Origin: an uncultured Chloroflexia bacterium
Lineage (GTDB): Bacteria; Chloroflexota; Dehalococcoidia; GIF9; UBA5629
NCBI GenBank assembly: GCA_963726215.1
Contig: CAVSBU010000017.1
Coordinates: 29,265 to 93,264 of the forward strand
Reading direction: 5' to 3'
DNA length: 64,000 nucleotides
The notes under the pieces were generated by a model. It saw only the letters and a program-made list of their open reading frames with translations, was not told where the DNA came from and searched no databases. Every line of letters begins with the position of its first letter. Within the stretch, counting starts at the first letter, position 1. Shown here piece after piece: positions 1 to 64,000 of the stretch. The position numbers and the translations under genes were made by a program.

Positions 1-406
1 AATCCAGCTCCCTATCGGCTCGAAGTTTGCCTCCACCGACGTTGGTGACTACTTTGCAGCCGATGGCACGGCAAGTCTCTACTTCGGGAATATTTTCGGG
101 GCCCGTTCGGTACCCTCCTTTGGCGAATATATCGGGCTTGAGCAATTCCAGGGTTTTACATACCGTCTGGTCGTCATCCACAGACGCGATAACCTCATCC
201 ACACCTTTAATGCTCTCAAGTATTTCTTTTCTATCCTCGAATGGCCGGAACACAAACCCTTTTTTCCTGAGCAGGAAAATGTCGTTGTTCAGTATCACGA
301 CCAGCCTGTCACCTAGTTTGGCCGCCTCTCGTATGTATGCAATATGACCTACATGTATCGGGTCAAAGGCTCCACTTACTGCCACAGTGATGAATTTCTT
401 TTTCAT
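1..406 (-). CDS. cytidylyltransferase-family nucleotidyltransferase (3' end outside window)
   Basis: Not in the ORF track because there is no stop in the window. Reverse translation from ATG at 406 gives MKKKFITVAVSGAFDPIHVGHIAYIREAAKLGDRLVVILNND.... The GxFDxxHxGH motif matches glycerol-3-P cytidylyltransferase / RfaE domain II type enzymes. The + ORF 27..347 is its antisense shadow. Confidence 0.75.
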   Translation of the reverse strand, partial: MKKKFITVAVSGAFDPIHVGHIAYIREAAKLGDRLVVILNNDIFLLRKKGFVFRPFEDRKEILESIKGVDEVIASVDDDQTVCKTLELLKPDIFAKGGYRTGPENIPEVETCRAIGCKVVTNVGGGKLRADRELD

Positions 407-482
407 TCCACCCATTCTTCTTTGTTAATATAACAATGATAACCTTAATGGGCAAGTTATTGCAAAATGGATTAGAACAATC

Positions 483-755
483 TTACTCTAAGTCCTTAAT
501 CAATTCTTCAACTGAGTCGAAGACCTTAACTCGCCCAGCCCTGATGTCCTCGTCCGCCTTCTTCTCTGCATCTTGCCACTTTTCTGTCCAGAAGTAAGCC
601 TGGTTCTTGTCCACTAGCCTCTTCGGAATCAGCACCGCTTTCTCGTCTACCACTTCTATCTCAACCAGGTCGCCTTCTTCAACCCCAAGTTCCTTGCGCA
701 CGGATGCCGGAATGGTAATCTGCCCGTGCCTGGTGAGCTTGCTATACGCTGGCAT
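483..755 (-). CDS. AbrB/MazE/SpoVT-family DNA-binding protein
   Basis: 90 aa. The N-terminus TRHGQITIPASVRKELGVEEGDLVEIEV is the typical swapped-hairpin AbrB/SpoVT signature. No toxin-like partner lies on either side. Confidence 0.7.
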   Translation of the reverse strand: MPAYSKLTRHGQITIPASVRKELGVEEGDLVEIEVVDEKAVLIPKRLVDKNQAYFWTEKWQDAEKKADEDIRAGRVKVFDSVEELIKDLE

Positions 756-829
756 TCCTAATCACCTCCTAAGGTCGCTCCAATGTTTCATCGTGGTGTC
801 CGATATTGCGTAAAATGATGGTATCACCC

Positions 830-1720
830 TCAATCTGGAAAGTTAGCCTGAGATGGATTGTCTATTCCCTGTATATGCCGAGCACTTCGTAGCCTTCGGG
901 GATGGCGTGCTGTTCCGCCACCTGCGCCGGGTCGAATCCGGTAACATCCCATTTTCCAATCCGAGCCTAACTCTTTGGCCGCCAGAAAGAAATGCGCCAT
1001 GGCAATGCCGACATCGAGGCGATAGTAATGCTTGCCATCACGAACGGAACGGTTTCTGCCTTTGGCGTCGGCAACGGCTATTATCTCATTCTTGTCAACC
1101 AAAAATCGCCAGGGCTGGGTATTAGCCCAGGACGGCGCCAGTCGGGTACATTCTAAAACTTCGAGAAGCCCGCTGTCCTGCGTCTCCAGCGGCGTGCCCC
1201 ATTGGGAGCCGAAGACTATCTGCTCCAGCGGCTTCCTCCGCCTGGAATCCGGCCCACCCAGATGAACGATGCTGTGTATAGTCCGGCCGTAAGAGGAAGT
1301 ATCAGGATAGCCAAGCGGCGTCAAGGCGATGACACGCTCACCCTTCTCCAGTCCCAAAAAGGCGCTGATTCGCTGCTCGGTGAACAGTCCGCCTATCCAG
1401 CAGGTGCCCAGACCCTGCCCGGTGGCAAAGAGTATCATCTGCTCCATCCGGAAGCCCATGTTCATCATAAACAGCGGCTTTTCCTGCGAGGTGGCGATGA
1501 TGAAGTGCGGCGCTGAGCCGAAGAGCCACTGTCTGCCGGTTAAAAAGGTCATCTGCTCCGCCACCAGCTTGCCTTCTCTGATTAAGTGGAAGTGAACTCT
1601 AATACTATCGTCCAGAGCCAGAGAGGTTTCGCCGGATTTGACTACAGACTGCAAGATTTCTGTCCGGTACCGGTCGTGACTCGTAATGCCGCACGCTGAA
1701 GCGCCGTCGTATGGTTTCAC
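830..1720 (-). CDS. nitroreductase-family protein (frameshifted near 950)
   Basis: Contains RLAPSWANTQPWRF (nitroreductase FMN-site motif) and GLGTCWIGG. After about 950 the listed frame turns to junk. The adjacent frame reads GKWDVTGFDPAQVAEQHAIPEGYEVLGIYRE with a stop at 862, a typical family C-terminus. Confidence 0.6.
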   Translation of the reverse strand: MKPYDGASACGITSHDRYRTEILQSVVKSGETSLALDDSIRVHFHLIREGKLVAEQMTFLTGRQWLFGSAPHFIIATSQEKPLFMMNMGFRMEQMILFATGQGLGTCWIGGLFTEQRISAFLGLEKGERVIALTPLGYPDTSSYGRTIHSIVHLGGPDSRRRKPLEQIVFGSQWGTPLETQDSGLLEVLECTRLAPSWANTQPWRFLVDKNEIIAVADAKGRNRSVRDGKHYYRLDVGIAMAHFFLAAKELGSDWKMGCYRIRPGAGGGTARHPRRLRSARHIQGIDNPSQANFPD

Positions 1721-1918
1721 GGATATTCATGATAGATTAACAGTTCTAAATAATGCTATCACATCAGCTTAATCCTAACTACCGTCAAGGGATGACGGAA
1801 TATCATGCTACAATTGCTCACCGCCACCTCATGTAGTTGCGACCTTTTAAGGTCGCATCTGGGCGAAGGTCTAAAGCCTCGCCCCTACATTGACAAATAC
1901 CAGGTAGATCAAGGGAGA

Positions 1919-3136
1919 CTAACTAAACAAATTCAGCTTCTGCGACTTGCCGTCCTTGTCGATATGCTCGATGGAAATGGGGAAGCCCCTGCCGCCCACA
2001 GTCTTCACTTTTGTCTTGGCCAGCTCCAGCAGGTCCATAGGATTAACGCAGGCTTCGGGTGGCAAGACGCCCTTCTGCGTAATCTTTCCCGTACCCATAA
2101 TTATGGCGCCTATGGCAGCCGGTATGCCCGTGCCTTCGCCCATGCCCTGCCCTCTGGAAGACATCGAGAAAATGTAGGTGTTCTTGCCGCCGTCCTTGAC
2201 TCCTTTAACCACGATCTTCAGGCAGCCCATAGGCTGGTCAATCTTTGCCTCTTTCAGCAGCCTCTCCCGCTGGGAAAGTATATAGGCCACGGCAAATTCC
2301 AGCGGCACAATCTTATGACCCTGCACTTCGATGGGTTTCTCATCGGTAACGCCCAGCCTGACCATCCCCTTTATCAGCTCGGCATAAGCCGGCGGCAGCA
2401 CCAGTCCCAGGTTAGTTACCCTCTTCATACCCTTGAGATATTTCGGCAGGGTTATGGTCTCGGGATGCGGATAGCCGTAGACGTTATAAGTGCCGACATC
2501 CTGAAACTCGGCCTCCTCTTCCAATGCCTTCCCGCTATCATCAAAGAGATTCACGGTGGTAAATTTGCCATCGAGGAACATCGGTATGTTTATCTTCATC
2601 GAATGAATCCGGTGTTTCACCACCGCCGGCCCCTCAATCTTCTCGCCGCCGTGGGCGTGGTATATATCCACCGCCTCGACCTGGTCGAGCAAGGAATCAG
2701 CGCAGAACCTGACCAGAACATTGGCCACGCCGGGAGAGCTGCCCATGCCGATGAGCGCCGAAACGCCGGCTTTCTTCGCCTTATCATCCATAGCCAGCAG
2801 CTTCTCAGTGGCATCGAAATCATCACAGATATCAACATAGTTTATTCTGGCGTCAATCACCGTTTTCAGTATGGTAGGCCCGTACTTGTAGAAAGGCCCG
2901 ACACAGTTCAGTACCACCGACGAGCCGCCGATTGCCTTTCTTAGGCTCTGGGGACCATCGGCATCGAACTCGACAGCCGAGGCCTTACTCCCCTTGAGCT
3001 TGCCGGCTACCTTTCTGGCGGCTGCAATATTAATGTCAGCCACCACAACCTCGGAAAACACACCGCTCGAAGCCAGCGTTTCCGAGGCTATGCTGCCAAC
3101 CGCCCCACTGCCGCCTAGAACCGTAACTTTAGACAT
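1919..3136 (-). CDS. saccharopine dehydrogenase-family NAD(P)-binding oxidoreductase
   Basis: 405 aa. Rossmann N-terminus VTVLGGSGAVGS, then VLNCVGPFYKYG and GMGSSPGVANV typical of Sacchrp_dh proteins. The start lies 13 nt after the RLP stop with AGGAG upstream, so the two are probably co-transcribed. Confidence 0.8.
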   Translation of the reverse strand: MSKVTVLGGSGAVGSIASETLASSGVFSEVVVADINIAAARKVAGKLKGSKASAVEFDADGPQSLRKAIGGSSVVLNCVGPFYKYGPTILKTVIDARINYVDICDDFDATEKLLAMDDKAKKAGVSALIGMGSSPGVANVLVRFCADSLLDQVEAVDIYHAHGGEKIEGPAVVKHRIHSMKINIPMFLDGKFTTVNLFDDSGKALEEEAEFQDVGTYNVYGYPHPETITLPKYLKGMKRVTNLGLVLPPAYAELIKGMVRLGVTDEKPIEVQGHKIVPLEFAVAYILSQRERLLKEAKIDQPMGCLKIVVKGVKDGGKNTYIFSMSSRGQGMGEGTGIPAAIGAIIMGTGKITQKGVLPPEACVNPMDLLELAKTKVKTVGGRGFPISIEHIDKDGKSQKLNLFS

Positions 3137-3149
3137 CTTCCTGCTCCTT

Positions 3150-4461
3150 TCAAATCCTGATTCCTCTGCTGAACGGGTCTACCCATTCCTTAAGCGCAAT
3201 CGCCAGTTCCTCATGGTCCTTGGCATATTCCGCCAGCGGAATGCCCTGCATGGTGGCATCGATTGCCTGCCGGAATGCCTTGCCGCCGGCGATGGGACCT
3301 CTGAGGATGCGCATGAATGCCGCCGCCGGAACCTATGACGATGTCATTGCCCAGAGCCATCATCACCTGCGGCACCATGGACGGCGTAATGCCGCCCGAT
3401 GCCATGGGGAACGTCGGCTTCAGTTTATACAGCGGGAATAACAGATTCCGGGCAACATTTTTGAACTTATAATCGATTACCGGCGCCTTGCCGTAAGGGG
3501 CGGGGATAACAACCACATCAGCACCGGCCAGCCGCGGCAATTTGCCCAGCACCAGATGAGAGCTCATGCCGTGATAGGGCGACATGTACAAAGCGCCGGC
3601 CACGTCCATGTGTGCCAGTATGGGCACATTGAGGCTGGTGTCTTCAGCCAGCGCCTGCAACACCGGAAAGCCGACGGCCAGGTAGTTTATCATCAGCGCG
3701 TTGCAGCCCAGCTCCACGGCGCGTTTGGCATTCTCGAAGACCTTCGGTATTTTATCGGTTACATTTACGGTATACAGCGTGTGTTCGCCTGTTTCCTCGA
3801 AGACCTGCTTCTCAACCTGCATATACAGCTTGACGCGCTCCAGCGCTGAATTGAACGAGGCATCGGCAATCAACTCATCGTCCTTAACGATGTCGCAGCC
3901 GCCGGCGGCTGCTTTGCGGAACAGTTCAGCTCCGACTTCGCAGGTATAGCCGGTGCAGGGCTTTATCATGTTGTTAAGCAGCGGTCGCTTGGGAATTCCC
4001 AGAACTTTCCTGATGCCGTCGACGCCGAATTTCGGGCCCTGGAAACCGGCAACGAATTTCTTTGGGAAACGAATATCCACCAGCTTTATTTCGCCGCCCA
4101 TGGAGATGTTGCCCACCACTGTGGTCAGCAGCATGGGTATCTGCTCGCCGATATTTACCTCGGGATAAGCCACCTGGACGAACCACTGTCTGGTCTGCAG
4201 ATTCGGCGGCACGGTGGACTCGTAATCGGGCATTTCATAAACGCCCATCACCTTGGCAATATGCTGACGGCGGACTTCTTCAGTCTCGCCGGGCACCGCC
4301 ACCCACGTGCCCGTGCTCTGCTCGATAGCCAGGAAGGGCGCAATTATGGGAACAGGCAGCGCTGCCGGGTAAGAAACCAGATAGGTGCCGATAACGTAGT
4401 CATCGTAATCCACGCCGTCCGGTAAGGCTATGGGAAGACTCAAAATCTCATCGCCATTCAT
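3150..4461 (-). CDS. RuBisCO large-subunit-like protein (form IV RLP), one frameshift near 3315
   Basis: Retains GN (N123), IKP (K175), GGCDIVKDDE (K201/D203/E204), AH (H294), GK (K334), SGG and GGGIHAHP. It lacks K177 (C), R295 (M), H298 and H327. The C-terminus continues in the next frame as RGPIAGGKAFRQAIDATMQGIPLAEYAKDHEELAIALKEWVDPFSRGIRI, with the stop at 3150-3152. Confidence 0.85.
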
Positions 4462-4631
4462 TTAAACACCTCCTCTAACATCACAATTTCTAAATCAAAC
4501 AATCTAAATCCCAAATTCTAGAATCACTAATCAAAATCGTCACATGAAGATGCATCTTTAGTATAGGTCTGTACTGGTTGATTCTTAAATGCTTCGCATC
4601 GCTCGCATGACAGTAGGAGTTACTAGACACC

Positions 4632-6198
4632 TCATTCACAAACCGCCTTATCAAATCGCTCCTTATTCAGCTTTCTATAGAAATTCTGTAAGCTACTGTA
4701 AACTTCATGATACGAACCATACAGCGAATTATAAATATCCGAATTCCGAGGCTGCGGCTCAAATACCCTGTCTACCTTGACTACCTTTTTCAGCGACTCG
4801 AAGTCCGGATATATGCCGAGGCCAACTGCCGCTACCAGCGCGGCACCTACAGCCCCAGCTTCCTGAGGGTCGCAGACAGTCTCAATCTTCCTGCCGGTAA
4901 CATCAGCCATAATCTGCATCCACGGTTTGCCCTTGGCGCCTCCACCTATAACCCTGAGTTGCGGCAGCGGCAACTTGAACTCTTTCTCTACTATTTCTAC
5001 AATCCACCTGATGTTATAAGCCACGCCTTCATATACGGCACGCAGCATATCCTCGCGGGTATGCTCGGCGCTCAAGTTGAGAAAGGTGGCACGAACATAA
5101 CAATCGTTTATGGGAGCTCTTTCTCCGTAAATCCAGGGAGTGAAAAGAAGATAATTGGAGCCGGGCGGAATTTTTGCCACCTCGTCATCCATCAGAGCAT
5201 AGACATTGGGGATGTTCGGGTCTTTTTTTTCGGCCTTATAGAATTCATCGGCAATCCACTGTATGCAGCCGCCGGCAGCTTCAGTCTCAGCGAATAGAAA
5301 CGTCTTGTCCGGGTCTGCCGAATGAATCGTGGCGGCTCCGCATTTGCCCTGTAGTATTCGTTTGGTGACCACGCCGACCCAGCCGGACGTTCCCAGATAA
5401 ACATGACCTTCGCCTTCACCGACGGCCCCGGAGCCCACTACGGCACAGGGAGCATCTCCGGCACCGGCGATGACCGGCGTGCCCTGCAAAAGTCCATATT
5501 CCCTAGCCGCCTCTGGCGTAAGTTCGCCAACCTTGTCGATCGACCGCACTAAAGGCGGAAATTTGCCAGGTGTCAAGCCCGACATAGCGGAAAATACTGC
5601 TCAGCCAGGTTTTCTTTTTGAGGTCAAGCCCGAAGACAGAGGCGCCGGTCCACTCCATGACCATGTTGCCTGTGCTGCGATAGAAAAGATAACCCGATGT
5701 ATCGAGAAAACAGCACATCTTATTATAAATATCAGGCTCTTCCCCTTTTAGCCAGAGCAGCTTGGGCATGCCGTCCTTGCCGCACAAAGCAGTGCCGGCA
5801 ATCAGGGCGAAAACACGAGGCCCGAGAAACTTTCTCATCAGCCGCTCCGCCTGTTCACCGGCCCGGTTATCAAGCCAGATAATGGCACGCCTCAGCGGCA
5901 CTCCCTTTGAGTCCATGGGGATGACGCCGAGCATCTGCGTACCGAAAGTAACACATAGAATGTCTTTAGGAGATATACCTGTCTGCTCGAGGAGAAGCCG
6001 TGTCGTCCGTGTCACCGCCTTCCACCAGTCTAAAGGCTCCTGCTCCGCCCAACCGGGCTTTGGAAAATACGTTTTGTAAGGCTCAAGGCACTTGCCGTGC
6101 ACACGCCCCTTAACGTCCACCAGAACCGCCTTATTGCCGCTGGTGCCCACATCATGGGCGATTATGTACTTCGGCCATGTATTTCCCCGGATGCTCAT
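4632..6198 (-). CDS. FGGY-family carbohydrate kinase (xylulokinase/glycerol-kinase-like), frameshift near 5590
   Basis: ORFs 5503..6444 and 4632..5585 join into one protein. N-terminus IIAHDVGTSGNKAVLVD (FGGY phosphate-1 motif), then GAGDAPCAVVGSG and RVIGGGAKGKPWMQIMADV. The real start is ATG at 6198 (MSIRGNTW) with GGAGGTG 6 nt upstream. The longer listed N-terminus reads through a repeat element. Confidence 0.85.
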
Positions 6199-6230
6199 TA
6201 TATCACCTCCGAGATAAAAAAGGTCGCCGC

Positions 6231-6408
6231 TGTCATTCTGAGAGCGCTCCCCTGTCATTCTGAGAGCGAAGCGACGAAGAATCTCAGTGCGCAAGGTACA
6301 ATCAGATTCTTCTCGGAATACACTGAGCGAATCTTTGTCCCGACTTCGGAGTAAATGGGATTCTTCGATATCGCTCGGAATTGACTGAGCGAAGGGCTCA
6401 GAATGACA
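6231..6408. repeat. cluster of palindromic intergenic repeat units (TGTCATTCTGAG family)
   Basis: TGTCATTCTGAGAGCG occurs at 6231 and again at 6253. A perfect 12-bp inverted pair TGTCATTCTGAG (6253-6264) / CTCAGAATGACA (6397-6408) brackets degenerate GAAGAATCT / AGATTCTTC sub-repeats. The same unit recurs at 42.9 kb. Confidence 0.6.
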
Positions 6409-6431
6409 GAAGGAAAGTGCCGATAAAGGGC

Positions 6432-6461
6432 TTGACAATACCAATCATAATATGCTAATAT
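6432..6461 (+). promoter_or_regulatory. putative sigma70-type promoter for the arsR-led operon
   Basis: TTGACA (6432-6437), 18-nt spacer, TAATAT (6456-6461), about 45 nt upstream of the arsR TTG start. Confidence 0.35.
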
Positions 6462-6505
6462 TCAAATATATATATATTTATATTAACTGTAAGGAAGGTG
6501 CACTA

Positions 6506-6839
6506 TTGGCCAGATACAATCTTGAACTGTACGCCTTAAAGGCGGAATTATGCAAGACCTTCGCTGACGCCAAGCGGCTTATTATCATCGATGAGCTGCG
6601 AGCAGGGCGAGACGACTGTGGGTGAGCTGGCAAGGCTGCTCGAGTTTCCCCAGGCAGTTGTTTCCCGTCACCTGGCTATTCTCCGGGACAAAGGAGTTGT
6701 GCAGTACCGGCGAGAAGGAACCAGCGTCTACTACAGCCTTAGCGACCCCAAAATCGGCGATGCCTGTGACATGGTGCATCAGATACTGCTCGACCAGATA
6801 GAGAAGAACAGAGAGCTAGCCGAGAGGCTGGTAGCTTAA
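6506..6839 (+). CDS. ArsR/SmtB-family transcriptional regulator (frameshift near 6605)
   Basis: TTG start after AAGGAAGGTG. The N-terminal frame reads ARYNLELYALKAELCKTFADAKRLIIIDELRAG. It then joins the listed ORF TVGELARLLEFPQAVVSRHLAILRDKGVVQYRREGTSVYYSL (wHTH). Confidence 0.8.
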
Positions 6840-6865
6840 TTTCAAAGCAAAAAAGGAGATACATA

Positions 6866-7049
6866 ATGCAAGTCCAGGAATACGGATGTAATCGAATGCC
6901 GCATCACATTCAAGAAACCCAATCCGGATAATGTGAAAGACGAAAAGAATGTGAAATGTCCCCGCTGCGGCAGCGGCAAAGTTGAAAAATTTGACAGCCC
7001 TACCGACAAGTTAAGATTCTTTACCCAGTTCGCCTTCGGCGGCGGCTGA
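6866..7049 (+). CDS. small zinc-ribbon protein (hypothetical, one frameshift)
   Basis: AAAAGGAGAT RBS then ATG at 6866 (MQVQEYG). It continues in the next frame as VIECRITFKKPNPDNVKDEKNVKCPRCGSGKVEKFDSPTDKLRFFTQFAFGGG. The length of 184 nt fits a 61-codon ORF plus one inserted base. Confidence 0.4.
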
Positions 7050-7269
7050 GGTTAGACCGCAGAGGCCGTGAGCCTCGTTATCGGGTTGGAAACAACAAAG
7101 GTCACCATAACCTTGATAAATATCAGGTCAGCGAGTTTACGCAGTGAAGGAGGTGTAAGCAGGGTAGATTCAAAAAAGTTCAGTTTGGTTAAGGGGGCAT
7201 ACGGCACCCACCCCTGGCACAGTAAGGGTGCCATATCTAACGCATATTAATAATTTGAAGGAGACAGAA

Positions 7270-7746
7270 ATGGCAAAAGAAGATGGAGTAACCATAATCG
7301 TATTCAGCGGCGACATGGATAAAGTCTTTGCTGCCTTCAGCATCGCCATTGGAGCTGCCGCAGCCGGCAAAGAAACCAACATGTTTTTCACCTTCTGGGG
7401 TATAAAAGCTATACAGAAGGGAAACCTGACAGGGCAGGGCTTCTTCGGCCGCATGATGGGGCTGTTGAACCGAGGCGGCATCAATACCATCGGCCCTTCC
7501 CGCTTCAATTTCGGCGGCATCGGCCGGTGGATGTTCAAACAAATGATGAAGTCACATAAAATAACACCTCTTGAGGAACTCCGGAAGACCGCCATCGACC
7601 TGGGAGTTAAGCTCCTGCCCTGCGAGACGAGCATGCAGGTCATGGAGATAAAGCAGGAAGACCTGATTGACGAGGTCGAAAAGTCATGCGGAGTGGCCAC
7701 CATGTTGGAGAAGGCTTTCCACTCCAAAGTAACATTATTCATATAA
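7270..7746 (+). CDS. DsrE/DsrF-like family protein (DsrE2-like)
   Basis: ATG at 7270 after AAGGAGA. MAKEDGVTIIVFSGDMDKVFAAFSIAIGAAAAGKETNMFFTFWG...LLPCETSM resembles the DrsE_2/DsrE fold with a conserved Cys. It lies next to TusA. Confidence 0.7.
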   Translation: MAKEDGVTIIVFSGDMDKVFAAFSIAIGAAAAGKETNMFFTFWGIKAIQKGNLTGQGFFGRMMGLLNRGGINTIGPSRFNFGGIGRWMFKQMMKSHKITPLEELRKTAIDLGVKLLPCETSMQVMEIKQEDLIDEVEKSCGVATMLEKAFHSKVTLFI

Positions 7747-7763
7747 CACATAAGGAGGTAACA

Positions 7764-8007
7764 ATGCCCCAAGAAGTAAAGTCAGACGTAAAATTGAATC
7801 TGGAGGGGCTTGCTTTGCCCTATCCCGATAGTCAAGGTGAGCCAGGCAATTAAAAACATGGCGGTGGGCGGCGTGCTCGAAGCCACAGCCACCGACCCGG
7901 GCGTACTTGCCGATATCCCTGCCTGGACTAAGAGCACCGGCAACGAGCTCCTTTCCATCGAAAGAGAGGGCAAGCTGATCAAGTTCCTCATCAAGAGGGT
8001 GAAATGA
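7764..8007 (+). CDS. tusA: TusA/SirA-family sulfurtransferase (frameshift near 7808)
   Basis: ATG at 7764 after TAAGGAGGT. MPQEVKSDVKLNLEGL joins LCPIPIVKVSQAIKNMAVGGVLEATATDPGVLADIPAW. The CPxP active-site motif is present. Confidence 0.8.
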
Positions 8008-8638
8008 GCATATTGCAGATGGTGACCGCCGGGATTGCCCTGGTCGGCGCCGTCATCTTTGTGGTTGGTGTAGTATACGTTCTTGTGGCTGCCCAGCGCC
8101 GGCCTTACCAGGCTGAACTGGCGCCAATCAAAGGTTCTCCAGCGCTGGGCGTTGTCTATGCTTTCACCCTGGGCATGGCGCCGTGGGCCAAGGAGAGCGC
8201 CCGACGGCATTGGGTAGCTTATATACGCGGCATAATCATTCATGTTGGCATATTCGTGGCAGCAGCATTTCTGATAGCCAGCCCATGGCTGGCACAGATG
8301 GTATTGCCGCTGCGTCATCTCTCTGGCGGCTCTTTTTGGCGTCGGCGCTGTACTGGGATTGGCCGGTTTCTGGATGCGTATGGCGACCCCACCATGCGGC
8401 TGCTGAGCACCCCTGATGATTATTTCTCTCTGGCGCTGGTGACACTATTCCTGGCATCAGGTGCCGTGTCGGCTATCAAACCAGAGCTTCTTACCTGCGT
8501 TCTGGGCTGATCTCCGGCATAACCCTGGCTTACGCGCCATTCGGCAAAATTAAACATTTTATTTATTTCTTTTATGAACGCGTCTTTATCGGCCTGTTTT
8601 TCGGACGTCGCGGCGTACTGGAGTGGAAACATGAATAG
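8004..8638 (+). CDS. integral membrane protein, NarI/HdrE/DsrM-like (several frameshifts)
   Basis: Hydrophobic helices (IALVGAVIFVVGVVYVLVAA, IIIHVGIFVAAAFLIASPW, LALVTLFLASGAV). The C-terminus in another frame reads LISGITLAYAPFGKIKHFIYFFYERVFIGLFFGRRGVLEWKHE. Its stop overlaps the start of the HdrD-like gene (ATGAATAG). Confidence 0.5.
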
Positions 8639-9908
8639 CACAGTGGAAACAGAAAAAGACAAGCTCACCATAGCCAGGGAAATGCTGGGCAATCTGGTTG
8701 ACCGCAGGGTGCTGACGGCGCTGGAAGTATGTGTCCGCTGCGGCATATGCACCGAAAGCTGCCACTATTACCAGTCCAATCCCAAGACGGAGCACACTCC
8801 CTATTACCGCGCCGAAATGGTGCGGCGATTGTACCGGCGCTTCTTCGACCCTATGGGGCGCGCTTTCCCGCAATGGGTCGGCGTCAAAGAAACAACCGAC
8901 GAGATGTTAGTCCAAACTGGCAGAGATAGCTTTCGCCAGTTGTACGCTCTGCCACCGTTGTACTTTCGCCTGCCCCTTTGGCGTGGAGACAGCCGAAATC
9001 ATGCGCGTCATGAGGGCGATGGCTACCGCTACCGGCAATGCCCCGGAGATGCTTGTAGAGCTGGCGAACGCTGCCATTGCCAAGGAAGAGAACGCTGAAC
9101 TATTCCGTGATATCTATCGGGACCAGGTTAAAGAGCTGGAGAAGGAAGTCCAGGACCGTCTGGGCAGCTCTAAAGCACGGATACCCGTGGAAGAGAAGGG
9201 CGCCCGTATGCTTTATGTGCCCTTAGCCGGGGCTCATACTATTGTCCCTCAGGCCATACTCTTCAATGCAGCTAAGGAATCATGGACCCTGGGCATGTTC
9301 GAATCATCCAACTACGCCGTTTTTCTGGCCGACGGCATCAAGTCCAAGCGCATCACCGCAGCGCGTTATCAAAGAGGCTCAAAAACTTAAAGCCGAGGAG
9401 ATCATAGTCACCGAGTGCGGACACGGTTACACCACTATGCGCTGGGAGGCTCCCAAATGGTTTGGGCAACTTCCGTTTCGGGTTCGCAGCATACTCGAAG
9501 TACTCGATGAATACGTGAGAGAAGGACGTCTGCATTTGGACTCCGTCCAAGAACGGCCAGCCGACCACATACCATGACTCCTGCAATCTGGGACGTAAAG
9601 GCGGCATTTTCGACGAACCGCGACGTGTAATCCGAGCCGCTGTTAAGGATTATCGAGAGATGACGCCAAATCGGCTGGAGAGCTATTGTTGCGGCGCCGG
9701 GAGCGGCCTGGTAGCCGAGCCGGAGTGGATGGATATCCGTATGCAGGCAGGTAAAATCAAGGCGGAGCAGGTTAAGCGCACCGGTGCCAGCCTGGTTATT
9801 ACTTCCTGCGATAACTGCCGCCAGCAAATCGGAGACCTAAGCGAGCATTACGGCTTGAATGTCGAAGCCAGCAGCGTCTCCGAGTTAGCCGTCAAAGCTC
9901 TGGCTTGA
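8631..9908 (+). CDS. HdrD/DsrK/GlpC-like (Fe-S) oxidoreductase with CCG domain (three or more frameshifts)
   Basis: Fragments lie in frames 0, 1, 2 and 0. Motifs: CVRCGICTESCHYY and ASCTLCHRCTFACPF (two 4Fe-4S motifs), then ECGHGYTT and ESYCCGAGSGL...ITSCDNCRQQI (CCG domain). Confidence 0.75.
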
Positions 9909-10252
9909 GATTGAGATTGCCAGCGGAATTCATGCCGATCTATGAATCATGCGTAGTTCACCCTGCGGCGAAAAGTTTGAAGCTCGCATCCGTCAAAATG
10001 ACAGACAGCCGACAGCGAACTCAAAATGTCCCAGAATGCTGGCAAAAAGCAGCTCGCAAGTAGGATTTTCTCCACCTTTCGGCACCTGTTCTTGCGAGGT
10101 AAATCCTGCATCAGCAGCCCCGACCTGAGGCGCCTCCCACTGAGGCAGTTCGCCTAGTAAAAATTCCGATTCCGGCTCATCTCACTCGCAGTCACTAGTG
10201 CGCTTGCAGAGTTTGCCAAAAATTTACCGCGAAGTTAATATATAAAGATTGC

Positions 10253-11332
10253 ATGACATTCTACCCTCGATATTTAAAGGATTCGCCGGATAAATATATG
10301 AATCCATACAATTATCAAAGCCAGGAGATTCAGGCTAACCTGCAGCTGAAAGAAACGACCTCTCGCTGGCTGCGTTATGCGGTCGATTTCCCCACCGCTT
10401 ACGTATCATATAATGAAGAAAACAACGTCGTCCTGGGTGAATATTTTCAGCCGCGTAATGTCAACCGCGCCCCGTTAGCTATAATAATTCACGGATGGGG
10501 CGACCGCAGCGCAATACCATGCCAGATTACTGGCGCGAACTCTGGTCAAAAAGGGTATTGCCGCCTTTATCTTATATCTGGTGTTCCATACCAGCCGCAT
10601 GCCGGAAACCATGAAAAGCCATATGCCATATATTACCACTGAAGACTGGTTTGAAGGCTACAGGGCCTCGGTAATTGAAGTTCGCCAGATAATAGACTGG
10701 GCAAGCAGCCGACCGGAGCTGGACAAAGAGCGGATAGCCGTACTCGGCATAAGCCTCGGCGGATTCGTCTCGGAGATAGCCATGGGAGTGGATAAACGCA
10801 TCAAAGCAGGGGTATTTATGATCGCTGGCGGAAACTCGGAGAAGATAACCTGGAATACCAGGAACGAGGCTATAATTAAAGGGTCACGGCTGCACCGAAG
10901 CCGAATGCCACGAAATACGCAGTCACTATCCGCAGTATCTGGCTGAGATAGCCGAGAAGGGCTTTGGCAATGTTATCCCGTTTAAAGACTGCTTCTTAAC
11001 CGACGCCTTGACCTTCGCTCCATATCTCCGGGAACGCCCGGTATTAATGTTAAATGCGCTGTGGGACAAGACCATCCCCAAAGAGGCTACGCTCGATTTC
11101 TGGGAAGCCTGCCATAAACCTGCCATCAGTGTGGCTGCCGGGCACACACGTCACCTTCTGGCTGTGGTATCCCGTCATCGCGCGGGAAATAACCCGTTTT
11201 CTGGGCTCAACTTTCGGCACACCGCGGAAAATAATAGCTATAAAGTACCGTGGTACCAGCCGCTATTTAGACTATCAAAACATCGCTCACTGCCGAGTTT
11301 GCCTCAAGTATAGCTTTGCTGCTACAATATAA
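10253..11332 (+). CDS. alpha/beta hydrolase (dienelactone hydrolase / S9-like), multiply frameshifted; 3' end uncertain
   Basis: IIHGWGDRS, the nucleophile elbow GISLGG, and later VLMLNALWDKTIPKEA. Pieces are spread over ORFs 10253.., 10581.., 11008.. and 11054... Confidence 0.6.
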
Positions 11333-11380
11333 GCCGGATTTCTAACGCAGACCTTAGAGCAAAAAGACAAATAACTCATC

Positions 11381-12857
11381 TTGAACAACGAAACATCTGA
11401 CCTGATAGCCAAGCTCAAACTTATATTTGAACCTCGCTCCATTGCCTTTCTGGGGGCGACCAATAACCCCATGAAATGGGGGTTCCGTATATTCGCCAAC
11501 ATTGTAAACGGTGGATTTCAAGGCCGACTATACCCCATAAATCCGACCAAGCAAGAGATACTGGGGCTAAAAGTCTACAAGAGCGTTGGTGAAATCCCGG
11601 AGATACCTGACCTCGCTGTCATTGTGATACCCCCTCCGGGCGTACCCGCAGTTTTGAAGGAATGTGCCGACAAGGGTATAAAAGCTGTTGTGGTCATAAC
11701 CGCTGGCTTCGCCGAGGTCGATAGAGAAGGCGAAAAACTGACAGCAGGAGATGGTCGACATAGCCCACCGCGCTGGCCTGAGATTTATAGGGCCTAACAC
11801 CGACGGCATAGTCAACCCGCATCACAAGCTCTATGCCGAGATGCCACCCATTTTCCCCTATGCAGGTCCTATTTCCATAGTCTCCCAGAGCGGGAACATA
11901 GTGGGAACCATGATGCGCCTGGCGATAGAAAGCGGCTTCGGCTGCGCCAAATGCATTAGCAGCGGCAACGAGGCCGACCTCCACGCCGAGGACTATATTC
12001 GATACCTGGCGGATGACCCGCAGACCAAGGTCATACTTAGCTATGTCGAAGGGTTCAAGGACGGCAGCCGGTTCTTCGAAGCGGCCAAGGAGGTAACCAG
12101 GAAAAAACCGATTGTAATGCTTAAGACCGGTGAGACGCCGGCCGGAGCCATCGCTGCCAAGTCACATACGGCATCTCTAGCCGGCATGGACACCGTAGTC
12201 GACGCCATGTGCCAGCAATCGGGAATCATAAGGGTGAGACATCTGGACGAGCTTGTTGACGCCGGCACTGCCTTTCTATGCCATCCATTGCCCCGAGGTC
12301 GTAGAGTCGGCATAGTTACTGCTGGCGGCGGTTGGGGAGTTCTGGCTGCCGATGCCTGCGCCAAACTGGGGCTCGATGTCGTTCAATTTCCTCCCGAGAC
12401 CATTAAGGAGCTTAATAGCTTCATGCCGGCATGGTGGAGCCATGGTAATCCGGTTGACATGGTAGCCGGCATTTTTGGAGACGGGGTAATCAGATGCGTC
12501 GAAGTGGTGCTGCGCAGCCCTGTGGTTGACGGAGTCATCTTTTTAGGAATAATGCCTGCCTTACCTATGGAGCAGTTCTCTCGCGCTGCCAAATTAGAAG
12601 AAAGGGACCGCATGCGGGACGCGATACTCTCAGCCATAATTAACGTTTTCGACAAGCTGAAAGAACTGACCGATAAGTATGACAAGCCTATAGTTGTCGG
12701 CTCCGAGCCAATTGCTTTCGGTGCTGACCTGGCCAACAAAATAATCCGCTCCCTGGCCGACAGAAATTGCGTATCTTATGACATGCCTCACAAAGCAGCA
12801 GCAGCCTTCGCCTACCTGGCAAAGTACGGCGAATACCTGAATCAGAATAGCAAATAA
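11381..12857 (+). CDS. acetate--CoA ligase (ADP-forming) alpha-type / CoA-binding succinyl-CoA-synthetase-like protein (frameshift near 11745)
   Basis: SIAFLGATNNPMKWGFRI (CoA-binding), VVVITAGFAEV, GPNTDGIVNP, SQSGNI, and AKSHTASLAG (phosphohistidine loop). No ATP-grasp (beta) part lies adjacent. Confidence 0.8.
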
Positions 12858-12957
12858 CCACTACCACATCTCGAACCTACGATTGCAAGTCTAACGGCAC
12901 CACATATATAATTGCGCCAGTGACCCAACTTTGAATTGGCTTGCCTAACTTGATACC

Positions 12958-13398
12958 ATGAGTAAGCTAAATAGAGCCTTATTTATTTTCCTGGTTGTAG
13001 CCATTGTGGTTACGTCGGGCTTTATTATCTATATGGTGGTTACACCGCAGAAAGCAGAGAAATTCACTGAATTCTATATCCTGAACACAGAAGGTAAAGC
13101 TCAGGATTATCCGGAACAGGTAACCGTAGGTCATCCTGTTGACATACTTATTGGTGTCGTCAACCACGAATATCAGCCGGCCGACTACAGAGTAGATATA
13201 AAGATGGATGGCATTGAAGTTGGGGAGGCAAATACAGGTACGCTGGCTTATCAGCAAAAATGGGAGGAGAAGGTCAGTTTCATTCCCCAGGTAGTTGGCG
13301 AAGGACAGAGGGTCGACTTTATCTTGTACAAAAACGGCGAAACAGAACCCTATTTAAAGGAGCCACTCAGACTTTATATCGATGTCGTTTCTCCGTAG
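12958..13398 (+). CDS. single-pass membrane protein, DUF1616-like C-terminal domain
   Basis: 146 aa with an N-terminal TM helix (ALFIFLVVAIVVTSGFIIYMVV). FTEFYILNTEGKAQDYPEQVTVGHPVDILIGVVNHEYQPADYRV resembles the archaeal DUF1616 repeat, from memory only. Confidence 0.45.
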   Translation: MSKLNRALFIFLVVAIVVTSGFIIYMVVTPQKAEKFTEFYILNTEGKAQDYPEQVTVGHPVDILIGVVNHEYQPADYRVDIKMDGIEVGEANTGTLAYQQKWEEKVSFIPQVVGEGQRVDFILYKNGETEPYLKEPLRLYIDVVSP

Positions 13399-13422
13399 TG
13401 GCTTGTTAGACAGGAGATATAG

Positions 13423-14611
13423 TTGTATAACACCATCATCATCGGCGCCGGTCCAGTTGGCAGCTACCTGGCTGGGAAACTAGCTCAGCTTGGATACAAA
13501 GTGCTTGTCCTTGATAAAAAATCGGCTGCCGGGCAGGACATCTGCTGCACCGGTATCATTAGCAAAGATTGTTTTAATTTGCTTCCTACTGATATAAATC
13601 TGGCTAAAAGGCCGGTTTGCTCGGCCAGATTCGTGGCGCCTTCAGGTAAATCGCTTAAACTCTCGCGCAGCGATGAGGTAGCCTATATAATTGACCGGGT
13701 AGCTCTTGAGCAAGTGCTGGCGACTATGCTCAGGCATCCGGCGTTCGTTATCTTTTCGGAAGTAATGTCATTGACATTCAGAGCTGCAACGGGGTGCTTA
13801 CAGGTGACAGCGAATTGTGGAGGGCATAAAACTATATTTGAAGCTGAGACAGCGGTCATTACCACTGGATTCGGTTCACCGCTGCCCGCCAGGCTTGGTT
13901 TAGGAGAAATAAGCAATTTCGTCATCGGGGCTCAGGCGGAGGTAAGCATAACAGACATCGACGAGATAGAAATTTACTTTGACCGGAGACTGGCCCCTGG
14001 GGGTTTTTCCTGGTTAGTACCTACCGGAGATAATAGAGGCCTGGTTGGGCAATTAACACACCGGCAGCCAAAACGATACTTCAGAAAGCTGCTGTCAGCC
14101 CTCAAAACTCAAGGCAAAATAGCTACCACCGAAGTTATCCCGGCGTTACAGGGCAATACCCCTCCAATCTTTACCCAAGACATACAGCGACCGACTACTG
14201 GTGGTCGGTGAGGCCGCCGGACAGGTTAAGCCGACTACTGGCGGTGGTATATATTACGGACTGGTGTGTGCTGACATAGCCGCTGATACCCTGCACCGAG
14301 CATTTCAAGTGCATGAATTTTCTGAATCCCGACTGGCTTCTTACGAGAAGAGATGGCGAGCCAGGCTAGGTAAAGAGCTTAAAATTGGCTATTGGGCACA
14401 TCGTATTTACCGGATGCTCGATAACCGGCAGATTGAGCGCTTATATAATTTTATCAGCCACAACGGTATGCCGCAGTTTATAGCTGAGCTTGACGATTTC
14501 CCGTTTGATTGGCACAGCGAGCTTATCTTAAAAACATTGAAGCACTTGGCTATCGCTATTCCTGCCCTGGCAATAAAGCCCATGATAAAACATAAAGTAA
14601 CTACAAATTAA
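13423..14611 (+). CDS. geranylgeranyl reductase-family FAD-dependent oxidoreductase (frameshift near 14200)
   Basis: TTG start. IIIGAGPVGSYLAGKLAQLGYKVLVLDKK (dinucleotide fold). The downstream piece is LLVVGEAAGQVKPTTGGGIYYG (the GD/GxAAG FAD motif of the GGR family). Confidence 0.75.
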
Positions 14612-14641
14612 GTTAGTAGCTTTGTAAAATAGGATGGAAAG

Positions 14642-15976
14642 ATGAAAGTAGTTTTTCTGTGCGGTGGCATTGGTAAAAGGATGTTCCCCATTACCGAGGA
14701 TAAATTCCTGCTAAATTTCCTGGGCAAAACACTGCTCCAGATACAACTGGAAGCGGCCAGGCAGGCAGGCCTAAATCATTTTTTAATTGTTTGCAATCAA
14801 TACAATATGGAACAAATAGAGAAAATAACCAATGTAATCTCCGATACTAAAATTAAGCTGGTTCTACAAAAACAACCGCTGGGCATTGCTGATGCATTGA
14901 AAAGTGCCGCCTCTTTCCTGGATGAAGGTATCTTGATAGTCAATCCTAACGATGTTTTTGCCGCCTCGGCATACACCAGCCTTCTTCAAGAGGCTAAAAA
15001 GAAATCCGCAGATTCATATATGCTCGGCTATCACACCAAAAGTTATTTCCCCGGGGGTTATTTGGTCGTAAACGCAGCAAATGAGCTGGAACACATCGTA
15101 GAAAAGCCGAAACCCGGGGAGGAACCGAGCAACCTGGTAAATATCCTGGTTCACCTTCATGCCGATTCTAAAAGACTTCTGGGATATATTGAAGAGGTCA
15201 AAACAACTAAGGACGATGTCTATGAATGCGCCCTGGATAACCTGGCCAAAGCCGGGCACAAAATCAAGGTAATTCCCTACGACGATTTCTGGGCGCCTGT
15301 AAAATACCCCTGGCATATCTTTGATGTAGTCAAATATGTGCTGGATACGAGCCAGCCAAAGATTTCCCGTTCAGCCTCTATTTCAGCCAAAGCTACCATC
15401 GAAGGTAAGGTTATCATAGGTGACGGTGTCAGGGTGCTGGAAAACGCGGTGATAAGAGGGCCAGCCTACATTGGTGCCGGCTCTATAATAGGTAATAACG
15501 TTTTAGTGCGAGACTACAGCCATATCGGAGCCGACTGTGTCATAGGTTACTGCACAGAGGTAAAAGGTTCTTATATCGGTGACGGCTGTTGGATTCATTC
15601 CAGCTATATCGGTGACTCTATAATAGGCAAAAGTTGCTCTTTCGGCGCCGGCACCGTCCTGGCTAACTTCCGCTTTGACGAGCAGAACATCTCGGTGACC
15701 GTTGGCGACGAGGCTATCGATACCGGACGAGATAAGCTCGGAGCTATAATTGGCGATAATTGTAAAACTGGAGTTAATGTTAGTGTTATGCCTGGCATTA
15801 AAATCGGCCCCAACTCCATCGTTGGTTCTCACGTATGCTTGACCAAAGACCTCGGGCCAGAAAAAATGATAGTGTCCGAACCACGTTATCGAACTCAACC
15901 CAACCCGATTAAGCTTGACGAGGCAAAAAGAAAAGAACTGAAAGAAAAACTAGAGAAATTGGCAGGAGACGCTTAG
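14642..15976 (+). CDS. bifunctional sugar-1-phosphate nucleotidyltransferase / left-handed beta-helix acyltransferase (GlmU-like)
   Basis: 444 aa. The N-terminus VFLCGGIGKRMFPIT is the NTP-transferase G-loop. The C-terminal half has hexapeptide repeats (IGDGVRVLENAVIRGPAYIGAGSIIGNNVLV...). Confidence 0.75.
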   Translation: MKVVFLCGGIGKRMFPITEDKFLLNFLGKTLLQIQLEAARQAGLNHFLIVCNQYNMEQIEKITNVISDTKIKLVLQKQPLGIADALKSAASFLDEGILIVNPNDVFAASAYTSLLQEAKKKSADSYMLGYHTKSYFPGGYLVVNAANELEHIVEKPKPGEEPSNLVNILVHLHADSKRLLGYIEEVKTTKDDVYECALDNLAKAGHKIKVIPYDDFWAPVKYPWHIFDVVKYVLDTSQPKISRSASISAKATIEGKVIIGDGVRVLENAVIRGPAYIGAGSIIGNNVLVRDYSHIGADCVIGYCTEVKGSYIGDGCWIHSSYIGDSIIGKSCSFGAGTVLANFRFDEQNISVTVGDEAIDTGRDKLGAIIGDNCKTGVNVSVMPGIKIGPNSIVGSHVCLTKDLGPEKMIVSEPRYRTQPNPIKLDEAKRKELKEKLEKLAGDA

Positions 15977-16138
15977 TACGGGTTAATGGAGTTCTGCACC
16001 AAGCTTACCTGAATAGCAACACCGTAAGTTTTTAGCAGCAAATGAATTGGCCCAATTTTTGTTGTTTGCCGCAACATTCAGGGCATCAGCTACTAAACGG
16101 CGAGGAAAAAGGATGGAAAATTATGAATAAAGACTGAG

Positions 16139-16167
16139 TTGCATTTTGCGTATAGTTATGTTATACT
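16139..16167 (+). promoter_or_regulatory. near-consensus sigma70-type promoter upstream of nusA
   Basis: TTGCAT (16139-16144), exact 17-nt spacer, TATACT (16162-16167). Confidence 0.45.
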
Positions 16168-16190
16168 GGCGTCGTAACCTAAGAGTACGT

Positions 16191-16218
16191 AAAAAGTGGG
16201 GCTAGTTCCCACTTTTTT
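16191..16218 (+). terminator. leader hairpin + U-tract between the promoter and nusA (candidate attenuator)
   Basis: AAAAAGTGGG-GCTAGTT-CCCACTTTTTT. The 6-bp core stem is extended by A-U pairs and followed by a T6 run. It ends 33 nt before the nusA ATG. Confidence 0.5.
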
Positions 16219-16250
16219 GTTGATGGAGTAGAAACGGGGAGTGGTATGCG

Positions 16251-17696
16251 ATGAAGACAGAGTTCATGGTTGCCCTTACCCAATTATCGGCTGAGAAACA
16301 TCTGCCGAAGGAAGTAGTGCTGTCTGCCATAGAGACAGCACTCGTCTCCGCCTACAGAAAAGACGCTTTTGTCGCCGGCCAAGACATCTCAGCTAAAATC
16401 AACCCCACCACTGGCGAGGTCAAGGTCTATGTCAGGAAGACAGTAGTTGAAAAAGCAACCGATTTACTTCGTGAGATATCCCTTGGCGAAGCTCAAAAGA
16501 AAGACAAAAATGCCCAGATCGGGGACATTGTAAGCATAGAATCCACACCCCCGAATGCCGGACGCATCGCTGCTCAGACGGCAAGGCAGGTTATATTGCA
16601 GCGGTTGCATGAGGCAGAACATCATGCAATTTTCGAGGAATTTACCGGCAAGGAGGGTGACATCGTTACTGGAATAGTGCAACGCATTACTCCAGAGCAA
16701 ATTCATATTGATTTAGGCAAAGCTGAAGCAATACTACCTGGCATCGAACAAGTGCATAACGAGCGCTATCGAGTTGGACAAAGGCTCAAATTGTACGTCT
16801 TAGAGGTAACTAAGAGTAGCCGAGGGCCTCAGATATTGGTATCTCGCTCTCATCGCAACTTGTTGCGCAGGCTTTTCGAGTTAGAAATCCCGGAAATGTA
16901 TGGTGGCACTATAGATATAAAATCAATAGCACGCGAGGCAAGCTACCGAAGCAAGGTGGCTGTGGCAGCCCGCCAGGACGGTGTTGACCCTGTCGGTTGT
17001 TGTGTCGGACTGCGTGGAATTAGGATACAAAATATAGTGAATGAACTACGTGGCGAAAAGATAGATGTGGTTGAGTGGTCGGATGACCCAGCAACCTTCA
17101 TTGCTAATGCCCTCAGCCCGGCTCAGGTATCAAGCGTTGAACTAAATCAAGCAGAAAATACTGCTATGGTGACCGTTCCGGATAAACAGTTATCTTTGGC
17201 CATCGGCAAAGAAGGACAAAATGCCAGATTAGCGGCAAAACTAACTGGGTGGCGAATCGACATTAAAAGCACCTCAGCGGTTGAAGCGGAAAAGGCAAGT
17301 ATGGACAGAGAAGCTGCGGTGGCGGGCAGAAAGGCACTCGCTGAGCCAGAAGAGCTTATCCCCGAATTTGCTGCTGCAGGAGAAGTTTCCAGTCCATCAG
17401 CAGTGGGTGAAGAGGAAATACCAGGTGAACTGGAGCCAGTGACTGAGGAGAAAACCGAAGAGGTAGCCGCAGCTGTAAGTGATTTTGACCTTGTTTTCGC
17501 TACGGGTGTACCCTCAACAGCAAAATCTGCAGAGGGCCGACAAATCAGGTTCGCTGAGGACATCCTGCCGGGAAGAGCCAGTAAAGCCAAGAAGGAAAAA
17601 AGCGGCAAGAAAGAGTCCGATGTACCGGCAAGTAAAAGCCGGCCTAAGAAGGCTCGTCAAAAACGGTTAGCCTACGAAGAAGAACTTGAAGAATAA
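16251..17696 (+). CDS. nusA: transcription termination/antitermination factor NusA
   Basis: 481 aa. It has an N-terminal domain, S1 ([11 protein letters not shown]), KH1/KH2 ([20 protein letters not shown]; [25 protein letters not shown]), and an acidic then lysine-rich tail. Confidence 0.95.
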
Positions 17697-17997
17697 TACT
17701 AAGAAACAAAATCATCGTCAAAAGCACGTACCTGAACGTAGTTGCATTGCTTGCCGGGGGAAAAGGGCTAAAAGGGAGTTAATACGACTCGTTGGTAATG
17801 CCGACGCAGTACAAATAGACCCTAAGGGTAAAGACGCAGGTCGAGGGGCTTATTTATGCCCGATACGTGAATGCTGGGAGACAGGACTTAAAGGCAACCG
17901 CCTTGAGCATACCTTGCGGGTTAAGCTAACTTTGGAAAATCGCCAGGTGCTGGTAGAATATGGCAAGAGCCTACCAGAAAGAGAGAGCCGGGGTTGA
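17686..17997 (+). CDS. ylxR: YlxR/RnpM-family RNA-binding protein (DUF448)
   Basis: PERSCIACRGKRAKRELIRLV...GRGAYLC matches the DUF448 signature. It sits in the conserved position between nusA and infB. Confidence 0.85.
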   Translation: MKNNTKKQNHRQKHVPERSCIACRGKRAKRELIRLVGNADAVQIDPKGKDAGRGAYLCPIRECWETGLKGNRLEHTLRVKLTLENRQVLVEYGKSLPERESRG

Positions 17998-19802
17998 GGA
18001 ATAAGAAACAAGAATCAATTGCTGACCAAGAGGAGAATAACCCAGAAGCTAGCAGTTCCTTAAAGGCGCTGCATCATATTAGCCTTCCACCAACTCTCAC
18101 CGTAAAACAATTGGCTGACCTGTTGAAGGTTAGTGCCGTCGAGGTTATCAAACAGCTGATGAGAAACGGTGTCATGGCTAATATCAATCAGGCCGTAGAT
18201 TATGATACTGCGGCAGTAGTAGTTGCTCATTTCGGTTACGAAGCTAAAAAGCAGCCGATGTTCGCCCAAATAAAACGGCCTGTGTCAACAGCTGGCGGTA
18301 AACTTTACCCACGGCCGCCGGTGATTACTATCATGGGGCATGTTGACCACGGCAAGACAAGCCTCCTGGATGCCATTCGCCAAAGTAATGTAATCGCCAC
18401 CGAAGCTGGTGCTATTACTCAACATATAGGAGCTTACCAGGTCGAGCTGGATTCACGAAAGATTACTTTTCTGGATACACCGGGGCATGAGGCTTTTACT
18501 GCCATGAGAGCCAGAGGAACTCAAGTTACCGATATAGCTGTCCTGGTGGTAGCTGCTGATGACGGAGTGATGCCTCAGACTGTAGAAGCCATAGACCATG
18601 CTCGAGCGGCCAATGTACCTGTAGTGGTCGCCCTCAACAAAATTGACAAAGCTGACGCCAATCCAGAGAAAGTGAAAAAACAACTGTCCGATTTGGGCTT
18701 GGTTATTGAGGAATGGGGAGGAGACACAGTATGCGTGCCTATATCAGCTAAGAAAAAACAGGGTATAGATGAGCTTCTAGAAAACCTGCTCCTTGTCGCC
18801 GATATACTGGAACTCAAAGCTGAACACGATTGCCCGGCAGAAGGAGTAGTAATTGAAGCTCGGCTAGATAAAACCAGGGGGCCATTAGCTACCCTTCTGG
18901 TCCAAAAAGGTGTACTCAAGCTCGGTGACAACATCACAGTCAGTAATACCTGGGGCAGGGTCAAGGCCATGTTCAACCAATTGGGTAAGCATCTTAAGAA
19001 AGCTGAGCCTGCTACCCCGGTAGAAGTTCTCGGATTAAATGCTGTCCCTCAAGCCGGAGAATCTTTCAAGGTTGTTACCAACGAGCGTGAAGCCAGAATG
19101 CTCTTAGAAAAGCAGAAAGCCTCGCAACAAAAAGTCTCAAGTCGCGCCAGGCCCCTGGGCCTTAGTGACCTTTCAACTCAAATCAGCACCGGACAGATAA
19201 AGGAGCTCAACATCATCCTTAAGACAGATGTACAAGGAAGCATCGAGCCCATCAAGGATTCTCTAGAGCATCTTGGGGACGAGAGGATTAAGGTCAGAAT
19301 TATCCACTCGGGCAGTGGCGGTGTTACAGAAGGCGATGTGCTACTAGCCTTAGCTTCTAAAGGGATAATCATCGGCTTTAACAGCCGACCTGAACCAGGA
19401 GCACAACGACTGGCCGAAACAGAGGGAATAAGCATTCGGTATTACAATGTGATTTATGAGCTGGTGAAGGATGTTGAAAAAGCACTGAAAGGCATGCTGG
19501 AGCCTACTTATACTGAGGTCATTGAAGGTCAAGCCGAAGTGATAGCTGTATTTGACGCAGGTAAAAAAGGCAAAGTAGCTGGAGTTTCAGTTAAAGAAGG
19601 GAAGATGAGACGAGATGCCTCAGCTCGGTTAATACGTCGAGGCGAACCAATACACGAATCCCGCATAAATAGCTTAAGGCGTTTCAAGGAAGATGTTAAG
19701 GACGTAGCTACTGGCTTTGAGTGTGGGCTCAGGTTAGAAGGCTTTTCAGATTTCCAAATTGGCGATATAATTCAATCCTACCGACAGGAAATAGTAAGCT
19801 AA
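17994..19802 (+). CDS. infB: translation initiation factor IF-2
   Basis: 602 aa. G-domain motifs GHVDHGKTSLLD, DTPGHEAF and NKID, plus the C-terminal beta-barrel domains. Confidence 0.95.
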   Translation: MRNKKQESIADQEENNPEASSSLKALHHISLPPTLTVKQLADLLKVSAVEVIKQLMRNGVMANINQAVDYDTAAVVVAHFGYEAKKQPMFAQIKRPVSTAGGKLYPRPPVITIMGHVDHGKTSLLDAIRQSNVIATEAGAITQHIGAYQVELDSRKITFLDTPGHEAFTAMRARGTQVTDIAVLVVAADDGVMPQTVEAIDHARAANVPVVVALNKIDKADANPEKVKKQLSDLGLVIEEWGGDTVCVPISAKKKQGIDELLENLLLVADILELKAEHDCPAEGVVIEARLDKTRGPLATLLVQKGVLKLGDNITVSNTWGRVKAMFNQLGKHLKKAEPATPVEVLGLNAVPQAGESFKVVTNEREARMLLEKQKASQQKVSSRARPLGLSDLSTQISTGQIKELNIILKTDVQGSIEPIKDSLEHLGDERIKVRIIHSGSGGVTEGDVLLALASKGIIIGFNSRPEPGAQRLAETEGISIRYYNVIYELVKDVEKALKGMLEPTYTEVIEGQAEVIAVFDAGKKGKVAGVSVKEGKMRRDASARLIRRGEPIHESRINSLRRFKEDVKDVATGFECGLRLEGFSDFQIGDIIQSYRQEIVS

Positions 19803-19882
19803 ACCACCTCGTCTCTGTTTTTTCCAGATTAAATTGCTTTCTATCCCAAATCGCAATCCTTTAGCTAAAAGGAATAAATAAT

Positions 19883-20251
19883 ATGACACGGCGCATAGAA
19901 AGGCTAAACAGCGTAATTCAGCAAGAAATCAGCCAGTTGCTTCGAGAGCAAGTTAACGACCCGAGACTTACTAGCCTTATTTCAATTACTAAGGTTTCGA
20001 CGTCTTCCGACTTAAGGCAAACCAAAGTCTTTATCAGCACTTTTGGAGACAACGTGGATAAAAAAGAGATACTACAGGGCTTCACTGCTGCTTCAGGATT
20101 TCTACGCCGCCAATTGGCCAATCGCCTGCAACTAAGGCACATGCCCGAACTTAGTTTTCACTTTGATGACTCTATAGAGCGTGCCGCTGAAGTCCTGAAG
20201 TTAATCGATGAGGTCGCTTCAAAAGACGCTGAAAACGAAGATGGGCATTGA
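19883..20251 (+). CDS. rbfA: ribosome-binding factor A
   Basis: 122 aa. RIERLNSVIQQEISQLLREQVNDPRL...ITKVSTSSDLRQTKVFIS is a typical RbfA sequence. Confidence 0.9.
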   Translation: MTRRIERLNSVIQQEISQLLREQVNDPRLTSLISITKVSTSSDLRQTKVFISTFGDNVDKKEILQGFTAASGFLRRQLANRLQLRHMPELSFHFDDSIERAAEVLKLIDEVASKDAENEDGH

Positions 20252-21138
20252 CGGCATCCTCAACGTCAACAAACCCGAAGGCAAGACCTCTTTTAATGTA
20301 GTTGCCTGGCTTAAGCGCCTCACTGGAGAGAAACGCGTCGGGCACGCCGGTACACTAGACCCAATAGCTACAGGTGTGCTGCCAATTTGCTTTGGTCAGG
20401 CGACCCGCATCACACAGTTTCTAACAAATAGCAGCAAAACGTACTTAGCACAGATTGAACTAGGTGTAACCACGGATACCTTCGACAGACAAGGGAAGAT
20501 AATTGAACGTAGAGACCCCGGCGGAATTAACGTGACCCACATAGAAGAGGCTCTTACCGCTTTTAGAGGGGTCATTGATCAAGTACCTCCAGTATTCAGT
20601 GCTCTGAAACAGGGAGGCCGTCGATGTTATGAACTCGCCCGTGCTGGTGTCCCGATAAAGCTGAAATCAAGGCGGGTCGAAATCACAAAACTAGAGCTTG
20701 TTAGCTACCAGTTACCGCTAATAGAAATCAATATAGACTGCAGCAAGGGTACCTATATACGCTCCCTGGCTAACGACCTTGGACAATACCTGGGCTGTGG
20801 CGCTCATCTCAAAAACCTGACACGGTTACGGTGTGGTCCATTTTCCATACAAGATGCTCTTTCTGTAGACCAAGTCGAAGATGCCATTCAGAAAGATGCC
20901 TGGAAAAAGCTTATCCATCCGGTGGACAGCCCGCTTTCGAACTGGAAAGCAATCATTGTTGGCAAAAAAAACGAACTAGACATTAGAAACGGCCGTCCAT
21001 TGCCCTTAGATGTAACCTACCTATTTTCAGAGGAATACTGCCGAGCTTACGACCTCGATGGTAATTTTCATAGCTGTGCTGCATTTTATTCCTGAAAAAC
21101 GGCTATGGCATCCAGAAAAGGTCTTCTCACTCTCGTAA
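20241..21138 (+). CDS. truB: tRNA pseudouridine(55) synthase TruB (frameshift near 21065)
   Basis: MGIDGILNVNKPEGKTSF, and GHAGTLDPIATGVLPI (catalytic Asp motif). The C-terminus continues in the next frame as VIFIAVLHFIPEKRLWHPEKVFSLS, with the stop at 21136-21138. Confidence 0.9.
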
Positions 21139-21222
21139 GTTATCCGCCAAAACACTACAAAGGTCTTGACAGTCCATACTATAATAGATATGATTTAGCT
21201 TTGGTGAAAGGAGGTGAAATAC

Positions 21223-21366
21223 ATGGCGCAGGCATATTGCTTCAAATGCCGGAAGAAGACAGAAATGAAGAACCCGCAGAGCGTTACTCTGAAGAACAAG
21301 AGGCCAGCGACACGCGGTACTTGCCCATCCTGTGGAACCAAGGTCTTTCGAATTGGCAAAGGCTAA
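21223..21366 (+). CDS. small zinc-ribbon protein (DUF5679-like)
   Basis: Below the ORF-track size cut-off. AAAGGAGGTG lies 6 nt before the ATG. MAQAYCFKCRKKTEMKNPQSVTLKNKRPATRGTCPSCGTKVFRIGKG has two CxxC pairs. Confidence 0.65.
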   Translation: MAQAYCFKCRKKTEMKNPQSVTLKNKRPATRGTCPSCGTKVFRIGKG

Positions 21367-21391
21367 TTCAACTACATGCTTTAATCAGAGC

Positions 21392-22058
21392 TTAAAGACG
21401 ATTTTTGACTTTCTCGATTAAAAGCAGGGGGTTGCGGTCGATAATTTGTCGGCGTTGCCGCTGGTTTATGTTTGCTTGACGAAGGATAGACTCAACTAAG
21501 CTCGGCATTAATAGGTCATTTTCGTCGTGGGCATCAGAACTAACCAGGAGTCTTGCTTTTGCTTTTTGGCTAACTGAAGCAACATGAGAATTGGTTGCAG
21601 AATGGCCTCTTCCGAGCCGTAAGTTCAATAAAGATATTATTTTGGGCTGCCAGAGAGGCTTCCTCAACCGTTAATAAGCCCGGATGGGCTAAGATATCAA
21701 CATAGGGAGATTGGACAGCGGCAAAGTTAGTACCTTTTTCTACCGGCTCTGCAGGTGTTTCGCCGTGAACTATCACTAACCAGGCTCCCATTTCTTTAGC
21801 TCTCTTGGCCATCTCAGAGATAGCCTGCGGCGGAACGTGGGTAAGCTCCACGCCCGGGATTGCCAGAATATCCCAATAAGCCCTTGCCAGAGCGCAATCG
21901 TCGCTTATTTCTTTGATTACTCTGCCAAGTGAACCGATGGCTACATGGTCGGTAATGGCAATAGCCGAATAGCCTTTAACAAAAGCACGACGTATTAACT
22001 CAATAGGTGATAAAACGCCATCGCTATGAAAAGTATGGGTGTGAAAATCATAAAGCAC
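21392..22058 (-). CDS. PHP-domain phosphoesterase (histidinol-phosphatase-like), frameshift near 21600
   Basis: MLYDFHTHTFHSDG (PHP motif I), ITDH and VIVHGE. The C-terminal fragment contains SSDAHD. Confidence 0.7.
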
Positions 22059-22122
22059 GCCTCAAAAATACCATAAATGTGTTGTCTTAGACAAGAGCGT
22101 CGGCTATAATCAACTAAATAAA

Positions 22123-23104
22123 ATGGTAAAGAGGATGTTAAAAGTACAGGAAATTCTAATTCCTTTGGATGGTTCTACGGAAGCTGAAAGTGTACTTCCT
22201 TATCTTAGAGATTTAGCTCCAAAATTTGGTTCTCGTGTGCACATTTTGGGTGTAGGCATCGGGAGAAAGACACGCCGTGTAAATCGCCTTCTTGAGGATT
22301 ACATAAACAGAACCGCAAATAGTGCTACACAGTGATAATATAAAAGCTGAACCGGTGATTCGTTACGGCGTCGCAGCGGATAAAATTCTTGATTTCACCG
22401 CCGAAAAAGAGATTGATTTGATTATCATGGCTACCCATGGCCGAAGTGGTATCACTCGCTGGTGGATGGGAAGTGTAGCTGAAAAGGTGATAAGCGAGGC
22501 TACAGCGCCGGTTCTGCTTGTCCGAAGCAAACGGCCTAGTAAGACCAGGGCTGCAGACAAACTAAATTTTCCTCATAAAATCCTTGCCCCTTTAGACGGC
22601 TCAGACATCGGTGAAGCAGCTCTACCATATGCCGAAACAATAGCTACAAACTCGCGAGCTTCGGTCAGCCTGCTGCAGGTTATATCACCACCGGGAACAG
22701 TAGAGGCAAATTTGCTTGGCGGCCCGGACTGGAGAAAGTTTGTTAAGGCTATGCACGACGCTGGCGAAAATTATCTAAAAAGCGTAGCTGAAAGATTAAG
22801 CGGCAGGGGAATTAAAGTCACATACGAAGTAGTCACTGGTGACCCTGCTGACAAAATAGTAGAATATGCTGAGGATAAAAGGATTAACTTGATAGCCATG
22901 TCAACTCATGGTCGAACGGGCCTTGCTCGATGGGTACTAGGCAGCGTGGCCGACAAGGTATTACACGGGGCCAGGATACCCATCTTATTAGTCAGATCAC
23001 CCAAGATGGTTATCCGTCAAACCACGAGGCTAAAATCAGAGAGTTCCATCAGCCTGAGTAGCCGAGTAGAAATGGAAGAGAGGAAACAGTTATGGGAAAA
23101 ATAA
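22123..23104 (+). CDS. tandem universal stress protein (two UspA domains), frameshift near 22325
   Basis: [38 protein letters not shown] and [38 protein letters not shown] are two complete USP ATP-binding C-terminal motifs. Confidence 0.8.
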
Positions 23105-24231
23105 ATGTAGCTATAATAGGTGTCGGCAATTGTGCTTCCTCGCTTGTTCAGGGCGTCCATTATTACAGAAAAGCAAAAGAAGGTGAGTCCGTGCCCGGGC
23201 TAATGCATATAAATCTTGGCGGCTACCATATAAGCAATATCAACTTCGTAGCTGCCTTTGACATAGATAAAAACAAAGTGGGTAAAGACCTGGCCGAAGC
23301 TATTTTTACTCAACCCAATAATACTTTCAAGTTTTGTGACGTACCTAGCACCGGGGTCAAAGTAACGCGAGGCATGACCCATGATGGGCTGGGTAAATAT
23401 TTATCACAAATAATAACTAAGTCATCCGGTGCTACAGCTAACATTGTCGGCATACTTAAGGAAACAAAAACAGATGTAGTAGTGAATTTTCTGCCGGTGG
23501 GAAGTGAAGAGGCAACCAAGTGGTACATAGAACAGGTGTTGGCTGCTGGCTGCGGCTTTATCAACTGCATACCAGTCTTTATCGCTCGGGAACCGTATTG
23601 GTATAAGCGCTTCGCCGATGCAGGATTACCGATTATCGGTGATGATATAAAATCTCAGGTGGGGGCTACAATCACCCATCGCGTATTGACCAGGCTCTTT
23701 CGCGACCGTGGAGTCAAGCTAGAAAGGACTTACCAGCTTAACTTCGGCGGTAATACTGATTTCTATAATATGCTGGAACGGGAGCGCCTGGAGTCGAAGA
23801 AAATTTCCAAAACCAATGCTGTCACCTCTCAGTTAGATTATGAAATCGATAAGGAAAATATTTATGTCGGTCCCAGTGACTACGTGCCATGGCTGGCTGA
23901 TCGTAAATTCTGCTATATCAAAATGGAAGGACGCACTTTTGGCGATGTCCCTCTCAACTTGGAGCTTAAAATGGAGGTGTGGGATAGTCCTAACTCCGCT
24001 GGTGTAGTTATCGATGCCATAAGGTGCTGCAAGTTAGCTATGGATAGAGGCTTAACTGGAACCATAGTAGCTCCTAGCTCCTACTTCATGAAATCGCCGC
24101 CCATCCAATATTCAGATGACGAAGCCCATAGGCGTGTCGAGAACTTCATCACTGGCAAAGAACAAACAGACTCCGATTTGTCTCCCCGAGATAGCCAGCG
24201 ACAAAATAAAGGAAAGTTAGACAAAGTATAA
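23092..24231 (+). CDS. ino1: inositol-3-phosphate synthase (myo-inositol-1-phosphate synthase)
   Basis: 379 aa. [19 protein letters not shown], and [16 protein letters not shown]...[10 protein letters not shown] typical of the bacterial/archaeal MIPS family. Confidence 0.85.
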
Positions 24232-24268
24232 AGGCTATCACATTCGGAGAGATAAGGCGATAACAGCA

Positions 24269-25387
24269 GTGAAAATCGGATTAGTCTCCCCATACGATTA
24301 TTCCTTCCCAGGCGGGGTCGTCAATCACATTGCTTATCTGGCTCATAATCTAATCCAATGGGGGCATAAGGTAAAAATTATAGCCCCATGCACAAAAGAA
24401 GGGACCCACTACTTCGAAGAAGAAGTTACACCGGTGGGAAGACCTTTGCCTATTCCATACGCTGGCGCCATAGCGCGGGTCCCCATATCACCCTGGTTGC
24501 CAGCCCAAATAGGTGAAATCTTGGCTCAAGAGAAATTCGATATTTTACATCTCCACGAACCTTTCGCACCTATGGTCTGTGTGAGTGCGCTGCTTAAGTC
24601 AGACTCAATAAATGTTGGCACTTTTCATGCCTTCCATACTAAGCCGAGAGTCTACTGGCTGGGAAAGCCTATTTTTCGGAGATGGCTTACCAGACTGCAC
24701 GGCAAAATCGCCGTTTCCAAACCAGCACTGGAACATGTGAGCCGCCACCTGCCAGGTGAATACTGCATTATCCCAAATGGCATAGATACCGAACACTTTT
24801 GCCTTGATGGCTCTGGGCGGGAAGAATTCACCGATGGGAAAATAAACATCCTGTTCGTCGGTCGGCTGGAAAGGCGAAAGGGCTTAGCCTACTTACTTAA
24901 TGCATGCGCTAATATTAAGCGCAGTTTCCCAAACTTCCGTCTCATTGTAGTTGGGCCGGGCACTGTATTACGTCTCAGATACGAGAAATTAGTGGAGGAT
25001 ATGAGTCTGACTAACAATGTGGTTTTTACCGGGTTTGTTTCTAGTGCCGAGCTGCCTTCATATTATCGCAGTGCTGATATTTTCTGTGCCCCGGCTACTG
25101 GCGGCGAGAGCTTCGGTATAGTCTTGCTTGAAGCTATGGCATGTGGAAAGCCGGTAGTTGCTACCAACATTCAAGGCTACGCCAGCGTGTTAGCTAATGG
25201 TGATGAAGGATTACTCGTGCCACCAAGAGACGAGGAATCCTTAGCTGACGCCTTGCTATCCCTCCTGCATAACAAATCTTTGCGTTTGCTGATGGGAAAT
25301 AAGGGCCTAGTTAAAGCTGAGAAATATAGCTGGCTGAACATTACCCGACAAGTTATGAATTACTATAACGTCTTGCTTGGCAGCTAG
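24269..25387 (+). CDS. GT4-family glycosyltransferase (PimA-like)
   Basis: GTG start. KIGLVSPYDYSFPGGVVNHI, and the C-terminal ESFGIVLLEAMACGKPVVAT (E-x7-E GT-B motif). It lies between the inositol-phosphate synthase and the CDP-alcohol transferase. Confidence 0.8.
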   Translation: MKIGLVSPYDYSFPGGVVNHIAYLAHNLIQWGHKVKIIAPCTKEGTHYFEEEVTPVGRPLPIPYAGAIARVPISPWLPAQIGEILAQEKFDILHLHEPFAPMVCVSALLKSDSINVGTFHAFHTKPRVYWLGKPIFRRWLTRLHGKIAVSKPALEHVSRHLPGEYCIIPNGIDTEHFCLDGSGREEFTDGKINILFVGRLERRKGLAYLLNACANIKRSFPNFRLIVVGPGTVLRLRYEKLVEDMSLTNNVVFTGFVSSAELPSYYRSADIFCAPATGGESFGIVLLEAMACGKPVVATNIQGYASVLANGDEGLLVPPRDEESLADALLSLLHNKSLRLLMGNKGLVKAEKYSWLNITRQVMNYYNVLLGS

Positions 25388-25406
25388 GTAGGCATAGGAA
25401 CATATT

Positions 25407-26009
25407 TTGATAAACTTGGCTGAGTTACGTAGAATCGCTGCTCGACGGATTGCCGAGCCGCTAAATGCCGCTCTGGTAAAATGTCGACTTAAACCTAACA
25501 CTTTGACCTGGTTTGCCCTGGCAATAAGTTTAATCGCCGCTGGCACCATTGCCACGAATCACCTCCTCATCGGCGGCTTTCTAGTCCTTATCTCTGGATT
25601 GTTCGACATACTCGATGGGGCATTAGCTCGCTTAACTAACCAAGCAACTCGCTTCGGCGCTCTGTTAGACTCCACTTTCGATAGGATTTCGGACGCCGTA
25701 CTCCTTCTAGGACTTTTGATGTTATATATAAGGAGCGGAGGCACCACCGAAATAGTGCTTATTTTCTTGGCCTTGACTGTTTCATTGCTCACCAGCTATG
25801 TACGGGCTAGAGCCGAAGGGCTCGGCATAAACTGCCCTGTCGGGTTGTTTACCAGGACTGAGAGAGTTATAATACTGGCGCTCGGGTTGCTTTTTAGCCC
25901 AGTATACAAATTTAGCATTTTCATCGCTTTACTACTTTTGGTAGTGTTTGGCTTCGTTACCGTGGTGCAACGGCTTGTATACGTATGGCAGCAAACAAAA
26001 GCTCAATAA
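25407..26009 (+). CDS. CDP-alcohol phosphatidyltransferase (likely phosphatidylinositol-phosphate synthase type)
   Basis: DILDGALARLTNQATRFGALLDSTFDRISD matches D-x2-DG-x2-AR-x8-G-x3-D-x3-D. It is a multi-pass membrane protein. Confidence 0.85.
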   Translation: MINLAELRRIAARRIAEPLNAALVKCRLKPNTLTWFALAISLIAAGTIATNHLLIGGFLVLISGLFDILDGALARLTNQATRFGALLDSTFDRISDAVLLLGLLMLYIRSGGTTEIVLIFLALTVSLLTSYVRARAEGLGINCPVGLFTRTERVIILALGLLFSPVYKFSIFIALLLLVVFGFVTVVQRLVYVWQQTKAQ

Positions 26010-26028
26010 ATAGACAAACTAAAATGCC

Positions 26029-26217
26029 ATGAGTGAAAAGGTATTTGAACGGAGTCTGACGGCTCTCAGCATAGTGGCTCTGCTATGGATGTTGCTCGGA
26101 GGTATCTTTGGTATACTTAGCATTGCCTGGGTAATAATTATCGGCTTGGTGGTATGGATTGTGGGTGGCGGGGCTTTGCTCTACTTCTGGGGCAAAAACT
26201 ACATGTCGCGAGTGTAA
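26029..26217 (+). CDS. small two-helix membrane protein (hypothetical)
   Basis: 62 aa with two hydrophobic stretches (LSIVALLWMLLGGIFGILSIAWVIIIGLVVWIVGGGALLYFWG). Confidence 0.4.
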   Translation: MSEKVFERSLTALSIVALLWMLLGGIFGILSIAWVIIIGLVVWIVGGGALLYFWGKNYMSRV

Positions 26218-26282
26218 GGTCGAGGCTGTCTATTAGTACATAGAATTACCTTAAACTTTCACGCGGAGCAAACAAAAAGATA

Positions 26283-27566
26283 ATGTCAGTGGTAGCGATT
26301 ATTGGCGCCCAATGGGGAGACGAGGGTAAAGGGAAAATAGTCGACCTCCTGGCTGAGAAGGCAAAAGCAGTAGTGCGCTTTTCAGGAGGCGATAATGCCG
26401 GACATACTGTAATCAATCCTTATGGTGAGTTCAAACTTCATCTCGTTCCCTCAGGTATATTCCACCGGGGAGTAGTCTGCATAATAGGCAATGGCGTAGC
26501 AGTTAATCCGGTCATACTGCTGGAAGAAATTGATAACCTCCAGAAACACGGCGTTGATACCAGCCATCTATTCATCAGTGACCGGGCACATTTAATAATG
26601 CCATATCATACGCTCCTCGATGGGCTAGAAGAGGAACGACGAGGCAAGGGAGCTATAGGCACCACACGTAAGGGCATAGGTCCTGTTTTCGCTGACAAGA
26701 TAGCTCGCCTTGGAATCCGAACTTGCGACCTGCTTAATAAAAAGAACTTTCGGTCTCGGCTTAGCCTAATCCTCGAAACCAAGAATGCCATCTTGACCAA
26801 AATATACAACATCTCACCGTTATCTCTGGAAGAGATTTATGAACAATACTGCTCTTATGGAGAACGGCTAGCTCCATTCATTCGAGATACCGGTCCTGTA
26901 ATCCAGGACATAATATCCCGGAAACAGCCGATAATATTAGAAGGAGCTCAGGGCACTATGCTCGACCCTGACTTCGGCACCTATCCCTATGTCACCTCAT
27001 CTTCACCTATGGCTGCAGGCAGCTCCACAGGCTCCGGGATAAATGTCAGGCAAATTGACCAAATCATAGGCGTTTTCAAAGCTTACACCACAAGGGTCGG
27101 CGGTGGGCCGATGCCGACAGAGCTTAAGGATAAAATCGGTGAATTCATTAGAGAACGGGCTCACGAATACGGCGCTACTACAGGCAGACCACGCCGATGT
27201 GGCTGGTTCGATGCTGTAGCCGGGCGCTTTAGCACTCAAGTAAATGGTTTCACCGGCATAGCCCTAACCCGTCTCGATGTCCTGGACGCACTCGACTCAG
27301 TGAAAATATGCACGGGCTATAAATTGAAAGGAAATGCCATAAAGGACTTTCCCAGCGATATTGATATCCTGGACAAATGTCAACCAGTATATGAGGAATT
27401 ACCAGGTTGGCGGATACCAATAAGCGACATCCGTCACTACAAGCAACTACCTGCCCAAGCCCGCCAATACATCGCCAGGCTTGAGGAACTTCTCTCCTGC
27501 CCTGTCAGCATCATCTCCGTCGGCGCCAGTCGAGACCAGTCAATAATGGTCAAACAAATTATATAA
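26283..27566 (+). CDS. purA: adenylosuccinate synthase
   Basis: 427 aa. GAQWGDEGKGKIVD (P-loop), GGDNAGHT, and TTRKGIGPVFADK. Confidence 0.95.
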   Translation: MSVVAIIGAQWGDEGKGKIVDLLAEKAKAVVRFSGGDNAGHTVINPYGEFKLHLVPSGIFHRGVVCIIGNGVAVNPVILLEEIDNLQKHGVDTSHLFISDRAHLIMPYHTLLDGLEEERRGKGAIGTTRKGIGPVFADKIARLGIRTCDLLNKKNFRSRLSLILETKNAILTKIYNISPLSLEEIYEQYCSYGERLAPFIRDTGPVIQDIISRKQPIILEGAQGTMLDPDFGTYPYVTSSSPMAAGSSTGSGINVRQIDQIIGVFKAYTTRVGGGPMPTELKDKIGEFIRERAHEYGATTGRPRRCGWFDAVAGRFSTQVNGFTGIALTRLDVLDALDSVKICTGYKLKGNAIKDFPSDIDILDKCQPVYEELPGWRIPISDIRHYKQLPAQARQYIARLEELLSCPVSIISVGASRDQSIMVKQII

Positions 27567-27613
27567 GACTTGTAAAGTTTTCAGGCAAATCTTTGTAAAA
27601 AGGAGATAAGATT

Positions 27614-28098
27614 ATGCCTAAAATGCGTAAAACCTGGCGGCAGAAGCTAGAGGAAAGAACATCCTGAGCATGGGAAAGTAGTTGACGTTCCGCCCAAAAT
27701 GCAAAACAGATTCTTGGTCGGGAAAATGCTTATCCCCAAGCCGCTGGATATAAATGCCTTAATTCACAGAGTCCCGAAGGGAAAACTAGCTACTGTGATT
27801 CAGATTAGGGACAAATTAGCCAAAGACGCCCACGCCAATTGCTGTTGTCCTTTGACAACCGGGATTTTCCTTCGTATTGTTGCCGAAGTAGCCGAAGAAG
27901 ACTTAAGAAGCGGGAAAAAAGAGGTAACGCCCTACTGGCGTGTAGTCAAGGCAGACGGCAGCTTGAACGAAAAGTTTCCCGGCGGTGTGCAAGCTCAAGC
28001 TGCTCGCCTGGAAAGAAGAAGGGCATATTATCGAGTTAAAAATGGGCAGAAAGCCACCTCGAGTACTAAACTTCGAAAAATCCTTGCAGAAGCTGTAA
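27614..28098 (+). CDS. MGMT-family (methylated-DNA--protein-cysteine methyltransferase DNA-binding domain-like) protein, two frameshifts
   Basis: AAAAGGAGA RBS, MPKMRKTWRQKLEE.., then VPKGKLATVIQIRDKLA...CPLTTGIFLRIVAE...TPYWRVVKADGSLN. The C-terminus in another frame is EEGHIIELKMGRKPPRVLNFEKSLQKL. Confidence 0.5.
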
Positions 28099-28112
28099 CT
28101 ATAAGTCCAAAT

Positions 28113-29016
28113 TTAAGCTTTAGCAGCTATTGGCAAGTCAATCTTGTAGCTCTTTAAAGTCTGCTCAATGACAGCCTTGGATTTATCGTCAGGTTCAGTA
28201 AGCGGTAAGCGCGGCTTGCCTACAGAAAAGCCTACGTGATTCAAGGCATATTTAACTGGTATAGGATTGGCAACGACAAACATGGCATTAACAAAGGGAA
28301 GTAAATTTCGATGAGTCGCTGCCGCCTTGTCGATTTTACCCTGGATGTAATCATCTATCATCTGCTTAAACTGAAGCCCAACCAGATGTGAAATCACGCT
28401 GATAACACCGTAGCCACCCAGACATAGTATGGGAAATGTATCTCCATCATTACCACTGTAAACCAGAAAGCCTTCCCTGGCTCCCTGTATAATCTTAGCT
28501 ATCTGCTCAAGATTAGCACTAGCCTCTTTTACTCCAACGATATTATCAATCTGGCTAAGCTTGATGCAGGTTTCAGCAGCCAGGCTGGTAACAGTACGTG
28601 ACGGCACGTTGTAGAGGATACATGGCAGACTGGTTGCCCCAGCGATGGCCTTAAAATGCTCGTATAAACCATCCTGGGTAGGACGATTATAATAAGGCAC
28701 CACCATAAGACAGCCATCGACCCCAGTTTTTTCCGCCTCTTTGGTCAGCTCTATGCTCTCTGCTGTACTGTAATTACCGGTGCCAGCTATAACCGTGCCC
28801 CGATTACCAACGGCTGACTTTACTTCAGCAAAAAGGCGCAGCTTTTCCTCAAGAGTAAGAGTCGGGCATTCACCAGTAGTGCCCGAGACCAGCAAGCCCG
28901 TCACTGCCTGAATCGAGCAGAGCTTTAGCTAGTTTTTTAGCCTGTGCATAATCAACTTCACCTTTAGCATCAAATGGGGTAACCATGGCTGTTAGCAATC
29001 GACCAAACTTCTTCAT
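28113..29016 (-). CDS. dapA: 4-hydroxy-tetrahydrodipicolinate synthase (frameshift near 28905)
   Basis: [23 protein letters not shown] joins [19 protein letters not shown]. Also YNRPTQ and GVKEAS (active-site Lys). Confidence 0.9.
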
Positions 29017-29037
29017 CACCAGCCTCCTTATAGAGGA

Positions 29038-30064
29038 TTATTTACCGCTCTTAACCCAGTCCCGGCGTGCTGCTTCCTCGGCAATCTGGATGGCATTGAG
29101 GGCAGCGCCTTTACGCAAATTATCACTTACCACCCACATCACCAAACCCCTCTGATGAGAGGCATCAGAGCGGATACGCCCCACATAAACATCATCTGAG
29201 CCGGCAGCCAGCCAGGGCATGGGATAAAGGCTAACACTAGGGTCATCGAGCACCTTCACGCCCGGAGCCTTAGCCAATATTTGTCTCGCCTCCTCAGGGC
29301 TCATAGGGTCAGTAAATTCAATGTTCACCGCTTCACTATGTGCAATGAAAACAGGCACTCTGACACAAGTTGCAGAGATAGCCATATCAGGAGCATGCAT
29401 TATCTTGCGAGTCTCATCGACCATCTTCCATTCTTCCTTGGTATAGCCATTATCGAGGAAAACATCTATCTCCGGTAGTAAATTAAATCCAATTTGGTGA
29501 GGATAGACATGAGGAACCACGTTCTGCCCTTCCAATACTAACTTAGCCTGAGTAGTCAATTCCTCCATGGCAGCTGCACCAGTACCGGAAACCGATTGAT
29601 AAGTAGAAACAACAATCCGCTTGATAGGGTTTACCTTATGCAGTGGATATAGGGCCACCACCATTTGAATGGTGGAGCAATTCGGATTAGCAATAATCCC
29701 CTCGTGCCACTTTATGTCTTCAGGATTTATTTCAGGGACAACCAGAGGCACCTTAGGTTCCATCCTGAAAGCTGCGCTATTATCAACGACAAGTGCTCCA
29801 GACTTAGCAGCGATAGGCGAAAAATAGCGGCTAATCTCAGACCCAGCCGAAAAAAGGGCAATATCAATATTCTGAAAAGACTCGGGGGCGGTCTCCTTAA
29901 CTTCAATCTCTTGATGGCCTACATAGAGCCTCTTGCCTGCCGACCGGTCGGAGGCATAGAGATTGACGGATGCCATCGGAAAATTTCGCTGCTGCAGTAC
30001 CTTGATGAACTCTTGTCCCACCATCCCGGTGGCGCCGACAATAGCCACATTATATGACTTTCAT
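29038..30064 (-). CDS. asd: aspartate-semialdehyde dehydrogenase (probable 1-nt insertion right after the ATG)
   Basis: AIVGATGMVGQEF, NPNCSTIQMV (active-site Cys), and SGTGAAA. ATG at 30064 follows AAGGGGGAG. Removing one base in AAAG would give [13 protein letters not shown]. Confidence 0.9.
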
Positions 30065-30871
30065 TGCTCCCCCTTAAATTCAACAGAGTATCCAGTCCGT
30101 AAACCAATCCTTGTCGCTTCACCACTTCTTTTATAGCCAGGATAATGCCCGGCATATAACACTCCCGGCTTATAGTGTCATGCCGTAGAGCTCAGTGTCT
30201 GCCCCGGCGCGCCAAAGATAACTTCCTGGCTGGCCATAAGTCCTAGTAATCTTACGCTATGGATAGCCACACCGTCAACCTGCCCACCTCTAGTGCCGCT
30301 GAGAGTTTCCTTTTTTGTTGCAGGATAGACAAAAGGTTTGCCCTCGTGACTTCACCATATCTCTGGCGGTAGCCAGCGCTGTTCCCGACGGGGCATCAGC
30401 TTTTTCATGATGATGCAACTCAATGATCTCAGCATGGTCAAAGAACTTGGCTGCAATCTTGGCCAGATGTAGCAAAACTACCGCACCCAGAGCGAAATTG
30501 GGGGCTACTACGGCACCTACCTTATTAGCTTCAGCCAGCTGGTCAATTTCTTTGAGATTGTCATCTGAAAGCCCCGATGTGCCTATGACAACATTAATGC
30601 CCTGTTCAAGTGCAATACGAGCTGCCGCCATAGCGGCTTCAGCAATGGTGAAATCCAGCCAGTACCTTAGGATGGCAGATTTCAAGAAGCGAACTCAAAT
30701 CAGAAGAAAGAGGCACCTTCTTTGAACCATCGGGCAAAGTCAGCTGCCCTTGAGTCGCCTTAATGTCAACAGCTCCAACCAACTCCAGTTCGGGGTTCGA
30801 CATATCGCAGCCATCACCTCCCTTCCCATTTTGCCTAAGGCTCCATGTACCAATACTGTTATCGGTTCCAT
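30050..30871 (-). CDS. dapB: 4-hydroxy-tetrahydrodipicolinate reductase (multiply frameshifted)
   Basis: [55 protein letters not shown] (the E-x-HH-x-K-x-DAPSGTA signature), and [12 protein letters not shown]. Confidence 0.8.
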
Positions 30872-30904
30872 TTCCCACCCCTCAATTTTTAAGTAAAGTA
30901 AAGG

Positions 30905-33125
30905 CTATCTAACGCTACTTAGGAGAATGGCGCGTCGGCTGTCTCTGCTATCGCGCTGCTGACCACCGGAACGATGTTTTTGCTGCCTGGGTGGTGGAGG
31001 ACGACGTGTTCCAGTAGAGTCCGCAGCCTCAGCTGTTCGAACTGCTGACGAATCTGAAAAAACTGCCCGCCGTGACAGATTCACCCTGTCCCAGATGGTC
31101 AATTTCAATAACTTTAACCATAATCTCATCGCCCACCTTAACCACATCCTCTACCTTGGCCACATGATAATCAGCCAGCTCACTTATATGAACCAGCCCT
31201 TCCTTTCCGGGCAGAATCTCGACAAAAGCGCCGAAGTTTGTCAAACGAGTTACCTTTCCAGTATAAACACCACCAACTTCCACCTCCCGAGTCAGGCTCT
31301 CTATCCTTTCGATTGCTTTCTGAGCTGCTTCCTGACTGGGTGAGCCGATAATCACCGTCCCATCATTTTCAACATCTATGGTCACCTTCGCCTCATCAAT
31401 TATAGACCGGATAGTCTTGCCCCCGGGACCAATCACGGCGCCAATCTTGCTCGGGTCAATAGTCATCTTATACATTCTGGGCGCATAAGGACTAAGCTCA
31501 GGTCGGCTGGTGCTTATAGTCTGCCTCAGCTTGTCCAGTATCTCCGTGTATGCCTCACGCGCCTGCTTTATTGCTTCAGCCAAAATCTCATAACTTATGC
31601 CTCTAAGCTTGATGTCCAATTGAAGAGCCGTAATCCCCTGGCTGGTACCAGCCACCTTGAAGTCCATATCACCGTAGGCATCCTCTATGCCCTCAATATC
31701 AGTAAGGACAACATAGTTATTATTCTCACCGGTAACTAGCCCCATAGCTATCCCCGCCACCGGAGCCTTAATGGGCACGCCAGCATCCATCAAAGCTAAG
31801 GTCGAGCTGCAGACACTGGCCATAGAAGTACTGCCATTAGAGCTAAGGACTTCAGAAACCAAGCGTATAGTATAAGAAAACTCGTCTTCGGTCGGTATCA
31901 CGGGCGCCAGAGCTCTTTCCGCCAGAGCACCATGTCCTATTTCACGCCGCCCGGGTGACCCAAGGCGCTTTACCTCTCCATTAGAGAAGGGTGGAAAGTT
32001 ATAGTGGTGCATGAAACGCTTTGTCGCCTCCAATCCCAAGCCATCAATCAATTGCTCTTGACGTAGAGAACCTAAAGTGGTTATGGTCAATACCTGAGTT
32101 AGCCCTCTGCTGAACAGCCCTGAACCATGAGTACGCGGCAGGAAACCGACTTCACCAGTAATGTGACGTATCTCCTTAGGTTGGCGGCCATCAAGATGCT
32201 GTCTCTTTTCCAAAATATTGGCTCTGGCTGCCTTTTTAATTTGGTCTTCGATAGCAGCATTAATATCAGCTTCAGGAAATGTCTCCTTAAGCTTCTCGGT
32301 GGCTTCTTGCTTGACTGTCTCAATCGCCTTTTCCCGTTCAGCCCGCTCTGTTAACCTAACTGCCTCAGTCAACTTATGCCCAAATTCCGAAGAGACGGCG
32401 CCGAACAGTTCGGTGGTAGTTTCAGAAGCTTTCACCTCCATCTTGGGCTTGCCATAAACCTGCCGCAAACTCTCCTGGAATCTTATAATCTCCTGATTCG
32501 CCTCGTGCCCAAACTTAATAGCTTCTAGAACTATCTCCTCAGAAACTTCCTTGGCTCCTGCTTCCACCATGACTATGGCTTCTCTGGTGCTGACGACAAC
32601 GAGGTCCAGCAGGCTATCGTTCAACTGAGGCAATGTTGGGTTTAACACAAGGTTGCCATCGACATAGCCGACACGCACCGCACCTATCGGCCCATAGAAC
32701 GGGATTGAAGAAAGGGTCATCGCAGCCGAAGCCCCGATGACCGCTAGTATATCAGGGTCATTTTCCTGGTCGGTGGAAAGGACAGTAACCACAATCTGAA
32801 CATCGTTATGTAAATTTTTATCAAAAAGTGGACGTAGACTGCGGTCGGTTAGCCGCCCGGCTAGGGTTGCCTCTTGACTGGGTCGTCCCTCTCGTCTAAT
32901 GAAGCTGCCGGGAATCTTGCCGACAGCATAGTGCCTTTCCTCATAATCCACAGTCAGATGGACGAAATCACCATTTCCGCGGGGCTCATCACTAATGCAA
33001 GCAGTGACCAAAACAACAGTATCACCATAGCGAACAGTAACAGCGCTGTCAGCTTGCGTGGCCAACTTGCCTGTCTCAATAGTTAGCAGCCTACCCCCAA
33101 TTTCACATTGGTCAGACTCAGACAT
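30905..33125 (-). CDS. pnp: polyribonucleotide nucleotidyltransferase (PNPase); frameshift near 31085 in the S1 tail
   Basis: Two RNase PH domains, KH ([15 protein letters not shown]) and S1 ([20 protein letters not shown]). The tail continues in another frame ([10 protein letters not shown]...) to a stop at 30905. Confidence 0.95.
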
Positions 33126-33148
33126 AACCCACCCACAAATACCTGAGT

Positions 33149-33412
33149 TTACTTCCTCAAACCTAACCTGGTAATAAGACTACGGTAACGTTTGACATCG
33201 CTCTTGGAAACATAAGCGAGCAAGCGCCTTCGTTGTCCTATCAGCTTCAGAAGCCCACGACGGGTATGCTGGTCATGAGGATGCACTTTCAAATGCTCAG
33301 CCAGTTGGTTTATCCTCTCGGTGAGCAACGCTACCTGAACTTCGGCAGAGCCAGTATCACTATCATGAATTTTAAAGTCCGAAATGATGGCTCCCTTCTT
33401 TTCTTTGTCCAA
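33149..33412 (-). CDS. rpsO: 30S ribosomal protein S15
   Basis: 87 aa. [49 protein letters not shown]. Confidence 0.95.
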
Positions 33413-33607
33413 ATTTACACTCCTTCTAATATGCGTCTATAACGCACAATTATAACACAGGTTCAAAATCAATGCACAATTGCTTTATGGCCTAACTTTT
33501 TTTCTCCCTTGAATAAGATAAAAGTGAATGATAGACAGCTCCTCAAGGTTCAAAGAATTATCACCCAAACTTTAGCAATCAACACTATGGAGTATAATAA
33601 AAGCGGC

Positions 33608-35284
33608 ATGACCTCCCAAGTTTTTTACCGCAAATGGCGCCCCCAGACACCTATCTGAAGTAGTAGGACAAGAGCATGTTACCCAAACACTGCGCCATGC
33701 TGTAGCTAGTGGGCGGGTAGCTCATGCCTATCTTTTCTGCGGTCCAAGAGGCACCGGTAAGACCAGCACCGGGCGCATCCTGGCTAAGGCAGTAAATTGC
33801 CTAAACCCCCAGCAAGGCGAGCCGTGCAATAGCTGTGCCATATGTAAAGCAATAAACGAAGCCAGCGCTCCCGATATTATAGAAATAGACGCCGCCAGCA
33901 ACCGGGGCATTGATGAAATTCGCGACCTGAGAGAAAAGGTCAATTATACCCCCAACTTGGCTCGCTACAAGGTCTATATCATAGACGAAGTCCACATGAT
34001 AACCAAGGAGGCGTCTAATGCCTTCCTTAAGACCTTGGAGGAGCCACCTCCTCACGCTATATTCATTCTGGCAACTACGGAACCACACAAAGTCCTGTCA
34101 ACAATAATGTCGCGTTGCCAGCGATTTGATTTCCATCGCCTCTCCCAATCAGCAGTTATCTCCAAGCTCAATCTTATCTGTGACAAAGAAAACATTAATA
34201 TCGAGCCTGAGGCCTTGAGGCTTATTGCCAAAGTAACTACCGGCAGCCTCCGCGACGCCGAAAATCTACTTGAACAACTGGTTACATACTACGGGCATGA
34301 GATTGAGCTTCATCAGGTGCAAGAGATGCTAGGCATCAGTGGCGACCTGCGCATTAGAGAGCTAGCCAGACATATCGTCAATAAGGATATCACTGCCGGC
34401 CTTAAGACCATTAACAGCGTCGCCAGTGATGGTCTCGACCTTCGCCAGTTTAATCGTGAACTGGTGGATTATCTCCGAGAATTGCTTCTGGTTAAGTCTG
34501 GCTCGGAAGACATCGTAGATGTTACCAGCGACGACTTAATTGAGATAAAAGAGCTGGCAGCTAGCGCCAACCTCGATTACCTGCTGATAGCAGTCAAGCG
34601 CTTCGGTGAGATAGACCTTCGCCTGGACAACTATTCCTCGCTGCCCCTGGAACTAGCTCTCGTTGACTGTATCTTATCTGTTACCGGAGCTAAGGAGCCG
34701 GTTAAAACTAAACAAGTTGAGACGGAAGAACCGGCTAAGGAGAGGGTCAAAGTAAAACAAGCGGAGCCGGAAGAAAAGGTAGCTAGCCGACCTGCCAAAT
34801 CAACCAGGCAAGCTCCGGAAGCTAAAGCCCAGGCTAAAACCCCGGCACCAGCTAAAAGCGCCGAAACTGAAGCAGAGCCAAGCGAAATTACGCAGAAACT
34901 CCGGATATAACGTCTTCTCCGGAGATGGACGACCTGCGCGGCCGCTGGAAAGACTTTGTCAATGCTATGCGCGGCGAGGGCTCCAAAGGCAACCTGGATG
35001 CCTTTTTGCGCAGCTCTTGCGAACCTCTAGCTATCGAAGATAACACTTTAATATTGGGTTTTTACCATAAATTTCATAAGGAATATATTGAAGACCCTAA
35101 GTATAAGCATCTGGTGGAGAGGAAGCTACGAGAGGTCTTTGGCCGTTCCTATCAGGTGCGTTGCGTTCTAACCAGCGGGAAAGCCAAAGGCAAAACGGAA
35201 ACGGAGAGCCCTCTGGTAAAAGCTGCTAAAGAAAGCTACGGCGCTACTATTGTTGGCAGAAAGCCCAGAATGGAGGAGGAATGA
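33608..35284 (+). CDS. dnaX: DNA polymerase III subunit gamma/tau (frame changes near 33650 and 34900)
   Basis: MTSQVFYRKWRPQT joins SEVVGQEHV...FCGPRGTGKTS (P-loop), a Zn module CNSCAIC, and IIDEVHM. ORF 34925..35284 is open upstream of its Met and reads like the DnaX C-terminal domain. Confidence 0.85.
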
Positions 35285-35586
35285 ACAAGTTTGTACTTCG
35301 CCAGGCACAAGACCTACAGGCTAAGCTGCTTAAGGCTCAGCAAGAGCTAGCTGACATGACTACCGAAGTAAGCTCTGGAGGCGGAGCTATCAAGATAGTG
35401 ATTGATGGCCAGCAAAGAATTCGCTCAGTGAGTATATCGCCGGAAGTTATAAACGCTGAAGACGCTGAGATGCTGGAGGACCTGGTCATGACAGCAGTGA
35501 ACGAAGCTATCCAGAAATCCCAGGAACTTGCCGCCAGCCATTTAAGCGGCTTAACCGGTGGCCTCAAAATCCCAGGACTGTTTTAA
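35281..35586 (+). CDS. ybaB: YbaB/EbfC-family nucleoid-associated protein
   Basis: 101 aa. [19 protein letters not shown]...[25 protein letters not shown]. It sits in the conserved dnaX-ybaB-recR order. Confidence 0.85.
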
Positions 35587-35599
35587 GGAGGCAAAACAT

Positions 35600-36211
35600 T
35601 TGAGCGCAGATTCAATGCCCACTGCCGAGCCCATAGCCAGACTGATAGAAGAATTCAACAAGTTGCCGGGCATAGGACCAAAAAGCGCCCAACGGCTGAC
35701 CTATTATCTGCTCCGAGCACCTGCCAGCGAAGTTGGGGCCCTAGCTGATGCTATCAGAAACCTAAAGGAAAAACTGGTCTTATGTTCCATTTGCCTCAAT
35801 ATCACCGATTCTGACCCCTGCGCTATCTGCCGAGACGAAGAACGCGACCATACCAAAATCTGCATCGTCGAAGAGCCTATAGATATCCTTCCCCTGGAAC
35901 GCACCAAAAAGTACAAGGGACTTTACCACGTGCTTCACGGCGTCATCGCCCCGACCGATGGGATAGGGCCTGATGAGCTGAAAGTTAAGGAGCTGCTATC
36001 ACGCCTCAACGACGGCCTGGTGACAGAAGTGATACTGGCAACCAATCCAAACCTGGAAGGGGAGACCACCGCCATGTACCTCCAGCGCCTGATTGCCCCG
36101 CTTGGTATTCGAGTCACCCGGCTGGCTCGCGGTTTGCCCTACGGTGGTGACCTGGAATATGCTGACGATGTCACCCTTAGCCGTGCCTTAGAAGGAAGGC
36201 AGGAAATGTGA
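35600..36211 (+). CDS. recR: recombination protein RecR
   Basis: TTG at 35600, 8 nt after AAGGAGG (an alternative ATG lies at 35615). [12 protein letters not shown] (HhH), a C4 zinc finger [16 protein letters not shown], and a Toprim domain. Confidence 0.9.
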
Positions 36212-36224
36212 ACAAACGCAGGCC

Positions 36225-37005
36225 ATGACAGCCCCTCGGACTTACCAAACAGAAGCTATCATCATCAAGCGAATTAAGCTGGGCGAAGCCGATAGAATCC
36301 TTACCCTTTATACACCTGAACTGGGCAAACTGAAAGCAGTAGCTAAAGGGACACGCCGTCCTCAAAGCAAGCTTGGCGGTCACGTAGAGCTTCTCACCCA
36401 CAGCCGCCTGATGCTGGCTCGCGGCCGCAACCTTGATATCATCACTCAGGCGCAGACCATCGATAACTTTCTGCCTATAAAGGATGACTTGGAGCGTATT
36501 TCGCGCGGCCTCTATATTGCAGAACTGGTTGATTCTTTCACCGGCGAGCATATCGAAGACCGGCCGCTTTTTGACTTATTGCTGGAAACACTTGCACCAG
36601 TTGTCCCAAACAAAGGACTGCGAGCTTATCCTCCGCTATTTTGAGCTGCATCTCCTCGACCATCTCGGCTACCGTCCCCAGCTTCAACATTGTACAGACT
36701 GCAATTCACCCTTGAAGCCTGATAGCAATTTTTTCAGCTCCAGACAGGGTGGCGTCCTCTGCCACAATTGCGGTTTCAACGAGCCGGTGGCACGCCCTCT
36801 TTCCCTGAATGCCTTAAAGGTACTGCGCCTGTGGCAGAATTGTGATTTCGCCGCCGCCAGGCGAGTAAAAATAAACCAGGAGCTGGCTGCAGAGTTGGAA
36901 CAGGTGATGCGGGAATATATCAAGTACCTCCTGGAGAAGCAGCTCAAGTCAACAGCCTGGCTGGATAAACTGAAACGGCACAACTCAGCCCAAATAGAGC
37001 CGTAA
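36225..37005 (+). CDS. recO: DNA repair protein RecO (frameshift near 36600)
   Basis: TEAIIIKRIKLGEADRILTLYTPELGKLKAVAKG (OB fold). The C-terminal zinc motif is CTDCNSPL...VLCHNCG. Confidence 0.85.
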
Positions 37006-37609
37006 TCCCCTCTCCCTTGACAAGCTTTGCACCAAAAGTGCCTCCTGTTTCAAAAGTCATGCAGTTGTTCCAAAAGTGACAAAAGGCATCATTCTTTGCC
37101 TCGTACTAACTTCATACCATTAGGAATCCGATTAACACCCATTGCTATAGAACCATTCTACTCCAACCTGAATACCTATAGGAACTCCAACAAATATATT
37201 CTTTTGTAAATTACAGACCTCCCTATTATCTGACATAACTACAATTTCATAGTCATTGATTCTAACTTTCGAAACTCCTTATTCACTGGAACCTTGCCAA
37301 ATATTTGAGATACCCCAGCTTTTGGTCTAAATTTATAAAGAAATCTGCCACTGACAGGTTCAGTGAATGTAACGATACCTGTAGGATTTGTATTAATATT
37401 GTAATCAATGGTTTACTCTCTTTAACTTCATAAATCGGTTTTTCCGCCCGTTCATCCCACCGGAAAATATCTAACCTAAAACCACTCGCTGTAAATACAA
37501 GTGGAAAAAACGGTAAGCCAGAACTAAAGGAAAGGGAACACCAAAGAAATCATTGTGCCGAGATTAACATTCATATTCTGTCTCCTATCCCAAAAGTCAG
37601 TAGCAGTTC

Positions 37610-37803
37610 TTACAATTCCTTATAGGTAATATTCCAGTAATTGAGGTCTGGATGTTCTCTATGTTTTGATGCTATTTCTCCACCATATACAAGTTTGGCA
37701 TTTTCTAAATTCTCTGGTTCAACTTCAACTATCTTCGATCTTTATAGTCACATTTCTTACAGTGTGCCGTTAGTTCATACTTTTTCTTTGGTGATAATTG
37801 CAT
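37610..37803 (-). CDS. small hypothetical protein in the AT-rich islet (one frameshift)
   Basis: AAAGGAGAA lies 8 nt before ATG at 37803. MQLSPKKKYELTAHCKKCDYKDR continues in the next frame as IVEVEPENLENAKLVYGGEIASKHREHPDLNYWNITYKEL. I recognise no family. Confidence 0.25.
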
Positions 37804-37929
37804 TGATATTGTTCTCCTTTTTATTATTGGAACAGGGAAGTTAAGTCAGACTTTAATTCATCTAATGATTTTCTAGTGGCATCATATACCTCGGTATTTG
37901 TTCAAGATATCAGCTTCTAGTGACATAAT

Positions 37930-38457
37930 TTATCCACCCAGTGCCTGAATTATAGCGCTATTAAATACCGGCAAATCGGACGGTCTGCGCGAGGTAATAA
38001 TATTCCCATCCTTAACTAAGGGCTCATCAACCCAGATTGCACCCGCGTTTTTGAGGTCTATTGCCACCGAAGGCCACGAAGTAAGACGGCGACCTCTAAC
38101 TATATCCGCCGAGATAAGAAGTTGTGGTCCGTGACAAACGGCAGCAATCACCTTGCCTAAATCATGCGCCTTTTTTACCAGGTCAATCATAGGCTGATGC
38201 AGCCGCATCTTGTCCGGTGCATAGCCACCGGGAATAATAATGGCATCAAAGTCCTCGGCTCTCACCTTATCGGCATCGATATCGACCTTGATTGTTGCTT
38301 TGCCTCTCTTCCCCTGATAGCTTGTCTGAGAGCCGCTGCCGACGATAAATATCTGAGCACCGGCTTCCTTCATCGCCTTTAAAGGCTCCGTCAGTTCAAC
38401 ATCTTCAAAATCTTGCTCTGCCAGTATGGCAACACGCTTTCCCTTTAATGACATCAT
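37930..38457 (-). CDS. DJ-1/PfpI-family protein (type 1 glutamine amidotransferase-like)
   Basis: 175 aa. The nucleophile elbow AAVCHGPQLLISA, and IIIPGGYAPD. Confidence 0.85.
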   Translation of the reverse strand: MMSLKGKRVAILAEQDFEDVELTEPLKAMKEAGAQIFIVGSGSQTSYQGKRGKATIKVDIDADKVRAEDFDAIIIPGGYAPDKMRLHQPMIDLVKKAHDLGKVIAAVCHGPQLLISADIVRGRRLTSWPSVAIDLKNAGAIWVDEPLVKDGNIITSRRPSDLPVFNSAIIQALGG

Positions 38458-38504
38458 CTACCTCCCAAAATCAAAAACCAGGTAACCCGCAATATCCATT
38501 CGCT

Positions 38505-39347
38505 TTAAGATTTCTCTACTTCCTCTAGCAGGTCATCGAATACTTCTACGTGATAGATTTCATGGTCTCTTATCCGAGTAAGCAGCTTCTTCAAGCCGGC
38601 ATCTTTGACTTCTTTGGCCGCGCGGTCATATTCGGCAGCCACCTCTTTTTCTATTTTAATGTCAGCGCGGAGCATGTCGCCCATTTTGGTCGATTTATCA
38701 AGCTTGGTATGCTCCAGCCTGGGATTCCCCTTGCCGCTGACCATCTTCTCAGCCAGCCAGCCCATGTGCTGCATCTCATTTATAGCCTGGTCCTCCATCT
38801 CCAGCTTCATTTCCTCATTCGTCGCCAGATATGAGTGCAGTAGATATTGCAGGATAACCGTATATTCATGCTCAATGCCCCAATTGAGAATCTGAGCCAC
38901 CTTGTCCTTGCGGTCACCCCTCAGGTCCTTGGTACCTTCCTTCTTCGTCTTCTCTACAAAGTGGGCAAAGTCACCGTGATGAGACTCCTCGTCTGACAGG
39001 ATGCGTTTCAGCAACCGCTTTATCTTGCGGTCACCGATAGCCTTGATGTGCTCTTTATACATGGTTATGGCGTCCTCTTCCAGCAGCACATCGTTTTTCA
39101 TCCAATCACTGGCTGCTTTGCCTTCCATGCGCATCTTGCCTCTTTTCATACTTGGCTTGCCGCCTAGTTCAACTATGGTCTCAGCCAGCCAATCAAGATG
39201 GCGCATCTCCTCCCTGGAAATGGCTTCGATTTCACAGGCCAACTCGCCCTCACCCATGGCATAGGCATGGCTCAGGTACTGGATAATAGCGCCATGCTCA
39301 CCCTCAAGGTCTTCATTCAATAAAGCAATGATTTCTTCTTTTTTCAT
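38505..39347 (-). CDS. tandem ferritin-like (bacterioferritin-type) diiron protein
   Basis: 280 aa with two halves, each carrying E...ExxH pairs (EGEHGAIIQY/REEMRHLDWLAE/DEESHH and IEHEYTVILQY/NEMQHMGWLAE/DHEIYH). Confidence 0.7.
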   Translation of the reverse strand: MKKEEIIALLNEDLEGEHGAIIQYLSHAYAMGEGELACEIEAISREEMRHLDWLAETIVELGGKPSMKRGKMRMEGKAASDWMKNDVLLEEDAITMYKEHIKAIGDRKIKRLLKRILSDEESHHGDFAHFVEKTKKEGTKDLRGDRKDKVAQILNWGIEHEYTVILQYLLHSYLATNEEMKLEMEDQAINEMQHMGWLAEKMVSGKGNPRLEHTKLDKSTKMGDMLRADIKIEKEVAAEYDRAAKEVKDAGLKKLLTRIRDHEIYHVEVFDDLLEEVEKS

Positions 39348-39432
39348 TTTTCCTCCGTATATAAATTTATTTTATGGCGCCGTTAATGGCGGCTTACAAG
39401 CCAATTACAGCTACCTGGAGAAATGCTTTACC

Positions 39433-39588
39433 TTACTTGCTTTTCTTACCGAGGTATTTCTCCGGGTTCTGGTCGAAAGCCTTTTTGCAGCCCATGGCGC
39501 AGAAGTAATATTTCTTTCCCTTGTACTCGGAAGTAGCCGGAGCCTTTTTTTCGTCCACCTGCATCTTGCATACCGGGTCTATTGCCAT
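39433..39588 (-). CDS. YHS-domain metal-binding protein
   Basis: Below the ORF-track cut-off. GGAGGAGGTG lies upstream of the ATG. MAIDPVCKMQVDEKKAPATSEYKGKKYYFCAMGCKKAFDQNPEKYLGKKSK has the DPVCxM...YYFCxxxC YHS/TRASH pattern. It lies directly downstream of copA. Confidence 0.75.
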   Translation of the reverse strand: MAIDPVCKMQVDEKKAPATSEYKGKKYYFCAMGCKKAFDQNPEKYLGKKSK

Positions 39589-39605
39589 CTTGTCACCTCC
39601 TCCGA

Positions 39606-42101
39606 TTATTTACCGACCTCGGCTGGCTTGAACCTCCTCAAGCGCAGCGAGTTCGATACCACAGTAATGGAACTGGCTGCCATAGCCGCTGCAGCCATAA
39701 TGGGATTAAGAAAACCATAGTCGCCGAAAATAAAGTGCAGTCCCACCGGAACGCCGGTATGAGAGAAGACAAGATATAACACACCGGCTGCCACGGGGAT
39801 AAGAGCCACATTATATGCAAAAGCCCAGAAAAGGTTCTGTCTAATTATTTGCATGGTGCGTTTACTCAAGCGATATGGCGGTTACAATTCCCATCAAATC
39901 TCCCCGAATCAGGGTAACTTCTCCGGTTTCCATAGCCACATCAGTACCCGTGCCTATGGCAATGCCTACATCCGCCTGAGCCAGCGCCGGTGCATCATTG
40001 ATGCCGTCACCCACCATCGCCACCACCCTACCATCCTGTAATTTTTTAACTTCCTCGGCTTTATGCTCGGGCAGAACTTCAGCTAAAACGCGCTCGATGC
40101 CGGCCTCGCGGGCAATAGCCTCAGCAGTACGTCGATTGTCCCCGGTAATCATCACCGTCTCAATGCCCATCTGCTGCATCGCCTGCACTGCCTCTCTGGC
40201 ATTTGGCTTTAGTGTATCAGCCAGCGCAATTATTCCTATGGCTTTGCTAGCCAGAGCTCAGGAACATGACTGTCTTACCTTCACTAAAAAGTTTATCGGC
40301 TTTCTCACCCAGGCCGTTCAGCGAAATACCTCTTTCTTTCATCAACCTGAGATTGCCTAACAGAAGCTTCTTGCCATCCACCGAAGCTTCCACACCCAGA
40401 CCAGGTAAGGCTATGAAATCTGAAACGCGGGATGTCTTCAGCTTCTTCTCAGAAGCAGCTTTGACTATCGCTTCACCGAGCGGGTGCTCCGAGACACGCT
40501 CAGCCGAGGCCGCCAGCCGGAGGACTTCTTCTTCTGAGGAAGAGGCAGCAGCCACCACATCGGTTACCGCCGGCTCACCGCGGGTCAGGGTGCCCGTTTT
40601 GTCCAGCAGCACGGTATTTATCTGGTGAGCTCTTTCTAACGCCTCACCGCTCCTGAAAAGGATACCGTTCTCAGCGCCTTTACCTGTACCCACCATGATG
40701 GCAGTGGGCGTGGCCAGCCCCAGGGCACAGGGACAGGCAATTATGAGCACGGCCACAAAGTTTAGAATGGCCAAGGTAAGGGCTGGAGGCGGGCCAACAA
40801 AATACCAGATTATGAAGGTAACAATGGCAATACCAATCACTGCCGGCACAAAATAGCTGGCAATGACGTCAGCCAGGCGCTGGATGGGAGCTTTGCTGCC
40901 CTGCGCCTCATCTACCAGCCGGATAATGCGCGCCAGCGTGGTATCCTTGCCCACCCTGGTCGCCTCGAATTGAAAACTACCCGTCTTGTTGATGGTGGCG
41001 CCGATAACCTCGTCACCCACTTTCTTATCCACCGGAATGCTCTCACCGGTAATCATCGACTCATCAACGCTGGAATATCCCTGCCTGACTATACCATCCA
41101 CGGGTATGCGCTCCCCGGGACGTACCACGATAATATCGCCGACCTGGACTTCTTCTACCGGAATCTCTTTCTCCTCGCCATCACGTATCACCACAGCAGT
41201 CTTAGGATTGAGACCGATGAGCCTCTTTATCGCTTCCGAAGTCTGCCCCTTAGCTCGCGTTTCCAGGTAGCGACCCAGTAAAATCAGGGCAATAATCAGG
41301 GCTGAAGTATCGAAGTACAGATGAGGTTCCACACCCGCAGCAGTAAAGAGGCCTGGAAACAGTACTGCCACCACACTATAGAAATAGGCAGCTGATGTGC
41401 CTACAGCTATCAAGGTATTCATATCGGCGGTCCTGTGTCTGAGCGCTCCCCACGCGCCTCGATAGAACCGCCAGCCTGCCCAGAACTGCACCGGCGTGGC
41501 TAATGCCCACAGCAGATAAGGCATATAAGGCTGCATCATCACGGCAGGTATAAAGCCCAGAATCATAATCAACAAACCAAGAACGATGGCGACTATGAAT
41601 CGGTTCCTTACTGCCCTGAGGTCTCGCTGGGAGGCTGTGGTCACATCCTCCAGGGTCTCTGCTTCCGGACCAAGCTCGTAGCCAGCCTCTTTTACCGCTT
41701 TTTGCAGGTCAGCTACCCGCACATCCTCGGTATATTCCACAGTGGCCTTTTCAGAAGCTAGATTGACGCTGACTGAAACCACCCCGGGCACACCGGACAA
41801 AGCACTTTCTACGCGGGCGACGCAGGAAGCACAGGTCATGCCGCTCACCGGGAAAATGGATTTCTTGGTGGCTACCCCGTAGCCCAGTTGCGGAGATAGT
41901 ATCCTTAATTTTGGCCAGGTTTACCTTATTAGGGTCATATTCTAGAGAAGCTTCCTCTGAAGCGAAGTTGACATTTGCCCGCTTCACTCCATGTGTCTCC
42001 GACAGACCCTTTCCGATGGTACGAGCACAGGTAGTACAGGTCATGCCCGTTACATGAAGACGAGCTTTCTCGGATTTCTTACCACTTGTCTTTTCATCCA
42101 T
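39606..42101 (-). CDS. copA: copper-translocating P1B-type ATPase (three or more frameshifts)
   Basis: Two HMA domains ([22 protein letters not shown]), TGESIPV, CPC ([13 protein letters not shown]), [17 protein letters not shown], and a C-terminal TM pair. Confidence 0.9.
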
Positions 42102-42120
42102 GTTGCAGCAGCTCCTGGCA

Positions 42121-42453
42121 TTAAGCTTTAATCATGGTGAGGACCATCTTGAATCTCTTAATTGCCTTTAGAGAGTGTGGTTGGTTGGCTGGCATTATAA
42201 CCATCTCACCTTGCTTCAAGTGAAGAGGTCTTCCTGAAATGGTAATTTCCGCTTCGCCATCAAGAAGGTAAACCAGGGCATCAAACGGCGCCATGTGCTC
42301 GCTGAGCCCCTGCCCTTCATCAAAGGCAAATAAAGTTACTGACCCTGCCTTCTGATTTATAATCTCCCGGCTAACCACAGCTCCATCCTGGTAGTCCACC
42401 AAATCAGTCAGTTTTGCCATCTTCGTCCTAAATGCTTTATCACCATGCTTCAT
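42121..42453 (-). CDS. cupin-domain protein
   Basis: 110 aa. SVTLFAFDEGQGLSEHMAPFDALVYLLDGEAEITISGRPLHLKQGEMVIMPANQPHSLKA is a classical two-motif cupin barrel. Confidence 0.7.
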   Translation of the reverse strand: MKHGDKAFRTKMAKLTDLVDYQDGAVVSREIINQKAGSVTLFAFDEGQGLSEHMAPFDALVYLLDGEAEITISGRPLHLKQGEMVIMPANQPHSLKAIKRFKMVLTMIKA

Positions 42454-42490
42454 TCTTAAGCCCTACATTAATTTCCCACTAGACATGAGT

Positions 42491-42797
42491 TTATTGTACT
42501 TCAACGCTGATGTCTATGCTGTCTATATCCTCTACATCTTTCAATGAAGAGACCATCCCCAACAGAGTATTGGAAATAATATCGTTAGGGAAAGGAGTAA
42601 GGGGAATTTCACTGCCGTTGACGGTGATTTCGACATTACCCTTTTTCTGATGTATTCTCAGGATCTTCTATGTCTTCTGCCCCTCTCAGTGAGGTAACAG
42701 CGCCTACCGTAGTATGAGACAAGAATTCCTCGACAAAGCGGTTCATCGGGATTGGCTTTTTGTTCACTTGAAGCGTTGCCTTGTAACTCCTCTCCAT
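42491..42797 (-). CDS. hypothetical protein (one frameshift)
   Basis: GGAGGTG RBS. MERSYKATLQVNKKPIPMNRFVEEFLSHTTVGAVTSLRGAEDIED then LRIHQKKGNVEITVNGSEIPLTPFPNDIISNTLLGMVSSLKDVEDIDSIDISVEVQ. The span of 307 nt equals 306 plus one extra base. Confidence 0.45.
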
Positions 42798-42840
42798 TTT
42801 GCACCTCCTTACCGCTTAACGATTCACCACACTATTCGTC

Positions 42841-42940
42841 GTTATTGCGATGGGCACAAGCCCCGAAGCAATCTCTAAGACTACTTCGCGGTGTTTACTC
42901 TGAGCCAGATTCTTCGCTGCGCTCAGAATGACAAGACGAA
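42841..42940. repeat. second locus of the TGTCATTCTGAG palindromic repeat family
   Basis: CTCTGAGCCAGATTCTTCGCTGCGCTCAGAATGACA ends at 42933, with CTCAGAATGACA at 42922-42933. It is preceded by the hairpin ATTGC-N-GCAAT. It lies in the fprA / hypothetical-gene spacer, and the listed ORF 42816..43064 is read-through of this element. Confidence 0.5.
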
Positions 42941-42957
42941 GAACCCGCCGTAACAAG

Positions 42958-44143
42958 TTAAGCAAAGCCCTGCTCTTTGTGCTTCTGGGCAATGGTTTCA
43001 GCCAGATTTTCCAAAGCTTGGAAATCAGCTTCTCTGGGATAACCTTTAGCCAGCACGGGGTCAAATATTTCCACCTTCAAGTTTGGCATTAATGCTGTCA
43101 ATGTCTCAACTGTCTTGCCTCCCCAACCGTAGGAACCAATAATAGTGGCAAATTTGAGATTCGGTCTGAGGGCATTTGCCAGGAAAACAGCATAGACAGC
43201 ATTGGGATGTGGTCCGGCAAGGACAGTAGGCACACCGACTACAATGGTCGCCGCATCCACCAGATGCCATCGCCAGTTTGCCGAGGTCGGTGACCGTGAG
43301 GTCGAACTGCTTCACCGTCACCCCCCTTTGAGCTAAAGCTCCAACAAAATATGCCACCATGCTACGGGTGCTACCATGCATCGAGACATAAGGCAGCACC
43401 ACAATGTTCTTAGGCTCATCAAATGCCCAGCTATGATAAGCTTTGATAATAAATTCTGGTTTATCGTGCATAGGCCCGTGGCTGGGGGCAATGATATCAA
43501 CCGGATAGTCCTTAATCTTCTCCAGATTTTTCTGGATATTAGTTCGGAAGGGCATCATGATTTCGGCATAATATCTCTTGGCTGACTCGTACACCTGACC
43601 TTCGTCGGTCACATACAGGTCACTTGCTGCCAGATGGGAACCGAAGAAATCACAGGTGAACAGTATCTTCTCCTCTCTCAAATAGGTCAGCATCGTCTCC
43701 GGCCAGTGAACCCAGGGAGCATAGATGAACTCCAGTGTCCTGTCTCCCAGCGAAATGGTCTCCTTGTCCTCGACAGTTATGAACCTGTCCTCTGGAATCA
43801 GGAGCAGGTCTATAAGCATCCCCTTACATCGGGGATTACAGACAACCTTCGCCTTAGGATATTTCTCAAGGACAACGGGAATACTGCCCGAATGGTCCTG
43901 CTCAGCGTGATGGGCAATTAAATAATCTATGTTTTTGACTTTAAGCGTGTCCAGGTAATCTATCAGCACTTGTGTCATAGTCGGGTCTACGGTGTCTATA
44001 AGAGCCGTTTTTTCACTTCCCTTTATCAGATATGAGTTGTAGCTGGTGCCATCGGGAAGCGGTATAAGAGAATCAAACAGCCGCCTGTCCCAGTCAACTG
44101 CCCCTACGAAGTAAATTCCACGCCTTATTTCTCTTGGTTTCAT
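42958..44143 (-). CDS. fprA: flavodiiron protein (FprA-type O2/NO reductase), frameshift near 43265
   Basis: Metallo-beta-lactamase-like N-terminus with HHAEQDHSG (the H-x-E-x-D-H diiron motif). The flavodoxin-like C-terminus (TIVVGVPTVLAGPHP...IGSYGWGG) lies in the neighbouring frame. Confidence 0.85.
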
Positions 44144-44155
44144 CTTACCCCTCCA

Positions 44156-45366
44156 CTAATATTCCAGAAGTCTTTTTTCACCCTTAATCTTCTTTATGTC
44201 CGTGATATCCTGAGTGACCTCCAAACAACCCAGATAATCGTCCGCCTTTGCGAACAGCAAAGTAGCGAATATAAATCAATTTGCCCTTCAGATTAATCCA
44301 GAACTGGGCTACGTCCTTGCTTGCCGCTTTTGAAGTCCTCCAATATCTGATTGACAACATGCACGCTTTTTTGAGGATGGCACTGCTGGACCTTAGTCCG
44401 ATAATAGCTTTAGCTCTGGGGAAAATCCTATCCTTAGACTGGCTGAAATAGCGTACCGTGTCATCTTTGTCCACAAAAGTCACATCCACCGGTAAGTATT
44501 TAATATTGCTTCAATCTCCTCTCCGGACAAGGCTGCCAGTTTCAAAAGAAACCATGCCTTTCACCTCCGATTTAATAGACCGGCCTTCCGATCTCTCCAA
44601 AGGCAACCTTCGCCGGCTCAGGAGTAAAACAGCAATAGCCCAGTTCATCAAACTGATGCCTGATATCAAGCCACTCGCTTTCCCCGATAACCTCCAGGGC
44701 AGCCGGAAACAGAATATTGTTTTCCTTATAAAAATGGCTTGACAACATTTCAGCCAGAGCCAGTGCCACTGCATCCAGTTGTGCCGGCAAAATCCTCAAA
44801 AGCCATTAATCTTATAGCTATCAACTATCCGGTAAACACTCTTCTTTATATCTCTTATTTTGTCATGTTCCATCCACATAACTGCCGGCGGTTCCTTAAT
44901 GCCGTGCTTCTCCAGCGACGGGAAAAGAACGTTCTCCTCTCGCACATAGTGACTGTCTGAATCCCTGAGATGCTTAACGATATGGTTCAACTGGTCCATC
45001 TTGTCGCCGGCCGAAGCCAAACCCTTGGCTCCCTTCATCCCCTTGGCCACATTCTTAAGCTCATCGGCAAACTGTAAGAGCATTTTGTGCTCTTCCATAA
45101 GAATGCGGATGGGATGCCCGGCAGGTGCTAGAGGCCCTTCTTTTTCAAACGATTCTTTAAGTATAGCCAGATGAATATCGCAGAATTTCTGTATCTCCTC
45201 CCTGGGCATTCCCTCTTTTACCAGCTCATCCTCTACCTTTGCCATCTCAGTCGGTGGAATGTCTCCTAGTGTTCTTCTGGCATTCCTTTTTTATCTGCTC
45301 CGGGTCGGCACCTTCATGCAGCCGCTTGAGCAAACCCTTTAAGACTTGCTTTCTGTCTTCCGCCAT
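44156..45366 (-). CDS. DUF438 / hemerythrin-HHE / PAS-domain protein (several frameshifts)
   Basis: MAEDRKQVLKGLLKRLHEGADPEQIKKE (DUF438-like). HPIRILMEEHKMLL, HYVREENVLFP and FYKENNILFPAALE (hemerythrin HHE motifs). The C-terminus is VTFVDKDDTVRYFS...YLGCLEVTQDITDIKKIKGEKRLLEY (PAS-like). Confidence 0.7.
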
Positions 45367-45379
45367 AGTTACAGTCCTC

Positions 45380-46066
45380 TTAATCTAGCTTCTCAAACTG
45401 GTCTTTGCTGGCGCCACACACCGGACATACCCAATCGTCAGGTAGCTTTTCAAAAGGCGTACCAGGTTTTATATTACCATCAGGGTCTCCGAGCTCAGGA
45501 TTATAAATATACCCACAAACTGAACACTTGTATTTTGCCATTTTAGTTGCTGCCTCCTTTTTCTCTTCGATATAAGTCGGTGCTGTCTTCGGTGTGGTGC
45601 CCCTCTTGACCTGATGATAATAGGCATAGGTCATCAGCTCGCCCTCTTTGATTACATCCGCTGCCACAATTTCTCCGACAAAGATGGTGTGGGTGCTAAC
45701 GTCCATTTGATTAATCACCTTCGCCTCAAGATAAGCCAGGGTATTGTCAAGTACTATGGGAACACCGGTCTCACCCATCTTATAATTTACGCCTTTGAAT
45801 TTATCCACATCCCGACCCGACTTGAAACCAAAGCTGCCAATGAAACTTAAAGGCGTGTCCTGAGACAGAATCGACACCGTAAACACTTTGCTTGCCGAAA
45901 CAAACTCATTGGTTAGATTTTGCTTATTCAGAGCCGCAGCGATAATAGGTGGTTCGGAGCAAACCTGAAAGACTGTATTGGCAATCTGGCCGTTGAACTT
46001 GCCATCTTTTTTGGAACAGACAACATACAAACCATAACTGAGCTTGTAAAGCGCTTGCAGATTCAT
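45380..46066 (-). CDS. flavin reductase-like domain fused to rubredoxin (high-molecular-weight rubredoxin type)
   Basis: 228 aa. N-terminus [25 protein letters not shown] (FMN-binding split barrel). The C-terminus [18 protein letters not shown]...[12 protein letters not shown] has the rubredoxin CxxC...CPxCG motifs. Confidence 0.8.
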
Positions 46067-46150
46067 AATTTACTCCTCTCCCATTTTGCAGCGTCGAAAG
46101 GACTACGGTCTGTTACGGACCCGTCTAAAATCTTTTTTCCGGGATACTAT

Positions 46151-46687
46151 TTAGCCGCCATCCAGTGAATGGTGTTCTGCTTTGCGGAAATAGCCCGCCG
46201 GGTCAATCAGGTATTCTCGATAGTCAACCAGAGTCAGATAGTGGCCTTCCTCTTCGGCAGCCAGGGCCGAATACAGTTTCTTCTCGGCGTCATAGGCCGC
46301 TTTCTGGTCCTGGTTGTTGTAGAATTCCCGAGTTTTGTTCTCCATTTCCATAGCCTTGGCTATGCTATCAAGTTCAGTGCTGGTTGCTTTCACAGTGGGC
46401 GCGGCCACCTTCATCTCTTTGGAAAATATGGTGTCAAGTATGGCACCCTTACGATGTTGAATGCTGACCTCAGGCCAGGCCTTTTGCTTTCTTATAGCGT
46501 TATATATGCCTCCAAATATCCGCCGGTGCTTATCTTCCTCAGCCGCCAGCCACTCAAAAAGCTCTCTGCCAACCTTGTTATCACTCTGTCGACTGGCTTT
46601 CTGGTAGTATTCTTTGCCATCGATTTCCATCTGAATAGCGAATTTAATCGCTTCTAAAGTCTTGCTTTGTTCTTCCTTCATTATCAC
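46151..46687 (-). CDS. rubrerythrin-like ferritin-fold diiron protein (no rubredoxin domain)
   Basis: 178 aa. MEIDGKEYY, AAEEDKHRRIF, MEMENKTREFY, and AAEEEGHYLTL (E / ExxH twice). Confidence 0.75.
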   Translation of the reverse strand: MIMKEEQSKTLEAIKFAIQMEIDGKEYYQKASRQSDNKVGRELFEWLAAEEDKHRRIFGGIYNAIRKQKAWPEVSIQHRKGAILDTIFSKEMKVAAPTVKATSTELDSIAKAMEMENKTREFYNNQDQKAAYDAEKKLYSALAAEEEGHYLTLVDYREYLIDPAGYFRKAEHHSLDGG

Positions 46688-46713
46688 GCCTGTTTATATG
46701 GTACATAACCACG

Positions 46714-46944
46714 CTATTTTGTCTTTTTTACATACGCCCGAAAGACCCCGCCTTCCTCTTCTATGCCCAGGCATTCGTTGCCTGTAGTCTTGCACCAGTT
46801 GGGGATATCCTCCTTTATACCCTTATCATCAGCTAGAACTTCCAACACCTGCCCCGGTTTTAACTGCTTCATTTTTTGAGCGGTTTTAGCAATGGGCATG
46901 GGACAATAAAGTCCGAGGCAATCCAGAGTCTCGTCTGCTTTCAT
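46714..46944 (-). CDS. tusA: TusA-family sulfurtransferase
   Basis: The likely start is ATG at 46944 (MKADETLDCLGLYCPMPIAKT) after AGGAGAGAAAGG. The CPxP motif is present. The longer listed N-terminus overlaps the upstream small ORF. Confidence 0.75.
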   Translation of the reverse strand: MKADETLDCLGLYCPMPIAKTAQKMKQLKPGQVLEVLADDKGIKEDIPNWCKTTGNECLGIEEEGGVFRAYVKKTK

Positions 46945-46973
46945 CCTTTCTCTCCTAAATAGTAATCTTTGTC

Positions 46974-47165
46974 TTACTTTTTTCGCCCCTTCTTCAGCGG
47001 TGCGCCACATTCAGGGCATTTAGTAGCTTTGTCATCCAGCACCATCATCTGGCAGCTGACACAATAGCTGATGACTGATCCACAAGCCTGACAGAAGGGA
47101 CAGCTAGCGATAACCAGCTCCTCTTCGCAGTAAGGACAAAGACAGCTATTCTCTTCTTGGCTTTC
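46974..47165 (-). CDS. possible Cys-rich zinc-ribbon mini-protein (no canonical start in frame)
   Basis: The open frame reads ESQEENSCLCPYCEEELVIASCPFCQACGSVISYCVSCQMMVLDDKATKCPECGAPLKKGRKK, with five CxxC pairs. No ATG, GTG or TTG lies in frame, so the start is probably lost to an indel. Confidence 0.3.
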   Translation of the reverse strand, partial: ESQEENSCLCPYCEEELVIASCPFCQACGSVISYCVSCQMMVLDDKATKCPECGAPLKKGRKK

Positions 47166-47174
47166 TTAGCTTTA

Positions 47175-47615
47175 TTAACTGACTTCACATTCTTCTCCTT
47201 CTTCATCACCTTCTCCTTTCTCTTCTAGACCTTCGATTTTGATTCCCTTCTTTTTGGCATAATCACGAATTGCTTGTTGTAGGGCTTGAGCCCCCAAATT
47301 AGAGCAATGATATTTGTTCTTGGGCAAGCCTTCCAATTCTTTGGCTACCAGGCTGGGTGTGATTTTAACCGCCTCCTCCAGCGTTTTACCTTTTGCCATC
47401 TCGCTGGTAATGCTGGAAACGGCCACCGCAGCCCCACAGCCGAAGGTCTGAAATTTGACGTCTTCAAGACGGTTATCCTTTACCTTGATATAAAACGTCA
47501 TCATATCCCCGCACACCGGGTTGCCTACTTCACCAATGCCGTCAGCATCTTTAATCTCCCCGACATTGCGGGGGTTCATAAAATGGTCCATCACTTTTTC
47601 ACTATATGCCGGCAT
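47175..47615 (-). CDS. iscU: Fe-S cluster assembly scaffold IscU/NifU N-terminal-domain protein
   Basis: 146 aa. NPRNVGE, GNPVCGDMM, FQTFGCGAAVA, and KYHCSNLG (three ligand Cys), with an acidic tail. Confidence 0.9.
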   Translation of the reverse strand: MPAYSEKVMDHFMNPRNVGEIKDADGIGEVGNPVCGDMMTFYIKVKDNRLEDVKFQTFGCGAAVAVSSITSEMAKGKTLEEAVKITPSLVAKELEGLPKNKYHCSNLGAQALQQAIRDYAKKKGIKIEGLEEKGEGDEEGEECEVS

Positions 47616-47621
47616 ATCACT

Positions 47622-48825
47622 TCACCCCCTCTTTTCTTTCATGAATTTAGCATATAAGGGAGACATCTGCCTCAATCTATCCACAATAGGAGGCAACTTC
47701 TCCAATACGTAATCTATATCCGCCTCGTCATTGTCCACCCCCAGGCTAAAAAGCAAGGAGCCCTGGGCAATTTCGTGCGGAATACCCATGGCAATAAGCA
47801 CGTGGGAGGCTTTCAAAGCTTTGGAGGTGCAGGCTGAGCCGCTGGAGACAGCGATGCCCTGGCTGTTGAGCAGCAGCAGCATGCCTTCACCTTCAATAAA
47901 CTCAACGCAAAAGCTGGCATGTTGGGGAAGACGCTGAGTCGGATGACCGGTAAGAAATGTATGGTCAATTGCCGCCGGTAGGCCATTGATTAGCCTGTCT
48001 CTCAGCCGGACAAACTTTTCCATGCGCGACGGCATGTCTCTCACGGCCAGTTCAGCAGCTTTGCCCATACCCACAATAGCCGGTACATTTTCCGTGCCCG
48101 GCCTCCGCCCACCTTCCTGCACTCCGCCGTCCATTAACGGTATAAGACGAACCCTCTTGCGTACCCACAAGGCTCCTGAACCCTTAGGCCCATAAAATTC
48201 ATTTCCGGCCAGGCTCAAGGCATCTGCTCCCAGCTTATTCACATCAACGGGTATACTACCTGTGCTGGCAACAGCATCTGTGTGAAATAACACGCCAGCC
48301 TCTTTAACCTTCTTAGCTATCTCGGCGATAGGCTCGATAGTGCCCACTTCTCCGTTGGCATGCATCACCGACACCAGTATGGTGTCTTTCTTAATATTTC
48401 TGGCTACTTCATCGGGGTCGACAAGCCCGTATTTATCCACCGGCACCTCGGTAATCTCAAAGCCAGCCTTCTCCAAAGTTCTGGCAGCATGGAGCACCGA
48501 AAAATGCTCGACTGCCGAGATAATTATGTGCTTCCCCTTTGCCATCTGGCCCTTGAGCCAGCCCTTTAAGCGCCAGATTATTAGCTTCGCTGCCGCTGGA
48601 GGTGAAAATTATTTCTTCAGCATCGCCACCGATGAGGGCGGCGACCTGCTCTCGAGCTTTTTCTATGGCTTCCCTGGCTTCATCGCCCCAGGAATGGATT
48701 GACTGGGGGTTTCCGTATACCTCCCGAAAATAAGGCAACATCGCCTCCAGCACCTCAGGCAATACCGGCGTGGTAGCCATATTATCCAGATAAACTCTTC
48801 TTCCCGGCTTCTTCTCATTCCCCAT
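47622..48825 (-). CDS. nifS: cysteine desulfurase (NifS/IscS class), frameshift near 48545
   Basis: [43 protein letters not shown], and SSGSACTS (active-site Cys). The chosen start is ATG at 48825 ([14 protein letters not shown]) after GGGAGA. Confidence 0.85.
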
Positions 48826-49709
48826 TAACGTATCTCCCGTTACTTGCCAGATTGTCTTCTTTACCGCCTGATATCTGGCCAGTCCCTCATTAAACAACCT
48901 TTCCTCTTCTTCAGTAATCACAATAAGCGGTGGAACGCGCCACAGGTTTACCCTTGTTGTCCGTGGCCACCATTATATAGTGGGCCGTCATAGCCTGTCG
49001 CCGTTCCCCGGTGCTAAGGTCCTCGGCATCGATTTGTACCCATACCTCCATAGATGTGTGACCTACGAAAGTCAGCTTGGCATGAATTAGCACCAGGTCA
49101 CCGACGTGAACGGGGTTAAGGAAGCGGATATTGTGCACCGTGCCGGTTACCGGATTAGCCTGACTGTGCCGGGCAGCTACCACACCGGCAGCATTGTCCA
49201 TCATTTTCATCAGTTCGCCGCCATGAACCACACCGGCTGGATTACTGTGATGCGGTAACATAAGCTCCGCCATCTCAACCGCCGAATGCCCCACGGTCTT
49301 ACCCTTCAATTCCTTCTTCTCATCCAGCGCCTCTATTAGCTGCTTGAAATTTTCTTCATGTCTCTGTTCCACCTTGCCCATCCGGCGAAAGAAATCAGCG
49401 ATGTCATTAAAGCCTTCTTCCTCAGCTATTTGTGCCGCCTCAGGATACAACCTGCTGGCTTCTTCATGCTCACGGCCGATAGCCAGCTTTAGATTCGCCG
49501 CCGTATTACCTAAGCCGCCAAGAAATTTAAACTCATGCTCGGCGTGTTCGGCTTCATTCTGGGCTGTGGTCAAAAACATATCAGCTATCTGGTCTAAGTC
49601 CAGCTTCTCTGGCAGCCTTGGAGAAGTATGAATAGACAGCATGAACATGTACCTCTCTGGCAAATGCCTTGCGTAAGCTGTCCTCGGTCCTGCTTCCTTT
49701 CAGTCTCAT
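48826..49709 (-). CDS. rubrerythrin-like diiron domain fused to hotdog-fold acyl-CoA thioesterase (two frameshifts; 3' end uncertain)
   Basis: ATG at 49709 after [26 protein letters not shown].., [12 protein letters not shown] and VEQRHEENF (ExxH twice). In the same frame follow [36 protein letters not shown]...[10 protein letters not shown] (thioesterase). The tail [14 protein letters not shown] lies in the next frame. Confidence 0.65.
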
Positions 49710-49802
49710 AATTCTCTCCTCTATTGACTGATATGCCACTACTTAAAATCAAGCAAGCTTCAACGTACCTGTACCGCTATTACGGCTGCCCACAAACCCT
49801 GT

Positions 49803-50039
49803 CTAAATGTTCAGTTTCTCCTTCAGCCATTTCTCGTTGTAGCCGACAGAAACCTCGCCATCGATGTCGATGACCGGCACCACAAATTTACCTGTCTTGT
49901 TTACCATCTCATCGCGGGCAACCTTGTCTCTGGCAACATCAAGATATTTATAAAGGATTTTGTTTTCGTCCAGCAACTGCCTGACCTTAATGCACCAGGG
50001 TCAGGTAGCGGTAGAATAGACTTTAACCTCTTTCGCCAT
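49803..50039 (-). CDS. glutaredoxin/NrdH-like thioredoxin-fold protein with in-frame TGA (candidate selenocysteine, U13)
   Basis: GGAGGCGAA RBS. MAKEVKVYSTAT-TGA-PWCIKVRQLLDENKILYKYLDVARDKVARDEMVNKTGKFVVPVIDIDGEVSVGYNEKWLKEKLNI (78 codons, no frame change). The TGA (50001-50003) sits exactly at the first Cys of the CPWC redox motif. A 7-bp hairpin CCUGACC/GGUCAGG spans the UGA. Confidence 0.7.
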
Positions 50040-50351
50040 TTCGCCTCCTCTAATCTTACTTCTATGACAGGTGCTTATGGCCACCCGTCTTCGTTAAACT
50101 AAAAAAGCCGCCGGCACAACTGACCGACAGCTTCGTTTAAATGCTTATTTCCGAAAGCGACATAGAGCATTTTTAGTCGAAAACATCGCCCGCCCACAAC
50201 GATACTCAGCCAACCCGACGGCTGGTTCCACAATAAATATAGGCAGGCTAAACCTCATTGTCAAGCAAATATAATCTATGTCTATGTGACCTTTCCCGAT
50301 TAATTTAGGATATTATGCCCCGTCTATCGTAAAATAGTCGTAAAATCAATA

Positions 50352-50384
50352 GCCCAAAAGTTAAAAACTTATAACATTTTGGGC
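50352..50384 (-). terminator. hairpin downstream of the fur operon (putative terminator)
   Basis: GCCCAAAAGTTA-AAAACTTA-TAACATTTTGGGC has arms of 12-13 nt with one bulge. On the transcribed (minus) strand it is followed by TATTGATTTT. Confidence 0.4.
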
Positions 50385-50406
50385 GGTTATATAAATTACC
50401 TTTGAC

Positions 50407-50577
50407 TTAAACCTGTTTTCTCAGCTTCTCCACGCCGCATTGCGTATTTTGAGTCGCTTTAACCTTGGCCCTTATCTCCGCCAGAAGCTCCCATGCCGCT
50501 TTCTCGTCATGGTCAATAATAGCCTGTTCCAGTCTGGTTACCTGCTGCTCATCCAATGTTATTACTGCTTTGGGCAT
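50407..50577 (-). CDS. small hypothetical protein translationally coupled to fur
   Basis: Below the track cut-off. Its ATG overlaps the fur stop (TGATG). MPKAVITLDEQQVTRLEQAIIDHDEKAAWELLAEIRAKVKATQNTQCGVEKLRKQV (56 aa, predicted helical). Confidence 0.5.
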   Translation of the reverse strand: MPKAVITLDEQQVTRLEQAIIDHDEKAAWELLAEIRAKVKATQNTQCGVEKLRKQV

Positions 50578-50972
50578 CAACTTCCTCCTACAGCCTCAAC
50601 TAACTGACACTCCAGGCACAGCCCGTAAAATTCCAGTCGATGATATATTATTCTGAAGCCAGTTCTCCGGGCAGCTATTTTGTCCATCTCTGAATTCACC
50701 GGCTCATCGACATCGAAGACCTGACCACACTTTTCACATCTGAAATGATAATGATTATCGCTTCTGGCATCGAACCGGCTTAAACTACCGCATAAGACCA
50801 GCTCCAATATCTCGCCACTCTCGCATAATAGCCTGAGGTTCCGATACACCGTCCCTAAACTGATATTAGGTATCTCTTTCCTTACCTCGTTATAAACCCA
50901 ATCAGCCGTCGGATGAGAGGTCGTGCCTCTCAAAACCTCAAGTATGGCTTCCTTCTGTCTGGTTTTCCTCAT
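50577..50972 (-). CDS. Fur-family transcriptional regulator (PerR/Fur-like)
   Basis: 131 aa. RKTRQKEAILEVL...HPTADWVYNEV...ISLGTVYRNL (wHTH), HYHFRCEKCG...GLCLEC (structural Zn CxxC pairs). It sits in an oxidative-stress context. Confidence 0.85.
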   Translation of the reverse strand: MRKTRQKEAILEVLRGTTSHPTADWVYNEVRKEIPNISLGTVYRNLRLLCESGEILELVLCGSLSRFDARSDNHYHFRCEKCGQVFDVDEPVNSEMDKIAARRTGFRIIYHRLEFYGLCLECQLVEAVGGS

Positions 50973-50987
50973 CTCTTTATTAGTAAT

Positions 50988-51031
50988 AGTTATCGTTAAC
51001 TGAATTATACCTCAAAATTCGCAATTGTCAA
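50988..51031 (-). promoter_or_regulatory. near-consensus promoter plus palindromic operator candidate upstream of fur
   Basis: On the minus strand: TTGACA (51026-51031), 16-nt spacer, TATAAT (51004-51009). The 14-bp palindrome AGTTAtCGtTAACT (50988-51001, one central mismatch pair) overlaps the predicted transcription start. Confidence 0.45.
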
Positions 51032-51051
51032 GGTTTTCTATTCGGAACCGC

Positions 51052-51453
51052 TCATTTTTTAGGTTTAACAATAAGCCTCAGGCCTTCCATGCCGACAACC
51101 TCAACTTCATCGCCCACTCCTAACTCCGATTCGTTGCATATCGCCTTCCACAGCACGCCCTGGACTTTAACATAGCCCTCCGGCGCCAGCGGCCTGGTCA
51201 CCCTGCCTTCACTGCCGATAATATTTTCCGCCGCCACCTTCGGCCTTATGAAGAAGGTCTGCCTGCCAACCCGGTACATGACACCGGAATATATAGCTAA
51301 GGCTATCATCAAAATAGCCAGACCCCACAGCGGTATATTTACATTGAAAAAATGTGGCAGCAGCCACAGGACAACAGCCGCCAGCAGAATTTCCTCCAGC
51401 ATCCAGCTTAAAACGGCTTGCAACGTATACCACAGCGGCGGTCTAGTTTTCAT
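51052..51453 (-). CDS. NfeD-family membrane protein
   Basis: 133 aa. Three N-terminal hydrophobic helices, then a C-terminal OB-like GSEGRVTRPLAPEGYVKVQGVLWKAICNESELGVGDEVEVVGMEGLRLIVKP. Confidence 0.7.
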   Translation of the reverse strand: MKTRPPLWYTLQAVLSWMLEEILLAAVVLWLLPHFFNVNIPLWGLAILMIALAIYSGVMYRVGRQTFFIRPKVAAENIIGSEGRVTRPLAPEGYVKVQGVLWKAICNESELGVGDEVEVVGMEGLRLIVKPKK

Positions 51454-51468
51454 TTGAAGCTCCCACCT

Positions 51469-51759
51469 CTACTCCGCGCTATACCGTCCTTCACCGCATA
51501 GAAAGGCACAATTGGGACAATATCTCGAGTCAGCGGGAACATCAGCCCCGCAATTCGGACAGCTGGCGTTTAACTTTACACCGCAACTGCCGCAGTATTT
51601 ATAATCAGGCGGGTTCTGTGAACTGCATTTCGGGCAGGTCTTCTCCGACTGCTGCGCCCCTGCTGCCAGCCGTGCCCCGCAAACCATGCAGAACCGATAG
51701 CCCATAATATTCTCTTCTCCACACTTGGGGCAGAGAAATGTTTCTACCACGTTAGGCAC
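51469..51759 (-). CDS. double zinc-ribbon protein
   Basis: 96 aa with repeated CPKCG/CxxCG units (CPKCGEEN..CMVCG, CPKCSSQN..CGSCG, CPNCGADV..CPNC). Confidence 0.6.
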   Translation of the reverse strand: MPNVVETFLCPKCGEENIMGYRFCMVCGARLAAGAQQSEKTCPKCSSQNPPDYKYCGSCGVKLNASCPNCGADVPADSRYCPNCAFLCGEGRYSAE

Positions 51760-51881
51760 ACTCCATACTCGTATATACCCATATTGTGTTAAAAAACAAT
51801 ACCAATTTTAGCCGTTTGTAGACCACATCTCAAGACAAATAATTAAACACAAGAGACAACATTTTAGGGTCGCAAGAATTG

Positions 51882-52671
51882 TCATCGAAGGCAAAAGGTA
51901 AGCCAGGTCAGTCCTCTATGATAGCCAACCACACGAGCCCAGCCGGCGCTGCCGCCGGCAAGCTTCACCGGGAAGCAGGCGACTTTGAAGCCGAAGGGTT
52001 TGGGCAGCTTGTCCAGATTGGCTAACTTCTCTATATGGCAGTATTCCTTATCTCTGCCGACAAAATGCGCGCCCCACAGCAGGTTCTTATCACCTGTCCT
52101 GGCGAACTCCTCTTTTATCGCCCAGAACGGCCGGTCCCAGCCCCAGGCATCGATCCCCATAACCCGGACCCCCTGCTCTATCAGCCACAGCGTTGACTCC
52201 CGGGTCATGCCGCAGCCGGCATCAAAATACTCCGCTTTCCCCCATAATTTGTCGGCGCCGGTCTGTATCATCACAATATCCCAGGGCTTAATTTTGTAGT
52301 TAATCTTCTTCAAGGCTGCTTTAAGGTCATCCACCAGTGATGCCGGAGCCGCGCGGCTTATGCCTCATATCCAGCACCACGCCATCGTGATAAAACCAGT
52401 CGAGGGGCATCTCATCGATGGTCCTGGCTCTTTTCCCTTCAGATGTGGGGGAATAATGCCACGGAGCGTCAACATGAGTCCCGGCATGGGCCCCCAGCGT
52501 CAAGCTGTCGTTAGCCCAGCCCAGCCCCTCCGGCAAGTCCTGCTCGGCTGCAGCCGAAGAAGGTTTTCATCCGCTTGACGCCCTGTTTGTGCGGCTCATG
52601 GGTTACCTTAACCGGCAGCGGCTCGCTGGGGCTATCTTCCACCGGGATACTTAAATCTATTATCTTCACCA
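51882..52671 (-). CDS. cyclase-family protein (kynurenine formamidase-like), two frameshifts
   Basis: MVKIIDLSIPVED.., GAHAGTHVDAPWHY (the HxGTHxDxPxH motif), then DIVMIQTG and GIDAWGWD. Confidence 0.75.
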
Positions 52672-52757
52672 TCTTTGCCCACCTCTTTCGCCTGGCGTTA
52701 AATTTATCTTCCGAAATTGAAGCCCTGAAGATCCATTATAGCAAATAGGCATACTGA

Positions 52758-54877
<2,120 letters not shown>

Positions 54878-54888
54878 TACGGGGATTG

Positions 54889-54908
54889 AAAGGGGCGAAG
54901 CCCCTTTT
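54889..54908 (+). terminator. hairpin after ligA (putative intrinsic terminator)
   Basis: AAAGGGGC-GAA-GCCCCTTT plus T. The stem is 8 bp with a GAA loop. The T-run is short, only 4 nt. Confidence 0.5.
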
Positions 54909-54916
54909 CAGAATAC

Positions 54917-54965
54917 CAATCCCCTCTCCCCTTTGAAGTAGTGCCGTGCATAATGTTATGTCAAT
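54917..54965. repeat. left inverted repeat bounding the low-GC island
   Basis: CAATCCCCTCTCCCCTTTGAAGTAGTGCCGTGCATAATGTTATGTCAAT. Its reverse complement matches 59438-59487 at about 41 of 50 positions, including an exact 22-mer ATTGACATAACATTATGCACGG. Confidence 0.7.
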
Positions 54966-55089
54966 GTGTACAAGGAAGCGTGGTTAAATAAAATATTAAA
55001 ACAAACCTATAGTTAAGCAATAATAAGGCAAACTTGAATTATCTACGGAGCATTTGGTTATACAGATCAGAGTACTATTAATTTAAGTA

Positions 55090-55481
55090 TTAGGTGGCAG
55101 CATCCACCAAATCTTTCAAGAAGGCGATTAAATTTTCTTGCCTGATTTTGTTGTAGCCGAGCCATTTGTAAGTATCATGTTCTGAGGGATCAGGATAACT
55201 TCTCCGGCTATATATTTGCAGAGGTATATGATTGGAAAATTTGCCGCTTTGGCAATTGGTCGCGGTTTGCATATATATGGATAACACGAGCTATCTCGAT
55301 TATTAATCCAGTTTCCTCTTTTACTTAGAGAGATCGCTTCCTCCATGGTCTCACCTGCTTTAACTATTCCACCTGGCACATCCCATTTAAGAGGCATATA
55401 TGTGTTGGATTTTGAACGTCTGGTAATCAAATATTTACCTTTTCTTTCGATAAGTGCATGTCCTGCTACGAAGAATTTCAT
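55090..55481 (-). CDS. NUDIX hydrolase (two frame changes)
   Basis: MKFFVAGHALIERKGKYLITRR...WDVPGGIVKAGETMEEAIS, then in the next frame VKEETGLIIEIARVIHIY (completing the Nudix box Gx5Ex7REUxEExGU). The third frame reads DPSEHDTYKWLGYNKIRQENLIAFLKDLV. Confidence 0.75.
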
Positions 55482-55671
55482 AACTCACTTCCTCTAAGTT
55501 ATCTCTCAGCAATCAACCATCCAAACCAATTACTAAAACTCTAAACAACCTAACTAGTAATGTCATAGCTGGATTATCGGTGCATCATTTGCAATCATTT
55601 GCCTGAAAAGAGACTCTCGAGATACTTTAGGCTATCCCGTTTATGTTATAGTATCAAGGAAGGGAAGCTGA

Positions 55672-56835
55672 CTGAATAATAAGACTCCCAAAATACTAAG
55701 TGCCGAATACGCCACCTTTAGACAAGACGTACAGGATTATTTTACGAACGAAGTGCTTAAAGAGCATTCTTTAGTCATATTTGATCCTATGGCAGGCACG
55801 GCTCCATTAATACCCTTCATTGAAACACATGGTTACAAAGCTTATCTAAATGATATTCAGGCCTCCACTTCTATGTTAATAGAGCAAAAACATACCGAGT
55901 ATTCAAATGTTACAGTAAACATGGTTATGATTGGTTCCTTCAACAGCTGCTTAATTGCCTGTCTCCGCTAAAAGGAGAAAAGCTTTGTATCTCGGATAAA
56001 TGGATAAGTGACAATATACTCAATAATCTTATCGAAGCCTGGAAGGCTATTGGTACCTATGAAGAAGATGTCCAAACACTTTTGAGAGCTGCACTCATAG
56101 TATGTGTACGGTCTTTTTCTTCCATTACCAAATCAAAGAATCCTACTTGGCCAAAGCTTGGCGGAGTCTCATCAAATAAAGATTTTATGGAGATCGCATC
56201 TGACAGTTTGACAAGGTTTGATGAATATTATCTCTATAGTTACAAATCAAGTGAAAGGGAACCAAAACAAATCTCTCGAGAAGGTGAATGTATCTTTACC
56301 ATTCACGATGCAGCCGAACTGACCCTACCAGAGAAAGTTGACCTTATTTTTACATCCCCACCATACTGCAATAGATTGGATGGATTTACTCAATATAGCC
56401 CAGAAAACTACTTTCTATCTGCCATTAACGGTACGACTTGCAAAATGAATTTAATTGGCACCGTCAGAGTGAAGGAATATCAGACTTTCGAGGAAGATTT
56501 CGACTATTTAATTACAAATTCTGAATATGCTAAATATTTATTAAGTAGAATAAAACAATCTTCGGCTCCAGATGATCCGGCATATTATCTCAAATATTAT
56601 ACGCGTTACTTCGCCAAATTGTGCAGCGTCGTTATTAAAAGTGTGGAATTGTGTACCAAGTGGCAAATTTTATATTGTCTTACAAGATAACATACATAGA
56701 GGACAGATCATAGAGATTGATAAAATAATCGAGGAGATATTATCACTCAATAAATCGGCATGCTGCCATACTCCAAAGTTGGGAAAAGGCATCATTTGGG
56801 ATCAAGAAATATTTCTCGAGAACATGCATTTGTAA
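55672..56835 (+). CDS. SAM-dependent methyltransferase with motif I ... TRD ... SPPY order (DNA N4-C/N6-A type), two or more frame changes; start uncertain
   Basis: LVIFDPMAGTAPL (motif I-like), then about 190 aa, then VDLIFTSPPYCNRLD (motif IV). The C-terminal fragment GKFYIVLQDNIHRGQIIEIDKIIEEIL is in a third frame. No restriction endonuclease lies nearby. Confidence 0.65.
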
Positions 56836-56975
56836 AACCGCGCCATCTAGAGAAATTGTTGGTGTTTTGGAAATGATAATTGAAAAAGAATATGACTGCG
56901 GTACTCTTCAATACGATACTCTAAAACATCGTTTCTTCTTATATTCCTAAAAATGGAAGGGCTGCTATTCCTTAT

Positions 56976-57821
56976 TTGGAAACCCCAGTTTTATTGAACC
57001 TGTATCTTACTATGAACTGCAATTTATCTTGTAGTCATTGCGTAACCAAGGATTTTAGTCCGCAAACAGATTTACTCATTACAAAGCAAATATTGGACTG
57101 GATCAATAACTCTCCTTTTATTGTAATTGTCATCACTGGCGGTGAGCCACTACTCACTGAATATGAGGATGATTTAATTAGGCTTTTGACTCAGGTCAAA
57201 CAAAAAGGCCTAATTGTTGATACTAATGGCACTATTTTGCCAAGTGAAAAGGCAATAAATACTTTTCGAGATACTGATACTTTAGTGCGTATTTCTTGGG
57301 ATTCTGCTAGGCCTCAGGACGAAATATTCTTTCGCCACGTAAAAGCTGATACAAAAAGGAATTTGTCCCATAACTTAAAGTTCTATGAAAAAAAGATTGG
57401 CACGATACAGTACCTTCATGCCCAAGGTATTAATGTTGCTGTTCAAAGCGTTATTCATACACATAATAAGGAATCAATTGTTAATTTAATTCCTCTTTTA
57501 CACAAATATTCAATTAAGCAATGGTATATTCAAAGATTCATACCATCATATATGGCAAGTGATAGCAAGTTCAGTTTAAAATATGGTGAATTCGATAAAG
57601 TCGCGTCCCGGCTTAACAAATTAAGTGGACAATACAATATCGAGTGTATTATTAAAAAAGATCGTCGGCATAATTCAGTCGTTCAATTAATAGGAGAAGG
57701 GCTACTATATACACAAGGCAACAAACCCAAGGAAAAGATTAAGCTCGGGGAAATAGGAACAGAAATAAAATACTTTTATCGAGTTAGCTCCGCAGATATG
57801 CGAGAACGATATTATGTCTGA
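56976..57821 (+). CDS. radical SAM enzyme, single [4Fe-4S] cluster, viperin/MoaA-like fold
   Basis: MNCNLSCSHC (CX3CX2C), VITGGEPLL, IVDTNGTIL, VRISWDS, VAVQSVIHTHN, and QWYIQRFIP. Only one further Cys is present, so there is no SPASM or auxiliary cluster. The start is TTG at 56976, or ATG at 56873 (MIIEKEYDCGTLQYDTLKHRFFLY) if one inserted base near 56940 is removed. Confidence 0.8.
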   Translation: METPVLLNLYLTMNCNLSCSHCVTKDFSPQTDLLITKQILDWINNSPFIVIVITGGEPLLTEYEDDLIRLLTQVKQKGLIVDTNGTILPSEKAINTFRDTDTLVRISWDSARPQDEIFFRHVKADTKRNLSHNLKFYEKKIGTIQYLHAQGINVAVQSVIHTHNKESIVNLIPLLHKYSIKQWYIQRFIPSYMASDSKFSLKYGEFDKVASRLNKLSGQYNIECIIKKDRRHNSVVQLIGEGLLYTQGNKPKEKIKLGEIGTEIKYFYRVSSADMRERYYV

Positions 57822-57836
57822 ATGGAGGTAATTAAT

Positions 57837-58799
57837 ATGAGTACTGTTACGCCCAGAAAAATAAAAGACTGGTGTCAAATATTCGCGGATATTTATATTA
57901 GCCCTGATTCAAATAGAACACCGGAGCAAATGTGGATTGCAGTTGTTGCGCATTCAAGTACTATAGGAGAATGTGTGAGAAGATATTTTTTCAGTGATTT
58001 AATGACGGCTGCTTCACATGCTTTTTGTTGGTTATGCAGTTTTATAAATAGGTGTAACACATTAGAAAGTGACAATATTTTTTCATTCTCAGATTCTCTT
58101 TGCGAGATAGTTTCACTCAAATATCCTTTAGTTTGTGGTCATTGCGAGGAAGCCAAGTGTCACTGCTCACCTATTGAAATAGATAAGAAAAAAGATAAGT
58201 CCGCTAGATATGGTAATCTACTGAAAAAATGGGAAGGGGTTATCCAAGCAACCAGAGAATATTCTATTGATAACTGGAAATATGCTTTCAGAGAAATTTT
58301 CGGCGGTCAACTTCAAATTATGACCTTGGAAACTATTGGCTTTCACTTTCTCGAAGAGGTTGGAGAAGGAGCTGTAGCAGTCCGGCAACTAAGTCAGTTT
58401 AATCGTGTAATTGATAAATTCAAAGATATAAGCGCGGAATTTTTACGTGAATTATCTACAGTAAAAGGTATAGCTAACGAATATATAAAGGATGAATATA
58501 AGGAATTTAGAGAGGAAACAACTAGCGGTAAAAAACCAGATATTGATTACACCTCAATAGACCAAAAGGTAATAAAATGGAGGATAGTAGATGCGAAATG
58601 CAATATGGTAATCGAAATAGCTGATACGTTTTCGTGGTTTTGTTCACTCTTGAATAAACTTGATAATATCACGGAAAGCTCAGGATTTGAAGCCTTATCA
58701 TTAGAGAACCAGCTTAATAAGGTGTACTTTGAAGGAGATGTTGTTGCACATTGCCCTACCTGTAAAAGTAAATCTTGTTCCTGCGTTTTCTTTTCTTGA
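57837..58799 (+). CDS. tandem MazG-like (all-alpha NTP pyrophosphohydrolase) protein with two CxxC-x4,5-CxC motifs
   Basis: ATG at 57837 lies 8 nt after GGAGG. The second half has FHFLEEVGEGAVAVRQL and MVIEIADTFSWFCSLLNKL (EExxE...ExxD) and ends in CPTCKSKSCSC. The first half is a degenerate copy (AASHAFCWLCSFINRC...CGHCEEAKCHC). Confidence 0.6.
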   Translation: MSTVTPRKIKDWCQIFADIYISPDSNRTPEQMWIAVVAHSSTIGECVRRYFFSDLMTAASHAFCWLCSFINRCNTLESDNIFSFSDSLCEIVSLKYPLVCGHCEEAKCHCSPIEIDKKKDKSARYGNLLKKWEGVIQATREYSIDNWKYAFREIFGGQLQIMTLETIGFHFLEEVGEGAVAVRQLSQFNRVIDKFKDISAEFLRELSTVKGIANEYIKDEYKEFREETTSGKKPDIDYTSIDQKVIKWRIVDAKCNMVIEIADTFSWFCSLLNKLDNITESSGFEALSLENQLNKVYFEGDVVAHCPTCKSKSCSCVFFS

Positions 58800-58828
58800 C
58801 ACATTATATATGGAAGAGGAGATATATA

Positions 58829-59389
58829 ATGAAAAAGGTAAATGCCCATAACCAAAGACCAACAAGATTCGAGAATTATTTAAACCGAGCAAAGGTCGCT
58901 TCAGAAAGAAGCACGTGTTTAAGGCGAAGAGTAGGGGCCATAATTGTAAAGGGCGAAATAGAGCTGAGTTCGGGCTATGTGGGATCACCAAGAGGGGGTA
59001 CCCACTGTATTGATATAGGGAAATGTCTGAGACGGGAACTTGGAATTCAGCCAGGCACTAGGTATGAGTTATGCCGAAGTGTACATGCGGAACAAAATGC
59101 CATAATAAATGCTGCAAGGACAGGCATGAGTATCGTTGATGGAGAAATGTACATTTACAGCAAAAGACTAGAGGGAGAGTATGAACAAGCCAATATTCGA
59201 AGTAAAAAAATCTACGGCCCATGTATTATTTGTAAGAAGGAAATAATTAATGCAGGTCTGACAAAAGTCCATATGTGGGAAGATGGTGTTGGTAAAAAGA
59301 CATACACTATCAAAAATATCAGAAATTTGTTAGATAAAGAAGAAAAAGAACGATGGCAAAATGATAAATTAGAAACCAAGAATAAGTAA
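58829..59389 (+). CDS. deoxycytidylate (dCMP) deaminase, ComEB/CMP-dCMP deaminase zinc-binding family
   Basis: ATG at 58829 after GGAAGAGGAGA. RSTCLRRRVGAIIV, CRSVHAEQNAI (HAE), and GPCIICKKEIINAG (PCxxC). 186 aa with no additional domain. Confidence 0.85.
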   Translation: MKKVNAHNQRPTRFENYLNRAKVASERSTCLRRRVGAIIVKGEIELSSGYVGSPRGGTHCIDIGKCLRRELGIQPGTRYELCRSVHAEQNAIINAARTGMSIVDGEMYIYSKRLEGEYEQANIRSKKIYGPCIICKKEIINAGLTKVHMWEDGVGKKTYTIKNIRNLLDKEEKERWQNDKLETKNK

Positions 59390-59437
59390 TTTAACGCTTA
59401 TATTTCCAATCCTATCTTTCCACTCTCCTAATGAAAT

Positions 59438-59487
59438 ATTGACATAACATTATGCACGGGGCTACTTTGAAGGGGAGAGGGCAGGGT
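59438..59487. repeat. right inverted repeat bounding the low-GC island
   Basis: ATTGACATAACATTATGCACGGGGCTACTTTGAAGGGGAGAGGGCAGGGTG is the inverted partner of 54917-54965. It ends 17 nt before the pth ATG. Confidence 0.7.
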
Positions 59488-59503
59488 GAGGGGTCAATAA
59501 ATA

Positions 59504-60086
59504 ATGAAACTAATTGTTGGTCTGGGTAACCCGGGCAGAATTTATGCTCAAAACCGCCACAATATCGGCTATCGCTGCATAAATCATCTGGCCAAGCTCT
59601 ATTCTATCGAAACAAACAGACGCCAATGCCATTCTCAAGTCGGCAGCGGTAAAATAGCCGACGTTAAAGTCGTCCTGGCTAAACCTGTGACCTTCGTCAA
59701 TCTCAGCGGCGAGGCGGTTGGACCCCTGATGCGCAGATACAAAATCAAGGCAACCGACCTGATTGTGATTTATGACGACCTCGATTTGCCACTGGGCAAG
59801 CTCCGCCTCCGCCCCGGCGGCAGCGCTGGAGGGCACAAAGGGATAAAGTCAATAATCTCGGCTCTGGGGAGCAAGGACTTCTGCCGCATCAAGGTAGGCA
59901 TCGGCCGCCCGACCAAAGAAGATGGAACAGCAATCACCGACGAGGACGCTATTGTCAACTACGTGCTCAGCGACTTCACCCCCATGAAGAGATCAGTAAT
60001 CAAGCCCGCCATCGCCACAGGTGGCCAAAGCCATCGAGTCCATCCTGACAGACGGCATAACCGCCGCCATGAACAAGTTCAATTGA
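59504..60086 (+). CDS. pth: peptidyl-tRNA hydrolase (frame changes near 59985-60020)
   Basis: MKLIVGLGNPGRIYAQNRHNIG and DDLDLPLGKLRLRPGGSAGGHKGIKSI. The C-terminus is restored in another frame as VAKAIESILTDGITAAMNKFN. Confidence 0.9.
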
Positions 60087-60098
60087 ATGTGGGCTGCT

Positions 60099-60266
60099 CT
60101 ACCTTATGGCCAAGCCCAGATAGTACGGCCAGACGACCACAGCCAGTATTATTTTCCACCAAATCAAATTGGCATAACCAATAGTGAATAGCCAGCCGAT
60201 GAACCAAACAGTTCCAGCAAGGCTCGATGCGGTATGATGCACACTATGTTTGCTTTCTTCCATCAT
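60099..60266 (-). CDS. small membrane protein (hypothetical)
   Basis: Below the track cut-off. GGAGGCATTAA RBS. MMEESKHSVHHTASSLAGTVWFIGWLFTIGYANLIWWKIILAVVVWPYYLGLAIR has two hydrophobic helices. Confidence 0.45.
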   Translation of the reverse strand: MMEESKHSVHHTASSLAGTVWFIGWLFTIGYANLIWWKIILAVVVWPYYLGLAIR

Positions 60267-60409
60267 TTAATGCCTCCTTTCGTATTACCTCAAAAATTAA
60301 TGTTTTTTGGAGTATATAGAAATAAAGCGATCGTGAAAGTAGCACTAACTGGCCATGCTGACGAAACAGCAAACCGTTTTGTTTATTCACGTATCTTTTA
60401 ATGGTGGCT

Positions 60410-60850
60410 TTATTTTATCTTCACCAGCTCGATGTCAAAAGTCAGGTCTTTGCCGGCGAGAGGATGGTTAGCATCCAGGGTGACCGTACTGTTGTCAGAG
60501 ATGTTGGTGATAGTAAATCTAATTTTCTCGCCATTCTGTCCGGTCGCCTCCAACATCTGGCCAACCTTTGGCTCTATGTTGCTGGGAAGTTTCTCCTCGG
60601 GTACTTCTATTACCATGTCATCAAGGTGTGGCCCGTAAGCCTCATCCGATGGGATGGTAACGGTTTTCTTTTCCCCGACTTTCATTCCCAGTACAGCTTT
60701 TTCAAACCCGGGAATCATATTGCCTTTACCTAAAGTAAATTCCAAGGGGTCACGCCCCACCGATGAATCAAATACCGTGCCGTCTGCCAGCTTTCCGGTA
60801 TAGTTCACCTGAACCGTATCGCCGTTCTTGGCTACGGCTGCTCCAGGCAA
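60410..60850 (-). CDS. FKBP-type peptidyl-prolyl cis-trans isomerase (probable lipoprotein; 5' end frameshifted)
   Basis: GDTVQVNYTGKLADGTVFDSS...FTLGKGNMIPGFEKAVLGMKVGEKK. The upstream frames read ISYIVLIVIFLLGAIL and YAGCNSLPGAAV (a lipobox-like AGC), so the true start is probably near 60930. Confidence 0.85.
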   Translation of the reverse strand: MPGAAVAKNGDTVQVNYTGKLADGTVFDSSVGRDPLEFTLGKGNMIPGFEKAVLGMKVGEKKTVTIPSDEAYGPHLDDMVIEVPEEKLPSNIEPKVGQMLEATGQNGEKIRFTITNISDNSTVTLDANHPLAGKDLTFDIELVKIK

Positions 60851-60956
60851 TGAATTACATCCTGCATAAGTATTGCCCCCAACAAAAAAATTACTATGAG
60901 AACAATGTAGCTGATTTTAAATACTTTAACCTCCAATTTCTATATTAAGCTCAGGG

Positions 60957-62501
60957 TCAACGAAAGACCGGCGGCAGGAGCTGCAGGTAGTCCTTGCCGG
61001 CTATGGCGCTGGCACAGATAAAGCCGGAGTGAGCAGCGCCCTCTATACCTCCTTCGTTGAGACGTTTGCCGTATGTATCCCCGGCAAAATAAAGCCCCTC
61101 GACGGTGGGGCACTTCACATCCACCCACTCATCTTCCGGATGCCGCCACAGTATACAGGTATCTCCCACGGCAAACAACATGAACTCCAGCGATTTTCGC
61201 CAGCCCGGAAATGCAGTATCGGCAAACTTCAACATCCGGTCAATCACTATATCTACTTTCTTCTTATCATGTGCTTCTTCAGCCAGTATACTGCTGGCCA
61301 TGCCCGCCAGGTGCTTACCTTCTGGTGCAGTTGTCGGCGCCATTGTAGACATGGACACTATGTCGAGCGGAACATTGCCCCGGAACAGCCCTTCGCTTTC
61401 GGGAATCAACATGGAGGTATGATAGAAAGACCTGGGGTCTACCTCGAGCTCACAGAAATCACTCAGCGGTTTAGTCATACCGAACTGACCGGCAACCATA
61501 GAGGTATGTATTATCTTTTTGGTTAATTTTACAAAATCCGCTGGCAGCAGGTTCTCGGGCAATATTTTGAGCAATACCTTCGGCGGGACAGTGCAGACTA
61601 CCACCGGGGATTTTATTTCCATCTCTTTACCATCAATTTCAGCGACAACGCCATTGGCTCTTCCATTCTGGATGATAACCTCTTTGACCCTGGCATTGGT
61701 CACTATATCGCCTTCAGCCTCTTTGACCGCGGCAGCAAAACCCTCGGTAATAAAACGGTGCCCAGGTGCGCCGGCGAAACCCCAGGAACCATTGGTTATA
61801 TGCACCCCCGTTTCCTGGACCTGTAGAAATACCTTGAGGTTCTCTCCAGCAGCATTTAGTGCCGGGTCATTGATAATCGTCTGGAAAGTCCCCATGGAAT
61901 AGTGAAATTCTTTTGCCAGCTCACTTTGAGTTATTCCTTCCACCCAATCTTTCAAGGTTACATGGTCGAGTTTTTCAGCTTCAGCTATAGTACGTACCTG
62001 GAACTTACGCTTATGGACCTTAACCATCTCAGCATAATCTTCATCGGTCATCCAGCCGTACTTCTCTCTCCTGCCCACGATATAAGGCTTCCAGTCATGG
62101 TCATACCACACAAAGCCTATATTGGAGTAGAAAATCGAAGCCTTATTAAACAGCGCCAGGGCCTGGCTCACACGTCCCCTATTGGTGTACCACGCGCCTC
62201 TGCCACCGGCTTCCAGGACATACCCATTAAGCATCTTCTTCTTTATTAGCGTAGGCAAGTCAGGCTCAGTCCTATCACTAATCCAGGAGTGAGCCGACAG
62301 CGCCAGCGTTTTACTAAACTCGTCGGCATCCCTGATACCTTCTCCACGGAATGACATGGCACGCCCTCCAATCTGCGACGAAGCCTCAAGAATGAGAACC
62401 TTCTGGCGTTCCATATTGGATAATATGGCACCGACAAGCGACCCGGCTATGCCGCAGCCAACTATTATGACATCATAATCGTTTGATATTTTAGTAGACA
62501 T
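60957..62501 (-). CDS. FAD-dependent oxidoreductase, phytoene-desaturase (CrtI)-like family
   Basis: 514 aa. YDVIIVGCGIAGSLVGAILS...VLILEASSQIGGRA (dinucleotide fold plus the GGR motif), and a C-terminal GLYFAGDT. Confidence 0.75.
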   Translation of the reverse strand: MSTKISNDYDVIIVGCGIAGSLVGAILSNMERQKVLILEASSQIGGRAMSFRGEGIRDADEFSKTLALSAHSWISDRTEPDLPTLIKKKMLNGYVLEAGGRGAWYTNRGRVSQALALFNKASIFYSNIGFVWYDHDWKPYIVGRREKYGWMTDEDYAEMVKVHKRKFQVRTIAEAEKLDHVTLKDWVEGITQSELAKEFHYSMGTFQTIINDPALNAAGENLKVFLQVQETGVHITNGSWGFAGAPGHRFITEGFAAAVKEAEGDIVTNARVKEVIIQNGRANGVVAEIDGKEMEIKSPVVVCTVPPKVLLKILPENLLPADFVKLTKKIIHTSMVAGQFGMTKPLSDFCELEVDPRSFYHTSMLIPESEGLFRGNVPLDIVSMSTMAPTTAPEGKHLAGMASSILAEEAHDKKKVDIVIDRMLKFADTAFPGWRKSLEFMLFAVGDTCILWRHPEDEWVDVKCPTVEGLYFAGDTYGKRLNEGGIEGAAHSGFICASAIAGKDYLQLLPPVFR

Positions 62502-62612
62502 TTTTGTCTCCTATTTTAACGTAACACCATATACTACTTTTATCTGCTCGGGAATTCCAAAATTTTACACCTCTGCTACGTGATAAGCAATTTTTCAGAG
62601 CGACCTTAAAAG

Positions 62613-64000
<1,388 letters not shown>

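Follow-up and report, generated by a model that had tools for sequence, protein, structure and literature searches.

A misannotated glutaredoxin-like redoxin gene with a conserved in-frame UGA, a probable Sec codon, in an uncultured Dehalococcoidia lineage

The locus described here lies within a 64-kb window (the whole stretch of DNA that was analysed), and all of its features given below are on the minus strand. In particular, a read-through coding sequence for a putatively Sec-containing, glutaredoxin-like redoxin (49803..50039) spans 78 codons from an ATG at 50039..50037 to a TAG at 49805..49803; the frame 50039..49803 translates as MAKEVKVYSTAT, an internal stop, PWCIKVRQLLDENKILYKYLDVARDKVARDEMVNKTGKFVVPVIDIDGEVSVGYNEKWLKEKLNI and the terminal stop. 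The internal stop is an in-frame UGA at codon 13 (50001..50003), which its conservation across loci marks as a probable Sec codon, and it takes the first position of a U-P-W-C redox motif (codons 13-16, 50003..49992). A Shine-Dalgarno sequence, GAGGAGG (50044..50050), is located 4 nt 5′ of the ATG, and an AGGAGG-type motif is kept at this place in related loci. The sole trace of the gene in a mechanical list of open reading frames is a 57-aa C-terminal piece (49976..49803). An earlier note on this DNA had described a 78-codon frame with a GGAGG ribosome binding site, overlooked by the ORF track, and both statements agree with these data. The same note had called the product glutaredoxin-like; when searched with Cys in place of the stop (Sec), residues 5-63 score 60.5 bits with PF00462 (Glutaredoxin), whose cutoff is 22.9 (E=1.8e-16), and cGrx1 is the nearest relative with a solved structure.

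Further upstream, a promoter-like site (TTGACA-17-TATATT, 50236..50264) has 11 of 12 matches and is conserved in most Sec-form loci. The leader contains a terminator-like 12-bp stem followed by a U-run (50104..50134), about 55 nt before the ribosome binding site; compensatory changes in four related loci are found in this stem, which is possibly an attenuator or leader element. Rfam searches returned no match across the whole window at gathering thresholds, and none in 49750..50650 at E<=1. Beyond the promoter-like site are a conserved 57-aa ORF without a Pfam match (50407..50580) and a gene for a Fur-family (PerR-like) regulator (50577..50972; PF01475, E=6.7e-29), whose stop the ORF overlaps by 4 nt; each of the two genes is found upstream in 36 Sec-form loci.

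Immediately downstream, a gene for a rubrerythrin-4HBT (thioesterase) fusion (48856..49709) is frameshifted here and intact (288 aa) in close relatives. The rest of the conserved cluster (45380..48825) runs from a NifS cysteine desulfurase (48825..47625), likewise frameshifted and intact in close relatives, through NifU (47615..47175), TusA (47010..46714) and a rubrerythrin (46687..46151) to a flavin reductase-rubredoxin fusion (46066..45380). The redoxin gene is part of a Fur/PerR-linked cluster for oxidative stress and Fe-S repair. In most relatives, a TrxR-like gene directly follows the redoxin gene: 30 Sec-form loci have it there (a downstream flank of 2 kb or more is available for 33), as do 86 of 102 Cys-form loci. 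A TrxR-like gene is absent from the window and from the locus of the window's sublineage.

The two frameshifted neighbours are consistent with a claim of the earlier note that errors in this assembly are indels. They also show that the assembly does carry errors, and the UGA itself could be one of them, or a recent nonsense mutation, with a true codon of TGC or TGT or a pseudogene as the outcome. This explanation has a negligible probability, since TGA is present at the identical codon in 10 of 10 retrieved independent contigs (ENA and Logan assemblies from different samples) that carry an identical C-terminal product. More broadly, codon 13 is TGA in 55 loci (49 distinct sequences) and TGT or TGC in 101 homologous loci; the TGA forms extend down to about 55% identity and include 11 species-representative genomes at 59-77% identity, in which both flanks are conserved in frame. 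Across the 12 codons 5′ of the TGA, amino acids are conserved while synonymous change is free (V5, S9 and T10, for example, are each encoded by four different codons), which implies that they share a translated frame with the codons 3′ of it. In a pseudogene, amino acids would not be preserved alongside synonymous drift on both flanks of the TGA.

The earlier note had placed the stop at the nucleophilic Cys of a CxxC motif and had proposed an alignment to Cys-containing homologues. That alignment yields a Sec/Cys pair that spans over 150 loci, and in 71 of 75 full-length homologues the leading Cys of CxxC stands exactly at the stop. A scan for such pairs over 6,984 open-flanked TGA sites (about 1.7 Mb) found the glutaredoxin site to be the only clean pair, with Cys aligned in 90-113 loci, TGA in 56 and any other residue in 0. 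The alignment of TGA with Cys at codon 13 is far beyond chance. A minimum of 12 Sec/Cys switches is obtained by Fitch parsimony on an NJ tree, a number to be read only as 'several' because an NJ tree of a 76-residue protein is too weak for a reliable count.

Reassignment of UGA to Trp or Gly (genetic code 4 or 25) would also turn the internal stop into a sense codon, and four database homologues do record W at position 13. These W calls, however, sit on short contigs and are an artefact of gene-calling models for code 4. Among ordinary stops in the window TGA ranks first, ending 35 of 82 long ORFs, including those of Fur, NfeD and NifS, so that the standard genetic code is in use; no conserved gene in the window was seen to carry TGA in frame at sites of Trp or Gly. 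Moreover, only TGT, TGC and TGA were found at codon 13, and codons for Trp or Gly do not occur there in homologues of any lineage. The chance that the code is reassigned is vanishingly small.

The fold of the protein was evaluated on an AlphaFold model of its closest Cys homologue, which is 77% identical and serves as a proxy (pLDDT 86.6). The model predicts a beta-alpha-beta-alpha-beta-beta-alpha thioredoxin-type topology of the glutaredoxin kind (E5-9, H14-25, E31-34, H39-49, E56-59, E62-65, H69-75), with residue 13 immediately before helix alpha1; V54-P55, the cis-Pro position before beta3, is invariant in the protein alignment. Foldseek searches with the proxy model matched glutaredoxin and NrdH-like structures at TM 0.86-0.90, with BC3987 as top match (TM 0.89) and 7c10 at TM 0.90.

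The model also bears on the possibility that translation simply terminates at the UGA and that the functional product is a 57-aa C-terminal fragment starting from an internal TTG (49976). Public annotations agree with such a fragment: 45 database proteins are truncated calls of 57-63 aa, named glutaredoxin or NrdH-redoxin. According to the model, however, strand beta1, half of helix alpha1 and the entire redox motif would fall outside the fragment. Its start is not conserved, as codon 22 is TTG, GTG, CTG or another triplet and gene callers place the start differently, while the strong ribosome binding site and the conserved ATG both sit 5′ of the UGA and the N-terminal 12 codons are under purifying selection. 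A fragment of this kind is therefore very improbable as the functional product. Overall, comparative sequence evidence strongly supports a genuine, misannotated selenoprotein gene at this locus, whose small glutaredoxin-like redoxin would carry a UGA-encoded Sec in place of the active-site Cys.

Two RNA structures compete around the UGA. The earlier note had proposed a hairpin, CCUGACC-12 nt-GGUCAGG (49980..50005), that sequesters the UGA and resembles a bacterial SECIS element. The helix does form in the window sequence, where the minimum free energy of 50010..49940 is -14.2 kcal/mol; its proposed role as a SECIS is rejected. In particular, its folding is at chance level compared with dinucleotide shuffles (z=-0.78; 44 of 200 shuffles are equally stable or more so), TGA forms have no advantage over Cys forms in the folding of the region (p=0.07), and covariation in its core is zero. 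The helix is not conserved in full length: it needs a lineage-specific AAG to AGG change and is broken in six related loci.

A second hairpin, GUCAGGC-AGUU-GCUGGAC (49968..49985), adjoins this helix and occupies nt 19-36 counted from the U of the UGA, with an internal A.G mismatch in its stem (49982 x 49971), an apical AGUU loop at 49978..49975 and 22 nt between the UGA and the loop. The two helices share the 3′ arm of the first and are thus mutually exclusive; in the window sequence, the UGA-spanning helix is thermodynamically the stronger one. Across the family, the second hairpin tracks the UGA. The mean minimum free energy at +19..+36 is -7.2 kcal/mol in TGA forms and -2.0 kcal/mol in Cys forms (p=4e-19); 83% of cells in its stem are paired, compared to 20-46% when the stem is slid along the sequence, and 0-1 of 500 shuffles match the observed values. 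Strict covariation within the main clade is modest, with double changes in 2 pairs, and five divergent Sec forms have a hairpin at the same place with a different stem sequence. Synonymous variation collapses across codons 19-22 (GTC in 39 of 42, AAG in 31 of 31, CAG in 44 of 44 and TTG in 39 of 41). As a control on codon choice, CAG-TTG is used by 30 of the 31 Sec forms that encode Q-L-L, compared to 1 of 5 Cys forms. RNAalifold, applied to 40 Sec-form segments, did not return a consensus structure, which is attributed to the A.G mismatch inside the stem and to register shifts among divergent forms; the analysis relied instead on pair counts for named structures and on folding of each sequence.

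Published criteria for bSECIS elements (PMC13188914) call for a loop of 3-9 nt with a G in its first two positions, an upper stem of 4-16 bp, a distance of 16-37 nt from the UGA and a minimum free energy of -7.5 kcal/mol or lower. All four are satisfied by 11 of 40 TGA forms, each with a perfect 7-8-bp stem, and by 0 of 100 Cys forms. The window hairpin has the spacing (22 nt), the 4-nt AGUU loop and the G[G|U] pattern (a G at loop position 2, then U); its stem consists of 3 bp, the A.G mismatch and another 3 bp, and its free energy is -6.4 kcal/mol, so that it narrowly fails two of the four criteria, for upper stem length and energy. Judged by these sequence comparisons, 49985..49968 is a conserved SECIS-like element, which Sec forms have and Cys forms lack, and it probably directs decoding of the UGA.

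Sec decoding by the organism itself is likely from the family's comparative signal and from the literature on Dehalococcoidia. Genes of its machinery were not found in the DNA analysed: selA, selB, selD and tRNA-Sec are missing from the 64-kb window and from about 1.7 Mb of related flanks. ARAGORN detected no tRNA-Sec in the window or related loci. The one window match of a tblastn search with E. coli SelA, SelB and SelD was rejected, since Pfam identifies it as IF2 (infB, after nusA). The window and the same flanks yielded no second selenoprotein gene; leads from a scan for TGA plus hairpin proved false (for example at 30063, upstream of the true start of an aspartate-semialdehyde dehydrogenase), and the other returns of the Sec/Cys-pair scan were antisense-frame artefacts and true stops. 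A close relative is binned as family UBA5620, of which no mention was found in the literature; a copy with 97% identity is carried by the 464-kb contig Ga0187886_1000003. Within the class, Dehalogenimonas alkenigignens encodes selenoproteins together with selB, selC and genes for Sec synthesis (PMC4918011), and BSepDB lists Dehalococcoidia MAGs with 46-49 selenoprotein genes (PMC13326102).

The failure to find this machinery and the window hairpin's weakness relative to the bSECIS energy threshold would also fit SelB-independent read-through, where a near-cognate Trp, Cys or Arg tRNA decodes the UGA, the hairpin merely stimulates the event and the protein lacks Sec. Several observations make this improbable. 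The 22-nt spacing, the small loop and the G followed by U or G fit the SelB-dependent bSECIS model (PMC13188914); the site is that of the catalytic nucleophile, where Cys or Sec alone would be functional and where TGT, TGC and TGA alone were seen; the nearest homologue to have been characterised is a genuine selenoprotein (PMC7642778); and members of the class are documented to decode Sec (PMC4918011, PMC13326102).

Sec insertion thus remains the preferred reading, and the account as a whole, a Sec redoxin of the Cp9/YruB/cGrx1 type whose UGA is decoded with the help of a downstream hairpin and whose gene belongs to a redox cluster, is considered highly likely. Translation would start at the ATG (50039) behind the strong ribosome binding site. 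With the UGA (50003..50001) in the A site, the ribosome would enclose the 5′ arm of the rival helix across the UGA, and the 49985..49968 hairpin would then be free to form and to recruit SelB-GTP-Sec-tRNA(Sec), so that Sec is presumably inserted and termination avoided. The product would act as a dithiol-type (selenol/thiol) oxidoreductase: a disulfide or sulfenate of the substrate would be attacked by Sec13, the selenenylsulfide would be resolved by Cys16, and the U-C pair, now oxidised, would be reduced again. A TrxR-like flavoprotein is the likely reductant, as suggested by gene context and by the Cp34/Cp9 system of C. pasteurianum.

The window's sublineage, which has no adjacent TrxR-like gene, carries one further change. 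A K20R substitution (AAG to AGG) converts an A-U pair of the SECIS stem to G-U and, at the same time, completes the 7-bp CCUGACC/GGUCAGG helix that buries the UGA. Either of two more speculative proposals, together given a slim chance, may apply here: the two exclusive helices may form a switch coupled to translation, by which Sec insertion is tuned, or the Sec redoxin may have been rewired to new partners. In the latter case, the new partner set could comprise the rubrerythrin-4HBT fusion, the persulfide chemistry of NifS, NifU and TusA, and the flavin reductase-rubredoxin fusion.

Glutaredoxin-like selenoproteins are already known in bacteria, and the locus reveals neither a new mechanism nor a new kind of protein. 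Its recognition corrects the annotation of a family that public databases hold as 57-63-aa fragments or with a spurious Trp, and the selenoprotein call falls in a poorly studied, uncultured lineage of Dehalococcoidia. Further, the family forms a well-populated clade that switches between Sec and Cys, with 49 distinct Sec sequences beside close Cys relatives, and it could serve the study of how SECIS elements arise and decay within coding sequence. Recognition of the gene also suggests that the NAD(P)H relay of the Cp34/Cp9 type, with which strict anaerobes defend themselves against peroxide, has a selenium-dependent version in Chloroflexota.

The closest solved relative is cGrx1 of Clostridium (Alkaliphilus) oremlandii OhILAs (PDB 7c10/7c12), which is natively a selenoprotein and has a U(C)PXC motif (PMC7642778; Kim et al. 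2011, cited by PMC13188914). It is the best PDB sequence match (E=1.3e-13), with 43% identity over 76 residues, the full length; it has the same size and fold, an identical MAKEV start and Sec/Cys at position 13 in U(C)-P-x-C, and the proxy model superimposes on 7c10 with TM 0.90 and an rmsd of 1.0 A. A view of the protein as distant from characterised Sec glutaredoxins was rejected, as structures 4tr0/4tr1 are of cGrx2 and cGrx1 (7c10) is the nearer one. The two proteins differ in motif (UPWC here, U/CPHC in cGrx1) and in host phylum (Chloroflexota versus Firmicutes). While cGrx1 is described as recycled by GSH and as the reductant of the selenoprotein MsrA, the context here is Fur-rubrerythrin-NifS/NifU/TusA, and none of the examined neighbours of the redoxin gene was identified as MsrA. 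The adjacent TrxR-like gene in relatives suggests recycling of the TrxR type instead of by glutathione.

That adjacency matches the cp34-cp9-cp20 arrangement of Clostridium pasteurianum (PMC3720550), where Cp9/YruB works with the NADH-dependent, TrxR-like partner Cp34 and the peroxiredoxin Cp20 (Reynolds, Meyer and Poole 2002, as cited in PMC3720550). The best NCBIfam model for the window protein is TIGR02196 (YruB/Cp9), whose score of 72.8 bits is below the trusted cutoff of 88.55, which makes the protein Cp9/YruB-like and not a certified member. Cp9 shares the length of 75-80 aa (78 aa here) and a C-P-[YW]-C-type motif (U-P-W-C here); most relatives of the window gene likewise have a TrxR-like gene directly after them and a peroxide-stress context with rubrerythrin or rubredoxin. 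Cp9 differs in having Cys where the window protein probably has Sec; in the window, rubrerythrins take the place of an adjacent peroxiredoxin, and the TrxR-like gene is missing from the sublineage.

Similar small redoxins are NrdH-redoxin and BC3987 (PDB 1r7h, 4fiw, 3zij/3zit), which have the same small Trx fold of about 75-78 aa, share the [IV]-x-[ILV]-[YF]-[ST] strand ahead of the motif and are reduced by TrxR, not GSH. NrdH is distinguished by C-[VMI]-Q-C and its nrdHIEF operons and BC3987 by C-P-P-C, in contrast to UPWC; the TIGR02194 (NrdH) model gave 30.8 bits against a cutoff of 85.75, and no RNR genes were found near the redoxin gene in the window and the related loci examined. The catalogued YruB-like Sec family has UxxT, in contrast to the UxxC of the window protein, and the UXX-star models scored below their cutoffs (NF041212, 50.7 bits versus 66; NF041114, 38.5 versus 72). 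Compared to the consensus bacterial SECIS (bSECISearch model; PMC13188914 Fig. 2A), the window likewise has a hairpin in the coding region just 3′ of the UGA, and it falls just short of the upper stem of at least 4 bp and the energy of at most -7.5 kcal/mol that the model calls for. The window protein, with its probable Sec, resembles the catalogued glutaredoxin-like bacterial selenoproteins, which likewise belong to PF00462, have Sec first in UxxC and a bSECIS-type hairpin 3′ of the UGA, and have widespread Cys-containing homologues.

The Grx gene, a glutaredoxin-like frame of 78 codons on the minus strand (50039..49803), opens with an ATG at 50039..50037 behind a GAGGAGG at 50050..50044, terminates at a TAG (49805..49803) and contains a lone in-frame TGA at codon 13 (50003..50001); its translation reads MAKEVKVYSTAT up to the TGA and PWCIKVRQLLDENKILYKYLDVARDKVARDEMVNKTGKFVVPVIDIDGEVSVGYNEKWLKEKLNI beyond it. 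As the earlier note had pointed out, ORF calling misses the full gene: the mechanical ORF list shows solely a 57-aa C-terminal piece with a TTG start (49976..49803). With Cys put in place of the stop, the product matches Pfam Glutaredoxin (PF00462, E=1.8e-16), and its top NCBIfam match is TIGR02196 (YruB-family glutaredoxin-like), at 72.8 bits against a cutoff of 88.55. TGA is the commonest stop of the window's long ORFs (35 of 82, the Grx site aside), and therefore the genetic code is standard.

The comparative evidence indicates that this is very probably a genuine selenoprotein gene, encoding a Sec-glutaredoxin of the already known cGrx1/Cp9/YruB type, and bears out the proposal that a UGA takes the place of the first Cys of CPWC. 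In particular, a protein search returned 202 homologues; among the 120 matches listed (75 full-length and 45 fragments), 71 of the 75 full-length proteins carry CxxC where the TGA aligns, CPWC in 68, and the other four carry WPWC, which is the outcome of a gene caller reading TGA under code 4. The 45 listed fragments (57-63 aa) start just past the motif and, with 74-98% identity, are the window protein's nearest listed matches. Thirteen contigs of different samples carry the identical 57-aa product; the 10 that were retrieved all have the TGA and the identical in-frame N-terminal peptide, and one is labelled Dehalococcoidia, family UBA5620. When every locus obtained from metagenomes and species-representative genomes is counted, 55 (49 distinct sequences; Sec forms) have TGA as the motif codon and 101 have TGT or TGC (Cys forms). 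The 12 codons before the TGA are conserved as protein despite synonymous drift, with four codons each at Val5, Ser9 and Thr10, and are therefore co-translated with the downstream part.

Moreover, when 6,984 TGA sites with open flanks, in about 1.7 Mb (the window and related loci), were scanned for Sec/Cys pairs, the Grx site alone stood out, with Cys in 90-113 loci, TGA in 56 and anything else in 0. Together these results rule out a sequencing error at the TGA, a pseudogene and UGA codon reassignment. No second selenoprotein gene was found in the window and related flanks. A coding-looking minus-strand ORF (44511-45245; MAKVEDELVKEGMPREEIQKFCDIHLAILKE...) runs in frame through a TGA at 44798..44796; this codon had no Cys or TGA partners in the scan and was set aside as a Sec site, the ORF being taken as a frameshifted or terminated gene.

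The earlier note had offered a hairpin spanning the UGA, CCUGACC and GGUCAGG around a 12-nt loop (50005..49980), as resembling a bacterial SECIS element. This hairpin does form in the window sequence; against shuffled sequence it has no excess stability (z=-0.78), in its region TGA forms fold no better than Cys forms (p=0.07), and its 5-bp core, which consists of the invariant UGA, the Pro codon and the Lys-Val codons, shows no covariation. The full-length helix requires an AAG-to-AGG change limited to the window's sublineage. This is the wrong hairpin for the SECIS; the conserved one is a second, directly 3′ of the first in every Sec form: GUCAGGC-AGUU-GCUGGAC (49985..49968, minus strand), with 22 nt from the UGA to its apical loop in the window. 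The two share the GGUCAGG segment and are mutually exclusive. Given the ribosomal mRNA channel, the 5′ arm of the UGA-spanning helix would lie within the ribosome once the UGA occupies the A site, and the downstream hairpin would then be free to form.

For the segment from +12 to +45, folding energy averages -7.2 kcal/mol over 40 distinct Sec forms and -2.0 kcal/mol over 100 Cys forms (Mann-Whitney p=4e-19, which overstates independence since the sequences are phylogenetically related). In a fixed register, 83% of cells in this hairpin are paired versus 20-46% with partners slid, and 0 to 1 of 500 shuffles matched the observed pairing and covariation. Divergent Sec forms place a hairpin at the same position with other stems (GAGGAC...UUCCUC, CCAAGA-GUC-UCUUGG and GGUCAAG-AGGUU-CUUGACC). 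RNAalifold returned no consensus structure for the Sec-form segments, an outcome we ascribe to the A.G mismatch inside the stem and to the offset pairing register of the divergent forms. Codons 19-22 are near-invariant synonymously (GTC 39/42, AAG 31/31, CAG 44/44, TTG 39/41); elsewhere in the gene, Lys and Gln positions use a mix of codons, and the remaining Leu positions are mostly CTN. As a control for constraint acting on the peptide, Q-L-L is encoded as CAG-TTG in 30 of 31 Sec forms versus 1 of 5 Cys forms, the single exception being L173, the nearest Cys relative.

The published bSECIS model (Fig. 2A of PMC13188914) specifies a loop of 3-9 nt, an upper stem of 4-16 bp, a G at loop position 1 or 2 (as a rule followed by G or U), a UGA-to-loop distance of 16-37 nt and an MFE of at most -7.5 kcal/mol (PMC13188914). 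The resemblance to a bacterial SECIS near the UGA holds for the hairpin at 49985..49968 in its spacing (22 nt), loop size (4 nt) and G-U requirement, and narrowly fails in energy (-6.4 versus -7.5 kcal/mol) and in an uninterrupted upper stem (3 bp, the A.G mismatch, 3 bp). All four bSECIS criteria are passed by 11 of 40 Sec forms, with perfect 7-8-bp stems, and by 0 of 100 Cys forms.

Sec forms occur solely within the Dehalococcoidia/Chloroflexota part of the family tree, interleaved with Cys forms, and the main Sec clade has 27 distinct sequences, the window included; no Sec forms are present among the Omnitrophota, Planctomycetes and archaeal homologues in the tree. This distribution, in a weak tree of 76 residues, indicates that several Sec/Cys switches have probably happened. 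L173 (JGI Ga0499970_0094936, gene 769-1005) is 77% identical, has the same Fur, small ORF and Grx context, and retains the Sec-type codons GTC AAG CAG TTG CTG and a residual hairpin of -4.0 kcal/mol; these features suggest that it switched from Sec to Cys (or from Cys to Sec) not long ago. The Grx selenoprotein kind being already known, the value lies mainly in the corrected annotation, where a full-length selenoprotein gene replaces a fragment, and in the Sec/Cys family as a rich natural series in which to follow how SECIS elements are gained and lost.

The window and the flanks of related loci contain neither tRNA-Sec nor selA, selB or selD; the sole SelB-like match in the window is the GTPase domain of IF2, encoded by infB in a nusA-infB pair (16251-19802, plus strand), and is not selB. 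From the family-level signal and class precedent, we infer that the window organism probably decodes Sec. Within the class, selC, selB, Sec-synthesis genes and selenoproteins are known from Dehalogenimonas alkenigignens (PMC4918011), and the richest MAGs of BSepDB include Dehalococcoidia with 46-49 selenoprotein genes (PMC13326102).

Upstream of Grx on the minus strand, a strong promoter-like site (TTGACA-17-TATATT, 50264..50236) is kept in most Sec-form loci, and a 12-bp stem with a U-run (50134..50104) lies about 55 nt before the RBS. This stem, within the 50095-50264 leader, shows compensatory changes in four loci (L096, L112, L007 and L008); other loci have shorter leaders. Rfam gave no match for the leader, even at E<=1; possible identities are an attenuator, a leader element or a small RNA.

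The conserved gene order of Sec forms runs NfeD, Fur-family regulator, 57-aa ORF, Grx(Sec), TrxR-like flavoprotein, rubrerythrin-4HBT fusion, NifS, NifU, TusA and rubrerythrin, followed in some loci by a flavin reductase-rubredoxin fusion. The conserved 57-aa ORF (MMPKAVITLDEQQVTRLEQAIIDHDEKAAWELLAEIRAKVKATQNTQCGVEKLRKQV; 50407-50580, minus strand) overlaps the Fur-family stop by 4 nt, has no Pfam match, and separates Fur from Grx in 36 Sec-form loci and a few Cys-form ones. The rubrerythrin/ferritin-like and 4HBT thioesterase gene, an unusual domain fusion, adjoins Grx in 34 Sec-form loci (48856-49709, minus strand, in the window; 6229-7095 in L081; 288 aa in L081, L082 and L086). In the window, this gene (over 48856-49739) and NifS (47622-48921, minus strand; 400 aa in L081) are each broken by frameshifts relative to intact relatives, consistent with indel errors of assembly, as the earlier note supposed, rather than real pseudogenes.

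The TrxR-like gene, a 291-aa Pyr_redox_2 gene about +250 nt past the Grx TGA, directly follows Grx in 30 Sec-form loci (33 have a downstream flank long enough to judge) and in 86 of the 102 Cys-form loci; L002-L009, L098, L101-L104, L111, L112 and L124 are among the loci that have it. It is absent from the Grx locus in the window, L081, L091-L096, L099 and L001, and from the whole 64-kb window; the window's sublineage has lost it here, and rubrerythrin-4HBT directly follows Grx instead.

Catalogues have included UxxC Sec-glutaredoxins from the Sargasso Sea survey onwards (PMC1088965), and lists of verified prokaryotic selenoproteins contain them; a YruB-like 'distant Grx-like protein 1' with UxxT is listed too (PMC9312934, PMC13188914). 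Among solved structures, the best sequence match is 7c10 (E=1.3e-13), cGrx1 of Clostridium oremlandii, natively a selenoprotein whose catalytic Sec lies in a U(C)PXC motif and the proposed reductant of selenoprotein MsrA (PMC7642778). It shares 43% identity over 76 residues and the MAKEV start with the window protein, and its Cys13 aligns with the UGA. The structure modelled was that of P0003, the closest Cys homologue (77% identical, same gene context); this confident model (pLDDT 86.6) shows the glutaredoxin topology, beta-alpha-beta-alpha-beta-beta-alpha, and places residue 13 directly N-terminal to helix alpha1, and Foldseek gave TM 0.89-0.90 to BC3987 and cGrx1. Clostridium pasteurianum has a cp34 (TrxR-like), cp9 (Grx-like, YruB) and cp20 (peroxiredoxin) arrangement (PMC3720550), and where that paper refers to Reynolds et al. 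2002, the cp34 and cp9 products are given as an NADH-dependent peroxiredoxin-reducing system. The adjacency of TrxR-like and Grx genes, as in C. pasteurianum, suggests an electron-relay role, in which the selenol/thiol redoxin would pass electrons from the TrxR-like flavoprotein to peroxide-defence or repair enzymes; the TrxR-like/Grx pairing of the window's relatives reproduces the cp34-cp9-cp20 arrangement.

What the first reader, a model, noticed from the sequence alone, without database searches (positions are those of the whole stretch)
54917..59487. Low-GC 4.5-kb island between ligA and pth bounded by about 50-bp inverted repeats, with no mobility genes
Directly after the ligA terminator hairpin the composition drops. 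Hand counts of 60-nt lines give 27-38% G+C inside the island, against 42-62% in ligA and pth.

The segment is delimited by inverted repeats. The reverse complement of 54917-54965 matches 59438-59487 at about 41 of 50 positions, including the exact 22-mer ATTGACATAACATTATGCACGG. The GGGGAGAGGG-type outer parts resemble generic REP-like palindromes. One reading is that a cargo was inserted into the centre of a pre-existing intergenic palindrome. Another is that the repeats are the ends of a non-autonomous element. A degenerate direct copy of the outer arm (CCAATCC...CTCTCC, 59407-59428) precedes the right repeat.

No integrase, transposase, tRNA or phage structural gene is present.
Basis: seen in the sequence. 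Interest (0 to 1): 0.75.

Follow-up and report, generated by a model that had tools for sequence, protein, structure and literature searches.

The report
Transposase-less defence transposon in a hairpin
The low-GC island between ligA and pth is a 4.5-kb transposon without its own transposase, from an IS1182/IS5-like family that carries defence genes among uncultured Dehalococcoidia, and it landed in the centre of a small intergenic palindrome.

Summary
The segment 54939-59464 (4526 bp) has 36% G+C, against 49% for the rest of the window. It ends in 27-nt terminal inverted repeats (TIRs; 25/27 identical, containing the exact 22-mer). An 8-bp direct duplication, CTTTGAAG, flanks it.

The outer GGGGAGAGGG parts belong to the target, not the element. 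A related genome (L018) has the uninterrupted palindrome CCCCTCTCCCCTTCGAAGGGGAGAGGG at the same place. Another (L016) has ligA and pth only 48 nt apart.

The same TIR bounds 3.4-10.8-kb segments in other Dehalococcoidia contigs. Four complete ones, and one seen from one end, encode a DUF772+DDE transposase. Its best family match is IS1182, below that family's cut-off. Their other genes are mostly defence genes: type IIG restriction-modification, Rosmer, TIR effector and Panacea.

Two more relatives carry sibling elements with different cargo in the same ligA-pth palindrome.

The window copy has no transposase. It therefore fits the definition of a mobile insertion cassette. Its cargo is exactly one conserved five-gene cassette, also found in archaea: NUDIX, a methyltransferase-like protein, a radical SAM enzyme, a MazG-like protein and a dCMP-deaminase-like protein. 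This is probably a cytidine-nucleotide antiviral module.

I rate it a new variant of a known kind, of moderate interest.

The parts
54888..54909 (+). ligA terminator-like hairpin (gaaaggggcgaagccccttttc). It lies outside the element. Orthologous hairpins are present in L001, L013 and L018.
   Evidence: Read from the sequence. Conserved in the outer flanks of L001 and L013 and in the empty site of L018.
54921..54930 (.). Left half (CCCCTCTCCC) of the pre-existing intergenic palindrome that was the insertion target.
   Evidence: The unbroken palindrome CCCCTCTCCCCTTCGAAGGGGAGAGGG is in L018/L019/L020 at the same site. The reconstructed empty site aligns with L018 and folds as an 11-bp stem with a 4-nt loop, -12.8 kcal/mol.
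54931..54938 (+). Left copy of the 8-bp direct target duplication, CTTTGAAG.
Evidence: The copies are direct, not inverted: an inverted copy would read CTTCAAAG.
54939..54965 (-). Left 27-nt terminal inverted repeat. Read outward it is ATTGACATAACATTATGCACGGCACTA.
   Evidence: nhmmer TIR profile E = 2.4e-7.
55099..55484 (-). NUDIX hydrolase gene, the first gene of the five-gene cassette. One frame change, probably an assembly error.
   Evidence: Pfam NUDIX and PADLOC PDC-S07. tblastn against the full-length homologues of L037 and L033.
55690..56873 (+). About 393-aa methyltransferase-like protein (DPMAGTAP ... TSPPY motifs). About three frame changes in this assembly.
   Evidence: tblastn against L033 and L037, translations, weak type II MTase matches.
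56937..57821 (+). Radical SAM enzyme (CNLSCSHC cluster motif), distantly viperin-like.
   Evidence: Pfam Radical_SAM 7e-13. PADLOC pVip 1.6e-21. NCBIfam viperin model 62 bits against a cut-off of 180.
57822..58799 (+). 325-aa all-alpha protein with conserved EEVGE and two Cys clusters; a MazG-like NTP pyrophosphohydrolase relative. No Pfam family.
   Evidence: AlphaFold2 pLDDT 92.5. Only local or weak MazG/NTP-PPase fold matches. Fusions with radical SAM, dCMP deaminase, cytidylate kinase and TIR.
58829..59389 (+). dCMP/cytidine-deaminase-like protein, the last gene of the cassette.
   Evidence: Pfam dCMP_cyt_deam_1 3.9e-13. PADLOC dCTPase 1.6e-20, partial. PHROG dCMP deaminase 1.8e-26.
59438..59464 (+). 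Right 27-nt terminal inverted repeat, ATTGACATAACATTATGCACGGGGCTA. It is identical to both TIRs of the sibling element in L001.
59465..59472 (+). Right copy of the direct target duplication, CTTTGAAG.
59473..59481 (.). Right half (GGGAGAGGG) of the target palindrome. It is followed by cagggtgagggg and the pth start codon at 59504.

Best explanation
The island is a non-autonomous cargo transposon, that is, a mobile insertion cassette. It consists of two 27-nt terminal inverted repeats (TAGnnnCGTGCATAATGTTATGTCAAT, read from the outer end) enclosing one five-gene cassette and no transposase.

The repeats are the ends recognised by a small, divergent lineage of DUF772+DDE_Tnp_1 transposases, closest to IS1182 and then IS5. 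This lineage is found in uncultured Dehalococcoidia. Its autonomous members are themselves 4.4-10.8-kb elements loaded with defence genes.

The element was inserted by such a transposase, supplied in trans or since lost, into the centre of a short REP-like palindrome (CCCCTCTCCCC-TTTGAA-GGGGAGAGGG) in the ligA-pth spacer. The insertion split the palindrome and duplicated its central 8 bp.

Shown:
- the element ends, the duplication and the empty site;
- the same ends around elements that carry the transposase;
- repeated use of the same palindrome by sibling elements with other cargo.

Inferred:
- that the transposase acts on these ends;
- that target choice depends on structure (hairpin or cruciform), as reported for the IS1182-family member IS1272;
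- that the window copy is still mobilisable;
- that the cargo is an antiviral module acting on cytidine nucleotides.
For: 1) Ends and duplication. The TIRs are 25/27 identical. The 22-mer has 0 chance expectation. The direct 8-bp duplication is CTTTGAAG.

2) Empty sites. L018/L019/L020 have the unbroken palindrome. L016/L017 have a 48-nt ligA-pth spacer. The reconstructed empty site aligns with L018.

3) The same TIR in inverted pairs bounds elements that carry a transposase:
- L021, 10.76 kb;
- L026, 4.43 kb;
- L030, 6.15 kb;
- L039, 5.6 kb;
- L004, one end plus the transposase.
The more diverged transposases (46-59% identity) sit with visibly more diverged TIRs.

4) Domain content of the transposases: DUF772+DDE_Tnp_1. 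The best NCBIfam model is IS1182, at 141-150 bits.

5) A TIR profile hits only element ends in the roughly 470 kb of related DNA searched. The exact motif was found in only 2 of 185,579 representative genomes and in 12 metagenome stretches.

6) The ligA-pth site holds sibling elements with different cargo in L001 and L013. Each has its own matching duplication: CTTGTCAAG in L001, CTTTGAAT/G in L013. The L001 TIRs are 27/27 identical to the window's right TIR, while pth is only 84% identical. This argues for recent, independent arrival.

7) The elements are 6-13 G+C points below their flanks everywhere.

8) Cargo elsewhere is defence-type: type IIG restriction-modification at 953 and 911 bits, RmrT plus HTH-M78 (Rosmer), PDC-S35 TIR, and Panacea.

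9) Literature. A mic is defined as two inverted repeats, no transposase and a target duplication, and MIC231 is mobilised in trans (PMC3913671). IS1272 of the IS1182 family targets stem-loops, and a published model includes duplication of the loop (PMC5678879).
Against: No transposase of this family lies in the 64-kb window, and the rest of the genome is not available. Trans-mobilisation is therefore unproven, and the copy may be stranded.

With the ends fixed at TAG...CTA, the duplication length is not constant: 5, 6, 7, 8 and 9 bp in different elements. This is unusual for a DDE transposase. Palindromic targets also make the exact boundary ambiguous.

Two reconstructed targets (L026, L039) do not fold. 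Hairpin targeting is a preference at best.

The transposases fall below every curated IS-family cut-off.

All comparison sequences are metagenome contigs.

The window assembly has many indels. Cargo integrity cannot be judged from it.
Confidence: 0.85

Rival explanations
1. Stranded relic. The element arrived as an autonomous transposon. It lost its transposase in place, by deletion or by recombination between the TIRs of sibling elements that swapped the interior. It can no longer move.
For: L001 shows such decay in progress: a 146-aa C-terminal transposase fragment lies directly inside one arm. Three different cargos sit at one site. No transposase is present in the window.
Against: Both window TIRs are intact: 25/27 to each other, and the right one is 27/27 to L001's. 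The interior is exactly one five-gene cassette, with only about 130 and 50 nt of spacer and no transposase scar. The duplications match within each genome and differ between genomes, which favours separate insertions over one ancestral event.
Confidence: 0.2
2. Xer/dif-like module. The 28-nt motif is a dif-like site, and the cargo is exchanged by a chromosomal tyrosine recombinase between two inverted sites, as in Acinetobacter pdif modules.
For: TTATGTCAAT resembles a XerD arm, and the conserved stretch is about 28 nt (own recollection of dif sequences). The sites are inverted and flank cargo without mobility genes. Homology breaks on both sides of the motif.
Against: Direct target duplications flank every complete element. 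The empty sites contain no copy of the motif at all. A cognate DDE transposase lies inside five elements. The CATAA/TTATG half-sites are 2 bp apart, not 6.
Confidence: 0.03
3. The repeat is a regulatory element (TTGACA promoter plus palindromic operator) duplicated on both sides, and the island entered by ordinary homologous recombination.
For: The 22-mer contains TTGACA and the palindrome CATAAcaTTATG. The right copy points toward pth, and the copy in L002 points toward pyrF.
Against: The left copies point into the 3' end of ligA or into terminators. The promoter scan does not call either arm. The motif occurs only as ends of inserted segments, with target duplications.
Confidence: 0.03
4. 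The island is native DNA of unusual composition, or an invertible segment controlled by a site-specific invertase.
For: Inverted repeats flank the segment.
Against: Relatives with 79-84% identical pth lack the segment entirely. No invertase or integrase is present. The cargo cassette also occurs in archaea, without these repeats.
Confidence: 0.01

Closest known systems
Mobile insertion cassettes (MIC231 of Bacillus cereus; qnrD and qnrS2 mic elements)
   Same: Two inverted repeats that match those of an autonomous IS, passenger genes in place of the transposase, and a target-site duplication. MIC231 is mobilised in trans by the IS231A transposase (PMC3913671).
   Different: The parent transposase here is IS1182/IS5-like, not IS4/IS231. 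The cargo is a five-gene cassette, not one or two genes. The autonomous relatives are themselves heavily loaded with cargo. Trans-mobilisation has not been tested.
IS1272 and other IS1182-family elements that target stem-loops
   Same: IS1182 is the best-scoring transposase model. Insertion is into short inverted-repeat or stem-loop sequences downstream of genes, which Wan et al. interpret as structure-dependent targeting (PMC5678879).
   Different: IS1272 replaces the stem-loop and leaves no duplication. Here the stem is kept, split in two, and 5-9 bp at its centre are duplicated, which is pathway c of that paper's model. The transposases score 141-150 bits against a cut-off of 270. The elements are 3.4-10.8 kb with cargo, not about 1.9-kb insertion sequences.
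IS231-type insertion sequences with passenger genes (IS elements carrying cargo)
   Same: A single DDE transposase plus extra genes between one pair of TIRs. IS231 members carry passenger genes (PMC2266710).
   Different: A different transposase family. The cargo is on both sides of the transposase, reaches 9 kb, and is dominated by defence systems.
Tn7-like transposons with defence cargo
   Same: Transposons that insert at safe sites next to conserved genes and carry very diverse defence systems (title and abstract of PMC8649781).
   Different: No TnsABC(D/E) machinery. One small DDE transposase. The target is a short palindrome, not a protein- or RNA-guided att site.
Acinetobacter pdif modules (from memory)
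   Same: Cargo without mobility genes, bracketed by short inverted sites.
   Different: Those are Xer sites with no target duplication. Here there are duplications, a cognate transposase, and empty sites that lack the motif.

Membership tests
Mobile insertion cassette (mic) | Bracketed by two inverted repeats | tested here: met
   27-nt TIRs at 54939-54965 and 59438-59464, 25/27 identical.
Mobile insertion cassette (mic) | No transposase gene inside or nearby | tested here: met
   No family hit in the island. tblastn of three cognate transposases against the whole 64-kb window gave nothing below E = 0.67.
Mobile insertion cassette (mic) | Duplication of the target site | tested here: met
   Direct CTTTGAAG on both sides. 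The empty site is seen in L018.
Mobile insertion cassette (mic) | Its inverted repeats are those of an autonomous element with a transposase | tested here: met
   L021, L026, L030, L039 and L004 carry a DDE transposase between, or next to, the same TIR.
Mobile insertion cassette (mic) | Mobilised in trans by that transposase | not testable with these tools
   This needs a transposition assay or population data.
IS1182 family | Transposase reaches the curated family score (NCBIfam NF033551, 270 bits) | tested here: not met
   141-150 bits for four transposases. IS1182 is still the best model, ahead of IS5 at 72-90 bits.
IS1182 family | DUF772 N-terminal domain plus DDE_Tnp_1 / DDE_Tnp_1_6 catalytic domain | tested here: met
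   Pfam hits on the L004 transposase and precomputed Pfam for the homologues.
IS1182 family (IS1272 type) | The target stem-loop is replaced and no target duplication is left | tested here: not met
   The stem is retained on both sides and the central 5-9 bp are duplicated.
IS1182 family (IS1272 type) | Targets are inverted-repeat structures | tested here: inconclusive
   7 of 13 distinct sites are GGGAGAGGG-type palindromes. Three reconstructed targets fold well, but those of L026 and L039 do not.
Prokaryotic viperin (pVip) | Reaches the curated viperin family score (NCBIfam NF038283, 180 bits) | tested here: not met
   62 bits for the window protein and 47.5 bits for the full-length L037 homologue. 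Generic radical SAM maturase models score about the same. PADLOC pVip E = 1.6e-21, but that model has no curated threshold.
Prokaryotic viperin (pVip) | Produces 3'-deoxy-3',4'-didehydro nucleotides | not testable with these tools
   This needs biochemistry.
Anti-phage dCTP deaminase | Reaches the NCBIfam NF041025 score (400 bits); kinase-like N-terminal domain plus deaminase | tested here: not met
   57 bits, and only the deaminase core matches. The protein is 186 aa.
Xer/dif (pdif-type) module | A single recombination site remains at the empty locus; no target duplication | tested here: not met
   The empty sites contain no motif. Direct duplications are present.
REP / high-copy intergenic repeat | Many dispersed copies per genome | tested here: not met
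   For the 22-mer/TIR: 2 copies in the window, 2 in a 464-kb contig, and only element ends among the loci. The outer CCCTCTCCC/GGGAGAGGG palindrome does recur a few times (L012, L018), so that part is REP-like.

The most novel reading that the evidence does not exclude
The TIR marks a previously undescribed transposon lineage in Dehalococcoidia that is specialised as a defence-gene shuttle. In this reading its transposase integrates by structure-dependent attack on intergenic hairpins, duplicating the loop, which gives a variable duplication length. The ligA-pth hairpin would be a recurrent landing pad.

The window's cargo (NUDIX, methyltransferase-like, radical SAM, MazG-like, dCMP-deaminase-like) would be an undescribed antiviral system, shared by archaea and bacteria, that makes or destroys modified cytidine nucleotides.
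Probability: 0.35. Interest if true: 0.7.

Novelty: new variant of a known kind. Interest (0 to 1): 0.5.

Why it matters
It explains a 'mobility-gene-free' island by ordinary transposition. It also gives a concrete handle: a 27-nt end sequence that finds cargo segments in an uncultured, genome-streamlined lineage. Nearly every such segment recovered here held known or candidate defence genes, so the motif could be used to look for new systems.

It extends hairpin-targeted insertion, reported for IS1272, to a distant relative that keeps the stem and duplicates the loop.

It singles out a conserved five-gene nucleotide-modifying cassette. Gene fusions of its central protein with radical SAM, deaminase, cytidylate kinase and TIR domains make the cassette a testable candidate defence system.

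Tried and rejected
- dif/Xer reading of the 28-nt motif. Rejected because of the duplications, the cognate transposase and the motif-free empty sites.

- Promoter reading. The scan calls neither arm, and the left copies face terminators.

- Structured-RNA reading. No Rfam family at gathering score in the window, L001 or L002.

Complementarity between inner and outer flanks gives z about 0 for the window ends, and the direct copy has p = 0.22.

- Phage vehicle. No TIR match in 2.9 million viral contigs.

- The five-gene cassette in L033, L036 and L037 has no flanking TIRs or other convincing repeats.

- Sequence searches of the PDB with the radical SAM, methyltransferase-like and 325-aa proteins found nothing. 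The family profile found nothing meaningful either.

- Fold searches of the 325-aa model gave no hit at E <= 1e-3. There were only local MazG or NTP-PPase resemblances.

- Literature searches for the cassette and for Dehalococcoidia defence transposons found no description.

- tblastn of the transposase against plasmids gave only matches of 30% identity or less.

- Reading the ORF breaks in the island as pseudogenes. Rejected because ligA and pth show the same density of frame changes.


Full report
OBSERVATION

The region reads as described. In 300-nt windows G+C falls from 53-64% in ligA to 31-45% between about 54950 and 59450, then rises to 49-57% in pth. The segment finally delimited has 36.4% G+C, against 49.3% for the rest of the window.

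The arms match at 42 of 49-50 positions. The repeat finder extends them to 69 nt at 77%. The 22-mer ATTGACATAACATTATGCACGG occurs exactly twice, inverted, even with three mismatches allowed, and none of 100 shuffles gave a match.

No tRNA or other Rfam family is present. No integrase, transposase or phage family is present either.

ANATOMY

Related DNA resolved the arms into three layers.

The exact 21-mer occurs in only two of 185,579 representative genomes, both Dehalococcoidia MAGs. The 20-mer occurs in 12 metagenome stretches.

Aligning all copies shows a conserved block of 27 nt, (A/T)TT(G/A)ACATAA(C/T)ATTATGCACGnnnCTA. Homology breaks on both sides of it:
- At the ligA junction of the window, L001 and L013, the outer flanks are orthologous and the inner flanks are unrelated.
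- L005 and L008 share the inner flank and differ outside.

Pth homologues led to contigs with the same synteny:
- L016/L017 have ligA and pth only 48 nt apart.
- L018/L019/L020 end their 222-nt spacer with the unbroken palindrome CCCCTCTCCCCTTCGAAGGGGAGAGGG, followed by cagggtgagggg and the pth start.

The window reads CCCCTCTCCC-CTTTGAAG-[TAG...4526 bp...CTA]-CTTTGAAG-GGGAGAGGG. The CTTTGAAG copies are direct; an inverted copy would read CTTCAAAG.

Removing the element and one CTTTGAAG copy gives a sequence that aligns almost base for base with the L018 empty site. It folds as an 11-bp stem with a 4-nt loop.

So the element is 54939-59464. The duplication is 54931-38 and 59465-72. The GGGGAGAGGG-type parts are the halves of a pre-existing palindrome.

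THE ENDS BELONG TO A TRANSPOSON FAMILY

L004 carries a 421-aa protein with DUF772 and DDE_Tnp_1 domains inside the segment that ends in the motif. L001 has a C-terminal fragment of the same protein next to one arm.

The family is small: 78 clusters in 5.8 billion proteins.

Contigs that encode homologues show the transposase inside segments bounded by the same motif in inverted orientation:

| Locus | Length | Transposase identity to L004 | Flanking duplication |
|---|---|---|---|
| L021 | 10.76 kb | 86% | CTTAAG, inside CCCTCTCC...GGAGAGGG |
| L026 | 4.43 kb | 57% | CTTATCG |
| L030 | 6.15 kb | 59% | imperfect |
| L039 | 5.6 kb | 46% | TGTAT |

The TIRs of the more distant transposases are visibly more diverged.

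A profile of the TIR hits nothing but these ends in the roughly 470 kb of related DNA searched. The degenerate TIR pattern found no match in viral contigs.

The best curated model for the transposases is IS1182, at 141-150 bits against a cut-off of 270. IS5 comes next. Plasmid databases hold only relatives at 30% identity or less.

The window has no trace of the transposase. By the published definition it is therefore a mobile insertion cassette: inverted repeats, no transposase, a target duplication, and the MIC231 prototype mobilised in trans by IS231A (PMC3913671).

TARGET CHOICE

Seven of 13 distinct insertion sites are GGGAGAGGG-type palindromes. Unbroken copies of that palindrome occur elsewhere, in L012 and L018.

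The ligA-pth palindrome is occupied in three lineages by three elements with unrelated cargo. Their duplications match within each genome but differ between genomes: CTTTGAAG in the window, CTTGTCAAG in L001, and CTTTGAAT/G in L013.

These genomes are only 75-84% identical in pth and are interleaved with the empty-site genomes. Yet the L001 TIRs are 27/27 identical to the window's right TIR. This favours repeated, fairly recent insertion over one old event. I cannot exclude cargo exchange by recombination.

IS1272, of the IS1182 family, is reported to target stem-loops as structures (PMC5678879). There the stem-loop is replaced and no duplication is left. Here the stem is kept and its centre is duplicated, which corresponds to a pathway that paper drew only as a possibility.

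With the ends fixed at TAG/CTA, the duplication is 5, 6, 7, 8 or 9 bp in different elements. I read this as support for attack guided by structure. But two targets do not fold, and palindromic targets blur the boundary. This step is inference.

CARGO

The window assembly is indel-rich. ligA needs four frame changes, pth one, NUDIX one and the methyltransferase-like gene about three. All are frameshifts, not nonsense codons. The broken ORFs are therefore not evidence of decay.

The interior is exactly one cassette, in this order:
- NUDIX, on the minus strand;
- a roughly 393-aa methyltransferase-like protein with a TSPPY motif;
- a radical SAM enzyme;
- a 325-aa protein;
- a dCMP-deaminase-like protein.

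The same five genes in the same order occur in a Bathyarchaeota MAG (L036), in L037, whose neighbouring genes (ribosomal L21e, Rpb4, Pus10) are archaeal, and in the unassigned metagenome contig L033. A 46%-identical homologue of the 325-aa protein is recorded from a bacterial (Thermodesulfovibrionales) MAG. None of these loci has the TIRs. So the transposon captured a module that also travels by other means.

The radical SAM protein is only distantly viperin-like. PADLOC pVip gives 1.6e-21, but the protein scores 62 and 47 bits against the NCBIfam cut-off of 180.

The 325-aa family has no Pfam model. It folds confidently as an all-alpha protein (pLDDT 92.5). It has only local or weak resemblance to MazG/NTP-PPase proteins.

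That family comprises 635 clusters among 1.84 billion representatives. It occurs fused to a radical SAM domain, a dCMP deaminase, a cytidylate kinase, an AAA_18 kinase and a TIR domain.

My inference is that the cassette acts on cytidine nucleotides in an antiviral role: production of a modified nucleotide, depletion of one, or both. A DNA-modification role for the methyltransferase-like protein is not excluded.

Sibling elements carry recognised defence genes:
- type IIG restriction-modification (953 and 911 bits);
- RmrT with HTH-M78 (Rosmer);
- a PDC-S35 TIR protein;
- Panacea, DUF3800, Mrr and DCD domains.

RIVALS

- A Xer/pdif-like module was attractive, because TTATGTCAAT resembles a XerD arm and the block is about 28 nt. 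It fails on the duplications, on the motif-free empty sites and on the cognate DDE transposase.
- A promoter/operator reading fails on orientation and on the scan.
- Native DNA or an invertible segment is excluded by the empty sites.
- The live alternative is that the window copy is a stranded relic and not a mobilisable cassette. That needs the whole genome or population data.

COMPARISON AND VERDICT

By every testable criterion the feature is a mobile insertion cassette. Its parent lineage is related to IS1182/IS5 but falls outside the curated families. It keeps and splits the target hairpin instead of replacing it. In all examples seen it carries several kilobases of mostly defence cargo.

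I found no description of this lineage or of the five-gene cassette.

I rate it a new variant of a known kind, interest 0.5. The mechanism is ordinary transposition. The value lies in the TIR as a probe for defence cargo in Dehalococcoidia, in the hairpin-centred integration, and in the candidate nucleotide-based system.

Noticed in passing
window 52830-54874 (ligA), 59504-60083 (pth): Essential genes are broken by frame changes: four in ligA and one near the 3' end of pth, relative to the homologues in L016. The assembly appears indel-rich (long-read type errors), so ORF breaks anywhere in this window should not be read as pseudogenes.
   Followed up: partly
L015 8780-10000 (Ga0568894_0000332): The same ligA-pth palindrome is split by a different 1.1-kb AT-rich insert with a 138-aa ORF. 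Its ends only faintly resemble the TIR, and no clean duplication is visible. It may be a decayed relative or another element using the same landing site.
   Followed up: partly
L019 1292-3464 versus L018 5962-7556: Two contigs encode the identical Pth but differ upstream of ligA. L019 has an N6_N4 methyltransferase plus two ORFs where L018 has the BKACE and TMEM175 genes. This is a second variable spot beside ligA.
   Followed up: no
L001 3854-3930 and 7165-7241: The arms of this sibling element are perfect for about 75 nt (the TIR plus about 48 nt inside), much longer than in other elements. A 146-aa C-terminal transposase fragment lies directly inside the ligA-side arm, which suggests an internal rearrangement.
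   Followed up: partly
L023 (Logan contig, 10,778 nt) positions 8-33 and 10745-10771: The contig starts and ends in the split palindrome that flanks the L021-type element. The assembler apparently broke at the inverted arms, so such elements may often be assembled as isolated contigs.
   Followed up: no
P0318, P0323, P0449, P0408, P0434 (relatives of window 57822-58799): The 325-aa protein family occurs fused to a radical SAM domain, a dCMP deaminase, a cytidylate kinase, an AAA_18 kinase and a TIR domain. This links it functionally to cytidine-nucleotide metabolism and immunity.
   Followed up: partly
L032 5194-7577 versus L033 3264-7577: In two otherwise collinear contigs the cassette is complete in L033. 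In L032 it lacks the NUDIX and methyltransferase-like genes and has a shortened radical SAM gene. The cassette itself therefore varies within a population.
   Followed up: no
window 37001-38000: A second low-GC kilobase (36.7%) with no ORF longer than 67 aa, lying between a 173-aa ORF (36484-37005) and a 175-aa ORF (37930-38457). Neither ORF was checked against any family library.
   Followed up: no
L018 9802-9821 and 7684-7704; L012 1971-1990: Further unbroken CCCTCTCCC-N-GGGAGAGGG-type palindromes lie in intergenic DNA of related genomes. They form a low-copy REP-like family that seems to serve as landing sites.
   Followed up: partly

Follow-up and report, generated by a model that had tools for sequence, protein, structure and literature searches.

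A conserved cassette of methyltransferase-like, radical SAM, double MazG-like and dCMP deaminase genes, apparently undescribed and possibly acting on cytosine nucleotides

The three plus-strand genes at positions 56873-59389 of the window (the whole 64,000-nt stretch of DNA analysed, from an uncultured Chloroflexia bacterium) form the 3' part of a larger cassette, M-R-Z-D(-N). The cassette comprises five genes, encoding a methyltransferase-like protein (M), a radical SAM enzyme (R), a double MazG-like protein (Z) and a dCMP deaminase (D), together with a divergent NUDIX gene (N). The same order of genes was found in some 50 independent loci from metagenomes and genomes, a recurrence which makes the arrangement more than a product of chance. 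The carriers are dozens of uncultured anaerobic bacteria and archaea, including Bathyarchaeota, Methanobacteriota, Chloroflexota, Aminicenantes, Pirellulales and Thermodesulfovibrionales. The first-pass annotation had found no name for this set as a system; our literature search likewise yielded no description of it, and the cassette, which matches no described system, is apparently undescribed. Its probable function is to make or break down a modified nucleotide of the cytosine type. The features of the region are as follows.

54922..54990, no strand: left arm of an inverted repeat at the edge of a low-GC island; the stop codon of ligA and a terminator hairpin directly precede it
55090..55481, minus strand: N, gene for a small, MutT-like NUDIX hydrolase that points away from the operon (Pfam, tblastn)
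55672..56873, plus strand: M, basic methyltransferase-like protein of about 400 aa (tblastn, family alignment, AF2 model of an orthologue)
56873..57821, plus strand: R, single-cluster radical SAM protein of about 315 aa, a distinct family near viperin and MoaA (Pfam, NCBIfam, PADLOC, alignment)
57837..58799, plus strand: Z, internally duplicated all-alpha MazG-like protein of 320 aa (motifs, hhalign, AF2, Foldseek)
58829..59389, plus strand: D, zinc deaminase of the dCMP deaminase family, 186 aa (Pfam, PHROG, PDB, adjoins Z in 43 of 54 loci)
59413..59481, no strand: right arm of the inverted repeat; pth begins shortly after it, at 59504

Partner counts were taken only from related loci with enough flanking sequence. 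R lies immediately upstream of Z in 47 of 52 related loci, M is present in 36 of 40, D adjoins Z in 43 of 54 and N is upstream of M in 13 of 34; the genes therefore co-occur widely beyond the source genome, and no further flanking family recurs at cassette loci. The tightest-coupled pair is M and R, rather than the R-Z-D trio. M had been placed 37-140 nt upstream of R, but once corrected for frame its TGA stop (56871-56873) and the start of R share a 4-nt overlap (ATGA), an arrangement also seen in related loci. The order and position of R, Z and D, with gaps of 15 and 29 nt, were confirmed. A GGAGG-type ribosome-binding site had been attributed to each of them: those of Z (GGAGGT, 7 nt upstream of the start) and D (GGAAGAGGAG) were found, but R has no GGAGG of its own and is translationally coupled to M. 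Two fusion proteins were observed, R-Z (P0335/L216) and Z-D (P0340/L217), each known from one representative in which a lost stop codon could account for it.

The island has a GC content of 0.363, compared with 0.493 across the remainder of the window, and the cassette is AT-richer than its flanks in 17 of 18 loci, which points to a horizontal origin. The arms of the inverted repeat (54922-54990 and 59413-59481) are 69 nt long and 77% complementary, and share an exact 20-nt core that occurs in the window only at the two island borders. The foreign composition and repeat-bounded location first reported were thus both borne out. No recombinase gene lies within the island, and its terminal repeats are absent from the 215 loci fetched and from the surroundings of eight other cassettes. 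A transposon or integron cassette, for which a target-site duplication would also be expected, was rejected on the lack of a transposase or integrase and of the same terminal repeats elsewhere. The cassette appears to be self-contained and horizontally transferred.

Several genes of the island are broken in the window assembly. N contains about three frame breaks: its tblastn match to intact orthologues of 136-139 aa is split over two frames, and its first ORF scores 26.7 bits with NUDIX PF00293 (cut-off 21.1) with the Nudix box region frame-shifted, compared with 66 bits for intact orthologues. M, the apparent start of which is CTG 55672, has three breaks (near 55860, 56650 and 56760), and its 51% identity with M of locus L004 (tblastn) extends over two frames with internal stops. 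R has one break, near 56930-56945, which is why the mechanical ORF begins at TTG 56976; its true start is ATG 56873 and its stop 57821, and the 35 N-terminal residues (MIIEKEYDCGTLQYDTLKHRF...) agree with the family consensus. With about seven breaks summed over N, M and R, the cassette might be a decayed island that is dead in the source genome. We consider this improbable, as the adjacent essential ligA gene falls into five frame segments in 2.1 kb, an equal density of about two breaks per kb, so that the breaks in M, R and N look like assembly indels; furthermore, Z and D are intact and every frame-corrected segment keeps its conserved residues.

The R motifs initially listed (CNLSCSHC, GGEPLL, DTNGT, ISWDS and SVIHTHN) were all confirmed. 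R homologues form at least 120 clusters at 42-60% identity. The radical SAM core (the CNLSCSHC cluster motif and TGGEPLL) is invariant in the family alignment, this core being common to the whole superfamily. R scored 49.5 bits with Pfam Radical_SAM, above the cut-off. Its best named matches, aligned over nearly the full length, are viperin models (NCBIfam NF038283, 62.4 bits, E 3.6e-17, below the equivalog cut-off of 180; PADLOC pVip models, 75 and 70 bits), and the MoaA model TIGR02666 gave 48.2 bits, below its cut-off of 284. In PDB profile searches, viperins, MoaA and anSME all matched with E values of 1e-7 to 1e-5. MoaA carries a C-terminal auxiliary [4Fe-4S] cluster held by three conserved Cys; besides the CxxxCxxC motif, two Cys positions are shared by 13-14 of 16 R sequences, and none is invariant. 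R thus lies outside the housekeeping families. It is a basic protein (pI 8.95).

Neither M nor Z reached the threshold of any family in Pfam, NCBIfam, PADLOC or PHROG, Z itself giving no match in these collections. In the window, M has a motif I (DPMAGTAP(L)) and a motif IV (TSPPYCNRLD); in the family, D35, P36 and G39 of DPMAGTAP and T220, S221 and P222 of TSPPY are invariant. N4-cytosine methyltransferases usually carry motif IV as SPPY. Weak Pfam matches to N6_N4_Mtase or UPF0020 were obtained for 14-15 of 26 members (PF01555: 14 of 26, best E 1.5e-5), and M did not reach the PF01555 gathering score (14.8 versus 26.7 bits). The AF2 model of an M orthologue (P0262) has a predicted class I, Dam-like fold with a helical insert between motifs I and IV; its best Foldseek match is Escherichia coli Dam (E 2e-5, probability 1.0, TM just 0.32/0.45), and small-molecule N-methyltransferases are also among the matches (E 2e-3). 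The median pI of 9.3 would be compatible with DNA methylation, although it is not proof of it.

Z homologues form 117 clusters. As first proposed, Z is made of two halves: hhalign aligned the N- and C-terminal halves with 95% probability (E 3e-8), and AF2 predicts an all-alpha fold (pLDDT 92). An invariant CxxC-x4-CxC motif, putatively metal-binding, closes each half, and the second half keeps EExxE...ExxD (EEVGE...EIAD in the window); E173, E174, E177, E260, D263 and eight Cys are invariant in 33 Z sequences. The MazG-like assignment stood in part: the metal motif, the all-alpha fold and the sister families argue for it, with moderate support that is partly by transitivity, Z itself being below every single-method threshold (22 bits for PF03819, E<=1e-3 for Foldseek). 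Two of 33 members matched PF03819 weakly (best E 0.0038), and Foldseek gave a local match to MazG 1vmg (probability 0.84, TM 0.75, rmsd 1.2 A, E 4.8) and a weak one to a viral NTP-PPase (E 0.11, probability 0.97). Searching with the Z profile uncovered sister-family proteins that exceed the Pfam MazG cut-off (28.3, 22.9 and 22.7 bits), and sister-family Z-like proteins are fused to cytidylate kinase, to a P-loop kinase and to TIR. From its invariant MazG metal-binding motif and its MazG/NTP-PPase-like fold, Z looks active.

D was correctly recognized as a dCMP deaminase. It carries HAE (VHAEQNAI) and PCxxC (GPCIICKKE), with a 17-aa insert before the latter, and scored 49.6 bits with dCMP_cyt_deam_1 (PF00383, cut-off 25) and 1.8e-26 with the PHROG dCMP deaminase; the nearest solved structures are the dCMP deaminases 2hvv, 4p9c and 1vq2. 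With the anti-phage dCTP deaminase model NF041025 it gave 57 bits (cut-off 400), over model positions of about 325-363 only. In locus L135 a P-loop protein precedes the deaminase, and the two together match that model in its N- and C-terminal parts; a P-loop gene beside the cassette was seen in this locus only. The D of one clade carries a fused sugar-phosphate sensor domain of SorC/DeoR type, a sign that its activity may be regulated, and in one lineage a NUDIX protein takes the place of D.

Many cassette loci sit among ribosomal and other housekeeping genes, and some adjoin restriction-modification genes. The enrichment beside known defence genes that had been put forward as a check proved weak, with only a few restriction-modification genes among 115 neighbouring ORFs (16 loci). 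In one archaeal lineage the cassette lies between the genes for rpL10e and KsgA on contigs whose copies of these two genes are 55-79% identical, which suggests long retention; as the orientation of the cassette is flipped between contigs, repeated insertion at this site is conceivable too. A housekeeping neighbourhood kept for so long is unusual for defence genes. In locus L102, a Z homologue lies with ThyA-like, Dcd and radical SAM genes, and this L102 variant also includes DUF5131.

We tentatively favour a reading, plausible rather than probable, in which M, R, Z, D and N form one enzymatic pathway whose substrates would be free pyrimidine nucleotides, those of cytosine being likeliest; which substrate each enzyme uses, in what order they act and what biological role results are what we infer from the proteins and their order. 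R would perform radical chemistry on a nucleoside triphosphate at its single [4Fe-4S]/SAM site; of its nearest named relatives, viperin acts on CTP and MoaA on GTP. Z would cut the alpha-beta bond of the triphosphate, giving monophosphate and pyrophosphate, and D, which would need a monophosphate substrate, would deaminate the cytosine ring to a uracil analogue. M, held in a fixed ratio with R by the ATGA overlap, would N-methylate the substrate or the product in its SPPY pocket, and N would assist as a hydrolase. Taken together, these steps would yield a modified pyrimidine nucleotide, deplete the (d)CTP pool, or do both, and the likeliest use of the cassette would be in conflict with viruses or other mobile DNA; the self-marker and sanitiser roles proposed for individual enzymes are guesses. 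The order of genes and fusions, which matches the chemical order triphosphate, monophosphate, deaminated monophosphate, argues for such a pathway, as do the M-R overlap, the apparently active Z, the viperin models as best named matches of R and the horizontal origin. The cytosine theme noted earlier is supported by the Z-D fusion, by a cytidylate kinase fused to a sister-family protein and by the SPPY that M carries, with the substrates themselves at the level of prediction; the family of D, the L135 pair and the ThyA-like/Dcd context of L102 also count as links to cytosine nucleotides.

Several observations argue against the pathway. PDB searches place R no nearer to viperin than to MoaA and anSME, and its score is far below the viperin cut-off; the Dam-like, strongly basic M and the basic R fit a nucleic-acid substrate at least as well; defence-gene enrichment is weak, and an archaeal housekeeping neighbourhood is kept over deep divergence; the fusions have single representatives and the MazG assignment of Z is below single-method thresholds. 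Moreover, if M methylates cytosine at N4, later deamination by D would undo the methylation, which leaves the proposed order of steps tentative. A serious, if unlikely, rival is base hypermodification of nucleic acid (DNA, possibly RNA), in which M would flip and N-methylate a base, R would elaborate the methyl group or the base, and Z, D and the NUDIX protein would clear modified (d)CTP and (d)CMP arising from turnover. Wyosine synthesis, in which Trm5 is followed by TYW1, is a model for M then R, and the mammalian enzymes DCTPP1 and DCTD offer a parallel for guarding the precursor pool against such nucleotides. The layout of motif I, helical insert and motif IV that the M model shares with Dam, a DNA adenine methyltransferase, agrees with this alternative, as do the basic charge and tight coupling of M and R, the long-kept archaeal neighbourhood and the restriction-modification genes beside some loci; radical SAM enzymes that act on DNA base modifications have precedent (PMC8989533). 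However, a single small-molecule pathway explains the R-Z and Z-D fusions more easily, neither a nuclease nor a restriction partner is part of the cassette, and the M fold also matches small-molecule N-methyltransferases. It is possible, though on balance rather unlikely, that the Dam-fold amino-methyltransferase and the non-viperin radical SAM enzyme jointly build, in a new kind of cellular pathway, a novel modified pyrimidine, either an antiviral analogue (not ddhNTP) or a hypermodified cytosine or uracil in the DNA or RNA of the uncultured anaerobic carriers, with the MazG-like, deaminase and NUDIX branch controlling the precursor pool.

Pool depletion or house-cleaning alone would make Z and D (with NUDIX) convert dCTP to dCMP and then dUMP, starving viruses of dCTP or clearing damaged pyrimidine nucleotides in slow-growing anaerobes, with M and R as regulators or unrelated genes. 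The Z-D fusion, the weak likeness of D to the anti-phage dCTP deaminase and the split pair in L135, the sensor domain on D and the substitution of NUDIX for D would all suit it, but no partners of Z are better conserved than M and R, the catalytic motifs of both are retained, one representative has R and Z as a single fused protein, and a radical SAM enzyme and a methyltransferase are left unexplained; we regard it as distinctly unlikely. Very improbable, and largely refuted, is an ordinary virus or prophage nucleotide block, or the pre-replicative pathway of a modified-DNA virus left as a remnant in cells. A MazG-like protein paired with a dCMP deaminase is typical of phage dNTP pathways (T4 gp56/cd; MazZ/PurZ), the L102 variant carries DUF5131 and ThyA-like genes, and the cassette is AT-rich and island-like. 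Nevertheless, no member of the Z or R families was found in 2.9 M IMG/VR contigs (remote radical SAM matches only), in 50,697 phage records (INPHARED) or in 72,556 plasmids (PLSDB), no capsid, terminase, polymerase or integrase gene recurs beside the cassette, and the flanks are often ribosomal or other housekeeping genes. On the points that the first-pass annotation had named as able to refute it, namely the co-occurrence of R, Z and D homologues, the position of R outside housekeeping families and a prophage origin, all results favour it.

If the cassette makes a new nucleotide analogue, it would enlarge the small set of natural antiviral nucleotides, which to our knowledge consists at present essentially of viperin products, and might also be a source of new chemistry for chain terminators or antimetabolites. 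If DNA or RNA is what it modifies, bases would be hypermodified by a new enzymatic route, and in cells rather than viruses. The carrier lineages (Bathyarchaeia, Methanobacteriota, subsurface bacteria) have few known defence or epigenetic systems. M, R and Z emerge as three defined protein families, which annotation resources call "hypothetical" or generic radical SAM, in a compact four- to five-gene unit open to direct synthesis and test.

Compared with known systems, R resembles prokaryotic viperins (pVips) as a single-cluster radical SAM protein of similar size for which viperin models are the best-scoring named families, and the cassette shares their sporadic, horizontally spread distribution. 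Viperins act on CTP, UTP or GTP, turn them into 3'-deoxy-3',4'-didehydro-NTPs (ddhNTPs) and protect against phage. R differs from them by its score (62 bits versus 180), by PDB matches no closer to viperin than to MoaA, by 35 extra N-terminal residues and a C-terminal RRHN...YTQG...RYY region that are particular to its family, and by D and V in place of H and F in N-x-H-x4-CxxxCxxCF, which we take to be the viperin signature. R always sits together with M and Z, unlike the stand-alone or kinase-associated pVips. R was therefore rejected as a prokaryotic viperin, on score and on context (M in 36/40, Z in 47/52), and as MoaA, on score and on the lack of invariant extra Cys. Ophion, a radical SAM, PHP and PRTase system against jumbo phages with proposed nucleic-acid interference (bioRxiv 10.1101/2025.09.30.679545), was recently reported as a multi-gene defence system and is also centred on a non-viperin radical SAM enzyme; its partner genes are entirely different.

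D shares with AvcD/NF041025 the zinc deaminase type, the dCMP-deaminase fold and weak model matches, with a separate P-loop protein in L135. It was rejected as an AvcD-type anti-phage dCTP deaminase because it has 186 aa without the N-terminal P-loop, kinase-like domain and reaches 57 of 400 bits; AvcD is a single-protein system, whereas D is one of four or five enzymes. In the T4 gp56 dCTPase, cd dCMP deaminase and gp42 pathway and in MazZ-PurZ, an NTP pyrophosphatase hands a monophosphate to a modifying or deaminating enzyme, the same order as in Z, D and the Z-D fusion. Unlike these phage pre-replicative pathways, the cassette has no hydroxymethylase, kinase or polymerase and was not found in viral collections, and modification would fall to a radical SAM enzyme and a protein resembling amino-methyltransferases. 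Z has the EExxE...ExxD motif and helical-bundle fold of MazG, DCTPP1 and integron iMazG, with local matches to 1vmg, 3cra, 2yay and viral NTP-PPases, but is a single-chain duplication with one degenerate half and two CxxC-x4-CxC motifs; it has no Pfam match, sister-family members alone passing the MazG cut-off. Finally, M shares with the Dam/D12 class and N6_N4_Mtase the class I fold, motif I, helical insert and motif IV S-P-P-Y; it is below the Pfam cut-offs with a TM of only 0.32-0.45, and is set apart by a conserved family-specific C-terminal part (QDNxHRG, HHxGLRN) and by its coupling to a radical SAM gene.

The 4.5-kb island lies after the ligA stop (54876) and before the pth start (59504), and its GC content is 0.363, compared with 0.493 in the remaining window. 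The following features were mapped:

54922-54990 and 59413-59481, imperfect inverted repeat of 69 nt, 77% complementary, bracketing the cassette exactly
55090-55481, minus strand, N, NUDIX hydrolase
55672-56873, plus strand, M, methyltransferase-like protein
56873-57821, plus strand, R, radical SAM enzyme
57837-58799, plus strand, Z, 320-aa all-alpha protein
58829-59389, plus strand, D, dCMP deaminase

The motifs, the protein lengths and the 15- and 29-nt gaps reported in the first-pass annotation were correct. The M stop, however, had been placed 37-140 nt ahead of R; after frame correction M overlaps the R start (ATGA), exactly as in related loci. The proposal that each gene has its own ribosome-binding site therefore stands except for R, which, because of this overlap, lacks a separate Shine-Dalgarno sequence. 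Scanning the island for promoters and terminators gave chance-level signals only, and an Rfam scan of the whole window gave no matches.

In the window, the reading frame is broken about three times in N, about three times in M and about once in R. The adjoining ligA gene (52764-54876), which is essential, is divided into five frame segments (frames 0, 1, 2, 0, 1) over 2.1 kb. Because the density of breaks is the same in ligA as in N, M and R, those in the latter genes were taken to be assembly indels rather than decay. For the same reason it is quite improbable that the cassette is dead in this genome, a reading that would be compatible with any of the others. The assembly of the window seems to contain about 2 indels per kb, touching every ORF call in it; one idea is that an unusual base modification in the host organism contributes to basecalling errors. 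The C-terminus of pth (59504-60184) is apparently also out of frame.

The core 20-mers of the inverted repeat occur nowhere else in the window, and no recombinase gene was found inside the repeat-bounded island. Eight other cassettes searched for flanking inverted repeats had none comparable, and all 215 loci checked lacked the repeat core. A terminal repeat was thus rejected as a property of the cassette, since it is specific to the window and has no counterpart at the other cassette loci examined; it may represent an intergenic palindromic element that has been split, or an inversion substrate. A second low-GC stretch of the window (37006-37930, GC about 0.37) contains no ORF of at least 70 aa and has no Rfam match. 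It opens with an 11-mer, TCCCCTCTCCC, identical at the left border of the cassette island, and may be another insertion or a remnant at a similar site.

The order N (minus strand), then M, R, Z and D, was observed in archaeal and bacterial contigs by context look-ups. A scan of GTDB representative genomes yielded four carriers (Methanobacteriota, Pirellulales, Aminicenantes and an unclassified bacterium), and 80 loci came from metagenomes scanned with the Z profile. Co-occurrence was counted by tblastn with the cassette proteins, using only loci with enough flanking sequence: R lies directly upstream of Z in 47 of 52 loci, and M is present in 36 of 40, D in 43 of 54 and N in 13 of 34. Clustering of all other flanking ORFs revealed no further recurrent family; M-R-Z thus forms the unit, to which D is usually added and, in one clade, N. 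Genes, motifs and recurrence across loci confirm that the trio annotated at first pass, together with M and N, is a real gene set of the island.

R scores above the Pfam Radical_SAM cut-off. Among named families, viperin models match it best (62 bits with NCBIfam, for a cut-off of 180, and 75 bits with PADLOC pVip), aligned over nearly the whole model; only slightly lower scores came from the models for MoaA, NirJ and tungsten-cofactor maturase. With the R family profile, viperins, MoaA and anSME in the PDB were all retrieved at E values of 1e-7 to 1e-5. The family comprises at least 120 clusters at 42-60% identity, and its members are typically about 315 aa long with a characteristic N-terminal extension, which is also encoded in the window, upstream of the frame break. 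No second set of conserved cysteines was found in the family, in agreement with the earlier description of R as a single-cluster enzyme. R therefore represents a separate single-cluster family, close to viperin and MoaA but belonging to neither.

Z had no match in four HMM libraries (Pfam, NCBIfam, PADLOC and PHROGs), and a profile search against the sequences of solved structures returned nothing relevant. We found 648 relatives among 1.84 billion representatives searched; the family consists of 117 clusters, in which E173, E174 and E177, together with E260 and D263, are invariant and form the MazG motif EExxE...ExxD. Two CxxC-x4-CxC motifs, one closing each half of the protein, are also invariant. 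The two halves are homologous (hhalign E 3e-8), which bears out the initial description of Z as a protein of two like halves. The AF2 model is all-helical (pLDDT 92) and gave no whole-chain Foldseek match at E<=1e-3; local or weak matches were obtained with the MazG protein 1vmg (TM 0.75 over the target, rmsd 1.2 A), E. coli MazG, dimeric dUTPase and several viral "NTP-PPase-like" proteins. More distant members of a sister family pass the Pfam MazG cut-off. Z is thus a probable, not a proven, divergent tandem MazG-like NTP pyrophosphatase. Sister-family proteins are fused to TIR, cytidylate kinase or P-loop kinase domains (representatives P0449, P0461 and P0426), a link between the Z superfamily and both immune-type domains and cytidine nucleotide metabolism.

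Z homologues were also observed in other settings. One locus (L116, 712-2863) has two tandem Z paralogues and lacks M and R; another (L113, 7959-10659) has a solitary homologue, again without M or R, beside HIRAN-domain, HipA-like kinase and serine recombinase genes. At a third locus (L102, 4714-11999) only an R remnant lies upstream of the Z homologue, in an otherwise different cluster encoding DUF5131, thymidylate-synthase (ThyA)-like, ThiC-family radical SAM, SPASM radical SAM and dCTP deaminase (Dcd) proteins, which looks like another uncharacterised deoxypyrimidine-modification pathway.

In M, the core residues of the DPMAGTAP and TSPPY motifs are invariant. In the same four HMM libraries M had sub-threshold matches only, those in Pfam being to N6_N4_Mtase and UPF0020; for an intact orthologue, whose model has a pLDDT of 88, the best structural match was E. 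coli Dam (E 2e-5). D is clearly within the dCMP deaminase family and, as first annotated, lacks the kinase-like domain that the anti-phage dCTP deaminases carry. At one locus (L135) a P-loop protein precedes D; between them the two proteins weakly match both halves of the model for the anti-phage dCTP deaminase. In one clade, D is fused to a SorC/DeoR-type sugar-phosphate-binding sensor domain (Pfam Sugar-bind, up to 92.6 bits; L008 9982-11325, L096 4963-6300 and L084 3870-5336), an architecture that suggests ligand-gated deaminase activity. A NUDIX protein takes the place of D in one Methanobacteriota lineage. Separately, one archaeal lineage encodes a second NUDIX protein of 300 aa just upstream of the cassette (L001/L002, 5099-6077), the N-terminal half of which matches GDP-mannose mannosyl hydrolase (147 bits).

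In 17 of 18 loci, AT content is higher in the cassette than in its flanks, the difference reaching 20 points. Searches of IMG/VR, INPHARED and PLSDB retrieved no member; a virus, phage or plasmid origin was accordingly rejected, and that the genes form a viral block is very improbable indeed. In four archaeal contigs (L056, L063, L068 and L071/L133) the cassette lies between the rpL10e and KsgA genes; the cassette proteins are 60-90% identical in this group and the rpL10e/KsgA neighbours 55-79%, a pattern that suggests long retention at one locus. The orientation relative to these genes in L056 and L063 is opposite to that in L068 and L071, implying that the cassette either was inverted as a unit or entered this site more than once, in independent events. 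The picture is that of a horizontally acquired accessory module able to become stably resident. Some loci adjoin restriction-modification genes, McrBC, a PLD nuclease, integrases or toxin-antitoxin genes. Pfam and PADLOC searches of 115 neighbouring ORFs from 16 loci identified mostly housekeeping genes, the defence-type genes being two type II methyltransferases and one type I restriction enzyme; matches to GajB and mad2 look like generic UvrD-type helicase or methyltransferase matches. As housekeeping genes dominate, the "defence island" argument was dropped; a defence role is possible, but the context statistics do not support it.

We tentatively favour, at somewhat less than even chances, one small-molecule pathway acting on cytosine-type nucleotides. 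R would introduce a radical modification, Z would then remove pyrophosphate and D would deaminate; M could N-methylate and N could provide accessory hydrolysis, at no fixed point in this order. Several observations fit such a pathway: the catalytic motifs are invariant in Z and D, one R-Z and one Z-D fusion exist (each in one representative), D needs a monophosphate substrate, which Z would make from triphosphates, and the nearest named relatives of R use NTPs. In the main rival reading, M and R would act on DNA or RNA, with Z, D and N guarding the precursor pool. The Dam-like fold of M, its tight coupling to R and the basic character of both proteins (pI 8.95 for R; median 9.3 for the strongly basic M), unlike Z (pI 6.5), point in this direction, and Trm5 followed by TYW1 is a precedent for a methyltransferase preceding a radical SAM enzyme. 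We regard action on nucleic acids as rather unlikely, though less so than depletion or sanitation of the pool alone, to which we give little credence.

PADLOC-DB 2.0.0 did not recover the cassette as a system: M and Z reached the threshold of none of its models, and the other genes gave generic matches only. Full-text literature searches (radical SAM, MazG, dCMP deaminase, Nudix, methyltransferase, viperin, defence) retrieved no description of the gene set, and the Ophion report, a viperin-evolution preprint and an archaeal-immunity survey do not cover it. The initial interpretation is partly supported: an apparently undescribed set of nucleotide enzymes is retained, and the antiviral module is possible but draws no support from the context statistics. 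Direct testing is feasible, given the small size of the cassette and the existence of intact orthologues; one intact cassette lies on Bathyarchaeota contig JAOZHR010000008.1 (L004, 2831-7125), and a bacterial one is at L008. There is a real, though minority, chance that the cassette is categorically new, making either a nucleotide analogue or a base modification not seen before. Membership tests placed the cassette outside pVip, outside MoaA and outside the AvcD-type deaminases; its building blocks come from known superfamilies, and accessory modules that modify or deplete nucleotides are known in general.
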